Source: Eledone cirrhosa (Eukaryota). Taken from it: a DNA stretch of 64,000 bases. The stretch is taken from contig OZ024752.1 in the NCBI GenBank assembly GCA_964016885.1, forward strand, positions 22,878,001-22,942,000, given 5' to 3'. The notes under the pieces were generated by a model, which did no database searches, was not told the origin of the DNA, and saw nothing but the letters and a program-made list of their open reading frames with translations. Position 1 is the stretch's first letter, and each line of letters opens with the position of its first letter. Both the position numbers and the translations under genes were made by a program. Positions 1-64,000 of this stretch are shown here, in pieces.

Positions 1-351
1 TCATTCCTTAACATATGTTTCTGTACAATATCCGTCTACATTCGCTGACTGCAAATTCCATGCTCAATCGCATGCATTACGCAATAAAATATTGCACTTT
101 ATCAGAAAGAGAAAAAATTGTTATAGTTTAAGGTGAATTCATTGCATTTTTGCAATAAGTATCACTTACTGATAACTGGTCCAAGGTATAATCCTCTGGT
201 ACACTAGAAAGTCAAAGTCGAAATGAAACAGAAGTGGTAGGTGGAAATATATATTGAAAATATAGATTTGACTTTTATTGATTTTTTTTTTTTTTATGAA
301 ATATCTTTCAATGAGAATATTTGTTCTGAGTGTGCTTTATTATATTTGCAG

Positions 352-1444
352 GTGTTACTATCTGAAGAGAAAGCAGTTATCCATTACAGCCCTACTGAAA
401 TCTCACCATTAGATGTTGTTGAACTGATCTGTCAACTTGGCTTCATGGCGCGAGTTAAACAAGTAAATCCAACTATAGCACTTGAAATAAAAGACTCAGA
501 ACAAACTTTACACTTCCTCACTCATAATCCATTAACTGTATCAGAAAAACAGAATGCTGAAAGTAAACTACAAAGTATTTATGGAGTAAACTCTGTCGAA
601 TTTTCAAAAGACAGAGACTTAATTATATATTATCAAAATTCAAAAATTAGTGGACTCCAAATTTCGGAGGCATTAGAAAGTGTTGGCATTGAAGTTAGCA
701 TTAAAAAAATGAATGAAACACAAAGTCTTATATCTGAAACTGTCATTCACATTGAAGGCATGACTTGTCAGTCATGTGTTAAAACAATCGAATCTGAACT
801 CTCCAAATTCCCAGGTGTGGATTTCATTTCAGTATCTTTAGAAGAAAAACATGCTATCATTCGGTATGACTGCAAAATTACTAATCCAGAAGCCCTTTGT
901 GATAAAATTGATGACATGGGCTTTAAAGCAGTTTTAACTAAAGCTGATTCTGATGTAGATTTTGATGAAATTGCTAAACGTAATGTCACAAGAGAAAACC
1001 AATGTATTATCAATATAAAAGGAATGACTTGTAATTCTTGTGTTACAATCATCGAAAACACAATATCAGAGAAGGCGGGCATTAATAAAATAACTGTATC
1101 ACTAGAGAATAATAATGCTTTAGTGAAATATGATCCGGAAAAATTCAATCCTGAATCAATCGCTGAAAGTATAGATGATATGGGATTTGAGGCTGCTGTT
1201 TCTAAGGGAGATAATCCTGCTGCTTTTAACTTGATTGCAACTGTTGTGATAAATATTACAGGAATGACATGTAAATCATGTCAGAGCACAATCGAAATGA
1301 AAATCTCAGAACACTCTTCAGTGAAAAGTATTGCTGTTTCTTTAAAAGATAACAATACTGTCATTGATTACTATCCAGATACAACATCTCCTTCTGAACT
1401 CTGTAATGCCATTGAGGATATGGGTTTTATAGCAAGCATAGCAG
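352..1444 (+). CDS. ATP7: ATP7 exon: end of one HMA domain, a degenerate HMA-like domain, and three HMA domains (GMTCQSC, GMTCNSC, GMTCKSC)
   Basis: Acceptor tatttgcag|GTG at 351/352 and donor GCAG|gtgagt at 1444/1445. Corresponds to ORF 241..1452. Confidence 0.93.
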
Positions 1445-1599
1445 GTGAGTGATTTATTTGGATAAATTCTATGAATTTGTCACTTATTTATTTTCATGTA
1501 TTTCCAAAAAGGAAAAAAAAAGAAGCATTTATCACCATCATTATTTTCATCATCATTGACATAAGCTAATGTTTTTCTAGTAATTTTACTATGATCAAT

Positions 1600-2880
1600 C
1601 GCATTCTTCCTGTTGAATGGTACATCTTCAACATTTAACACCCATATTTCACTACCATACAACATCACACTTCATATACAAGTATCATACAGTCTGTCCT
1701 TCTATCACAGTTGAGAATTCCTTTGTAGCCAGTTGACGTAATAGCTCCCTGAACTTTTTCTACCCTTTTCTTACTCCAGCTGCTCTGCTTTTGCACTTCT
1801 AATTAAGTTACTTAGATAACAGAAATTATCAACTACTTCTAAAAAGTTATCAAAACATTTGAAAGAAGGATTTTGTAGGTGTTCTTTCTGTTAACCACTC
1901 TTACAAATCTGATGTACAGAAAGCACTTCCAGTCTTTCTCAACCTTTTCTTCCTTGTAGCCTATTTTTGGTGTAAAAAAAATTCCAGGCCCACATAAGCA
2001 CAAATAGAAATTTCATGTAACAGGAAACACATTTTATTTACAAAAGTAAAATGTAGTAGAAAATATAAATCCTGCCTAATAGCTACACAGATGTTGGTGT
2101 CTGTCAGCTTGGCAAGTTAGACTTCCAAGCCTTGGTTCAGCTTCAGGCATAAGTCTCCTCTCTTTTCTTAGGCCAACTCCAGGCCCATTTAAAAACTTTC
2201 TCTGGCCCATGGCATCGAACTTCCAAGCCATGGTTCAGTTTCAAGTATAAGTCTCCTCTCTTTTCAATTTGCAATAAATTTTCCTTTGTCCAACTCCAGA
2301 CACATTTAAAAAAATCCTCAGGCCATGAAGCCAAGTTGACAGATCTGTTCAGCAACATCTAATGGCGAGATTTCAGTAGGGCTGTAATGGATAACTGCTT
2401 TCTCTTCAGCCAGTAACAATCACTGGTCCTTCTATGTCAGTCAGTTTGTGATCCCTCTGCATCTCTTGTACACTCAAAATTTACATTTGTTACACTGCAT
2501 GGAATTCCTACCAACTCCTTTTCTGCATATTCAGCATGGTCACTTCTCTGGAGAACTATAACAACCAATTCGAGGGAGCTGGGTACTGAGCCCTGGTGGG
2601 CACCTATTTGTATATTAACTTCCTTGCTAAATTCAATGATATCCAACACTTGCTGACAAAATTTCTACATGATTTGTGCTGTCTTTACAAGCCATTCATC
2701 TATTCCTGGTTTTCTTAGCCACCACCAAACTATAGTGTATGATATCCTATCAAAGAACTTCTGTAACTATCTGAAGGAGGAAGAGGACATCAGTTGTATT
2801 AAAACTTGGTACAAACTTATACTACATCTCATACAAGCTTATTTTCTTCCAAATTAGGAGTACTATATCTCTTTCAGTTA
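1600..2880 (-). mobile_element. Decayed, interrupted RTE-type LINE fragments
   Basis: MMLYGSEIW and QIGAHQGSV remnants match the RT regions of the better-preserved copies in this window. Confidence 0.6.
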
Positions 2881-3769
2881 CTTTCATAACTTGGTCTATC
2901 TGTTTGCTGTCTTTGTAGTTAATTTTTCTAAAGATTTCCTTTACCATTAGAAATGACTCCTTCCTGTACTTCCTCATTGATTTTGCAAGTAACTAATGTT
3001 GTGTGTTGTGTTCTTAAGCAAAGTACTTTATTTTACATTGCTACAGTACACTCAGCTGAGAATGAGTACCAGCAGTAGCTGGGGAGTTAATCGTACATTA
3101 GACTGGCATCCTATCCAGGGAGAGTCTTGTACTCTCAGTCAGTTAACACTAAAGAAACCAAGGATAATCACCAGCCTGATGATCCTTCTGCTTAGAACAG
3201 ACTTTATGTGTCCTACTATATTGGATATTTTACTCATCTCAGCAGTTGTGTTTGATGATTTGGACTGCTTTTCATATTCTTAATGGCTATTTTGATTGTA
3301 TCAATTTCAGTAGCTGGTCCCTCTGTTTACTTGGGGTAATCTCTCTCTTTCTTCTCAGCATTATATGTATACTTCTTGCTAATGACAGCCTGATTCATAT
3401 TGGCTCACTTTGGAATGCCTTATATTGTTGATTCTCATGTTTCAGAGCATAAGGTCTGTCTCATAGATTGATTTTATGGCTCTATCTACCATACCATTCC
3501 ATCAATATGTTGATTTCTATTTAACAGGAAGTTTGCTTCATCTATAGATCATCTCATCTGTTGCTTGCAGCATGTTGTCCTCTATGTTATAGGTCTCTAC
3601 TTACAACATCCCTGAGAGCACTATATCTCTTAGTTCAGACAAACACAGACACAAACATTCAAGCACTCTCCTCCTCTTCCTTTCATCACATTCACATACA
3701 TCTCTTTACTTTCTCAGTTCAAATCCTGCTCATGTCAACTTTGTCTTTCATTCTCAATAACATAAAGTA

Positions 3770-4070
3770 CCAGTTCAAATCCCGCCGAGGTTAACTTTGC
3801 CTTTCATCCTTACGGGGTCGATAAAATAAAGTACCATTAATGTACTGGGTAATTGCTGGCCTTGTGTCTAAAGTAGAAACAATTATTATTATTGTTAGGG
3901 TTGTGGATTGGCAGTATCGGTAGAGCATCTGACGACATGCTTTGTGGCATATAGTTACCTTCCTTTATGTTCTGAATTCAAATTCTGCCAAGGTTTCATC
4001 CTTATGGGGTCGATAAATAAAGTACCAATAATGCTCTGGGGTAATTGTGCCAAAATGTAGAAACAATTAT
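3770..4070 (+). mobile_element. tRNA-derived SINE, representative of an abundant family. Other copies near 4455-4640, 4740-5125, 5740-5930(-), 21690-21880, 27080-27270(-), 33780-33980, 35970-36160(-), 37180-37360(-), 38725-38915, 40300-40490(-)
   Basis: A-box-like tggcagtatcggtag, B-box gagttcaaatccc, and a conserved body gttaactttgcctttcatccttacggggtcgataaaataaagtacc recurring more than 10 times. Confidence 0.85.
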
Positions 4071-4115
4071 TATTATTGTTGTTGTTATTATTATATTATT
4101 TCTTTTTAATTTCAG

Positions 4116-4310
4116 ACGAGCAAAATAAAAATGAGATTAAAGACAGTGAGACAAATGTTGCTATTGATGTTGGCAGCTCGACAGTTCATTTTAGTAGCAA
4201 TGATGATGCACTTGAAAATATAGAATATGAGAAATGCTTTTTTGTTGTTACTGGGATGACATGTGCATCTTGTGTTGCTCTCATTGAAAACAATATTTCC
4301 AAAGTTGAGG
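4116..4310 (+). CDS. ATP7: ATP7 exon: linker and start of HMA domain (GMTCASC)
   Basis: tttcag|AC acceptor in phase 1 and GAGG|gtaagt donor. Confidence 0.93.
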
Positions 4311-4894
4311 GTAAGTATAACTATCATCAACCTTTTGTTGCCAACCTGGTCAAAACCGGATCTGATTCTATGAAATAAAATCACCTATTTTAAAAGTTTC
4401 CAATTTAAATTAACATCTTTGAACATAATTTCATGTAAAAACCTTACATTATGGCGGTAGATTGGCAGTATCGGTAGAGGGTCAGACGCCATGCTTTCCA
4501 GCATAGTTACATCCCTTTGCGGTCTGAGTTCAAATCCTGCCGAGGTTAACTTTGCCTTTCATCCTTACGGGGTCTATAAAATAAAGTACCAGTCATACAT
4601 TGGGTAATTGATGGCCTTGTGCCAAAAGTAAAAACAATTATGTTACTATCTTAAATTTTAATAATCACTCACCTGCTCATTCTTTGACTAAGCTATAAAA
4701 AGTGAGAAAAATTAAATTTCCATCTGATATGTGTAATAGGTGGATTGGCAGTATCAATAGAATGTCAGACACAATGCTTTGTAGAGTTATAGCCTTCAAC
4801 GTTGTGAGGTCAAATCCTGCTGAGGTTAGCTTTGCATTTCATCCTGACAGGGTCGATAAAATAAAGCACCAGTAATGGACTGGGGTTGATTTAA

Positions 4895-5106
4895 CTCTTT
4901 AGCATTTAAACCAGCCATAATTCTCTCACCTCTTTCTGTTTAAACTGGCTGTAACTGGCTGCTCATACTTATGTTAACGTATTGTTCTCAAAATGAAAAA
5001 ATATCAAAATTTCATAGATTTGATATTATGTGAGATAATTATGGGAGGAAAAGGCTTTACCGTGAAAATACAATAGTAAATATAGAGTAATGTAATTGCT
5101 AAAGGG
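4895..5106. mobile_element. piggyBac-type MITE inserted into a SINE. Further copies near 28824-29084, 34107-34578, 40661-40965, 61788-61930
   Basis: TTAA|ctctttagcatt...ttgctaaaggg|TTAA. The empty site ggggttgatttaatcaactttcccc is visible in the SINE near 59715. Confidence 0.8.
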
Positions 5107-5236
5107 TTAATCGACTTTCCCCACTCCCAAAATTGTTGGCCTTGTGCCTAAATCAGAAGCCATTATATGTGTGTAAAATAAAAACGAAATGTGAATTGGT
5201 TGACTTAATTGGAATATATTTTTCCTTGATTTGCAG

Positions 5237-5400
5237 GTATAAAAAATGTCCTCGTAGCATTGATGTCCCAAAAAGCTGAAGTGAAATATGATCCAGCTTA
5301 CATTCTACCATCACAAATTGGAAACAAGATTTGTAACCTAGGATTTGGAGCTACCCTTCTTGACTCAGAGTCTCTTGGTCAGTCTGCAGTGGAAATAATT
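5237..5400 (+). CDS. ATP7: ATP7 exon: IKNVLVALMSQKAEVKYDPAYILPSQIGNKICNLGFGA...VEII (rest of HMA domain)
   Basis: ttgcag|GT acceptor and ATT|gtaagt donor, 164 nt. Not in the ORF track; translated by hand. Confidence 0.93.
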
Positions 5401-6836
5401 GTAAGTATTTGAAACTATTTTCTTGGGTGATTGGTTATTTCCTTTGATGCATCTCACTTGCAATATCTTTCTTGTAGAAGGAAGAAAAAATTGCTTTTAC
5501 TTTACAAAGGTTTTCAGGGAATTAATTTACTATTGTCATGAAATACACCAAATCCTGAATGATTTAACAATCCTAATCATAGTAACACCATCATGAGTTA
5601 TGATGAGCCAACAAGTCTTTTTTAATTCTATTATTCTTTATTTCTTAGGCAGATGTATGCTTCTATCACGCTGTTCCCTTACAAATTGACTTTGAAACAC
5701 TTGATAAATTTGGACCCTTTATAAATAAATAAATAATAATTGTTTCTTCTTTTTGGCACAAGGCCAGCAATTATCCCAGTTCATTACTGGTGCTTTATTT
5801 TATCGACTCCGTAATGATAAAAGGCAAAGTTAACCTTGGTGGGATTTGAACTCAGATTATAAAGGAGCGCAACTTTATGCTGCAAAGCATGGCGTCCAAC
5901 CCTCTACCGATACTGCCAATCCACCGTCCTGATTTCTAACCAGGCACAAAGCCACAAATTTTAGTTTATAGAACAATTGATTAAATGAAACTCAGTTTTA
6001 GTTAGTTCTTATTTTATTGGTTTCTAAAAAGCAGAGTCCACCTCGGTGCAATTTGAATACAGAATCAAATAATAATCATCATCATCATCGTTTTTATGCC
6101 CGTTTTCCACACTTGCATGGGTTGGACAAGTATTTTCAGCATCTCTCCACTTGCTGTGTTTCTTTGTCATCTCCTCAGTGATTTGATGTAACAAAATACC
6201 ACAGACGACCCATCTGATCCTTGCAAACATGGAAAAATGGACGTTAAACGGTGATGATGATGATGATGATGATGATGATTAAAATTTTTGAACAATAATG
6301 CAGTTGATTGCAGGTTTCTAAGAGGTGCACCACTGCTTTGCTATATTTCCAAAGATAGGTGTCCCAAGAGAGAATCTGTAAATCAGTTATAGTAAATATT
6401 GTGGAGTGGGTGTTTGGTGAGGTGTGGGAAGGAGGTGGGTGAGGCCTTGCTTGAGAGACACATTTATTTGTTTCCAGTTTTCTCAATGTTTTTTTTTGTT
6501 TTAGACCTGTAACTCATGAGAGAGTCGTATGGGTGCCATATTGATATATGGCATTTTTAGGGGCTTTTTTTTTCTAAACCTGGCAGAGCCCATCTCCTCT
6601 CCAAGTCTGAATATAGCAGAGAAGGGTTGAGAGTGAGAGAAAGAGATATAGAGGAAGAATCGACGCCAGTACTAGACTGGTACTTTTTTATTGACCTTAA
6701 ATGGGTGAAAGGCAAAGTTGACCCAGATTTGAACTCAGACAGCAGAGGGCTGGAACAAATACTGTAAAACATTCCATCTGATGTTCCAACGTCTCTGCCA
6801 ATTCATTGCTTCAATAATGATTACATTATTGTAATA

Positions 6837-7517
6837 CTAGCTGGCCCTGTGCTGTCAAAAATGACGGCTAATTGTAATATCTATACATAATATAAAACAG
6901 AGATGTTTGTTTGTTGGTTGGTTCTTTCACGCTCACTCACACAAGTGATACAAGCATACAAACACACAGCTGTGACAAATCTTTGAACACTGGACTTCTA
7001 TAGTTTCTCACTCCTTCTCCTTCCTCAGTTGACATAATCACCCTCTTCCTTCCTCAATTGACGTAATCACCTCTTCCTTCCTCAGTCATCTCTATTGCAT
7101 TACATACAAATACACAAGGCTGTTATATAAATAGACTAGCAGATGTACCCGGCGTTGCTTGGGAAATAAATGACAGCCTGAATTGTTCAAGGTCGTTTAT
7201 GGCTTAGCTAGCAATTTCTGAGTGCATGTCAGCTTATGTCAGCTAATTGGCTAGCCAAGGAAAGGTCACCTCAATAGCACATGCCAATCGGCCTAGTACT
7301 TCAAAAGTTAAAAGGAGCCTAGTATTTGTACACAGACAGATACACACACAAAATCGATTTTTCGGCCCCAATATTGTCCAAAACCTGCTCTGGCATATAA
7401 GCAACATGTGTGCCAAATTTGGTTGAAATCGGCCTAGTACTTCAGAAGTTAAAAGGACCCTAGTATTTGTACACAGACAGACACACACACAGACCAACTT
7501 GCTTTTATATATATAGA
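6837..7517 (-). mobile_element. Two head-to-tail non-autonomous Helitrons (6837-7135 and 7136-7517)
   Basis: Each has a 5' TCTAT(A/T)TATA and a 3' CTAG with a subterminal hairpin on the - strand; inserted at an A|T site. Confidence 0.7.
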
Positions 7518-7586
7518 TGTATTGTCTTCATTCCTTTTCTTTCATTATGTTATTGTCTTTATTTTTTGTTGTCTTTTCTTCTTTAG

Positions 7587-7748
7587 ATTACAGGTATGAT
7601 CTGTTCTTCCTGTGTTCATCTTATAGAGTCATCGTTGCTGAAGAGAAAAGGAATAATCTCAGCTAATGTAGCCTTGTCTACATCAAAAGGTGTATTTGAG
7701 TTCAACAATGAAACGACAGGAGCTAGAGATATTATACAAGCAATCCAG
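7587..7748 (+). CDS. ATP7: ATP7 exon: last HMA domain (ITGMICSSCVHLIESSL...DIIQAIQ)
   Basis: ctttag|ATT acceptor and CAG|gtaagg donor, 162 nt. Confidence 0.93.
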
Positions 7749-8149
7749 GTAAGGGTACTTTTCATTATGATGTTGTAGTTATTGGTGAATGTTAGAAATC
7801 TTAAGATCTATTATCCATGCAACACATTACTAACTTTAAATGGTACATACCATCTGTATTAACTCTTAACATCCTGCACCACATGAAACCACATTAGCAA
7901 GATATTCTTTAAAAGTACAAAACAGCACAATGGCTGTATCACCAGTGCTGGACTTACCTATCAGCTAAATAAACTATAGGTTAGAGGCACACACCCTCAC
8001 AGACTTTATTTTAAAAAAATATATTTATTTTATCATTAATTTTTATTCTTTAACACTAAATCATAAAAAGTCATATATATATATATATATAATTATTATT
8101 ATTATTATTATATTTGGGGAAGGTCATGTTGTTATAATATTGCCAGAAA

Positions 8150-9255
8150 TCTCTATATATAAAACTGAGGATGTCTGCCTGTGTGTGTGTGTGAGTTTGA
8201 ATCCCTAAAACTCAAGAAGCACCCAACCGACTGTTTTCAAACTTTACACATGTAATACTTATGTTTCAGGGAGTGTTCTGAGCAAAAGAAAATTTCAAAT
8301 TTTCAATGCCTTAGGGACCGCATTAGGTGATTTAGTGATCTCTCTCTATAATTCTTAGTCTTTCTCTTTTTAGATAGATACATACATATAACGTCGCGCC
8401 CTTATAATATCTGTCTGTATGTCTGGCTGTCTGCTGCCTCCGGTTATTCTGTCACCCTTGCTCAAGACAAATCTCACACTCATTCCCCAAACAGTTGGTA
8501 AGTGCACACAACTTCCTCACGTTTTAAGCAACAGTGTTGCTTACTTACGTACCACCAGACACTTACTTCTTTGCCAGCCGTGGTTGTGGCAATACTAAGC
8601 TTAGCTAAGGCGGTTATATATTTCACACAACACTAAAAATTAAAGCCGGTAAAGAAAAACATTGCTATAATAGCTTCAGTTTTCACAGTGTTGCTTACTT
8701 ACATGCCTTTACAAGAACAAAAGTTACCCAGGGAGTGTTATGCACATAAAAGATTCAGCTTTTTGATCTCCTAGAGCCCGCATTAGGTGAAAAACTGCGT
8801 TTTTTCAGCTTTTAAGGGGTATTTTGAGGCGTTACATCTGACTGATTTCCTTGAAATTGTAACTATGTATTAGTCAGTCTCTTCTTCATACAGTGAGCAA
8901 AGAAAATCCAACCTTTTTATGCCCTAGGGCCAGCATTAGGTGAAAAACTTCATTTTTACAGGTTTTTAGGGTTCTTTTTAGGCTCTTTTTAGTCTAGCCG
9001 ATTTTCTCGAAATTTCAAGGCATATTATGCACATAAAAAAAATTCATTTTCTTGATGCCCTAGGGCTCGCATTAGGTGAAAACCTGCATTTTTCCTGCTT
9101 CATCGAGGAAAATCTTAAAGATTATCCGGCCATCAGAGTATTCGGTTTATTTTCTTTACATATTGTTGAGGCATGCAGTTTTTTCACGATTAGGTCTGTT
9201 GGTGGCCTGCATTCAAAAATACCTTATCCCGTGCAACGCCAGGTACCACTGCTAG
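8150..9255 (+). mobile_element. Non-autonomous Helitron
   Basis: A|TCTCTATATATAAAACTGAG ... CCCGTGCAACGCCAGGTACCACTGCTAG|T, with internal gcattaggtgaaaa repeats. Confidence 0.8.
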
Positions 9256-9626
9256 TAAAACACACTCAGTTTGGTTTGGGTTTGGCAATCAATGTTTATC
9301 ATTGACTGACCAACAGTTAAAAATATAGATACAAAATATAGTCCCTCAGAGTTCTTTCATCACACACCTGTGACGTCATAAGTGATACTATTATCTTTCC
9401 TCCTATTGTATTGCTGTAATGTTTTCTTATTCTATTTTATTTATTTATTTATTGTTGTCTCTGTTTGTGCATGCATTTGTGTGTGTGTTTTCTGTTTGGT
9501 GTGTGTTTGGTCTGAGTCTGTATGTGTTTGTATTCTAACTTTGGTTACTAGTGAGTGTTTATGTGTGGTTGTTTTTATTGTATCTGTGTATATTTATTTA
9601 TATTTATCTTAGATCATTAATAGATA

Positions 9627-12600
9627 CTAGCAGAAGAACCGCCTTCGGGCGGTTTTCTGTTTAGCATGTATATTGTGCATATTGATATATGCAAATATAT
9701 ATGCATATAGATATGATATGTAAATTGAAAAGTAAATTGACAATATGCACATAAACTGAACAAAGACTGTGTTACACTTACTTCTGTAATCAGTAAAGTA
9801 ATCCATGATACATTTAAAAAAAGGGCGATAATGAAGATGGAAAAGCAATGAAACTGTTGACGGAAAATGTTCATGAATCTTCACTTGAGAATGTCGATGG
9901 GAAGTTTCAAGCAGTGAATTTGATATTAGATGCTGCTGGTATGAATGAATGAATGAACTACATTTACCAATATGAAGAGTTGACCTTCGCTATATTGTTG
10001 TTTTACTGTATTCACATATAGACTTCTTAAGTTTTTGTAGTGTCCCTTTTCTAGCAATTAAAAAGAAACTGAAATGCATTTCAACTAAAAGAGAGTGATA
10101 GCTGTTTCACATCACTGTAGAATTTCTTTGTAGACATAGTTGTTAGCAAACAGACCCATTTCATTTAATATTTTTGTATTTTCTTTTTTTGTAACTCATG
10201 ATAATGCAACATACATCTGACCATGTGAGAAGAGTTGTGTTGGTAGATATACACCTATCTTTTCAAATGCCTGCTCTTGTGCCTTGTTGCATGTAAGGGC
10301 AAAGGCTGGTTTGTTAGGAAATTGCTTGCAAATAAAGGTGAAAGGGAACTCAGGCTCTTGAGATACATGTGGTATCCTTGGGATTAGCAACCTCGTTCCA
10401 GCATTGGAACCCAATGCCACTTCAGCTTCAATAACTGATGATGATGTAGTGTGTACCATTGCAATGCCCGTTTAGAGGATGCAGATTTCTCAGAAGCATG
10501 ATGCAACTGCCTTTCTTCAGTTTAACAGTTTAAGTATGTGTGTTGGGAAGCCTGATGGAATAAGTTTGTTGATGAACTCAATTGGATATTGCAGTTCATT
10601 ATCTACTGTATCAGAGCTTCTGTAGATTATTTCATGACCAGGGAACTTGTTGACCATGAACTCATTCACCAATCTTGCTGCATCATTTGTTGGAGTGATA
10701 ATGGCTCTATTTGCAAGCCATAGTGGGTTTGTGTAGTTTCCTGGAAGAATTGTATACACAAAATCACACAGTCCAGACACATTACCATATTCCAGACAAG
10801 TTCATTTGGCAGAGGAATTGTGAATACACCTACAGTTGGTACAGTTAGAATGTTACCATTTCTCACATCAAGAAAGTAGTTTGCAAACTGTCTTTCATCA
10901 GAATGCTCTGCATTAAGTAACCGTTGATTGGTTGTCATCTCCATGGTTTCCACATAGTCCCAGAGATAGGATCTCTTGATGGTTGCTTCAACTATTTGTA
11001 GTCTAGCACCATGAAGTACAACTGGAAGAATTTGCTCACTAGATAGTAATACTGTTAGACCACCAAATGGCTTTTTGCAATCTCGAATATCTTTGCAGCT
11101 CCTGTCAAGGCATTCAAAGATATGCTTATGTCCCATACCTATCTCATCAATGATTAGCAGGTCAGCTTGCTGCATAAGTTTACCTGTGGCATCCCTCTGT
11201 GTGAAGAAGCAAGTTGATTCAGCGGTCACAATGAGAGGAATCTTACACTTGGAATGAAGAGTTCTACCTTTGTGAAGCAAAGTGGTTGCTATTCCAGATA
11301 TGGCAATGGCAAGAGCAATTTTTTTTTAGATTGGAGGTAATCCAATAGGATGTTTATGACATAGGACTTTCCTGTGCCTGCACTCGCATTCAAGCAGAAA
11401 ATTCTACCTTCATTTTCATTTACAGAGGTGATTACTTTGTGAAATATAATCAGTTGCTCAGGATTCAATGTTGGCAGAAGTTTATGTTTGCTTGCAGTTG
11501 GTGTGTATTGAAATCAGTTTCTGCCATAAGAACGCTGTTGATTTCTGGTATGGCAACAATAGTTGGGTCTGGTCGAGGAAGTCCATAGTTGGCATGAATG
11601 TCTAAGCCATCATGTTGAAGTCTTTGTTGGATCTTCTGTAGAACAATCTGCACGGTTTGCATGGACATGACTTGCTCATGACGTTCATGCATGATATCCT
11701 CTGCAGGAAAATCCTTCCATTTCTCCCAGAACTGCAGAGGGTCATTTGGCATGCAGTACAATAAAATGGTGCAGAAGATCTCTCGCAGCTAAGGACCAAA
11801 CGTAATGGATGAGGCCTCTTCCATAGCTTTGTCTTTTTCTCCATCTTCATCCATCAGACCGAGTTTCCTGCATGCTTCTTGGAATGTTGGAAATTCAACT
11901 CCTTCAATTGTCCTCAAATCTTTGTATGAAGTTGACCCAGCCTTGTGATGTAGGATCATCCTGAGATAATATAATTCAGATTGATGTCTACTGAGAGATA
12001 CTGTTGGAATGCGTCCAAGAGATTCACTCATAAATTGTTGATCATCAACCAGATGTCTCTTTTTTTCTTCTTTGCCACTTTTTGTTTCTCCAAGTGAAAT
12101 ATTTAGGAATGTCAATATACAATACGTTTTGTGCCAGTGGGTCTCTAATATTCAGTTGAAAATATTCCGTCAACTTAGTCATTGGCTGTCCCCTAGAAAC
12201 AATACTTTTTTCCTGCCCTCGCTCATACACGACCATTTGTTCCCCAGGTAAATGGCAAGGCAATGTTTCTGATGATGTAATGCTTCACTGGTTGAGGTGC
12301 ATTGATATAGGTCTCAATCTCATTTTGGACATGGACACAATTTCCTTGATCATCCTTAATAGTGAAAGTGATAAGTACTTAACAGCCTTGACACTGGACA
12401 ACCTCACAATTGATGTGGCACTGATATCTCAATGAGAGGAAAGGGTTGAATGGAACAATCCAACAATTATCAACTGTAAATTCTTGACCTTTAAGTTGGA
12501 TTGTATGGGTGTGACCACCATGCTGTCTATCCCTTCTTTTATACTCCGGAAAGAAATTTGCGGCAACAAATGTGGTTTGTCTGAATGCCTTAGCATAACT

Positions 12601-12850
12601 TTTTGAGCAATGGCCTTGTTGTCCTAGTCCTTCCATACATGGGCACATCATATTAGCTTGTCCACATGAGCCATGAATGTTGCAGTATGTGATGATCTTA
12701 TGCAGAATTGGTCTCTTTATCAGAAATCTCACAGTACATACCTGATCAATGGCATCTGAAATTTGGAGCTTTCTATCTTCAGCCATTAGCAGCTGAATAT
12801 GAGCATGAGTGAGGCCTTGTTTCTGCCACTCTATTGTAGCAGAATGAGCC
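9627..12850 (-). mobile_element. Decayed, 5'-truncated autonomous Helitron (Rep + PIF1 helicase pseudogene)
   Basis: Rep motif IEWQKQGLTHAH, Walker A ASAGTGKS, LIIDE, and FSHGQMYVALS across frameshifted ORFs. 3' hairpin aaccgcc-N4-ggcggtt (9637-9654) and terminal CTAG (9627-9630). Confidence 0.92.
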
Positions 12851-13289
12851 ATACACGTGCATACACGGAAACACCCGCCATGCATATACATACATGTATA
12901 GATAAACACGCGCACACATACATAAACCCATGCAACAGATGTACCCACACACATAAAAAAAGATATATATGTGTGTGTGTATACATATAATTATATAAAT
13001 GTATATAAATATACACACACAAATACGTATATAGCGCACGCACACACATACCTACAGGTAAATACACATATGTTCACCAAACGTACGTCAACCAAAACAC
13101 AATGTACACATATACACACCTTACATACGTGCAAACACGCATACACGTACAAACACAAAATACACATATACACATAACCATATACACATATATCAGTATA
13201 TATAATATAATATATACACCTATAACAAATAAAAGCATATATACGAACAAGAAAGTATACGTACCTTCACAAAACATACGGGTAAGGTA

Positions 13290-15220
13290 TACTTACCTAT
13301 ACAAATAAGTAATGGTATAAACATAAAATATACTTAGCTACCACATCAAGACGTAAATTATCCGCGTATTGTTTGTACTATCCGTTAGGGTATAATGTGG
13401 GGCTGTAATACAGGAAAGTTTTGTGCAATTTATGTTTACAAGCCGAAATTGCCTCAGATTTTTTGTGTAAGATGTGGTCATTGACATAGAGTATTTCCAG
13501 GGCTTCAGCGGCACAAAGTTCGCATGGTCTCCCCACTTTACCCCGAAGGATCACAAACCCAATTTCGCCAACAACCCCTCTATTCGGCTTATTAACCCTA
13601 CGAAGTCTGATTTAGGTAGACTTAGTAAAAGGATTTTAGATAGAATTATACCTGAAATTAGAAGCTTGGCCCCTCTTGCACTGTGGAATAATTCTTTCAC
13701 AGTGATTGATTCGGTCAATGGCATATGCAACAAGGAACATTGCCGTTTTATCCAATTCAACATCAATAACTACTACTCCTCCATCACTTTACCACTTCTT
13801 CTTAGAGCTATCAATTTCACTAAAACACTCACAGTGGTTAAGGATTTCGAAGTTGATGTCATCCTCAATGCCCGTAAGTCGGTGATTAATTTCGACGACT
13901 CTATTTGGATAAAATAATCTAATAGTACCCCATTCGACGTGAGTATGTGCGCCAGCGATTCAGTGGAGGTTACAGATCTTATCGGCCTTTTCCATCTTTT
14001 CTCTATCAAGGAAGAATTCCCCAATGTGGGGGGTGGTTAGTACCGTGATGACGGTCTTTTGACCATGACAAAGTGTGGTCCACGCGCTTGCGACAGGTTC
14101 TGAAAAGAACTCACAGCCTTCTTTAAAGGCTTCAACCTCTCCATGCAGGTTGAGGCCAACCTCTCGGTCGTTAATTACCTCGACGTTACCCTCAATTTAT
14201 CGAATGGCTTGCACTACCCGTAGAGAAAGCCGAATGATACGCTTAATTACATAAGTAAGCATTCTAATCATCCTGCCAGCATAACCAAGAACCTGGTAAG
14301 AAACGTTTCTTTGAGGCTTTCCCGTCTATCTACAAATGAGCATATTTTCAACGACCATTCCACATATTACAATGAAGCTCTTGCTTGGAATGGATTTGTC
14401 AATAAGTTAGCATATACTAAGTATAAGCATAGAGCAAGGAAAAATAGATCCCGACGCATTATATGGTATAACCCACCATATAATATGGAGGTGGCCACAC
14501 CATTAGCTAAGATCTTTCTCTCCCTTATTAAGAAGCATTTCCCGTCAGAACATAAATATAATAACATTTTTAATAGAAATACCATTAAAATATCTTACTC
14601 CATGACTCTTAACTTTGCACATAACACTGCTTCAAATTTAGCTAAATTACCTAGCCGTAGGAACACGTGCAACCCGGTAGCTAGTACTAACTGTAATTGT
14701 AGGAATTGGGTTGACTGCCCCCTTTCCGGGAAATGCCTCTCCAGTAACATTGTCTACAAATGTAAGGTCGAAACACCGACATCACGTAGGGCCTACATAG
14801 GGTTAACCGCCAATAGATTCAAGCAGTGTCTTTCCATGCACACCCATTCTTTTCTTAACCTTTTAAGAAGGAATATACCGTCACTTTCAGCTTATATCTG
14901 GAGTCTAAAAGACAACCACACCCAATATAGGTTACACTGGGAGATCCTAGCTAAGGCTAGCTCGTATAACGGAAATAAAAGACCATACAATCTTTGCGCC
15001 GCTGAAGCCCTGGAAATACTCTACGCCAATGACCACATCTTAAACAAAATATCTGAGGCAATTTCGGCTTGTAAACACATATTCCATAAAACTTTCCTGT
15101 ATTACAGCCCCACATTATATCCTAACAGATAGTATGAACAATACGCGGATAATTTACGCCTTGATGTGGAAGCTAAGTTTATTTTATGTTTATACCATTA
15201 AACATTTGTATAGGTAAGTA
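13290..15220 (+). mobile_element. Penelope-like retroelement (RT + GIY-YIG), decayed, with inverted 5' pseudo-LTR
   Basis: RLINPTKSDLG, YRDDGL (14041) and IVYKC...YIGLT. 13290-13465 is the reverse complement of about 15046-15220. Confidence 0.9.
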
Positions 15221-16517
15221 CAGGGTGCGAACGATATTTGTTTGCAAGATTACTGTCTAGGAAAAAATAACACAGTAGTTTTATTTTTTAAGATTTATTT
15301 ATCAAACTTGGATCAGTTCGTCTTCATGACTTGTTCTTTCGATCTCACTTGATAAACCCGCCATTGGCTTTGATGACAGCCTCAAGGCGGCCCCGGAACC
15401 GGCTACAGGCCTTCGTCACTCTCCCTCGACTTAGGCCACTAAGGCACTTGTGATCCTGGCCTTCAGGTCGTCTTTCGTATTGCAGCTAGATCTGTTGGTG
15501 TCTCGTTCCACTGCGCCCCACACAAAGAAGTCGAGAGGGTTGCAGTCAGGCGAGCTGTGAGGCCAGATCTCAGGTGAAGTGTGGTCGACGAAGTTCTCTG
15601 ACAGCCAGGCTTGGGTCTTTCGGCTGGTATGGCAAGGCGCTGAGTCTTGCTACCACACGTACGGCCTACCTGCAGCTACCTGATCGATCCAGGGCTTTAC
15701 TACTTCGCTCAGAACGCGGATGTAGCCATCGGTGTTCAGCTTGAGGCCCTCAGGGAAGAAGTGAGGTGGCATGACGTCACCTTGACTGCTGACGACACCT
15801 AAGACCACTGTTGACACTGGAAACTTTGTCTGCATGACTCTGGGCACGTCTTTGGATGAGACAGCGAGCCACCTGTTGTTCTGGGAGTTGATCTTCTGGT
15901 CTTGGCAGAAGTTTTTCTCGTCGGAGAAAAACCACAGCATGTCTGGCTCCAGTGGGTGTTTCAACTTGTTGATCAGCTTCTTTGCGTGCTTCAGTCGCTT
16001 TTCTTGCATCGCCTTTGACAGAAATTGTCCTTTCCTCATCTTGTATGAAACGTAGCGAATGTCTTGTACCACCAGCCTAATGAGCTTTTCATCCACGCCT
16101 TTCTCCCTTGCACGCATCGACTTGCTAGGTTCATTGTTGATGATATCCTGAACTTCTGCAACGAACTCGGGCGTTCTGAAGACGTCAGATCGTTGATCAT
16201 GTGTTTTCCTCTCTGATGTTGCTTCGTAGTCGAATCCTGAATCCTCCAATTCCTTTCTGACCTTTTCCACCATTTTCCTGCTGACGCTGAGAAAGTCTGA
16301 AATTTCCTTATTTGTCCTCCCGGTGCGGATTCCAAGAAGAACTCTGTGTCTCTTCCACAAATTTGGAGGTTCAAAATTATTCATAATCAATTATTCTGAA
16401 AATAAATAATGTAAATATAGTCACTGTTTTTGTGAAGACAAGAGTGACAACGGAAGTAAAAAAAATTTGCATAAAATTAGCAGTTGAAAATTGCGAACAA
16501 ATATCGTCCACACCCTG
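15221..16517 (-). mobile_element. Tc1/mariner DD37D (maT-type) transposon, full-length, transposase inactivated
   Basis: TA TSDs and 27-bp imperfect TIRs cagggtg..acgatatttgtt.gcaa. FSDEK...QDSAPCH...SPDCNPLD gives 37 residues between the 2nd and 3rd Asp. In-frame TAG at 15650-15652. Confidence 0.92.
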
Positions 16518-16708
16518 TATATATATATAAGTACATATATATATATATAAGTATATATATATAAGTATATATATATATATAAGTATATATATATAAGTAT
16601 ATATATATATATAAGTATATATATATAAGTATATATATATAAGTATATATATATATATAAGTATATATATATAAGTATATATATATATATAAGTATATAT
16701 ATATATAT
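16518..16708. repeat. (TA)n-AG compound microsatellite
   Basis: tatatatataag repeats. Confidence 0.95.
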
Positions 16709-16729
16709 GTAGACTTTGCACTTTCCTGT

Positions 16730-18640
16730 TGACAAGTGTTTTTAGGGTTAGGGGTTGCCCATCTCTCGCTACTATGTAGCATCGCGCTCCTCACACAGGC
16801 ATCATATAACCTTTCGTATGCAGGGAGAAACCCTTCTTCGTCAGTAGAGGAAGCAGCTCCGTAAACTTCTGATCCGTCCTTATTCTAAATACTATGGCCT
16901 CGGAACACCCCCCTCCCATGCTAATCTGATCTCTTAGGTACCGGAAGCTATCCACCACTTTTATAGCACCTGCCTGCATTTGAAAAATGTGTTTATCAAT
17001 GCGACTTCTACTGTCTAATTTCCCTGTACATCTACTGCATACGTATTTCTCCCTACCTGTTAATTTGCCTGCTATGCCACTACATCTCTTGTGTACCTAG
17101 GATCTGCATTGTGTGCATTTTATAGAATTTATGCCAGTTCCTTTTCTGCATATCGAACATGGTCATTTCCTTGACGGAATCAGAGTTTTGTCCTCTTTTC
17201 TACTCATCAACACTTTTGTCTTAGCTAGGTTCACTCTCAGTCATCTTGCTTCCAACTGCTGTTTCCATAACCAGAATTTATTCTCTAGATCCTCTAGTGA
17301 TTCTGCTATAAGAACCAGATTGTTAGCATAGAGAAGTTCCCATGGACAGCCAGTCTTAAACTCCTCTGTTATGGCTTGGAGGACTATAATGAACAAGAGC
17401 GGGCTGAGGACCGAACCTTGATGTACTACTACCTGTATCTGGAATTCCTCACTAAGCTCCATTCCAAGCCTCGCTTTACTGACAGCACCTCTGTACAAAG
17501 TTTGCAGTCCTCACAAGCCATTCCTCAACACCTAGTTTCCTTAGGGACCACCAGATGACAGATTGGGATACCCTATCAAAGTATAGTGGCATATTTTTCT
17601 CTGAGAACCTCTCTTGTAATTGTCTCACCAAGAAGAGGGCATCTGTTGTACTCTTCCCAGGCACAAAACCAAACTGCATCTCATCTAGTTTGACCCTTTC
17701 TCTAATTAGTTGTGCTAATATCCTTTCTGCCACTTTCATAACCTGATCCATCAGTTTTATACCCCTATAATTGCTCCTCTCCAGAGCATCCCCTTTACCT
17801 TTGTAGCAATTTATGAGAATACTGCTGCACCAGTCTTTGGGTATGACACCACCATAAATAGCCTGATTGATGATGCGTGCAACCAGTTTAGTGCCTACGT
17901 CCTCTGATGGCTTCAGCATCTCAGCAACTATCCCTGATGGTCCAGCAGCCTTACCATTTTTCATTTCCTTAATCGCCTCTTGGACCCTATATTCGTCAAT
18001 CTCAATAGCTGGTCCCTCTGTCAGATCTACTGAGGGTAATTTCTGTCTAAACCATTCGTTCTCCACATTCATCAGTCCCTTATAATGACATTTCAGGCCT
18101 CCTTTTTCTGATCATTTGTGACACTAAGTACACCAGCATTATTCTGGACACATTTATCTCCAACAACATCCTGATTTGTATTTACACACTGCTTTGCAAT
18201 GTGGAACACTGCACGCCTCTGACCTTCCCGTCGCAGAACATTGGCAAACCTCCTACTCTCTGCCTCCCTGCGTGCTAAGTACACCTGACGTCTAGCTTGG
18301 GGAGCATAGGCAGAGATGATTGTCAGTAGTCTCTTGCCTACAACTAATCTAAGCTTAATTATTCGATTACTAACTCGAACTACCTCTATTGTCTTATTGA
18401 TCTATCTCTCAGCCAGGAAAATGCCTACTCCCCCTAACCCATCATCCTTACCTACCCAGAAAAGCTTATAGCTAAGATGTTTGCCTACGACTAGTCTCGC
18501 AGAGGTACCTCTCCAGCTCACCTCTTGCACGCAGCACACATCCACCTGCCTTCTCTCCAGCATCTCCGCTATTTCAGCAGATCTAACTCTGAGAGTGCCA
18601 ACATTAAGTGTTGCAACTCTGAAATGCAACGTCTTCATAT
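16730..18640 (-). mobile_element. RTE-clade LINE, decayed and internally deleted (APE + RT fragments)
   Basis: VATLNVGTLR/CCVQEVSWRG (APE), KAAGPSG, QFGFVPGKSTTDA and HQGSVLSPLLF. APE jumps to the RT-proximal region near 18290. Confidence 0.9.
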
Positions 18641-18905
18641 TTTGTTGTTCCTATATACTTGTTGCTGTGCTAATAATCGTTTTGGCATTGATACACTGGT
18701 TGGATGCCCTTCCTAACACCAGCGCCACTTTACAGCATGGACTGGGTGCTTTTATTTGTGCCACCAGCACTAAAGAGGATGTCTTACTAGACTCAAGGGC
18801 CCTCTCTACCCCTCTATTTTACAGCATGGTCATAAAAAAACCCCACTTATTGACACTCATGGCACACACACACACTCACTCACACACCAACACTCATGCA
18901 TACAA

Positions 18906-18941
<36 letters not shown>

Positions 18942-19079
18942 TACTGTCAGTACTGATACAAAATCAAAATCATGTTAACTGTTGACTTTTCCAGCAATGC
19001 GCTGGGACAATCGCTGCCCCATGCCAAGAACAGAATAGTTATTTAGCATTATTATTATAGTTGCTTTTAAGGCCTGATC

Positions 19080-19496
19080 GCTGGTGTTGGTGGTGGATGA
19101 TGTCAGTGATGGTGACGGTGGTGGTGGTGGATGGTGTCAGTGATGGTGACGGTGGTGGTGGTGGATGGTGCCAGTGATGGTGGTGGATGGTGTCAGTGAT
19201 GGTGAAGGTGGTGGTGGTGGATGGTGCCAGTGATGGTGGTGGATGGTGTCAGTGATGGTGATGGTGGTGGGGAAGGTGGTGGATAGTGTCAGTGATGGTG
19301 GTGGTGGATGGTGACAGTGATGTTGGTGGTGGTGGGTGGTGCCATTGATGGTGGTGGTAGTGGTGGTGGATAGTGTCAGTGATGGTGATGGTGGATGGTG
19401 TCAGTGGTGATGGTGATGGTGGTGGTGGATGGTACCAGTGATGGTGGTGGTGGTGAAGGTGGTGGATGGTGTCAGTGATGGTGATGGAGGGTGTCA
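19080..19496. repeat. GGT-rich minisatellite (gatggtgtcagtgatggtg...)
   Basis: Degenerate tandem repeat. Confidence 0.9.
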
Positions 19497-19687
19497 TATA
19501 TATATATATATATATATAAATATAAGTATATATATATAAGTATATTAAAGAGTTAAACAAGATTCAATGAGTACATCAAAGAATGAGTTTTACAGTAGAT
19601 TGGAAGCACTCTACAAGAAAATAATTTCCAGAGTTATTAATATTAATTCAAATATTAACAAAAATAGATATCCTTGTGATCAATTAA

Positions 19688-19752
19688 ATTTTATTATACG
19701 TATTTCAGAGGTACTGAATTAAGTTCAACAGTACGTCCTCCTCAGATAAAAT
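19688..19752 (-). ncRNA. Type I hammerhead ribozyme motif (family 2) within a dispersed repeat (about 19545-19795)
   Basis: On - strand: attttat-CUGAGGA-10-position stem II-GAAA-UACGUA-UA-ataaaat. 7-bp stem I and palindromic stem III. Confidence 0.75.
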
Positions 19753-21239
19753 AAAATGATACATGACATACCCTGACATGGTTAAGATTTAATCAAAGAA
19801 GTGATTAACATATGAGAAAACTCAATATTTATACCCTAATATTGAGAACATGAGAAAACGTAATAGAATCAATAGAGAGAGAGTGTGAGTAATATATTTT
19901 AAGAAATACATTGCCTTAATGCAATAGTTATAGAATTTTTAATATTTAAAATACTACTATAGAACTATGCGGTAGAGGAAAGTATGGAGGAAGATGTAGC
20001 TGAAGTTATAACTTATTTAGTATTTAGCTTGAGAAGACAAATGATAGATAATTAAAGAGAGGGAGAGACAAAGGGGAGTAATTTATGCTCACATTTCTTT
20101 ATACACAACATAATCATATATAGTTTTGGCAGTTAATTTTCAAAATATTTAATTTATGTTATTTCAGGGTAAAGAATCAAAATTTTAGGTTTTAAAAGTT
20201 GATGGGTATTTGTATTAATATTATAATATAATTATGTTAAATTTCTAAAATTCAAAATTTTATGAAGACAAATTTAAAGGATTTACGAAGCCTGCGAAAA
20301 GAAAGAAAATATATATATAATGTACAAAGGTAATCTTTATCAAAATTACTTATAACACTGACAACATTTTCTATAATATAATTTATGAGATATTTACAGT
20401 TAAAACTATTAAAGAATTTATTGTTAAATAGTTATAGTGCCTAACATATTAACAGGTCTTATAATTAAACCTAAAGAAGTCAGAGTTTTCAGCTATATAT
20501 ATATGTGTATTGATCATAATACCAGGACTGTAATTTATTATTTGTTCATATATTATATTAAGTAAGTGATTATATAATTCAACCTTCCAGGGAAGACCAA
20601 ACACTTATAATAATGTCATTTGGGTGTTTAAATTATTTATATAAATGTAACTACGATTATGTTATTACACTAGATAAAGATATTTGTACAAACTATACAT
20701 AGATATACTAGATATTAATGAAACAGTATATATCTAATAAAAATAGCGATTACAAACATTGTTAGTAGTTCTTACTCCAGTTCAGTGGAGAGATAAACCA
20801 ATATTTGTCTGCTATTATAGCTTGTTAAATATACATAAAAAAGCAAAGCGCAAAACCAACTTTCTGAGTCCTCAAAAACCATCTCAAAATGAGCAATATC
20901 TATATATATATAAAAAAATATATACATATATATAAAAAATGTAAACGCATGAATGATCCACAGTTCAAATTAAAGTCAGTAAAATTTACAGGTTAGATAT
21001 CTAAACTATATAAACAGAGATAGAAAAATATAGATCTGAATCAAAGTTAAAAATATCCCCCCAAAAACCTAGGGTATGCATATCTATCCAGTAAACAAGT
21101 TATCAAACAAGTGTCATTCATTCAAACATTAGTTCCATTATAAATGATTAGAAGATAAAGCATTATTAAAGTTTTATAAGCCGTTATGACTTATATGTTC
21201 AACAGTTGATGATGTACGTCGAAAATCAGGCTTGGTTGC

Positions 21240-22345
21240 TTACTGTTTTTTCCTCACTTTATGCAAGGCTTGGAATGTAGACAAAGCTTTATGAAGGCAG
21301 TTTGAGAATAATTCACTTTTTTTGTTAATTAAGTTTTCATAATTATTAATTATTAATAGGGTCTCCTTTGTACAGAGGCTGCAGTTAATTGATATACTTG
21401 AGTTGAGATAAACTCCACTATTACAAAGTTTCATCCAAAAGATCGAGTATTTTAAATTTTTGTCTTTTAATGACCATATAAGCTGTGATAAAGAAGTCGA
21501 AGATTTCCTATTAGAATTCAAGAATGAGCATTTATGATTCGCAAATCTAGCCTTAAATGTAGAAGAAGTCACTCCTATGTAGTTGTATGTGTTGTTATTT
21601 GTTTTTACGGTGCATTTATACCAAATTACTATCCAAACAATTATTTTGCAGAGGGCAATCTGGTTTATTTCTACAATTACATTTTGATTTATTGGATTGG
21701 CAGTATCAGTAGAGGGTCAGACACCATGCTTTGAGGCATGGAGTTACGGGCCTTGCCATTCTGAGTTCAAATCCCGCCGAGGTTAACTTTGCCTTTCATC
21801 CTTACGGGGTCGATAAAATAAAGTACCAGTAATGTACTGGTGAATTGCTGGCCTTGTGCCAAAAGTAGAAACAATTATTAATATCATTATGTTGATTTTG
21901 ATTTAGAATTTTAGTGTTTATTTTAGCAATGTTTTGGACCATATTCATAGTTGTAGAATAAGATAATTTAATAGTGTGTCTATTAAAAATGGAATGGTAT
22001 TTATGTTGACGAGGGAAAGAGCTATCCAAAGCTTTAAAGAATAGATTAGTTATTGGTGTTCTTACTGCTACAGAAGCAGGGGGGGGGGGACCATATAACT
22101 GATTTAGTTCTGGTTCTTTTCCTCGATTTATTCACAGTATAGGTGTTTGAATTATAATTACTAGAATTTATAGAATTTCGTTTATATATGCCATTATTTT
22201 TATCAGGATTAAAACTTGGACTATTATTGTCTACATATTCTATATTATTTTTATAACCTGCCCTTTTTAGCGCTTCATTGTAATATCCTGCATTTTCATC
22301 AAATATTGATTTATTGGCAGATATTCTATTAATGCGTTTTTGCAC
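21240..22345 (-). mobile_element. Second Penelope-like fragment (GIY-YIG region) interrupted by a SINE
   Basis: HKYHSIFNRHTIKLSYS and FKARFANHK...LSQLIWSLKD resemble ORF 14311..15132. Confidence 0.85.
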
Positions 22346-23519
22346 ACTATTTACAATTGCTTTTTATCATTAACATTAAAAGACACGGCAAAAAGCCCCC
22401 AGCCCACACTGTAAAGTGGACATGTAAAAGACACGGCAAAAAGCCCCCAGCCCATTCTGTCAATGTGCTTGGCGTTAGAAAGGGCATCCAGCCATAGAAA
22501 ACCAGCCAGAAAAACCCCAATATGAGCGAAAATTTTCTAGAGAACGGCCTCAAATTTCATATAGATTTGGGCCTCAGCAGGTGAAAGTCTGGCTCCATAT
22601 CACATTAAAAAAAATTGAAGTCTGTACTTTAATACTTCAGATTTTCATGATCTGTCCACTAGTAAACATATGTTTAAACATTTGTGGTAACAAACCTGTT
22701 TTTAGATATTTTCTGCTAAATCATCACAAGATGTTAAGAGTTGCAACATAACACCAAATTACTTAATTTACTGCTAGGCTTCATTTTCAGAAGTATTCAG
22801 GGATAGTGACTACCAATAGCGACCATTTATTTTATCTCTATTGTACACTTGACAGTTTTGACACTCAATTCACTCATTTAACCTCTGCCTGAATTATTTA
22901 ATTTCCTCAGTTGATGTGCTGCCTGCTTTGCCATAGGCTATTTTATTACTCATTTTATAGAGAGTTCTAAATCATTATAACCACCTGACACTAATTTTGA
23001 AATTCACGATACCCTTCTGCTTAACTAGCAGAATTTCTAAACCACAGATGTTATGACTACAGGACCTTTAATAGATAAACCATTTCATCATTGGCTCTAC
23101 AAGATTTCTATCTTTTCCGTACACTTACTTGCACCAACAGATAATGATTTAAAATGTTCATCATCAACATTATATTCCTGAGTAAATACAGTGAATTTGT
23201 CCTTAACCTTCCATATGTCCTGAACTGTTTGCATTTTAATATCAACACTTCACAAATTCTCACCATCAATGCACCAACCTCTAACTTCCTCATAATGAGG
23301 GTCACAATTTTTCTTTAGATTATTGCTTTTCCTTGAAACTATGATATAAAATAGAAGGCTGACAAATGCAATATCACTGAAATATCAAAGAAATTTGCAA
23401 GGAAGCATAAGTTGTATTGTATATAATGGTTATTATCTGTCATCAGTTTCAGTTAATATATTTTCAAAGTATTTATACACATAAATTCTCACCATGAAAA
23501 AGCAGTGATTATTAATGTC

Positions 23520-23990
23520 GTCTTCTTGTCATATCCACGAGAGTGTCAGCTACAAAGCTTGGCTAGATGTGGTTCTGCCACAGCTTAACACATTTCTGTC
23601 CTTTCTCATTAAACTCTGCCAAGTCCAATGCTGCGCAGAGGTTTTCCAGCAGGGGCAATAGCAGGAGGTGCTGCATAGTCTGTGGTTTGATGCCGCAGTC
23701 ACACACATCCCCATCCTTTAAATATCCCCATTTTGCCAGATTGTTTTTTGCATGACCAACACCAGATCTTAATCTGTTGAGGTATTTCCAGACTGCATAG
23801 TTTGTATCTGCTCCAGGGGTCAGTGCCTCACTCGCCTTTACTCCATTGTTGTTACAGATGGGAGGTTGTTATGTTTTTCTTCCCAGCGAGTAACTCTTTC
23901 ACTACTTATGCTTGATGTTCCAAGGGGTGTAATGCTCTTTAGGAAACTTTTCCTGGATTAAAGGCAGCTTGAGGGCAGGATCTAGCTTTT
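23520..23990 (-). mobile_element. 3' fragment of a LINE with a C-terminal zinc knuckle (I/Ingi/Vingi-like)
   Basis: Minus-strand translation NRLRSGVGHAKNNLAKWGY...CDCGIKPQTMQHLL. Confidence 0.55.
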
Positions 23991-24429
23991 GTACATGGAC
24001 AGCTCACTTCCATACTGGGCATGCATACTCAGCAGGTGAGTAGCAGAGTGCTAGTGCAGTTGACTTAGTGTGTGAAAGTGAATGAGATAGAATAAGTCTT
24101 ATATAAGTAAAAACTGAATATAGATAGAGAAGAAACCATGAATATAGATAGAGAAGAAACCAATTGCCTGCTATTTTAAATACCAGGCAATTTAAGAGGC
24201 TAGATAGTTAGCAGAGAGTGTGGAGTGTTAGAAAGAAAGGATATATTTCTTAGAGGATGTAAAATTGAATAATAAATAGTATGTGCACTGGAGAAATTTT
24301 TGATCATATTATAGTCTTCCCTGTTATCAAGCCACCTGCTCAATACATATGATACAATGATGTTATTCTTCACTCTAAATATATTATAAAATAATATGAA
24401 AATAAATAAATCAGTAAAAGCATAAAAGA

Positions 24430-24903
24430 TTATGTTATTGATGGGTTTTTCTTGTCATGGTTGTATGATACTTGTATGTGATGTATGGTGCTGTATAGTA
24501 GAGAGATCGAGACAATGAATTCAGAGGATCTGTGAAGGTTGGAGAGAAATGAAGTTAGCATGTTTCAATAGATGTATAATGTGAATGTGCATGAATGACA
24601 AAGCATGGATGAACTGAGAGAAAAATTGGCTATAAGAGGAATCAGGTGTAGAGTGCAAGAGAGAAGACTGCATGTGATATGTATGGATAATAATTGTTGG
24701 GTAAAGAAGTGCCAGTGGTAGGTAGCTGAGTAGAGGAAAACCAAGGAAAACCTGGGCAGATGTGGTGAGAGTTGATCTCAAATTGCTGAAGGTCACAGAG
24801 GAAATGATGAAGGAACACAATAAATGGCAGGATGATGTGCTAGTGAAGACTGATCAAGCCCATGCAAGCATGGAAAAGTAGATGTAAAATGATGATGATG
24901 ATG
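24430..24903 (+). mobile_element. RTE LINE 3' fragment with (GAT)n tail
   Basis: Similar to 30820-31300; ends catggaaaagtagatgtaaaatgatgatg. Confidence 0.8.
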
Positions 24904-24965
24904 TAAGCTGTATTCTTGTTGTCTGTCTGTATGTAGACTAATTGTAACATGAACTATCTTTTCAG

Positions 24966-25045
24966 GAGCTTGGATTTCAGGCCTCATTAGGAAATGAATC
25001 TGATGACAAAGCCGCTCGTTATGACCATCGCAGTGAAATTCGAAG
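24966..25045 (+). CDS. ATP7: ATP7 small exon: ELGFQASLGNESDDKAARYDHRSEIR
   Basis: ttttcag|GAG acceptor and AG|gtaaac donor. It completes the HMA 'LGF' motif and joins in phase 2 to R-W of the next exon. Confidence 0.88.
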
Positions 25046-25119
25046 GTAAACACTAAACTCCTGTCACCAGGAGATATTTATTCTTTGCTTCGCCCATCCC
25101 TTCAATCTATTTTTACTTT

Positions 25120-25990
25120 CATCATCATCATCATCATCATCGTTTAACGTTCGTGTTCCATGCTTGCATGGGTTTGGACGGGAGTTTTCCCACTTGAGGC
25201 AAGAGTGGTTGTCTTGCTCGCATAGGACTGTCTGGCGGGTTTTCTACAGTTGAATGCCCTTCCTAACACCAACCACATTTACAGTGTGGGGCTGGGAGGT
25301 TTTTACCGTGTTGCCTACACGGCCACATTACAGCGTAGACTGTCTGGCAGGTTTTCTACAGCTGGATGCCCTTCCTAACACCAACCACATTTACAGTGTG
25401 GGACTGGGACGTTTTTACCGTGTTGCCTACACGGTCACATTACAGCGTGGACTGTGTGTTTTTTTTGTCGTGACACCTACACGATCTCATTTGTTTCGGC
25501 CTGGATTTTGTGGCACCAACATAACTTTACATTGAAAGGGGCGGTGTAGATGGGGTGGGGGTGGTGGGACGGGGGTGTATTTTGTTAGAGATGCCTACTG
25601 ACTGTAGTAGGTTTTACTTTGTATTTAGGTAACGCGGGTCTTCTCTGTTACTGAGTACCGCCATGTTTAGCCATACCTGGTGTGTCATGTACAATGCTTT
25701 TGGTAAAATGCCTGCTTGAAATTCTATAACACAGTTCATCATCATCATCGTTTAACATCTATCTTCCATGCTAGTATGGGATAGACGGGTTTGTCTAACT
25801 TGGGACAAGTTGGGTCAGGTGACCGTGTCTCGGTCGTATAGAACTGTTTCTGGCTGGTTTTCTATGACTGGATGCCCTTCCTAACGCCAACCACATTTAC
25901 AGTGTGGACTGGGTGATTTTGTCGTGACACCTACACAACCTCTTTACAGTGTAGGCTGGATGTTTTGTGGTACCGACATAACTTTACAGA
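25120..25990 (-). mobile_element. RTE 3'-UTR-derived short repeats (two copies). Also near 18690-18790, 22370-22520, 27470-27600, 56030-56300
   Basis: ggatgcccttcctaacaccaacc core and (CAT)n tail; same sequence as the 3' ends of the LINEs ending at 50620 and 55736. Confidence 0.75.
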
Positions 25991-26149
25991 GTAAGGATGG
26001 TTTGGACGGAATTTGTAAATTCTAATTGAATTTGAATTACAGTATATACTCAAATATAAGCTGGCCTCTCCTCCCCCATTTTATATCTGAGAAATGGGAA
26101 AAAATTCAAACCCTGTGTATAAGCTAAGGCAGGTAATCAACACATAATG

Positions 26150-26485
26150 TTTAGATCCGTGATCGGATTTGATTTGGAAGCAGATCTAATCTGGCATCGA
26201 ATCTGATGTCTGTATTATTAGTCAACACTATCAGACTGCCTGTATTATTGAATCTGATCTGGGATCAGATCAGATCTGATTTGGAATCTGATTTGATCCA
26301 GCATCTGATCTGATGTCTCTATTATTAGTTAACACTATCAGACTACCTTATTATCTGATCTGATCTGGCATTGGATCTGATCTGATTTGGGATATGATCT
26401 GATCTAGGATTGGATCTGATGTCTGTATTATTAGTCAACACTATCTGACTGCCTGTACTATTGGATCTGATCCGGGATCAGATTA
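26150..26485. repeat. GATC-rich minisatellite downstream of a MITE-like end (26038-26155, shared with 36820-36936)
   Basis: gatctgatctg repeats with a recurring tattattagtcaacactatc unit. Confidence 0.75.
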
Positions 26486-26783
26486 ACACAGCTCTGTCTA
26501 GCTCAGCTTGGCTTAGCTTAGCTCTCTCCACACTACCAATATTGTCCAAGGGAAAGGCAAAAGCTGATACAACTTGGCACCATTGTTGTTGCAGCCCATT
26601 ATATTTTCCAGCTGAGTGGACTATGAGCATTGTAATAGTAAAGTGTCTTGCTCAAGGAAACAACATACTGCTTGTTCCAGGAATCAAGCTCACAACCTCA
26701 GTCATGAGCCTACAACCCTTACAACTAAGATTTAAGGGAATTGTCATCACTATTTCTCAGGAATATGAACACTGGTTCACATT

Positions 26784-26905
26784 TGCTCCCAATACACACC
26801 TGTTTCCAATACACACACACCTGCTCCCAATACACACACACCTGCTCCCAATATACACACACCTGCTCCCAATACAGACATACCTGCTCCCAATACACAC
26901 ATACA
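26784..26905. repeat. 21-bp minisatellite (acacacctgctcccaatacac), about 5-6 copies
   Basis: Direct tandem units; appears as an HTHLLPI repeat in the ORF track. Confidence 0.9.
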
Positions 26906-27268
26906 TATTACACCTGTGGTTTAATTGAGGAACAAACAAAAGAATCATAATTATGTCATCTTCTCTACTGAAACACTGAGATAACAGCACTCCAATACCT
27001 CCCTAGGAAACAATATATTATATAATGGTTTGCTGCTTGTTTGCTGATATAAGGGGAAACATAAAAATAATAATAATCATTGTTTCTACTTTTGGCACAA
27101 GGCCAGCAATTACCCCAGTGCATTACTGGCGCTTTATTTTATCAACCCCGTAACGATGAAAGGCAAAGCTAACCTCGGTGGGATTCGAACTCAGAACATA
27201 AAGGAACGAAACTTTATGCTGCAAAGCATGATGTCTGACGCTCTACCGATATTGCCAATCCACCATCC

Positions 27269-27306
<38 letters not shown>

Positions 27307-27737
27307 TATATATAATATAAAAAATTTTTTTTTCGCTCTACATGGCTGAATACAATAAATGTAATCTGAGTTTTTCGAATATTAATAATAATATTCGATT
27401 CGTTTGCAATTATGCAAACAAGCCTCATTTTTAAAGCCATGTCAGTAGAATGAGCCCCTCATTCTTGCTCTTGTAGGAGTCATGACAAAAAGCACCCAGC
27501 ACACACTGTAAATGTGGTTGGCGTTAGGAAGGGCATCCGGCTGTAGAAATCTAGCCCAAAACAGTTCCAAATGAGCATGACACAGTCACGTGACCCAACT
27601 TGCCTGAAGAAAACTAAGGTGTAAATTAAGGGTAAATTTAAGAATGTGTAGTATGTCTCTTGTGTAGTTATAATACAGGAGAACTATATCCAATGTTAGG
27701 CAGTGAATAGATTACAGAGGGGTGGAGGACAGAATAA

Positions 27738-28266
27738 TCTATATATATAAAACTGAAGATGTCTGTCTCTGTGTGTGTATGTGAGTTTGAATCCCTAAAA
27801 CTAGGGCCCGCATTAGGTGAAAAACTGGGGTTTTTTTCAGGTTTTTAGGGGTTTTTTGAGGCGTTACATCAGAATGATTTCCTTGAAATTGTAACTATGT
27901 ATTAGTCAGTCTCTTCTTCATACCGTGAGCAAAGATAATCCAACTTTTTTATGGCCTAGGTGAAAAACTTCATTTTTTCAGCTTTTTAGGGCCTTTTTGA
28001 GGCGTTACATCTAGCTGATTTTCCCGAAATTTCAAGGCATATTATGCACATAAAAAAAATTCAGATTTTTGCTCCCCTAGGATCCATTAGGTGAAAACCT
28101 TCATTTTTCCTGCTTCATCGAGGAAAATCTTAAAGATTATCCGGCCATCAGAGTATTCAGTTTATTTTCTTTACATATTGTCGAGGCATGCAGTTTTTCC
28201 ATGATTAGGTCTGTTGGCGGCCCGCATTCCAAAATACCTTATCCCGTGCAACGCCGGGTACCACTA
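27738..28266 (+). mobile_element. Internally deleted copy of the Helitron at 8150-9255
   Basis: Same 5' TCTATATATATAAAACTGA and 3' cccgtgcaacgccggg hairpin. Confidence 0.8.
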
Positions 28267-30816
28267 TTTATATATTAATTATATATATAATTAATGGATA
28301 GTAAATAAGTAAAAGAGGTAATGAAATGCAATTAATGAATGATAAATACGTTGTTGAAGCTATTGGTATGATTCTATTTGACTTTCTATATCTTGTATTG
28401 AGTTTTTACCTTTATAGTTTATTATCAGGTTATATTGAATGTTGCATCTCAGACCTTACATTACAAATTATTCACTTTCACTTTTTAATTTAATTTTATT
28501 CTATTTTATTCATTGCATTGGATTTTGACTTTTTTAAATTATATTTTGTATTTCAAATATAATTTATGTACAGCCTTCCCTATAATGTAGCAGTTATATT
28601 ATACTTCATATGTGATAGCATTTTCTAATACCACATGTTTCAGTAGGGTCTCCATACCAATAGTTTCAAATAGGTATTTATCATTCATTAATTACATTTC
28701 ACTACCATTCATAATTATTAATTAGCAATTAATTATATATTCACTTATTTTTAATCATTCCCCCCTCTGTAATCTACTCATTGCTTAACGTTCAATATAG
28801 TTCTCTTGTATTATAATAACTACACTTGGGACATACACACTACACATAAAATTTACTCTTTAACCCTTTAGCATTTAAACCAGCCATATCTGGCCAGACT
28901 TCTCTCACCTTTTTCTGTTCAAACCAGCCGTAACTGGCCATTCATACTGATGTTAAGGTATTGTTCTCAAAATAAATAATATCAAAATCTCATAGATTTG
29001 ATATTATGTGAAATGATTATGTAAGATAAAGCCTTTACCGTGAAAATACAATAGTATATATAGAGTAATGTAAATGCTAAAGGGTACACCTTTAGTTTTT
29101 TACATTTTTATATTTTCCATATTTTCATATTTTATCTTATAGGATATAATTATATTAAATTCCATATGTAATCTGATATTGAGCGACCCATAAGACCCAA
29201 TACTAGCTAATGATTTAATTTAATTTAATTTAATTTAATTTTAATTTTCTGATTTTTAATTTTTTAATTTTTTAATTTTAATTTTTAATTATTAATTTTT
29301 AATTTTTTAATTTTACCTTCAACTACATACTTGCATTTTCATTTCGCCCCACCCCACCCCACCCCACCCCATCATTTTCTCACCATTTACATTAACATTA
29401 CTGTTATTAAAATTATCTGGTATGCGTTACACCCCCAACAGACCATCTAATAACTCCCCAAGTTACACACAAGATACCAAAATTTGTTTCCACTTCTTGA
29501 GTGCTTAGAATTAATTATTAATTAATATCCCCCTCTTCAATATATGAATATACTCAGTACTGATATATCATTTTTGGACCTTGCAGAAATGAAGGGGGTC
29601 ACTGTGTCAGTCGCAAGGGAACGACTACATTTCCTTCTCTTTTCTTTCGCAATACAAACACTCACATATAAGTGTGAACTAGATTACTTACCCTTAATCA
29701 ATTGTTTTAATGAAACACTGACAAGATTATAATACTTGATATTTATAATTATATTTATTCTTAATTTATTTTTGTCTTAATGTATTTTTTCTTAATGTAT
29801 TTTTGTTTTAATATATTTTTTCATAATGTATTTTTCGTAATTCATTTTACTTAACACAACGTTCAACCCCACTTTTTAGAATTTTTTGTAACCCTATTGA
29901 CCTCCATAGCACACATCTTTAATTATCTTCACCATCATGCTATGCTGGTTTTCAGCCAGGCTCTAACGACACAGTTTAGTACCTCTATACTTTGCAGCAT
30001 CTGACCATTTGGTTTTCATTAATGGCATGGCAGTATCAGTGAACAACAGAATTTCTCTCGCCACCACACGACCCTCAACCCTCTTTGGTCACGCCTAGCA
30101 AACCCTCAATGCTTAGCATGGATGAGTTTGTTATTCAGAGATGGTCTATCGCAACAATAACACCGATTTCACAGGCCATTTCCAAATCAAATATTATCTC
30201 TATTCTCTGTTTGTGTTTCCAGTAATTCCTTTTATTGATTAACTAATTATGCATTCCGCATCTGATGATGTCACCAGGGTCCTACATAAAAAGGCCATTG
30301 AAATATATATATAGTGTTTTTTTTTTAACAAAACTTAAAAAGGAGATCCCCAGTCCAGCCTCCTCTTGTTTTAATCACATATATTAGAAAAGGGAAAAGG
30401 TGAAGTTGGAAATAGCAGGGAAAATATATTTTAGGGTCTGTTCTTTTTTCTTTTCCTTTCTTTGATTCGTCAAAGTGACATTATTGAAAAGATGACATTA
30501 TTGAAAAAATGAGAGGGGGAGGGGCGGATCAGCCTATCTGTCACAGGTCCCTTTGTGGTGGGAAATTAAAAAAATCTTAAAAATTCAAACAACTTTAAAA
30601 AAATTTTAAACCAAAACTAATTATGTAATCGCCCCCATTAGATCCCCCACGCACACACACACCACAAAATAAGGGAGAAAAAATTACTCATTCCAGAAGT
30701 TACTGTCCGAGAGCCCCTACTGATATTCTACTCTGGCTTTTTTTTATTTTTAAAAAAGATTTTTTGAATTTTGAAGATTGTTTTTAATTTCCCACCACAA
30801 ACGGATCTGCGACAGA

Positions 30817-32131
30817 CATCATCATTTTACGTCCGCTTTTCCCTGCTTGCAAGGGTGGGACGGGTCTTATTCAGCACAGCATCTCTCCACTCGTCACGGT
30901 CCCTCGTCATCTCCACCGTGAGCTTCAATGATCTGAGGTCTGTTCTCACCACCTCCGCCCATGTTTTTCGTGGTCTACCTCTACCACGTCTTCCTTCAAC
31001 TGGCATTTCCTGGCACTTCTTCACCCATCGGTCATCCTCCATGCGCATCACATGTCCATACCACCTCAGTCTCCTCTCCCGTACACTACATTCTATCCCT
31101 CTCAGACACAGTTTCTCTCTCAACACATTTATGCTGGGTCGTTCACGCACATTTACACTGCACATCCAACGGAGCATGCTTGCCTCATTTCTCTCCAGCC
31201 GTTGCATATCCTCTGCGGTTGCTGCCCATGTCTCACTACCATGCAGCATCGCGCTCCTCACACAGGCATCATACAACCGGCCTTTCTTACGCAGGGAGAA
31301 ACCCTTCTTCGTCAACAGAGGAAGCAGCTCCCTAAACTTCTTCCAACCCGTCCTTATTCTAGATACTATGGCCTCGGAACACCCTCCTCCCATGCTAATC
31401 TGATCTCCTAGGTACCGGAAGCTATCCACCACTTCTATAGCGCCCTCTCGCATTTGAAAAATGTGTCTATCAGTGCGACTTCTACTGTCTAATTTCCCTG
31501 TACATCTACTGCATACATATTTATCCCTACCTGTTAGTTTGCCTGCTATCCCACTACATCTCTTGTGTACCCAGGACCTGCATTGTGTGCATTTTATAGA
31601 ATTTATGCCAGTTCCTTTTCTGCATATCGAACATGGCCATTTCCCTGGCGGAATCAGGGTTTTGTCCTCTTTTCTACTCATCAACACTTTTGTCTTAGCT
31701 AGATTTACTCTCAGTCCTCTTGCTTCCAACTGCTGTTTCCATAGCCGGAATTTATTCTCTAGATCCTCTACTGATTCTGCCATAAGAGCCAGATCGTCAG
31801 CATAGAGAAGTTCCCATGGACAGCCAGTCTTAAACTCCTCTGTTATGGCTTGGAGGACTATAATGAACAAGAGCGGGCTGAGGACCGAACCCTGATGTAC
31901 TCCTACTTGTATCTGGAATTCCTCACTAAACTCCATTCCTACCCTGACTTTACTGAGAGTACCTCTGTACAAAGTTTGCACTGTCCTCACAAGCCATTCC
32001 TCAACACCCAGCTTCCTTAGGGACCACCAGATGACAGATCGGGGTACCCTATCAAAGGCCTTCTCTAGGTCAACAAAGGCTAAGTATAGTGGCTTATTCT
32101 TCTCTAAGAACCTCTCTTGCATTTGTCTCAC

Positions 32132-32134
<3 letters not shown>
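30817..32134 (-). mobile_element. Young 5'-truncated RTE-clade LINE with an uninterrupted 435-aa RT + PHD-like + C-terminal frame
   Basis: FVDLEKAFDRV, HQGSVLSPLLF and ELLYADD with no stops; (GAT)n tail. Confidence 0.93.
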
Positions 32135-32160
<26 letters not shown>

Positions 32161-32165
<5 letters not shown>

Positions 32166-33397
32166 GATAAATGCTCTGAAATAGCGATATATATGTGAAT
32201 ATAGACATAGAATATTCGAAAATATTCTGTATGTTTATAATAAACATTTTGAAGACCTAATCGCTATAGAATAGAATACGTCACGTATTACAATTAGATT
32301 CTCGATAAAAGCAAGGGAAGTAATCTACGCGTTTCATTCTTGTTAGAAATCATCAGGACTACATATCCAGTGCTTTTATCGAGAATGACACAGCTAGAGA
32401 CTTATAGAATACTTAGCTGTGTACAGGAACTGGTTTGAAAGAGCGGTTGCCGGTCCGGCAGAAATTAGAAATTGGGATAAATGCTCTGAAATAGCGATAT
32501 ATATGTGAATATAGACATAGAATATTCGAAAATATTCTGTATGTTTATAATAAACATTTTGAAGACCTAATCGCTATAGAATAGAATACGTCACGTATTA
32601 CAATTAGATTCTCGATAAAAGCAAGGGAAGTAATCTACGCGTTTCATTCTTGTTAGAAATCATCAGGACTACATATCCAGTGCTTTTATCGAGACGTGTT
32701 CTATTCTATAGCGATTAGGTCTTCAAAATGTTTATTATAAACATACAGAATATTTTCGAATATTCTATGTCTATATTCACATATATATCGCTATTTCAGA
32801 GCATTTATCCCAATTTCTAATTTCTGCCGGACCGGCAACCGCTCTTTCAAACCAGTTCCTGTACACAGCTAAGTATTCTATAAGTCTCTAGCTGTGTCAT
32901 TCTCGATAAAAGCACTGGATATGTAGTCCTGATGATTTCTAACAAGAATGAAACGCGTAGATTACTTCCCTTGCTTTTATCGAGAATCTAATTGTAATAC
33001 GTGACGTATTCTATTCTATAGCGATTAGGTCTTCAAAATGTTTATTATAAACATACAGAATATTTTCGAATATTCTATGTCTATATTCACATATATATCG
33101 CTATTTCAGAGCATTTATCCCAATTTCTAATTTCTGCCGGACCGGCAACCGCTCTTTCAAACCAGTTCCTGTACACAGCTAAGTATTCTATAAGTCTCTA
33201 GCTGTGTCATTCTCGATAAAAGCACTGGATATGTAGTCCTGATGATTTCTAACAAGAATGAAACGCGTAGATTACTTCCCTTGCTTTTATCGAGAATCTA
33301 ATTGTAATACGTGACGTATTCTATTCTATAGCGATTAGGTCTTCAAAATGTTTATTATAAACATACAGAATATTTTCGAATATTCTATGTCTATATT
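32161..33397. repeat. 310-bp hammerhead-containing tandem repeat in inverted arrangement (retrozyme-like / PLE pLTR-like array)
   Basis: Unit 32161-32470, repeated from 32471, with an inversion junction near 32693 and reverse-complement units to 33397. Flanked by (TA)n. Confidence 0.9.
32923..32965 (+). ncRNA. Type I hammerhead ribozyme (family 1). Identical copies at 33233-33275(+), 32320-32362(-), 32630-32672(-)
   Basis: gtagtc-CUGAUGA-u(uucu-aaca-agaa)u-GAAA-CGCG-UA-gattac, with stem I extended by tctcgataaaagca/tgcttttatcgaga. Confidence 0.85.
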
Positions 33398-33649
33398 TAT
33401 ATATATATATATATATACCAAATTGAAGGATGAGTATTTAACTTTATTTTATCTGAGTTAAGGCTCTATTGATTTTTCCCTGTATTTCACAAAATTCTGT
33501 GGATAAATCTGTCTTGATTCTTTTTGAATTGAGTTTGAATTATTTTCCCACATCTTACGTTAACTATTTTTCCATTTTGACGTTATAGTCACTTATATAT
33601 TATGAAATACTGTTGGCTTCACGCTCACAATAATTTCTATACTTTTCAT

Positions 33650-33765
<116 letters not shown>

Positions 33766-34244
33766 CATTATCATCACAGGACGGTGGGTTGGTAGTTTTT
33801 GGTAGAGCATTGGACAACATGCTTGCAGCATAGAATTACGGCCCTTTACGTTCTGCGTTCAAGTTCCACCGAGATTAGCTTTGCTTTTCACCCTTACGGG
33901 ATTGATAAAATAAAGTACCAGTAACACACTTTCCTCTCCTCACTGAAATTACTGGCTTTGTGCCTACAGTAGAAATTACTATCCTCACAGTTACTGCTGT
34001 AATATGATAGGTACTTTATAATAATGACTTACTTAAAAAGTGTTATTAATAACAGACAAAGAATGTTTTTTTTCTTTTCCTTTTTCTTCTGGTATAATAT
34101 CTGCTCCTTTAACATTTAAACTGGCCGTATCCAGCCAGAATTCTTTCAACTCTTTTTGTTCAAACCAGCTGTAACTGGTCACTCATAACGCTAAGGTATT
34201 TGTTCTCAAAATAAATAATATCAAAATCTCATTGATTCAATATT

Positions 34245-34492
34245 CTATCTATCTAGGGTGGATGAAATTGCCGAGATCCATGGACGATTTCTGTCCTTCA
34301 TCATCGCTGTCATGTACTGCGTCTCCCAGAGACCTGTGTCTGTCCTTAGAGCATCAATATATGTCAATGTCGGTCTCCCTCTTCTAGTGTGTCCGTGTAG
34401 GGGCTCCCACAGGGGCACTGAGTACAGTGTTAACTCTGAATGTTGGTGAGCATGTCCAGCTAACCTCAGTTTCCTCTGTGTTACTTTCGAGC
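34245..34492 (-). mobile_element. 5'-truncated LINE 3' end inserted into a MITE, with 9-bp TSD
   Basis: TSD ttcaatatt at 34236-34244 and 34493-34501; homologous to 46186-46445. Confidence 0.85.
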
Positions 34493-34867
34493 TTCAATAT
34501 TTTGTGAGATAACTGTGTGAGATAAAGCCTTTACTGTGAAAATATAATAGTATATATAGTAATGTAAATGGTAAAGTGTTAACTTTCATCACTTTCTTTA
34601 GTCTCTTTACAGATTTACATGTTTTCCTTTTTCTCTGCCTTCCCATTATATTATTTCTGAATACACATGCACGTGTACATGCACTCACACTGAAGCACAT
34701 ACACACTCACACTCTCACACACACATACACACTTACACATACACATACACATATACACATACTCACACATATACACTCATACACGCACACACAGAGAGAA
34801 ACACACATATACGATTTTTAAAATTATGATGATAATGATGATGTTGATGATGATTAATTTTTTGTAG

Positions 34868-35105
34868 GTGGCGCAATTCGTTCCTTTGGTCGTTGTTGTT
34901 TGGTGTTCCTGCCATGGTCACCATGATGTATTTTATGTTTACTATGTCCGGGAGCCATACTGGTCCTTCCCCACCTGCAAATGGAACCAATATGACCACC
35001 ACCCCAGCCCCCAGAAATTTCAACAGCCATGGCAAGCAGCTAATGCTTTGCAAAGGTCTTTCAGTAGAGAACTTGATATTGTTTCTACTGGCCTCAGCTG
35101 TTCAG
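34868..35105 (+). CDS. ATP7: ATP7 exon: TM1, luminal loop, TM2 (WRNSFLWSLLFGVPAMV...GLSVENLILFLLASAVQ)
   Basis: tttgtag|G acceptor and CAG|gtgagt donor. Confidence 0.92.
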
Positions 35106-35577
35106 GTGAGTTACTTTCTTCCTTTTTCTGTTCATTTTTTCACTTTTTTTCTTTGTCCTGATATTTCTGTTTCCCTGTATGTACCTAGCTTAGGTACACC
35201 GTATCTCTGTGTGTTGTAAGAGGTGACTAAAATGGTTGACAGAAGGAGGGGCATCTGGTTGTAAAACAATGCCTCAAAAAGGACCCCACGATGAATGTAA
35301 GGCTTGTCACACAAGGCTAGCCCTCACTTTAACAAGGAAGCTAGCATGCCATGCCAGAACTTGATTGGCACTTATTTTATCAACCTCTGGAAGAGTTAAT
35401 AATGATTTCTAACATAATTCCAGTTCAAATCCTGATAGAAGCTGGAATATAAATGTAAACTGGTGTTTGTAAGATATATAATCTGACTATCAATTCTAAT
35501 AATAATAAAAACTTCATTCTATTGTTTTATTCATTCTTTTAGATTTTATTTATATATTATTTCTTTTTTCATTCCAG

Positions 35578-35811
35578 CTTTTGGGTGCCAGATATTTCTA
35601 TGTGCAAGCTTATCGTGCCCTGAAACATAAATGTGCTAACATGGATGTACTTGTTTGTCTAGCAATCAGTATCTCCTATATATATTCAACCATTGTTGTT
35701 GTTGTTGCTATAGCTTTACAAGAGCCTTCTAGTCCTGTGACATTTTTTGAGACAACCCCTATGTTAGTGTTATTTATTTCCCTTGGACGATGGCTAGAAC
35801 ATATTGCCAAG
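35578..35811 (+). CDS. ATP7: ATP7 exon: [25 protein letters not shown]...[23 protein letters not shown] (TM3-TM4)
   Basis: ttccag|CTT acceptor and AAG|gtaatt donor, 234 nt. Contains NMDVL and LGRWLE motifs. Confidence 0.95.
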
Positions 35812-37472
35812 GTAATTCTGTTTTTTTTTAAAAATTGGTTTCTTCTTATCTTTGCCTAACATTATATAGCTTCTGTTGAATTATGATCTCTTCTTCTTCA
35901 TCCACATATTCCTCAGAGGGTCATTGGGGCAGAGTCCTTAAACACTCCTTCCAGCAGGTCCTGTCAGAAATAATTGTTTCTACATTTGGCACAAGGCCAG
36001 CAATTACCCAGTGTATTACTGGTACTTTATTTTATCGACCCCGAAAGGATGAAAGGCAAAGTTAACCTCGGCGTGATTTGAACTCAGAATGGCAAGGACC
36101 GTAACTCTATGCGTCAAAGCATGGCGTCCAACCCTCTACCGATACTGCCAATCCTCCGGTCCTGTCAGAAATAATGATCTCCAACAGATCTGGCTGGATC
36201 CCCAAGCGATACCAGCCAAGCTCATGGATGTTATCTGACTATCTTGTTTGGGATCTACCCCTGGGTCTCCTGCCAGTTGGTTTTGTCCATAACTGACAGG
36301 AGACCCAGGGCTAGACCCTTGATTTCTAATTTAGACCCAAGGCCAGAAAATTTAGAGGAAGGGAAAAGTTTATTAAATCAACCCCAGTATTTGATTGGTA
36401 ATTTATTTATCGACCCTGGAAAGATAAAAAAGTAAAGCTGACCTTGGTGGGATTTGAACTTAGAATGTAAAGAGCCAAACATATTCAGCAATGACATTTT
36501 ATCCGACGCTCCACCAACTTTGCCAATCCACCACACTATTTTGGAATATATATAATTGTTTCTACTTTTGGCACAAAGCCAGCAATTACCCAGTACATTA
36601 CTGGTACTTTATTTTATCGACCCCGTAAGGATGAAAGGCAAAGTTGACCTCGGCAGGATTTTGGAATATATATAATGGTGCAGTGAAACCTTTGCTGGCT
36701 TCAGCATGTCTAAACTACATGTAATAAACATTTCTACAGATATAACATATTGTTAGAGCCACTTTATCATATAGATATAACATATACATATAGCTGAGCT
36801 GAGCTAATGCTGCTGAACTTACTGTATATACTCGATTATAAGCTGATCTACATATATGTTTTATGCCTGAGAAATGGGCAAAAAATCCAAACCCCATGTA
36901 TAAACCGAGGCAGGTAATCAAAGCATTATGTTTAGATGGTGCAGTTTTGAAATTTTCAGATGTGGAGAATATATTTATGAAATTTTAATATTTTGATATT
37001 TAAAATCAAAGCAAAATTTGTTTTTGTTCTAACATGGCGGATACGTAAATATATTTGTATGTGAATAATAATAATATTATTAATATTCGGTTGCAAACAG
37101 CCTCATCATGACGTTAGTCATCTTGAACACATGGTGTAATGAGGCTGTTTGCTTGCAAACGAACTGAATATTAATAATTATTTCTACTTTTGGCACAAGG
37201 CCAGCAATTATCCCAGTGCATTACTGGTACTTTATTTTATCGACGCCGTAAGGATGAAAGGCAAAGTTAACCTTGGTGAGATTTGAACTGAGACCATAAA
37301 GGGCCGTAACTCTTTGCTCAAAGCATGGCATCCGACCCTCTACCGATACTGCCAATCCATATTATATTATTATAATTATTCACTCTCAAATGATATTTAA
37401 AATGTTTTAAGTGTTTTAAGAGTATAGCTTATGGAGACTATAATATATTTTAAATGTCTGTTTCTGTTTTAG

Positions 37473-37610
37473 GGTAAGACATCAGAGGCTATTGCTAAAC
37501 TCCTCTCTTTGCAAGCTTCAGAAGCTCTTTTAGTCTACATGAAAGATGGTAACATCATCAAAGAAGAGATGATAAATGTTGATTTAGTACAGAGAGGAGA
37601 CATACTGAAG
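37473..37610 (+). CDS. ATP7: ATP7 exon: [18 protein letters not shown]...[11 protein letters not shown] (A domain start)
   Basis: ttttag|GGT acceptor and AAG|gtacac donor; translated by hand. Confidence 0.93.
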
Positions 37611-37978
37611 GTACACATTGTTATTTTCCTCTTCCTCATCATCATTACCATCACCATAACACTACCTCCATCATTACCACCACTATGACTACTTCCACCA
37701 CATCCACCTCCACCATTACTACAACCACCTCTATCATCATTGTCATCATCACCACCATCATGATCATCATCATTACCATTACCACCACCATCATGGTCAT
37801 CATTATTACATCATGTCTGTGTGTGTGCCTGTTTGTCTGTGTCTGCCTGTCTATGTGTGTGTTTATCATGTGTATTTGTCTGTCTGTTTATGTGTGTGAG
37901 TGTCTAAAGGAAATTATTTTTGAAGAAGAATGATTATAATGGGAGGTTTTAAGGGTTTAATTATTTGTCTGTCCCTAG

Positions 37979-38087
37979 GTCCTTCCTGGAGAGAAAATCC
38001 CTGTTGATGCCAAAGTTATGGAGGGTTTATCGTCATGTGATGAATCTTTAATCACAGGAGAATCTATGCCTGTATCTAAAAAGCCAG
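37979..38087 (+). CDS. ATP7: ATP7 exon: [36 protein letters not shown] (TGE phosphatase motif)
   Basis: ccctag|GTC acceptor and CCAG|gtaaga donor. Confidence 0.95.
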
Positions 38088-39059
38088 GTAAGAGTTTAAC
38101 GCTTTCACGACAATATTTTTAATGAAATGCCCTGCTTATTTAGAATGAATTGAAACAAACAAATAAATAATCAAGAATTTGGAGGACTTTTCTTCTTCTT
38201 TGCCCACTTATTTCTGAGAGGGTCGTAGGAGCAGAGTCCTCCGCATTCCTTCCAGTGGATCCTGTCAGAAGCAATGATCTCCAACTGATCCAGGTGGATC
38301 CCCAAGCGAGACCAGCCGAGCTCATGGATGTTATCTAACTATCTTGCTCGGGGTCCACCCTTGGATCTCTTGTCAGTTGGTTTTGCTTGTAAAATCAGTC
38401 CAGTGATTCTTTCCTGAGACATTCTAACCATATGCTCATAGTATCAGAGCTGTGATCTCTCAATTCGGAGAAGTACCAGCTCTATTTCGTAAAATAACTT
38501 TATTATTATTAAGCTGATGTTTGGAACATACAAAAATATCTGACATAAAATTATGAAGTATTTTAATTTTAAGGAATAAAACAATATCAGAGAATGACTA
38601 ATATTCCTTCTCTGAAATTGTCAAAGTGCTGATTTAATATTTAAAAATGTAGGAATCCCACTTTTTTCCCATCTCTAAGAGTATTTTACCTAAATTTTCT
38701 AAGCTATTATTAATAGCAATCGACTATTTGGATTGGCAGTATCGGTAGAGAGTCGGACACCATGCTTTGAAGCATAGAGTTACGTCCCTTTATGATCTGA
38801 GTTCAAATCCCGCCGAGATTAACTTTGCCTTTCATCCTTACGGGGTCGCTAAAATAAAGTACCAGTAATATACTGGGTAATTGCTGGCCTTGTGCCTAAA
38901 ATAGAAACAATTATAGTTATTTTCTTTGTTTGGCATTCTCACATTTTCAAATTCTTAGTTTCAGCCATTTTTAAACTTTGGCTTTTCTTGGTATTTTCTT
39001 TTCTCCTCTCTGTTCTTCATTTCTTTAAAATGTTCTTGTTATTATAATTCCTATTTCAG

Positions 39060-39184
39060 GGTCGTCTTTAATTGGTGGTTCCTTAAACCAACATGGGACA
39101 TTGCTGATAGAAGCTACACATGTGGGGACAGATACTACATTGTCACAAATTGTTAAACTTGTAGAAGAAGCTCAAGTTTCAAAA
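39060..39184 (+). CDS. ATP7: ATP7 exon: [42 protein letters not shown]
   Basis: tttcag|GG acceptor and AAA|gtatgt donor. Confidence 0.94.
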
Positions 39185-39662
39185 GTATGTTTAACCTTTT
39201 CTTTGCTCAATCTCTTCTGTCTTGTAGATCTCTTCTTCTTCTTCTTCTTCTTTTTCTTCTTCTTTTTCTTCTCCTCCTCCCCCCTCATCCTCCCCCACTT
39301 CTTTTTCTTCTTCTTCCCCACCCCCTCCCCTCCTCCTCTTCTCTCAACTTTCTCCTCTCTCTCGCACTTCTATTTTCTAGTGCCCTGCTGTCTTGATGAC
39401 AAATTGATTCTAGCTTATTTTCTCCCCTAGAACAATTTAGGGATGCAGAGCTCTTTTAAGTTTTATTCTTTCTGGACCTTTCCTTTCACTGGTTGAACAT
39501 TATAATGAAGTCCTATGTAAAAGAGAGACTGTCTTGGAAAACACCAGTAAATTCACAAAACTAATGTAGCATGGGTTCACAGGAGCCCTATGTATAAGGA
39601 AACATATATATGTATTGTTAATGTTTAGCCAAAATTGAAATGAATCTTACTTCTATTTTCAG

Positions 39663-39797
39663 GCTCCTATCCAACAGTTGGCAGATAAGATTGCTGGTTA
39701 TTTTGTTCCAGTAGTTGTGGTTGTCTCACTTCTCACTCTTTTTGTTTGGATTATTATTGGCTATCATGATATTAAGTTGATTGACAAAAACTTTAAG
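39663..39797 (+). CDS. ATP7: ATP7 exon: [18 protein letters not shown]...IDKNFK (TM5)
   Basis: ttttcag|GCT acceptor and AAG|gtatat donor, 135 nt, phase 0-0. Confidence 0.95.
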
Positions 39798-39904
39798 GTA
39801 TATTATTTCATATTTATTTCTAAAAAAAATGTTTTAACAAAGATTTTAATAATGAAACCACCACCCCCACCCCCACCACCATCATCTTCTTCATCTTCTT
39901 CTTC

Positions 39905-40270
39905 ACCCTGAGAGGGGCGTGGGGGCAGAGACCTCAAACACTCCCTCTATCAGGTCCTGTCAGAAGCAACCGTCTCCAACTGATCCAGCTAGATCCCCAA
40001 GCAAGACCAGCCAAGATCATGGATGTTATCCAACCATCTTGCTCAGGGTCTACCCCTGGGTCTCTTGCCTGTTGGTTTTGCCTATAAAACCTGTCCAGCG
40101 ATTCTTTCTGAGATATTCTAATCACATGTCTAAAGTATTGGAGCTGTGATGTCTCAATTCGGAGAAGTAATGGCTCTACCAGGAGTGACTCTCTAATCGC
40201 CGAGTTCTGCACTTTATCAAGTAACGTTACTCCAAAGATCCTTAGGAGGAATCCCATTTTGGCTGCTTGT
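39905..40270 (-). mobile_element. RTE-type LINE 3' fragment (another family). Copies near 35895-36310, 38175-38480, 60510-61130
   Basis: MGFLLRIFGVTLLDKVQNSAIRESL.VEPLLLRIE..QLQYFRHV; (GAA/GAT)n tail. Confidence 0.8.
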
Positions 40271-40763
40271 ATTCAATTATATAGGTTGATTCTTATAAAT
40301 AATAATTGTTTCTACATTTGGCACAAGGCCAGCAATTACCCAGTACATTACTGGTACTTTACTTTATCGACCCCGTAAGGATGAAAGGCAAAGTTAACCT
40401 CGGCGGGATTTGAACTCGGACCATAAAGGGACATAACTATGCTGTAAAACATGGTGTCCAACCTTCTACCGATACTGTCAATTCACCGCATAATAATGAT
40501 GTTGTTTTTGTTTCATTTATATGCCATCATCATCAGCATCCTCTTTCCTTGAAGGCATGAGTTGGACAGTTTGTCATGGTTGGAAACCATGTAAGATTAG
40601 CCTAATCTTGCTCATTACGTTCATCCAGCCTTAGAAGCTGTGCCAAATTGCCATCATTAACCCATTAGCATTTAAACCGGCCATATCTAGCCAGAATTCT
40701 CTCACCCCTTTCTGTTCAAACCGGCTCTACTGGCTGCTCATACTGACATTAAGGTATTGTTCT

Positions 40764-40874
40764 CAAAATAAATAATATCAAAATAAATAATATCAAAATA
40801 AATAATATCAAAATAAATAATATCAAAATAAATAATATCAAAATAAATAATATCAAAATAAATAATATCAAAAT
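40764..40874. repeat. 15-bp tandem (caaaataaataatat) x7 expanded inside a MITE
   Basis: Present as a single unit in other copies of the same MITE. Confidence 0.92.
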
Positions 40875-41799
40875 CTCATAGATTCAATATTGTGTGAGGT
40901 AATTATGTGAGGTAAAGCCTTTACCATGAAAATATAATAGTATATATAGAGTAATGCTATATTTACGCAAAGTTGACCATGGCGGGATTTGAACTCTGAG
41001 AACAGAAAGTCGGAACGAATATTGTAAAGCATTCTATCTGACGTTATAACGACTCTGCCAACTTGCTGCCTTAATATAATCCTACATACCCCTAAAAAGA
41101 TTGAATTGTCATGACTGGAATGCCTTTGATCATAGATTTGCAATGAAAGCTGACATAGGGAGATTAAACAGCAACTTGCTTGAATTGCAGCGTACAAGTG
41201 GACTGAAAGAGCAGCTGAATATTTAAAGCTTCAGTCAATGTATAAAGAATAAATAAAGGCACTAGTAAAGACATGAAAAGGGCTGTTTGCTGTTAATGGA
41301 CAGAATCTTTAAAAAATAATAAATGAAGATGTTTTGGTTAGATCTTGGGACTCTAGGACTTCTTTACAGATGAGATGATAGAAAACTAAAATTATTAACA
41401 ATATATTGTATGACAGACAAATCCAACTCATCTAAGACAGGTGCTTCAGCCATATCCCTCCTCCCCCTTCATTTTTTTCTCTTTTTTTTCAGACATTGAA
41501 TCATATTAGGCAATATGATTTTTTTTTATAGGGTATGATTTGAGAGAAATTCTTTTGCTATTTTTAGTAGGTTGAGCAACCACATAGAGGTCTCCCTTAT
41601 TGGTCAATTGTTTTTTATATTTACATCCCCTACTTTCTTACTAGTTACTTAATTAACTGTGAAGTAGAAGTATGCCTTATTTCAAGTTTGATTAATTTCC
41701 AGTGAACTGAAGCAAACAATGATGTACTTATAATTGGTGCTCAATTTACTCATTTTCATTTGCTGCTAGAAAAAATTGGAGGAGAGAGGGTTAATTATG

Positions 41800-42060
41800 T
41801 GGAGGCACATGGCCTAATGAAAGTGTGTAGGACTTACAATATTAATGTTGTGGGTTTGATTCCTAGTTCTGGGCTGGGTTCTGTGTTGTGTACTTAAACA
41901 AAACACTTTATTTCATGTTGCTCCAGCATTGCTTGGGGTTTAACCCTGCAATGTATGGGCATCCTGTCCAGGTGGAAGTCTTGTACTCTCAGTTACTTTA
42001 CACCATAGAAACTGGGATAAGCAGTGGCCTGATGAGCCACCAGGCTTGAGATAGATTTTT
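41800..42060 (+). mobile_element. Second tRNA-derived SINE family (CORE-like). Related copies near 2996-3205, 26540-26735(-), 56320-56465(-), 59805-60115
   Basis: A/B-box-like head and shared gtgt.cttg.gcaag.cactttatttcac.ttgct.cag body. Confidence 0.65.
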
Positions 42061-42184
42061 TTAGGGGTTAATTATCATAAAATTATTTATAATAAAGAAG
42101 TTAGATTTTCAACCTTTTGGCTAGGTTATAAACAGGATAAAAATCAAATTACAATATTACATTTTCTTTCATGTGATGTACTAA

Positions 42185-42485
42185 CATCGTCATCATCATT
42201 ATACGTCTGCTTTTCCTTGCTTGCAAGGGTTGGATAAGTCCTATTCAGCACAGCATCTCTCCACTTGTCACAGTCCTTCATCATCTCCTCGGTGAGTTTC
42301 AGCGATCTGAGGTCAGTTCTCACCACCTCCGCCCATGTTTTTCGTGGTCTACCTCTACTGCGTCTTCCTTCTACTGGTATTTCTTGACACTTCTTTACCC
42401 AGCGGTCATCCTCCATGCGCATCACATGTCCATACCATCTCAGCCTTCTCTCCTGCACACCACAACTTATCCCTCTTATACCCAT
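42185..42485 (-). mobile_element. RTE LINE 3' fragment (same family as 30817-32134)
   Basis: RRLRWYGHVMRMEDDRWVKKC...RGRPRKTW. Confidence 0.9.
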
Positions 42486-43363
42486 ACATTGTTTGAAATA
42501 TCATAACAGATGTATCTCTTAGTTTTAGGTACTTGTCTTGGAAATGGCTGAATAGTTTAACTGGATTTGAAAGTCTAGATATTTCTTTGTTCTTTTGTAG
42601 ACTACTTTAGACTTTGGGAAAATACATCACTTCTGTTTACATAGCTAAAAAAAAAAAAAATAGAATGTTGAGACCGTTCTAAGATATTCTATCTAGTTAA
42701 ACGTGTCTTCATTGACTCAGTTTATATTTAGAAATAAATCCTCTTGGATCTTCAATAGCAATAAATATATTGAAAAATCTAGAATAAGTAGGACAGGCGG
42801 CCATCATTATCGTTATTTCCACTATCACGACCAATAAAGAAATCATTATCATTATCTTAATTAATTTTGTTGCTCAGTTTTTGTATACTTTTCCATGATA
42901 ACGTTGATAAAATGTGTAACTCGTACAAAATTGAATTAGACAACCAACATCATCATCATCATTTTACGTCCGCTTTTCCCTGCTTGCAAGGGTGGGACAC
43001 AACATATGATATTTAATGAAGATGATATGATATTTAATGAAGATGTAAATTTGAACTTTGGTTTATCATATTTTTTTTTTCATTGAACTGCTTCATCAGT
43101 TGTTAGCTGTCGGACACTGCATCCTTCAAAACTTCCATGCTTCCTGAAATTCGCCAACACTACACCTGATATTTCCCTCTCCATACACATGCATGTGTGT
43201 GTGTATCATGACTCATACACTGTTCAGTTTCCTGACTTTTGTACAGTATTCTATGCACAATACACAATAATTTTCATTATTATTATTATTTTTCATTATG
43301 TTTATTCTTGATGTTATGTAACTTCTCTAATTAATGTGTCATAAACAATTTGCTGATTCACAG

Positions 43364-43555
43364 GAAGATGGTCCTTTGACAAAACATGAGTTGATATTCC
43401 AATATGCTTTCCAGTATGCAATTACTGTTTTAAGTATTGCATGTCCCTGTGCTTTGGGTTTAGCTACACCCACAGCAGTAATGGTTGGTACAGGGGTTGG
43501 TGCCACTAATGGCATTCTCATCAAAGGTGGTGAACCACTGGAATTGACCCATAAG
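43364..43555 (+). CDS. ATP7: ATP7 TM6 exon, copy A (canonical): [64 protein letters not shown]
   Basis: tcacag|GAA acceptor and AAG|gtaagc donor, 192 nt, phase 0-0. Contains the CPC motif. Confidence 0.95.
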
Positions 43556-44346
43556 GTAAGCTGTAGGTAACAATATGAAGTTAGATGATTTATAGAAAAT
43601 TTTTCTTTACCTTGTTAACACTGAATTTCTTTATTTACAGATACATCTACTTTCCTTTCAAGATACAAACATTTAACATTGCCTGTGTGTGTATACATAT
43701 GTGTCCATCAGCTACATATATCATAGGTTGAGGCAGTTTTACTTAGTCTTGTATAACTGGACAGCTTTAGTGGTATGATAGCCTTTTAAATGATCTTACA
43801 GATATGGATATCACATATGTTCAAATTCCTTATTTAGATCAGGGTTGGTTATATAAATACTCATAGACATAAGCTGTATGTTGAGAATGTAAAGTAAGAA
43901 TCTCATCTGTTACTTATATTCATCATGCAACTTCTCTTCTTTTGGGAATTTTAACCAAGGGTGGGTTTAAGGTTAGTACTGCAAACATACAACTATATGT
44001 TCATTGTAGGGAGACGAAAGAAATATTAATGTTGGAAGTATTTTGGCCCACTTTGTACCATTACTGATATCTGCAACAATATAGGAAGGTGGGTTGTAAC
44101 AGTCAGACATCTACTGTTGCTATTAATGATGATATCACACAGAAGGTTTTAGTATAGCTTCTGTGTGAGACTTCTTTTAGTTCTTTTATTTAACTAATAT
44201 TTATCTCTCGGTTGTTTACAGGTGGATAGCAGTGAAATCTTGAAAATATCTGATCTTCAACACTTCCTAGCATCTCTTCTTGGGCAAATATATCGTTATT
44301 AAGGCTTGAAAATATTGAACTGACATATTTCTTACTCCATCTTCAG

Positions 44347-44541
44347 GCTAATGGTACATGGCACCATCGTCTTCGTTTGATATTTACTGCTGCTGTCCAG
44401 TACTCACTCACAGTTTTAACAGTGGCTTGCCCATGTGGTCTTGGTCTCGCCACACCCACAGCCATTGTTGTAAGTCTTGGGGTAGGCTCCAGTATTGGCC
44501 TTCTTATCAAAGGTGGGATTCCTTTGGAAAATATATCAAAG
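44347..44541 (+). CDS. ATP7: ATP7 TM6 exon, copy B (divergent duplicate, candidate mutually exclusive exon): [65 protein letters not shown]
   Basis: Polypyrimidine tract with cttcag|GCT acceptor and AAG|gtaaga donor. 195 nt, no stops, phase 0-0, CPC retained. Confidence 0.8.
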
Positions 44542-45056
44542 GTAAGATGGTCAGTACAGCATAACCAAACGCTGGTGATGGGCTTACACCATTTTCTTTT
44601 GCTATGGTGAATGAAGTTGCCTATCCTCTGCTCTTACCTCAAATTCCTTTCAAAGAAACTGGAATCCTCAAACCCATCAGCTATGTTGTTTTTTTTTTGA
44701 AGCTTTCAATTATTCCAACAACCTTTAAGAGAAGAAAAATTATATTTTCTCATCCACCCCACTGATTAGATTTGGGTTTTTAGAAATTCTTTATTAGCCT
44801 AATTTTATATTTATTTATTTATAAAAGTATTTTCCCAAATGTTTGTATGCTGAAGGTGAAGGTTATTGATGTCTCTGTCAGTAAACATTTTTGTCATCAA
44901 CAAATATATTGTTATGTCATTGATATTTCATTACAAACAAGATTATTATTTGATGGGTTTTGTTACCATGAAATCATATTAATAAAAAACAAAGCAGAAA
45001 TGTTAAATAACTTATTATCGGTATGTTATTAATAATGGTTTTTAAATTAGGCAATT

Positions 45057-45256
45057 NNNNNNNNNNNNNNNNNNNNNNNNNNNNNNNNNNNNNNNNNNNN
45101 NNNNNNNNNNNNNNNNNNNNNNNNNNNNNNNNNNNNNNNNNNNNNNNNNNNNNNNNNNNNNNNNNNNNNNNNNNNNNNNNNNNNNNNNNNNNNNNNNNNN
45201 NNNNNNNNNNNNNNNNNNNNNNNNNNNNNNNNNNNNNNNNNNNNNNNNNNNNNNNN
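45057..45256. other. Assembly gap (200 N)
   Basis: Run of N; the round size suggests a placeholder of unknown true length. Confidence 0.99.
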
Positions 45257-45469
45257 ATGTTACTTATGCGAGCGACGACAGATGATTGAAGGGAGATATG
45301 GAAACTAAAACAGTGTTGTCATATAGAGAGTGAAGAGCGACAGAGAGAGTAAAGCAGTTAAATTATAGAGAGAGGGAAGAGCGATGGAGAGAGTAAAGCT
45401 AAGAAACTATAGGGAATTGTTTAGGATACATACATACATTCATACATAATACACACGATACACAGCTTT

Positions 45470-45496
45470 ATAATATTATAGATATATATATAATAT

Positions 45497-45541
<45 letters not shown>

Positions 45542-45625
45542 TATATATATAATATATATATATATATATAATATATATATATATATAATATATATATATA
45601 TATAATATATATATATATATAATAT

Positions 45626-45674
<49 letters not shown>

Positions 45675-45683
45675 TATATATAT
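45470..45683. repeat. (TA)n microsatellite
   Basis: Direct reading. Confidence 0.95.
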
Positions 45684-45828
45684 CCCACCCTTGCAAGCAG
45701 GGAAAAGCGGACGTAAAATGATGATGATGATGATGATGATTTAAGAGTTAAACAAGATTCAATGAATACATCAAAGAATGAGTTTTACAATAGATTGGAA
45801 GCACTCTACAAAAAATGTTTTCCAGAGT

Positions 45829-46151
45829 TATTAATATTAATTCAAAATATTAACAAAATAGATATTCTTGTGATCAATTATAATTTATTATACATATTTC
45901 AGAGGTACTGAATTAAGTTCAACAGTACGTCCTCATCAGATAAAATAAAATGATGCATGACATACCCTGACATGGTAGATGGTTAAGATTTAATGAAGGT
46001 AAATCTTAACCATCTGCCATGTCAGGGTATGTCATGTATCATTTTATTTTATCTGATGAGGACGTACTGTTGAACTTAATTCAGTACCTCTGAAATATGT
46101 ATAATAAAATATAATTGATCACAAGAATATCTATTTTGTTAATATTTTGAA

Positions 46152-46160
<9 letters not shown>
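45829..46160. repeat. Near-perfect palindrome (arms about 160 bp), each arm carrying a family-2 hammerhead: 45882-45946(-) and 46046-46110(+)
   Basis: Centre gatggttaagattta-atgaagg-taaatcttaaccatc. The + arm reads attttat-CUGAUGA-...-GAAA-UAUGUA-UA-ataaaat. Confidence 0.85.
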
Positions 46161-46184
<24 letters not shown>

Positions 46185-46185
46185 A

Positions 46186-47045
46186 TCTAGGGCGGGTAAA
46201 ATTCCCGAGATCCATGGACGAGTTCTCTGCAGCGGTCTTTGTCCCTCATTATCGCTGCCATGTCCTGCGTGTCCAACAGACCAGTGTCTGTCCTTAGGGC
46301 ATCAACATATGTTACCCCTTGGTCTTCCTCTTCCAGTGTGTCCATGTAGGAGCTCCCACAGGAGCACTGAGTGCAGTGTCCAACTCTGGATGTCGGTGAG
46401 CATGTCCAGCTAACCTCAGTCTCCTCTGTGTCACTTTTGAGCTGACTTTTGGGAGGCTCTCATACAGCTCTGAGTTCTTCATCTTCAGTGTATACTGATT
46501 AATGTTCAGAGCCATCCTCAGCATTCTCGTGTAGCACCCAGCCACCATCTGAGTGAGTTTCTTGGTCAGTGTCCAAGTCTCAGACCCGTACAGCAGCACA
46601 GACTCCATCACAGCAATGAAGAGGTGGATTTCAGGTCTTTACGAAAGTCCGACTTCCACACCGATCTCAAGCTGTGGCACGCCGCCCAGGCCTTGCTCTT
46701 CCTCTCAACCACATCATCTTCCGTATTCCCAATCTTTGCTCCCAAATACAGGAAGTCCTCAACCAATTCTAGCGGCTTCCCGCCTACATTAGTAATCCCC
46801 TCTGGCTTCTCAACATTCTCTACCAGATATTTTGTTTTAGTCTCATTCATTCTCAGCCCCACACTCATCAACACAGTCTCAACCTCCCGCATCAAATCCT
46901 CTGCCTCCTTCACTGTATTTGTCACCAAAACTATGTCGTTTGCAAATTCAGCATCCGATATCTTTTTCGCCTTAACTCTCCTGCTGTGAGCCGGTGCTAG
47001 TGTAAAGCCAGAGTTCAGTGCAAGGCGCATACAATAGTCCACTAC
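46186..47045 (-). mobile_element. RTE-group LINE 3' portion, frameshifted
   Basis: EFANDIVL (decayed FADD), FLYLG, VLLYGSETWTL and RRLRLAGH. Confidence 0.85.
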
Positions 47046-47454
47046 GATGTTAGGTAATTCTGAAGGAAAAGCAAAGGAAAAAAGAGTTCTCTATGTATAG
47101 AACAGAGCTATTTAATTAGAAAGTGAATAACACAAATATAACTACTCCATTACCAAAGGTTCTGGATCACAGACGATAACAATATTCGTCTGGATCGGTC
47201 GTCAGACAGAGATGTTATAGATAAAAGATATGAAATGAGATTTAAAATCTGTTAAAAATTGGAAGTGAGGCTGGAAAAATAAAGGGAAATATACGTAAGG
47301 AAAGAAGGGTAAGAAAAATAATATATAGAAAAGCAAAATATATAAAAAAAAAAGGCAGATGTGTATTAATGCTCTGTTCTATACATAGAGCACACGTTTT
47401 TTCCTTTGCTTTCTCTTCGGAATCACCTAACACATATATTTTTATATATATTTT

Positions 47455-50400
47455 ATGGGTAGATAAGGTAATTGACGTAAATAGAGTGAATGTCAGAATA
47501 ATTAAATTAAGACTAGTTCTAAATATAACTACTGTGACAATAATATCTGCTTATGCACCCCAATCTGTGACGTTATAAAGGACAGGTTCTATGAGATGTT
47601 AATGCATACTACCTCCCAAATAACCGACAGCAACTACTTAATTATTGCTGGCAATCTAAACGGTCACATTGGACAACATAGTGATGGCTATGATGGAATC
47701 CATGGAGACTATGGGTTTGGTAATAGAAATGAGGAGGCTTCAGAATCCTGGAATTCTGTGACGCAAATAGCCTAACTATCTGTAAGACAAACTTCAAAAA
47801 ACGTGAAAACCACTTGATCACCTATAGATTATGTCCTTACTAGTGTCTGTTGTAAACACTAAATCCCTCCCCCGTGAAGAATGCACCTTCCAACATAGCC
47901 TAGTAGTTAGTGACCTCATAGTCAGAAAAAGACGTACTCGACGACAGAGGAGGCCTACCTTGAGGAGAAGAATATGGAAGTTGAAGGACCCCATAACCAG
48001 TGACAAATTTAAAAGCTTATTACTTGATGCCTTTGACAATAAAGAAGAGCCATTAGAGACGTGTCATATAGAGGAACAGTGGCAATTCTTGAAAGTGAAC
48101 CTGCTGAAAGCAACGGATGAAATCTGTGGCTGGAGCAGACATATAGGCAGGAGGAGAGTAACGTGGTGGTGGAACAGTAAGGTGGAGGAGACAATCAAGG
48201 CTAAAAATGTAGGCTTGGAAAGTATGGCAGGATGGGGTAAGTAGAGAGCACTATCAAGTGGCCAGGAGAGAAGCTAGGAGACAAGTGTACCTTGCAAAAA
48301 GGGAAGCAGAGGATAGAAAGTTCAAGCATGTTCTACAACGTGAGGACCAAAAACGTGAGGTGTTCAGGATTGCTAAACAATGTGTCAAGGATAACCGTGA
48401 TATTGTCGGGGAGAAGTGTCCGTAATGATAACGGTGTGCTTGCCCTCACTGATACTGATGAGAAGTGTCACTACGAGAGACTATTAAATGAGGAGAATAA
48501 ATGGGAAAAAGATAGTCTGCCCCAAATCGATCCAATAGAAGGACCAGCGGTGCAAGTTAAAGGTAGTATAATAAGTAAGGCAATCAAAGATATGAAGACA
48601 GGCAAGGCAGCTGGGCCTTCGGAGATAGTTGCTGAGATGTTGAAGGCATCTGGTATGGTGGGACACACTAGGTCACCCGTATAGTTAACCAAGCAATACA
48701 AAATGGGGTCATACTGAAAGACTGGCGTAGCAGCATCATCATTAACTGCTACAAGGATAAAAGGGATGCTCTAGATAGGGGAAACTATAGAGGCATTAAG
48801 TTAGTTGACCAGGTCATGAAGGTCACAGAAAGAGTTATAGCGCAACTAATCAGAGAGCGAATTGATCTAGATGAAATGCAGTTTGGGTTTGTGTCAGGTA
48901 AAAGTACCACAGATGCTCTTTTCCTGGTACGACAACTACAAGAGAAACTACCTAGCTAAAAGTAAACCCCTTTACTTAGTTTTTGTAGACCTGGAGAAAG
49001 CCTTTGACAGAATCCCCTGCTCCATTATCTGGTAGGCTCTTAGAAAACTAGGTGTAGATGAATGGCTTGTGAGAGCTATACAAACTATGTATAATGAAAC
49101 AGTCAGTAAGGTTAGAATTAACAATGAATATTGTGAAGAATATAGTGTAAAAGTTGGCGTTCATCAAGGCTCAGTCCTTAGCCCCCTCCTATTTATTATT
49201 GCCCTTCAGGCTATAACAGAGGAGTTCAAGACCGGCTGCTCATGGGAACTCCTATACGCAGATGATCTAACGCTCATAGCTGAATCAATAGCTGAACTAG
49301 AGAAGAAATTTCAAACATGGAAGCATGGCCTAGAATCAAAAGGCCTTAAAGATAACTTGTCTAAGACTAAAGTTCTAGTTTGTAGAAAGGAAAATAGGGC
49401 ACAGATGCCCTCAGGGAAATGGCCATGCTCAGTGTGTAGGAAAGGAGTAGGCAGAAATTACATTTTATGTCCCAAATGCAAAGTATGGGTACATAAAAGA
49501 TGTAGTGGGATCACAGGTAAACTATCTAAGAACGTAGACTTTATATGTGGCCAATGTTCAGGTGCAATAAGTAGCAAGTGTCCACAGGATACTAGCTCCT
49601 TCTATTGCCCAGATGGTTCTATAGAAAATAGTCGACACTTTCCGTTACCTGGGTGATGAAATCAGCAGTGGAGGAGGGTGTTCTGAAAGTACAGTTGCCA
49701 GAGTCAGAATGGGATGGAAAAAGTTCAGAGAGCTTATAGTGCTGTTGGCCACAAAAGGTTTCTCTCTAAAAATGAAAGGCAGATTGTATGATGCCTGTAT
49801 AAGAACAGCAATGCTACATGGCAGTGAGACATGGGCATTACGTGCAGAGGACCTGCGCAGACTGGAAAGGAATGAAGCATGCATGCTCCGTTGGATGTGT
49901 AATAGTGATATACGTGAATGGCAAAGCATAAATGAACTAAGTGAGAAATTAGGAATAAGAGGGATCAGATGCTGTTTACTTGAGAGAAGACTACGTTGGT
50001 ATGGTCACATGATGCACATGAAAGACGACAGCTGCATAAAAAAGTGCAGGGCGATCAAAATTGATGGTAGTTACGGAGTAGGTAGACCCAGAAAAACCTG
50101 GGCTATCTGATAAATTCCGACCTTACACACTTGTTCTTCTCTAAGACAATGTCACTGGACTGAGATCTTTGGCGCTATGCAGTAATACAGAAGACCCGCC
50201 TTGCCTATGTACAAAGTGAAACCTACATTCAGTAGGCACCTCCTAACCAAATATACACCCCAATCCACTACCTCTACCCTATCCTCCCACTCCCACCAAC
50301 ACCACCCTCTCTCTGTAAAGTTGGTACCACAACATCCAGTTCAAATAAATGAGATAGAGATCGTGTAGGTGTCACAACAAAAAAAAACAAAAAAAACACA

Positions 50401-50620
50401 CAGTCCACACTGTAATGTGGTCGTGTAGGTAACAGTAAAAAGTTTCCAGTTCCACACTGAAAATGTGATTGGAGTTAGGAAGGGCATCCAGCCGTATAAA
50501 GCCTGCCAGATAGTCCTATACAAGCGAGACACGGTCACCCGACCAACCTTGCCTCAAGTGGCACAACACCCGTCTAACCCATGCTAGCGTGGAAGATGGA
50601 TGTTAAACAATGATGATGAT
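47455..50620 (+). mobile_element. RTE-clade LINE, decayed, nearly full ORF with 3' UTR and (GAT)n tail
   Basis: APE (TIISAYAPQ), RT (ELLYADD), PHD-like finger and GRPRKTW; many frameshifts. Confidence 0.9.
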
Positions 50621-50655
50621 GTACATATATATATGTGCATGCATGTATGCATGTG

Positions 50656-50692
<37 letters not shown>

Positions 50693-51309
50693 GTATGTGT
50701 GTATATATTTGAATGTGTGTGTATGTATAATCTCACTGTAGAACAACTCTAATCCATGAATATGAATACAATAAGACCAATTTACAATCCATTACTATAA
50801 CTAACTAAAAACATTCAATACAAACATTAACTAAAATATAATTTAACATATGTAATGGATGGGAAATCAATAACTTTGATATTCTCCACACATACAAATT
50901 TGAACTCTACAGAAACTATCATCGCATTACATCCTCCATAATACTCTAACATATTCGCTTAAAGTGCTTGTATTTTATGTAATACCTTGCCATACAGTAT
51001 TTATATATGCCTAATACCTTTGCTTGTTTCCTCCGTATATATGACTAACGCATGTGCAATCTCTACACGCTTGAATATATACTTTCTAAATGCCTCTTTA
51101 ATTATTAGACTATTCTCTTGTATTATCTGTTGCATGTATTCCACTCTGTGCTTTTAATTTTAATTTGAATTATTGTACAATTCTCGTATAATATATGTCG
51201 CATCCATTACACCCTGTAAATACGAAACTGTTGTTCACAACATCAATATATATGTATCTATATGATTGTTCAATTGAATAGGAGGTTAATTATATGTACA
51301 AACATTGAT

Positions 51310-51361
51310 AATGCTCCGATGACTCCAAACTAAAGTTTGGAAGAAACAATTGTCAGCGATT
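51310..51361 (+). ncRNA. Degenerate type I hammerhead motif (family 3; core U4>C)
   Basis: aatgct-CCGAUGA-c(uccaaac-uaaa-guuugga)a-GAAA-CAAUUG-UC-agcgatt. Confidence 0.6.
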
Positions 51362-52149
51362 AAATGATTTGCACATAACTTTAATATTTGTGTAATTTAT
51401 ATTACTGCTCTGTAAAACACCTGATGTTCTTATATTGAGCTATTTATCTTACTGGTAATAAGGTAGTAATAAATTACTCACCTTTCCTGTTTATAGTTGT
51501 TTATAGTGTAGTATATACATAGCTATAAATAGTATCATTATTATTATATATATTTTTATATATATGTGGTTACTCGTGTATGTATATATGCATATATATG
51601 TGTATATAATATATGTGAGTATATATATGTATTTGAATATGTCTGTATATGTTTTTATATGTGTATGTCTATCTGTATATATGCATATGTATATGTGTAT
51701 GTCCGTGTTCATGTATGTTTGTATATATATATGTATATATACAGGTATGTATATATACATATATATATATTTTCCTTTTATCAGAATGTGTGTATGTGTG
51801 TGTATATGTATGTACACATATGTCTTTTTCTATATTGCTATATATTTTTACTTTTATCAATTATTGCTGTATTTATCATTTCACTAGCTTCCACAACACA
51901 TTTATTTTTTACCCTAGTTTTCTTTTCCCATGCTGTCTCTCTACGAAGTCATCTATTCTCTTCCTCTCTCTTACACTATTATTAGTGTTGTTGTATTTAT
52001 CATTTCACTGTCTCTACGAAGTCATCTACTCCCTTCGATATCCTAATATTAACATTTCGCCTTGTCTAATATTTTGCCATGAGATGCTATAGGCCATGAT
52101 GGCTACCTATCTCACAATTTCCCTCCCTCCCTCCCACCACCATAGCCTA

Positions 52150-55100
52150 TTCGACCAATCAAACCTCAGCATGCCCTCCCCCCATTACCAACCCCAACAA
52201 ACTCTGCCATTTCTACTACCTACCTCTCTCCTCACCCGTTACAGCCCCAACACACCCTGCCATTATTACCACCACCACTGTTCTTCTAGCCCTGAATTTT
52301 CCTTCCGTTATGTATGGATGAGCTGAGAATAAATGGAGCAACCCCGAATTAATAAATGAAAATGAATATGAATCTGCAAGCTACCAAGCACCCATGTGAA
52401 GCTTCAATTCAGAGACAGGAAACACACGCACACCCCTGCAAAAATCGATCCCTCCCCACGAATGTTGACAAATTGCCCAAAACTCCGAGTTGGTACCATC
52501 AATGTAAGCACAATGAAAGGAAGAGCAGGAGAAATCGTAGAGATGCTAGAGCGAAAGGAAATTGATGTATGCTGTGTGCAAGAGACTAGATGGAGAGGAG
52601 AGTCTGCTAGAGTCCTTGTAGGAAAATGTCAGTGCTACAAATTTTTCTGGGTGGGCAATGACGATGGGATGGGTGGTGTAGGTATCCTACTAGCTGACAA
52701 GTGGGTAGATAAAGTAATTTCAGTGAACAGGGTGAATGCAAGAATCATTAAACTCAGACTAGTCCTGAATAAACAATTACCACAATAATATCAGCTTACG
52801 CACCCCAATCGGGGTTGCCAGATGGACTTAAGGATAGGTTTTACGAGTCCCTAATGCACACTACTGCTCTAACAAACGACAATGACTTCCTAATCATTGC
52901 AGGAGATTTTAACGGACATGTAGGTAAACACTGTGACAGCTTCAATAGAGTCCATGGAGGCCATGGGGTTGGCACAAGAAATGAAGAAGGATTCAGGCTT
53001 CTAGAATTCTGCGACGCCAATGACATGTCGATATGTAACACAAACTTCAAAAAACCCGACAACAACCTGATCACCTATAGATCGGGGAAGCATTCTAGTC
53101 AGATAGGATGTGACATGGATGGTCGTAAACACAAAAGCCTTCCCTAGTGAGGAATGTACCTCCCAACATAGCTTAGTTGTCAGCGACCTCACGGTCAGAA
53201 CTAGACGAACCTGGAAACAAGCCAACCTGGAGAAGAAAGATCTGGAAGCTGAAAGACCCCTCAGCCAGTAACAGATTTAAAGATATTTTACTCAACGCCT
53301 ACGACAGTAAAGAAGAACAGATAGAGACATTCAATGTAGAAGAGCACTGGGAGTTCCTAAAAAATAACTTACTAGAGGCGACGGATGAGGTCTGTGGTTG
53401 GAGTAAGACCACAGGCAGGAGGATAGTGACTTGGTGGTGAAACAATAAGGTAGATGAGGCAGTTAAGGCCAAGAGACAGGCATGGAAAGAATGGAAGAAC
53501 GGGGGAATTAGAGTACATTACTTAGAGACCAGGAGGGAAGCTATGCGACAAGTATACTTAGCTAGGAGGGAAGCAGAGGATAGAAAATTAAAGCATGTTT
53601 TGCAACGTGAGGACCAGAAACAGCAGGTGTTCAAGATTGTGAGGCAGTGTGTCAGAGAGAATTGTGATGTCATTGAAGAGAAGTGTATCCAGAATGATAA
53701 AGGTGAGCTTGCTCTCACAAGTGTTGAGAAGAAAGATGCGTGGAAGAGCCATTATGATAGATTACTAAATGAGGAGAATGCATGGGAAGAAGAGACCCTA
53801 CACCAAGTAGACCCTATAGAGGGGCCGGCAGTACAAGTCAGCAGCAGCGTAGTAAGTAAGGCAATCAAAGATATGAAGACGGGGAAGGCAACCGGTCCAT
53901 CGGGTATAGCTGCCGAGATGCTGAAGGCATCTGGGTCTGTAGGTCACACTATAACCACACGTATTGTTAACCAGATAATACTAGAACGTGTCATACCAAA
54001 GGATTGGTGCAGTAGCATCATTGTCAACTGCTACAAAGGTAAAGGTGATGCACTAGATAGAGGAAACTATAGAGGTATAAAGCTGGTGGACCAGGTCATG
54101 AAAGTAACAGAAAGAGTTATAGCACAGTTGATTAGGGACCGGGTGAAACTAGATGAGATGCAATTTGGGTTTGTGCCAGGAAGAGGCACCACTGATGCCC
54201 TCTTCCTTGTGAGGCAGTTACAGGAAAAGTACCTAGCTAAAAGTAAGCCACTCTACCTGGCATTCATCGATCTCGAGAAACCCTTTGACAGAGTTCCCTG
54301 TGCTGTAATCTGGTGGGCTCTTAGAAAACTAGGAGTAGATGAATGGCTTGTGAAAGCTGTACAAGCCATGTATAGGGGAGCAGTCAGGAAAGTTAGGATT
54401 AGCAAGGAATTTAGCAAACAGGTCAGTGTCCACCAGGGCTCTGTTTTTAGCCCTCTCCTATTCATCATAGTCCTGCAGGCAATAACGAAGGAGTTTAAGA
54501 CCGGATCCCCATGGGAACTGCTGTATGCAGATGACCTCGCACTTGTAGCTGAATCTATGGTATAACTAGAGAAGAAATTCCAAACTTGGAAGCAGGGACT
54601 AGAAAGAAAGGGTCTCAAAGTCAACCTGACAAAGACTAAGGTCCTTGTAAGTAGACGAGAAAACAGAACCCAGATCCCCTCAGGGAAATGGCCTTGCTCA
54701 GTATGTAGAAAAGGTGTAGGTAGGAACTCCATTCTCTGCCCCAAGTGCAAACAATGGGTACACAAGAGATGTAGCGGATCTCAGGAAGCTTAACTTAGAA
54801 TGTAGCAGCTGTGCTGGGACAGCAAGCAGCAAACAGCCACAGGAAACAAGTACCACCAATCTCTGGGAGGGCTCTGTAGAAACAGTAGACAGCTTCTGAT
54901 ACCTAGGTGACCGAATTAGCAGCGGAGGTGGGTGTTCGGAAAGTACAATAACTAGGGTAAGAACGGGATGGAAGAAGTTCAGGCAGCTACTGCCACTGCT
55001 AGCTGCAAAAGGCTTTTCCCTCAAAATAAAAGGCAGACTGTATAATGCGTGTATACGAACAGCAATGTTACATGGTAGTGAGACCTGGGCACTGAGTGTG

Positions 55101-55736
55101 GAAGACTTGCGTAGATTAGAAAGAAACGAAGCCTGCATACTCAGATGGATGTGTAATAGTAATATACGCGAGCGGCAAACCATAAATGAATTGAGAGAGA
55201 GACTGAGCATAAGAGGAATCAACTGATGTGTGCAGGAGAGGCGGTTGCGTTGGTATGGACATGTGACTCGTATGAAGGATGACAGCTGCATAAAAATGTG
55301 CAGAGCACTAGAAGTCGATGGAAACCGCGGAGTGGGGAGACCCAAGAAGACCTGAGATGAGGTGATAAAAGTCGACCTTACCCAATTACACCTCTCAAAG
55401 GCGATGATACACGTCCGTGACCTCTGGCGTCACGCAGTAATACAGAATACTCGACCCCCCACGGGTACAAGCTGAAGCTGAAGCATATAGACAATATGCC
55501 ATGGCCCCTCCCACTGCAAAGTGGTCGTGGAGGGGCCACGGCAAAAAAGCACCCAGCACTCACTGTAAATGAGGTTGGTGTTAGGAAGGGCATCCAGCTG
55601 TAGAAATCAAGCCAGAATCAGTTCCCGTATGAGCAAGACAAGGTCAACCGACCGGACACTGCCCACAACAGGACAACCCGTCTAACCCATGCTAGCGTGG
55701 AAGAACGGACATAAAACGGTGATGATGATGATGATG
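52150..55736 (+). mobile_element. Near full-length RTE-clade LINE (APE, RT, PHD-like), decayed
   Basis: VGTINVSTMKGR...CCVQETRWRG, AGDFNGHVG, 340-aa RT ORF with ELLYADD, and (GAT)n tail. The 5' boundary is uncertain. Confidence 0.92.
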
Positions 55737-56483
55737 ATATTATTTTTCTTACCCTTCTTTCCTTACGTATATTTCCCCTTATTTTTCCAGCCTCACTTCC
55801 AATTTTTAACAGATTTTAAATCTCATTTCATATCTTTTATCTATAACATCTCTGTCTGACGACCGATCCAGACGTATATTATTATCGTCTGTGATCCAGA
55901 ACCTTTGGTAATGGAGTAGTTATATTTGTGTTATTCACTTTCTGATTACTTCTTCGAGTGGGTTATGGCTTACTAGCTCTATACGGATGTTTAAATTGAT
56001 TAAATAAATAAATAAATATATATATATATTCATCATCACCATTTAATGTTCACATTACACATTAGCATGGGTTAGAAGGGTTGTCCCAATTGAGGCAAGT
56101 TGGGGTCAGGTGACCATGCCTTGCTCATATAGAACTGTTTCTGGCTAGATTTCTACAGCTGGATGCCCTTCCTAACACCAACCTCATTTACAGTGAGTGC
56201 TGGGTGCTTTTTTCCGTGGCACCAACACGTCCACTTTACAGTGTGGACTGGGTGCTTTTTTTGCCGTGGCACCTCCACGACCACTTTGCAGTGGAATGAT
56301 AGGGACCCCAGTCCTATCATCTCATTTCTACAGCTGAGTAAACTGGGAGCAATGTGAAATAAAGGGTCTTGCTCAAGGAAACAACACATCACTCGGTCCG
56401 AGTATTGAACTCACAACCTTTCGATTGCAAGGCCAATGCTCGAACCACTAATCCATATTCCTCCATCATATATATATATATAT

Positions 56484-56563
56484 TTTTAATATAGAAAAGC
56501 TTCCTGATATATTTCTCACGAATGAAACAGTTCTAGTCCTGTAGAAGCTTTTCTATATTAAAA
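56484..56563 (+). ncRNA. Degenerate type I hammerhead-like motif with a perfect 20-bp stem I (core lacks G8)
   Basis: ttttaatatagaaaagcttc-CUGAUA...-GAAA-CAG(loop)CUG-UA-gaagcttttctatattaaaa. Confidence 0.55.
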
Positions 56564-56769
56564 CATTTATACTCTGCTATGTATTGAGTACCTTACTTAC
56601 TGTCGTTACCCCCGATTGAACCCGGAATAACTTATGCTTTTTTTGCCGTGGCACCTCAACAGAGTATATATTTATTTTATTACACAAGCTTATCAAAACA
56701 AACAAGTAAAAACAAATAACACTTATAAAGCAACTTATACACATCAGAAATGATTGGATTTCCTGGATT

Positions 56770-57910
56770 TGTGGTTGTAGTCCAGGTTGCATTCCCGCAC
56801 TAGCCCCCAGATATAGTCCCCCATCATTTTTTCATTGTAGTGGCTCTGGTACCTCCACTCTATCTCTTTCATATCTTGGTGGAATCTTTCGCCTTGTTCT
56901 TCTGACTAGGCGCCCAAATTATCCTTGAATTTTTCCAGGTGAGCGTCCAGCAAATGGAGTTTAAGCGACATCCTGCATCCCATGGCCCCAAAAGCCTTTA
57001 TCAGATCCTGCACTAGTTGCTGGTAGTTTTCAGCTCTGTAGTTGCCCAGGAATCCCTTAACAACTGCCTTGAAACAGTTCCATGCTGTTCTCTCAATCCT
57101 ATTGAGCTTATTGGAGAACTCGGTAGACTCAAACACCTTCTTTATCTGAGGTCCACTTTTGATTTTGGCCTCAGATAACTTGGGGAAGAACTCAAGAAAG
57201 TACTTAAAAGCAACTGATTCTTGGTTGAGAGCCTTCACAAACTGCTTCATCAACCCCAACTTAATGTGCAGTGGCGGCATGAGCACAATCCTGGGATCAA
57301 CCAGTGGCTCCCACATGATGTTCCGGGTCCCAACTACAAATTCTGTTCGCTGCTCCCAGTTCTTTCTTTTGTAGTCGTCAGAGGTGGCTCTGCTGTCCCA
57401 AAGGCAGAGGAAGCATTGAAATTTGATAAAGCCTCCTTGGAGTCCCAGCAGGAAAGCCACCATCTTGAAGTTTCCAATGATTTCCCAATTGTATTGGTTG
57501 TATTGCAGAGCTTCCAAGAGGACTTTGACACTGTAGTAATCTTCCTTCGGGTATACTGAATGAGCTAGGGGCAGTGTCGGGAACTTGTTTCCATTGTGGA
57601 GGAGGACAGCCTTCAACCTTGTGGTGGAGCTGTCTATAAATAGCCACCACTCCTTGGGCACAAACGGCACCCAATAACGTCAAACAGTCCAGGCACGTCA
57701 TGGCAGAAGCAGAGGCCATCCCTAAGAGTGTAAAAGCCTGACAAAGGTTCGTGTCGACTTCTCTGACTTGTCACCTGCACTTCCTCCTTGACCAAGTTCT
57801 ACTGCTTCATCCTGGAGACGAATAGCTCTGCATTGGACTTGGTCTGACCCATATCCCTGACCAAGTCATTGACTTCTTTTTGGTTTGGGAAGTGAGGAAC
57901 TTTTTCTGGT
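56770..57910 (-). mobile_element. DNA transposase fragment, Chapaev3 (CMC)-like
   Basis: WLFIDSS..LKAVLLHNGN, CFLCLWDSR, PPLHIKLGLMKQFVKAL and MSLKLH...EQGERFHQD. Family assigned from recalled motifs; TIRs not seen. Confidence 0.7.
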
Positions 57911-57963
57911 ACCCCAGTATCAATAAATCTCTTTAATCCAGTTTTTAACAATTTTATACTTTA

Positions 57964-58491
57964 CTAGCAGTAAAGCCCGGCGTTGCTCGGGGTCGCTCAG
58001 TAGCTGTGTTAAAGTTACAATGTTAAGTTTCTTTTTTGGTTTAAAAACTGTAGTGTCTACTGTGCAGACTTGCATGTGGTGTTTTTGATTAATATTCCCT
58101 CAACCAACAATATGCCTTATGAAGTTAAGAAAACATAACGATAACCCGAATGTTATAACAAAAGAGGATGCTGGGGATAAAAACTGCACTGGTTATTTAT
58201 TAACAAAGTTCGAAAATGTAAACACTGCAACGCAGAGAAAAACAACGTAAGACGCTCAATGTAAACAGAACAAAGGGAAATAACTCGTCACTTACGCTCA
58301 AAAATCGATACATTAGATTCGATTTCGTCACATAGGGTGGGTCAATTTGAAATATTTTTTCCGATGTCTTCGCTAGGGCTCAATGTACAAGTATAGCAAT
58401 TTCGGTGCAATTCCGTCAGAGATTCTAAGAGGGGATGTGTGCCAAAAATCGATAGACAGACAGACAACCACAGCTTTATATATATAGAAGA
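57964..58491 (-). mobile_element. Non-autonomous Helitron
   Basis: 3' CTAG with cccggcgttgctcggg hairpin; 5' TCTTCTATATATATAAAGC on the - strand. Confidence 0.75.
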
Positions 58492-59038
58492 TTGTACTTT
58501 TATAATTTTCTTTAGGTATTACTCTTTATTTTATAATTTTAATTTAACCTGAAACATATATAAAAAAAATCATTTAACATAAGCAAATTAAACTTACATA
58601 CAACGTAAAATCCAGCATACAAATAATTCTAGTGAATAGCTTAGAATTTTTACAAACCCAAACTTTTAACTGTTTAATAGCACTTTTTTAAATTTATTTG
58701 GGACCTAAGCAACACAAAAAAGTGATTACAAGCCAGGAACAGAGAAAACATTTTTTTTTGTTACACAGTGTTATATATAAAATGATAATGATAAATATAT
58801 ATATATTTATTTATTTATTTATTTATTTAATCAATTTAAACAACCGTATAGAGCTAGTAAGCCATAACCCACTCGAAGAAGTACATAGTATTTCTTAGTT
58901 GAAAACAAAAAAACAGTGAAAAAATAAGTGATTATAAAAATTAAAATAAAAATAAAAAAATAAATGAAATAAAATTATTTCATGCCACTCAACTAATTGT
59001 AATTGTTTTCTTTTCTTTTTCCTTTTCATATTTTTCAG

Positions 59039-59156
59039 AATAGTCTAATTGATGTTGTTGCTGCCATTAAATTATCAAAAATGACTGTAAGACGAATTAG
59101 GATAAATTTTTTTGCTGCATCAATTTACAATTTATTGGGCATCCCAATTGCAGCTG
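59039..59156 (+). CDS. ATP7: ATP7 exon: [40 protein letters not shown] (TM7, YN motif)
   Basis: tttcag|AAT acceptor and GCTG|gtaagt donor, 118 nt. Confidence 0.95.
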
Positions 59157-59169
59157 GTAAGTTTTCATT

Positions 59170-59790
59170 ATATATTAGAGGGCAGTGGATTGGCAGTATC
59201 GGTAGAGGATCGGACGCCATGCTTTGACGCATAGAGTTACGGCCCTTGCCATTCTGAGTTCAAATCCCGCCAAGGTTAACTTTGCCTTTCATCCTTACGG
59301 GGTCGATAAAATAAAGTACCAGTAATACACTGGCTAATTGCTGGCCTTGTGCTTAACGTAGAAACAATTATATATTAGAGGACAGTGGATTGGCAGTATC
59401 GGTAGAGGGTCAAACACTATGCTTTGCAGCATAGAGTTACGGCCCTTTACAGTTTGAGTTCAGATCCCACCAAAGTTAACTTTGCCTCTCATGCTTACGG
59501 GGTCGATAAAATAAAGTACCAGTAATACACTGGGATAATTGTTGGCCTTGTGCCAAAAGTAGAAACAATTATATATTAGTATCGGTAGAGTGTTGGACAT
59601 TATGCTTTGAGGCGTAGAGTTACGGCCCTTTACAGTTTGAGTTCAAATCCCACCGATGTTAACTTTGCCTTTCATCCTTACAAGGTCGATAAAATAAAGC
59701 ACCAGTAATGTACTGGGGTTGATTTAATCAACTTTCCCCTCTCCACCAAAATTGTTGACCTTGTACCTAAATCAGAAACCATTATATATT
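59170..59790 (+). mobile_element. Three tandem tRNA-SINE copies immediately after the TM7 exon
   Basis: Three units of about 200 bp separated by attatatattag. Confidence 0.85.
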
Positions 59791-60648
59791 ATATGTCATC
59801 AAGTGAAGGCATGTGGCTTAGTGGTTAAGGTATTTGGCATGCAATCGTAAGGACATAAGTTCGATTTCTGGCAGTGCGTTATGTCCTTAGGCAAGACACT
59901 TTATTTCACATTGCTGCAGTCCACTCAGCTGGCAAAAATGAGTTGTACCTGTAATTCGAAGGGCCAGCCTTATCACATTCTGTCACACTGGATCTCTGAG
60001 AACTACTTTAAGGATATGCATGTCTGCAGAATGTTCAGCCATTTGCATGTTAATTTCATGAACGGACTGTTTGAATTAACTGGAACACTCAACATTGTAA
60101 CCAATGGTGTGCGAGTTTATATATCAAGTGGTTGGTGATAGGAATGGCATCCTGTTGTAGAAAACCTGCTAAATAAGGCCTGGGAGAGTTGTTCAGCTGT
60201 GTCAAGAACATAACAGTGCTGGTGTCATGATAAAATGCACTGGGAGAATGCAGGAACATAAGTGAAATGCTGGCTTCTGGCCCACTCTGAGGTCAGTACT
60301 TCTGCTTTGAGTACTAACCTGGTGTGATGATGACTCATCCAACCCTTGCTAGTAGGGAAAGCAGATCTTAAATGCTGCTACTGCTGGTGCTGCTGATGAT
60401 GTTATTGGTGCTGCTTAACTCATTGTTCAATATAACATTCCTATTTAATTTATTTCGAAAGTTTATAGTGAAGAGCCACAATGACTATGAAATGAAAATG
60501 ACATTTTCCTTCCAGCAGGTCCTGTCAGAAGCAACCGTCTCCAACTGATCCAGCTAGATCCCCAAGGAAGACCAGCTCATGGATGTTATCCAACCGTCTT
60601 GCTTGGGGTCTACCCCTGGGTCTCCTGCCAGTTGGTTTTGCCCATAAG

Positions 60649-61015
60649 ATCTGTACAGTGATTCTTTCCTGAGACATTCTAACCACATGTCTACAGTATC
60701 GGAGCTGTGATGTCTCAATTTGGAGAAGTAGTGGCTCTACCTGGAGTGACTCTCAGATCTCTGAGCTACAAATCTATCCAGTGATTCTTTCCTGAGACAT
60801 TCTAACCACATGTCTACAGTATCGGAGCTGTGATGTCTCAATTTGGAGAAGTAACGGCTCTATCTGGAGTGACTCTCAGATCTCTGAGCTACAAATCTAT
60901 CCAGTGATTCTTTCCTGAGACATTCTAACCACATGTCTATAGTATCGGAGCTATGATCTCTCAATTTGGAGAAGTAGCGGCTCTACCTGGGATGATTCTC
61001 TGATCTCTGAGTTAC
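60649..61015. repeat. 123-bp tandem triplication within a LINE fragment
   Basis: cagtgattctttcctgagac recurs at 60656, 60779 and 60902. Confidence 0.9.
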
Positions 61016-61237
61016 GCAGTCTATTGAGTGACGTTACTCTGAAAAACCTTTGGAGGAACCCCATTACGGCCGCTTTTATTTGCGATCATATTATTTCAGT
61101 CATTACCCAAGATTCAGGACCATAGGCATAAATACTGAATTGAAGATAGGGAGTTTGGCTTTTACACCTACCTTCCTTTTTCTGATTACATCTTTCTACA
61201 TCATAAATTAGTTCTAACACTTTTTGTTTCTCTTCAG

Positions 61238-61340
61238 GTGTCTTCATGCCAGTTGGTCTGTCTCTAAGACCATGGATGGCTTCTGCTGCCATGGCATTAT
61301 CTTCTGTTACTGTTGTATCCTTATCCTTACTCCTTAAATT
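61238..61340 (+). CDS. ATP7: ATP7 exon: [34 protein letters not shown] (TM8, MxxS motif)
   Basis: cttcag|GT acceptor and AATT|gtaagt donor, 103 nt; translated by hand. Confidence 0.95.
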
Positions 61341-62139
61341 GTAAGTATCTATAATATTGTTCTGTGTGTGTCTGCGTATGTATGTAATGTATGAATGTAT
61401 GTATAAATGTATGTAATGTATGAATGTATATAATGTATGTATGAATATATGTATATATGTATATAATGTATGTATGCATTCATGCATTTCTGGTTTTATT
61501 ATTTTTCAAATTTTACCATCAGAGAAAGAGAGCTGGTTTCTAACACAGAAACAGGACTCTTTCATTGGAATTTAGAAATCAACTAGTTAATTATGTACAT
61601 GTGATGAACTGATAATTGAAATGGTTGTGAAAATGGTGGAAATTATGGCTAGAGATATTGGTAAATGGAGGTGGTGGGTATGGGGTGGTAAGGAAGAGGG
61701 CAACAGTGAAGAATATAAATTTTTATTGAACTAAAATTTCTTTTTAAAATTGTTAATCATTTTATGCATGTACTTTAGTTCAATTAACTCTTTAGCATTT
61801 AAACTGGCTGTATTCAGCTAGAATTCTTTCACCTCTTTCTGTTCTAACCAGGTATGACTGGCCACTCATACTGATGTTATGGTATTGTTCTCAAAATAAA
61901 TAACATTGAATTCTTTTCTGTGAGATTAACTTATTCAGTGATAATAAATAAAACACAGGGTCAACAATTTAATAAGATAAGGATTTAATTATTACAACCA
62001 ATCATTAATGATAAATCATTAAATGTTGCAATCTCTAGAGCTATGAAATTAACTGATGTTTTTATTAGGGTGGTTAATACCAAGAAGTGAGGAAACAGAA
62101 GTATTAAATTAATTGTTTAAATTTCTGATGATAATAATA

Positions 62140-64000
62140 ATATCACATTATGGATGCCTATAACAAAGCTACCCACAAAACAAAACAATAATAAATATAC
62201 TAAGAAAACAATGTGGAAACATAATGGACAAGAACCAACAAGGCCTACAAAAAATAAATTTTATACACAGATGTCCTTACAACATAATATTCTTTATTGA
62301 AATTGCGACCACATGAGTAAAATGCAACAAGTTAAAAATCAGCCGCAACACTACACAGAGTTTGAAATACTGGCAAAGTCACAAAGAATCCGGAGATATG
62401 AAAAGCGGCAAAAGTTTTTTCAACTAAATCAGTTGTTTCACTCCAACCCAAAACGACTCTACCAAGAACTTAATAGAAACAAAATAGAAGTCAATGTAGT
62501 CCCAAAAGTAAAAGAATTGGAAGAGTTCTGGAGAAGAATATGGGCAGAAGGAGAAAATAAATTACCATGCACAAAGCTAGAAAGAACAGCAAACATAGCA
62601 GACAAACAACTATGGGAGGATATTACAGCAGATAATGTGTCTATCACACTGAGAGGGGAAAGCAACTGGAAGGCACCAGGATATGACAAGATCCCCAACT
62701 TCTGGTTAAAATATTTAACAGGGACACATGAAATGGTGGCAAAGGAATTTAACAAAATTCTGATAGAACCAGAAAAAAACACCTGACTAAGGGGAAAATG
62801 ACCCTGATACCAAAAAATAATGACACAGCAAACCCCCCAAAATACATGCTTGCTTACTACATACAAAACCTTAACTTCAATACTATCACAGAAAATAACC
62901 AAACACCTGGAAAAAAACAACCTGCTCCCAGAAGAACAGAAAGAATGCTGCAGAGGTTCATATGGATACAAAGACCAGTTGTTAATAAATAAAGCCATAA
63001 CTGAAAACTGCCAAAAAAACAAAACAAAAAAACCTCAACATGGCTTGGATTGATTACCAAACAGTGTTCCCCATACACAACACACTAGCCATGAATAACA
63101 TTTATCAAACATGCCATGAGTAACAAACAATTCTGCTGATACAAACAAAAGATAAAGCAATAAAAACAACCTATACCAATCAACAGAGGCATATTCCAAG
63201 GAGACTCCCTATCACCACTGCTTTTCTGTCTAACATTAACACCACTATCTGCAACACTAAACAGAATTGTGCACAGGTATAAATGCTACAATAGAAAAAT
63301 TAACCATCTCCTACATATGTATGATCTAAAGCTGTATGCTACAAATGAAAAGCAACTCTAAACACTGCTCCAAACTACACAAATTCACAAAAGAAATAGG
63401 TATGAAATTTGGATTAGAAAGAATGTGCTAAGACAGCTCTGAAGAGAGGGAAACTAGTGAAAAGCAGTAATATCATGTTAGATAAAGAAACAGAAATAAG
63501 ATAACTAGATCAAACTCAAACATACAAATACTTAGAAATCAATTAACTAGATAAGATTCAATACACACAGACGAAAGAAAAGATTAGAAAAGAATACTAC
63601 AGAAGAATTAGGTTAATACTCAAAACTGAACTAAATGCAAAGAACAGGGTGATTGGCATCAACACTTTAGCAGTCCCAGTAATGAGCTACAGCTTTAACA
63701 TTTTGAACTGGACACTAAAAGAGCTAGCTGAAATAGATAGAAAAACAAGAAAAATAATGACTGCATTCAGAATGCACCAATCCAAAATCAGACATAGAAA
63801 GATTATACCTACCAAGAACACAAGGAAGAAGGAGCCTTATGCAACTAGAAAACTCTTATAAAATAACTACTGTAGGACTACAAAAATACCTAATAAAAAA
63901 CAAAGGAAAGCTAATACAAATAGCCATGAAACATGAACAAAACAAAACAACTGTTCCCGGTCTTCAAGGAAGCCAAAAAATTAAAATCAGAAAATGGACT
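62140..64000 (+). mobile_element. Decayed R4/Dong-like non-LTR retrotransposon (RT region), running off the window
   Basis: NWKAPGYDKIPNFWLK, EEQKECCRGSYGYKDQLLINK, INHLLHMYDLKLYA and INTLAVPVMSYSF; preceded by (TAA)n. Confidence 0.75.

Follow-up and report, generated by a model that had tools for sequence, protein, structure and literature searches.

A conserved, diverged copy of the M4 exon in an octopod ATP7 gene as a putative mutually exclusive alternative

The window analysed here, a stretch of 64,000 nucleotides from contig OZ024752.1 of the 3.0-Gb Eledone cirrhosa genome, contains the greater part of an ATP7 gene, encoded on the + strand (Table 1). One of its exons, here called exon A, matches residues 927-990 of Octopus bimaculoides ATP7 (P0137) at 100% identity, and the remaining ATP7 exons in the window are 63-100% identical to the same protein. 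The host is therefore an octopod, which bears out the ATP7 identity and the cephalopod origin proposed in an earlier sequence-only reading of this DNA. Exon A also matches residues 958-1017 of Xenopus ATP7B (7SI3) with an E value of 6e-25. The long introns of the gene hold fragments (9600-18700, 46500-54500, and 61900-64000) that, judging from their translations alone, resemble reverse-transcriptase retroelements and a helicase-bearing element.

Table 1. Features of the Eledone cirrhosa ATP7 locus, in positions of the 64,000-nt window.
Feature	Position	Strand	Basis
Upstream constitutive exon (M3 region), end phase 0	39663..39797	+	89% to O. bimaculoides ATP7 residues 882-926
Exon A (default): luminal loop between M3 and M4, M4 bearing CPC, P-domain linker	43364..43555	+	O. 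bimaculoides residues 927-990, RNA
Perfect 11-bp hairpin in A-B intron	44135..44168	+	-18.2 kcal/mol, z -4.4, 0/200 shuffles
B acceptor region: branch-point candidate CTGAC (~-23), pyrimidine tract, acceptor	44320..44346	+	Sequence
Exon B: duplicate of A that has diverged but retains CPC; unannotated	44347..44541	+	Sequence; orthologous ORFs P0003, P0004/P0123/P0124
Predicted exon-intron hairpin burying B donor	44492..44557	+	Folding: 44492-44508 pairs with 44541-44557
Intron stretch after B, conserved in related organism; second hairpin ~44577-44623	44542..44634	+	Differences versus expectation
Assembly gap, 200 N, probable site of missing P/N-domain exons	45057..45256	.	P/N exons unfound; 3' exons found
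M5 exon with YN motif, common to both predicted isoforms	59039..59156	+	Sequence match to ATP7
M6 exon with MxxSS motif, common to both predicted isoforms	61238..61340	+	Sequence match to ATP7

Exon A (192 nt, 64 codons) is followed after 791 nt by a second, homologous exon, B (195 nt, 65 codons). Both are free of stop codons, have AG acceptors and AAG/GTAAG donors, and are phase 0-0, as the sequence-only reading had described. Global alignment gives 38 identical residues in 67 columns, close to the ~36 of 65 claimed before, and the remark that many third codon positions differ also agrees with the counts: identity is 41/62, 48/62, and 31/62 at first, second, and third positions, and 18 of the 38 identical residues are written with different codons. 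A tblastn search with the exon A segment finds B in the window at E 2e-20. Neighbouring, homologous, in the same frame, similar in length, stop-free, and flanked by canonical splice sites, A and B have the sequence properties of a mutually exclusive homologous pair. The additional claim that no other exon is duplicated stands for tandem copies, none of which was found in the window for any other exon among the 16 segments tested, but not for a 97-nt, 95% identical inverted partial copy (2322-2418, -) that repeats the beginning of the large exon for the metal-binding domains (353-449, +). This copy sits in the next intron, where exon-intron dsRNA is possible, a potential ADAR substrate.

An assembly gap adjoins B, which could suggest an assembly artefact, an allele, or a fragment of a separate paralog. 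In each of two DNA runs, however, one 1821-nt contig covers 43263-45050 with 0-1 differences, and a single contig from raw data across A and B argues for true adjacency rather than misassembly, although both runs come from one sample and may themselves be the source of the assembly. Searching the Eledone genome with B returned only two places, B and A, which are 65% identical as DNA, and B occurs in other sequence clusters as well; an artefactual, allelic, or paralogous origin is thus very improbable, as the sequence-only reading had held. The gap itself most likely hides the P/N-domain exons. Neither the DKTGT exon nor any P/N-domain exon (O. bimaculoides residues ~991-1286) has a match in the window, and three queries did not find the P/N-domain exons in the whole assembly, in a search whose positive controls, the M5, M6, and last exons, were all recovered. 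In all, the assembly lacks ~295 ATP7 codons, those for the P and N domains; its gap begins 516 nt after exon B, and the DKTGT, HP, and GDGxND motifs are absent from both window and assembly. Automatic annotation of this sequence would yield a broken ATP7 gene. The missing stretch leaves room for further duplicates, so B might open a larger duplicated block, hidden in the gap and with P/N exons of its own, an alternative catalytic half. This is improbable given that the genome search met no duplicate P/N or M5/M6 exons and that the length of the N terminus is all that distinguishes the annotated Octopus ATP7 isoforms.

The use of the two exons was followed in X1 and X2, two samples from one study of a related organism, which are taken as RNA runs from their behaviour, that is, from a spliced contig. 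Long contigs cover exon A exactly in both (X1, 2910 nt, depth 17.9; X2, 2525 nt, depth 86.9). In X2 the contig has loose ends at 43362 and 43557. The first is the 3' end of the upstream exon, 39663-39797, joined to exon A, and the second is where the DKTGT exon begins, after A. Since this contig passes from the upstream exon through A to the DKTGT exon, A is included and B is skipped in ordinary RNA. The annotation agrees, as all eight named Octopus isoforms carry A and none carries B (9/9 cluster members listed). Among 291 proteins, the string CPCGLG is confined to B, four relatives of it, and a JGI protein; no other full-length protein of the 291 compared has the B motif, one cluster being covered for 15 of its 20 members.

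Exon B is covered in each RNA run by one short contig (X1, 295 nt, depth 3.9; X2, 374 nt, depth 4.9). In both runs these contigs extend over 44403-44634, unspliced through the B donor and at least 93 nt into the intron. Contig cleaning can lose a rare spliced branch. The contigs of the two runs, which drop rare variants, show B spliced at neither end and list no joint of A to B (43555>44347), a comparison of low power; by the same token, gaps in the coverage of the A-B intron and of the B acceptor in X1 and X2 prove nothing. The B contigs are evidence for the presence of unspliced B RNA, or of DNA, and not for the absence of spliced B. Of the two-isoform splicing that the sequence-only reading had proposed, the joining of A without B is seen in X2 RNA, while a splice into or out of B is found neither in the contigs nor in any annotated isoform. 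The B contigs of both samples begin at exactly 44403, inside the exon and at neither an AG nor a splice site. An internally started, PINA-like transcript from this position was rejected, as B contains no Met and coding constraint on it would be needless.

That constraint is apparent from other copies of the exon. A search for B elsewhere found it unbroken in two clusters of open frames from Logan contigs, which look genomic. With B alone as query, P0003 scored 116 bits and P0004 with P0123/P0124 scored 90 bits, the next among the 120 matches listed scoring 56. Across the exon the two relatives are 94% (P0003) and 72% (P0004) identical to B. In both, LQ precedes the exon and VR follows it, the same as in the window, so that the acceptor and donor positions are kept; beyond the donor, an indel shifts the tail of P0003 and that of P0004 is unrelated, so the sequence past the B donor is not coding. 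No further copies were found among the 18 of 108 matches inspected from a short-protein search, nor among the 14 inspected of 150 listed matches from a representative search, in which P0003 and P0004 rank top by construction. A metagenome scan brought up 80 loci with identities of 44-64%, and by that measure none is B-like.

In a tree of the 55-residue core (31 rows), the three B copies group as a clade of their own (95/100), with a stem of 0.89 that lies within an unresolved animal ATP7 group; the bootstrap is rough and not settled. Over the same core, A is identical at 53/55 positions to Argonauta, 52/55 to Sepia, 52/55 to a chiton, and 44/55 to a mammalian ATP7A, and B is identical to A at 34/55. 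The analogy with the vertebrate ATP7A/ATP7B split drawn in the sequence-only reading is accordingly loose, B being further from A than A is from that mammalian ATP7A. The pattern is one of quick change after duplication, followed by constraint.

Constraint is also visible at short range. In the related organism sampled as RNA, the five listed differences in 44403-44541 fall in four codons and are all synonymous, including a serine switch from TCC to AGC. Its B piece has 12 differences in 232 nt, seven listed and five unlisted, so that no more than 10 can lie in the 139 nt of B, where neutrality would predict 36 (Poisson P 3e-7), under a neutral rate which assumes that all 12 differences in A are synonymous (7/7 listed are) and neutral. 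The first 93 intron nt after B have 2 to 7 differences and a 19-letter gap, against ~24 differences expected. Their conservation suggests a regulatory element, and it also warns that the neutral rate is perhaps overestimated. Purifying selection is found on both exon copies, from a partial list of differences. Because B occurs in two other clusters, forms its own long-stemmed clade, and shows only synonymous changes among those listed, the comparison indicates that it is under protein-level constraint, and the view of B as an old duplicate kept by selection is upheld.

A contrasting account treats B as a former working alternative that has fallen silent and is slowly decaying, the contigs over it then coming from pre-mRNA or DNA. 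It fits the absence of B from every annotated or assembled isoform compared, the contig depth of only 3.9 and 4.9, a one-codon indel between the window copy and P0003/P0004, and the faster divergence of B, which matches P0004 at 45/55 core positions where A matches Sepia and the chiton at 52/55. Decay nevertheless sits poorly with the constraint seen against a close relative, where the 47 C-terminal residues are identical between B and P0003 and the listed changes are synonymous, and with a frame and both splice positions that are intact in all three copies. It is accordingly unlikely, if less so than a larger duplicated block.

The splice signals raise the question of how B is kept out. Its acceptor has a pyrimidine fraction of 0.82 and an AG-free zone of 41 nt, whereas the tract of A is weak (0.53, with an AG-free zone of 115 nt). 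As the B acceptor is the better of the two, B needs repression. Folding offers a candidate at the other end of the exon, where a predicted hairpin of 16 pairs, with three G-U pairs and one U-U mismatch, covers donor positions -1 to +16 at predicted pair probabilities of 0.93-1.0. The 81-nt donor stretch of B folds at -26.9 kcal/mol (z -3.58, 0/200 shuffles), against z 0.09 for its equivalent in A, and has the lowest energy of 14 donor windows, some of whose donor positions are off by 1-2 nt; the hairpin was chosen as the best of 57 windows scanned. At the letters that the codons fix in P0004, five of seven outer-stem positions must pair, including changes from G-C to C-G and from U-G to C-G, and two are broken, one of them also in the window. 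Controls match this covariation score in 7/154 and 84/3733 cases (2-5%), and a stem register slid by 3 scores better (six must pair, one broken), so that covariation support for the hairpin is suggestive only.

Other structures lie nearby. The second hairpin after B has a z of -2.8 (5/200 shuffles), and the unexplained perfect hairpin in the A-B intron, with 267 nt around it that are single-copy in the genome, scores as well as the B donor hairpin. An 8-bp hairpin over the B acceptor was rejected (z -0.05, not kept in P0003). A selector/docking pair was not found in the sequence up to the gap (45056), with flank alignments at p 0.10 and 0.55 and a best duplex of -32.4 against a shuffled best of -29.1 +/- 1.9, and Rfam returned only two weak matches, far below the gathering score. 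Neither frameshift nor short-distance steric exclusion would bar joint inclusion of A and B, since both exon lengths are divisible by 3 and the 791-nt intron, with its branch-point candidate at -23, puts that branch point well beyond the 50 nt from the upstream donor within which steric exclusion acts. Two transmembrane-helix exons that are both in or both out would, though, flip the topology of a membrane protein (PMC5740500), and A and B are for this reason expected to be exclusive.

The same signals would also suit an unproductive use of B, in which the acceptor is spliced, the donor stays shut, and the read-through message is truncated or degraded, tuning the level of ATP7. The sole RNA over B is unspliced at its donor in 2/2 runs for at least 93 nt of intron, and a strong acceptor, a donor predicted to be buried, a conserved downstream intron, and a stop at ~44608 are what such a device would have. 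A poison or terminal exon, however, needs neither synonymous-only change nor a CPC motif nor a P-domain linker, the three B copies have tails of different frame and length, and contig cleaning may have removed a rare spliced branch. Unproductive use is a somewhat stronger contender than decay, but still doubtful.

The reading preferred here, with a probability of roughly 0.6, is that B is an old tandem duplicate which a hairpin keeps repressed and which only rarely replaces A, the two exons being mutually exclusive; its use would give a second pump whose M4 is altered. The 3' end of B would pair with the first 16 bases of its intron and so hide the B donor from U1; where the hairpin is opened, in some tissue, stage, or condition, B would replace A. 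Donor-hiding stem-loops of this kind, in which the end of the exon pairs with the 5' splice site and inclusion is lowered, occur at MAPT exon 10 and SMN2 exon 7, which are cassette exons rather than duplicates, while the structure at ATP7 B is a predicted one. The donor hairpin as a putative switch of a duplicated exon is new in this analysis, with weak covariation support. In U2AF1, as in the octopod gene, the copy with the better acceptor and the longer pyrimidine tract is the one repressed (exons 3 and Ab; PMC5224494), but repression there acts at the branch point and tract, where in ATP7 the predicted donor hairpin is the lead.

Substitution between tandem duplicated exons has been described before and is enriched among ion transporters (PMC9741552). 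Like the mutually exclusive homologous exons of channels and transporters (PMC9741552; PMC5740500), the ATP7 pair is neighbouring, in frame, of similar length, and part of a folded membrane domain. Those systems use one exon at a time, which is seen here for A, with B known from sequence and contigs unspliced at its donor, and they differ further in that the swapped piece is here the ion-binding helix of a P1B pump. ATP7 is not named in the main texts of the two papers (0 occurrences in PMC9741552 and PMC5740500), and search listings of the open-licence literature showed no report of a duplicated or alternative CPC exon in a cephalopod ATP7.

To our knowledge, most invertebrates have a single ATP7. 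Four Artemia ATP7 models (P0127, P0272, P0273, and P0275) contain the CPC region twice, as identical copies 234 residues apart, which resembles a segmental or assembly duplication and not an exon pair. P0439 is a full-length, strongly diverged animal ATP7-like protein on a long branch, perhaps a second paralog in another group.

A pump made from the B isoform would still carry Cu(I), its metal-binding domains and M5/M6 ligands being those of the A form. In P1B-1 pumps the CPC motif lies in M4 (PMC8896786; PMC9433437), and CPC, YN, and MxxSS are needed for transport in AfCopA (PMC9433437). CPC is kept in B, YN and MxxSS are encoded in exons common to both isoforms, and the CxxC domains of P1B-1 Cu(I)-ATPases are likewise present for the B isoform. 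It would resemble animal ATP7 and other P1B-1 pumps (7SI3, PMC8896786; AfCopA, PMC9433437) in CPC of M4, YN of M5, MxxSS of M6, and N-terminal metal-binding domains, and differ from them in CPCG, IVV(S/G)LG, and a narrower Cu/Cd model margin. By reading of a partial listing, the animal proteins compared have CPC(A/S) and VMV(G)TG at these places; the family models give B 55.7 bits for Cu against 41 for Cd, and A 73.7 against 42.5. With the three motifs kept or in shared exons, a change of metal is unlikely, and a metal switch was rejected in view of the shared ligands and the small shift in family-model scores. An NGT sequon in B was likewise rejected as a feature, being absent from P0003. B is changed in its luminal loop, in the outer part of M4, and in the cytosolic linker from M4 to the P domain. 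Such novelties in the loop, the M4 face, and the linker would likely alter coupling, rate or turnover, or release, for the same metal.

Where the hairpin might open is a further step. One tentative possibility, about as probable as an unproductive B or slightly more so, is a second octopod copper pump obtained from the single ATP7 gene by opening in one tissue or condition, which would exchange the copper-binding helix with its linker and so tune transport for bulk copper delivery. Candidate settings include the haemocyanin-making branchial gland, cold, copper load, and ADAR editing of the stem. Haemocyanin of adult coleoids is made in the branchial gland (PMC3945787); that B might serve haemocyanin copper supply is a speculative idea.

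Across the molluscs compared M4 is nearly fixed (52-55/55), which sets off the divergence of B. Here a second and conserved M4 has retained CPC while departing from A at 21 of 55 positions, which makes it a natural experiment on the coupling between ion binding and phosphorylation in pumps of the Menkes/Wilson type. The predicted hairpin offers a concrete, testable switch, and the absence of B from 8/8 Octopus isoforms implies that annotation may overlook a regulated isoform. In copper-blooded animals, B gives a direct test of haemocyanin supply.
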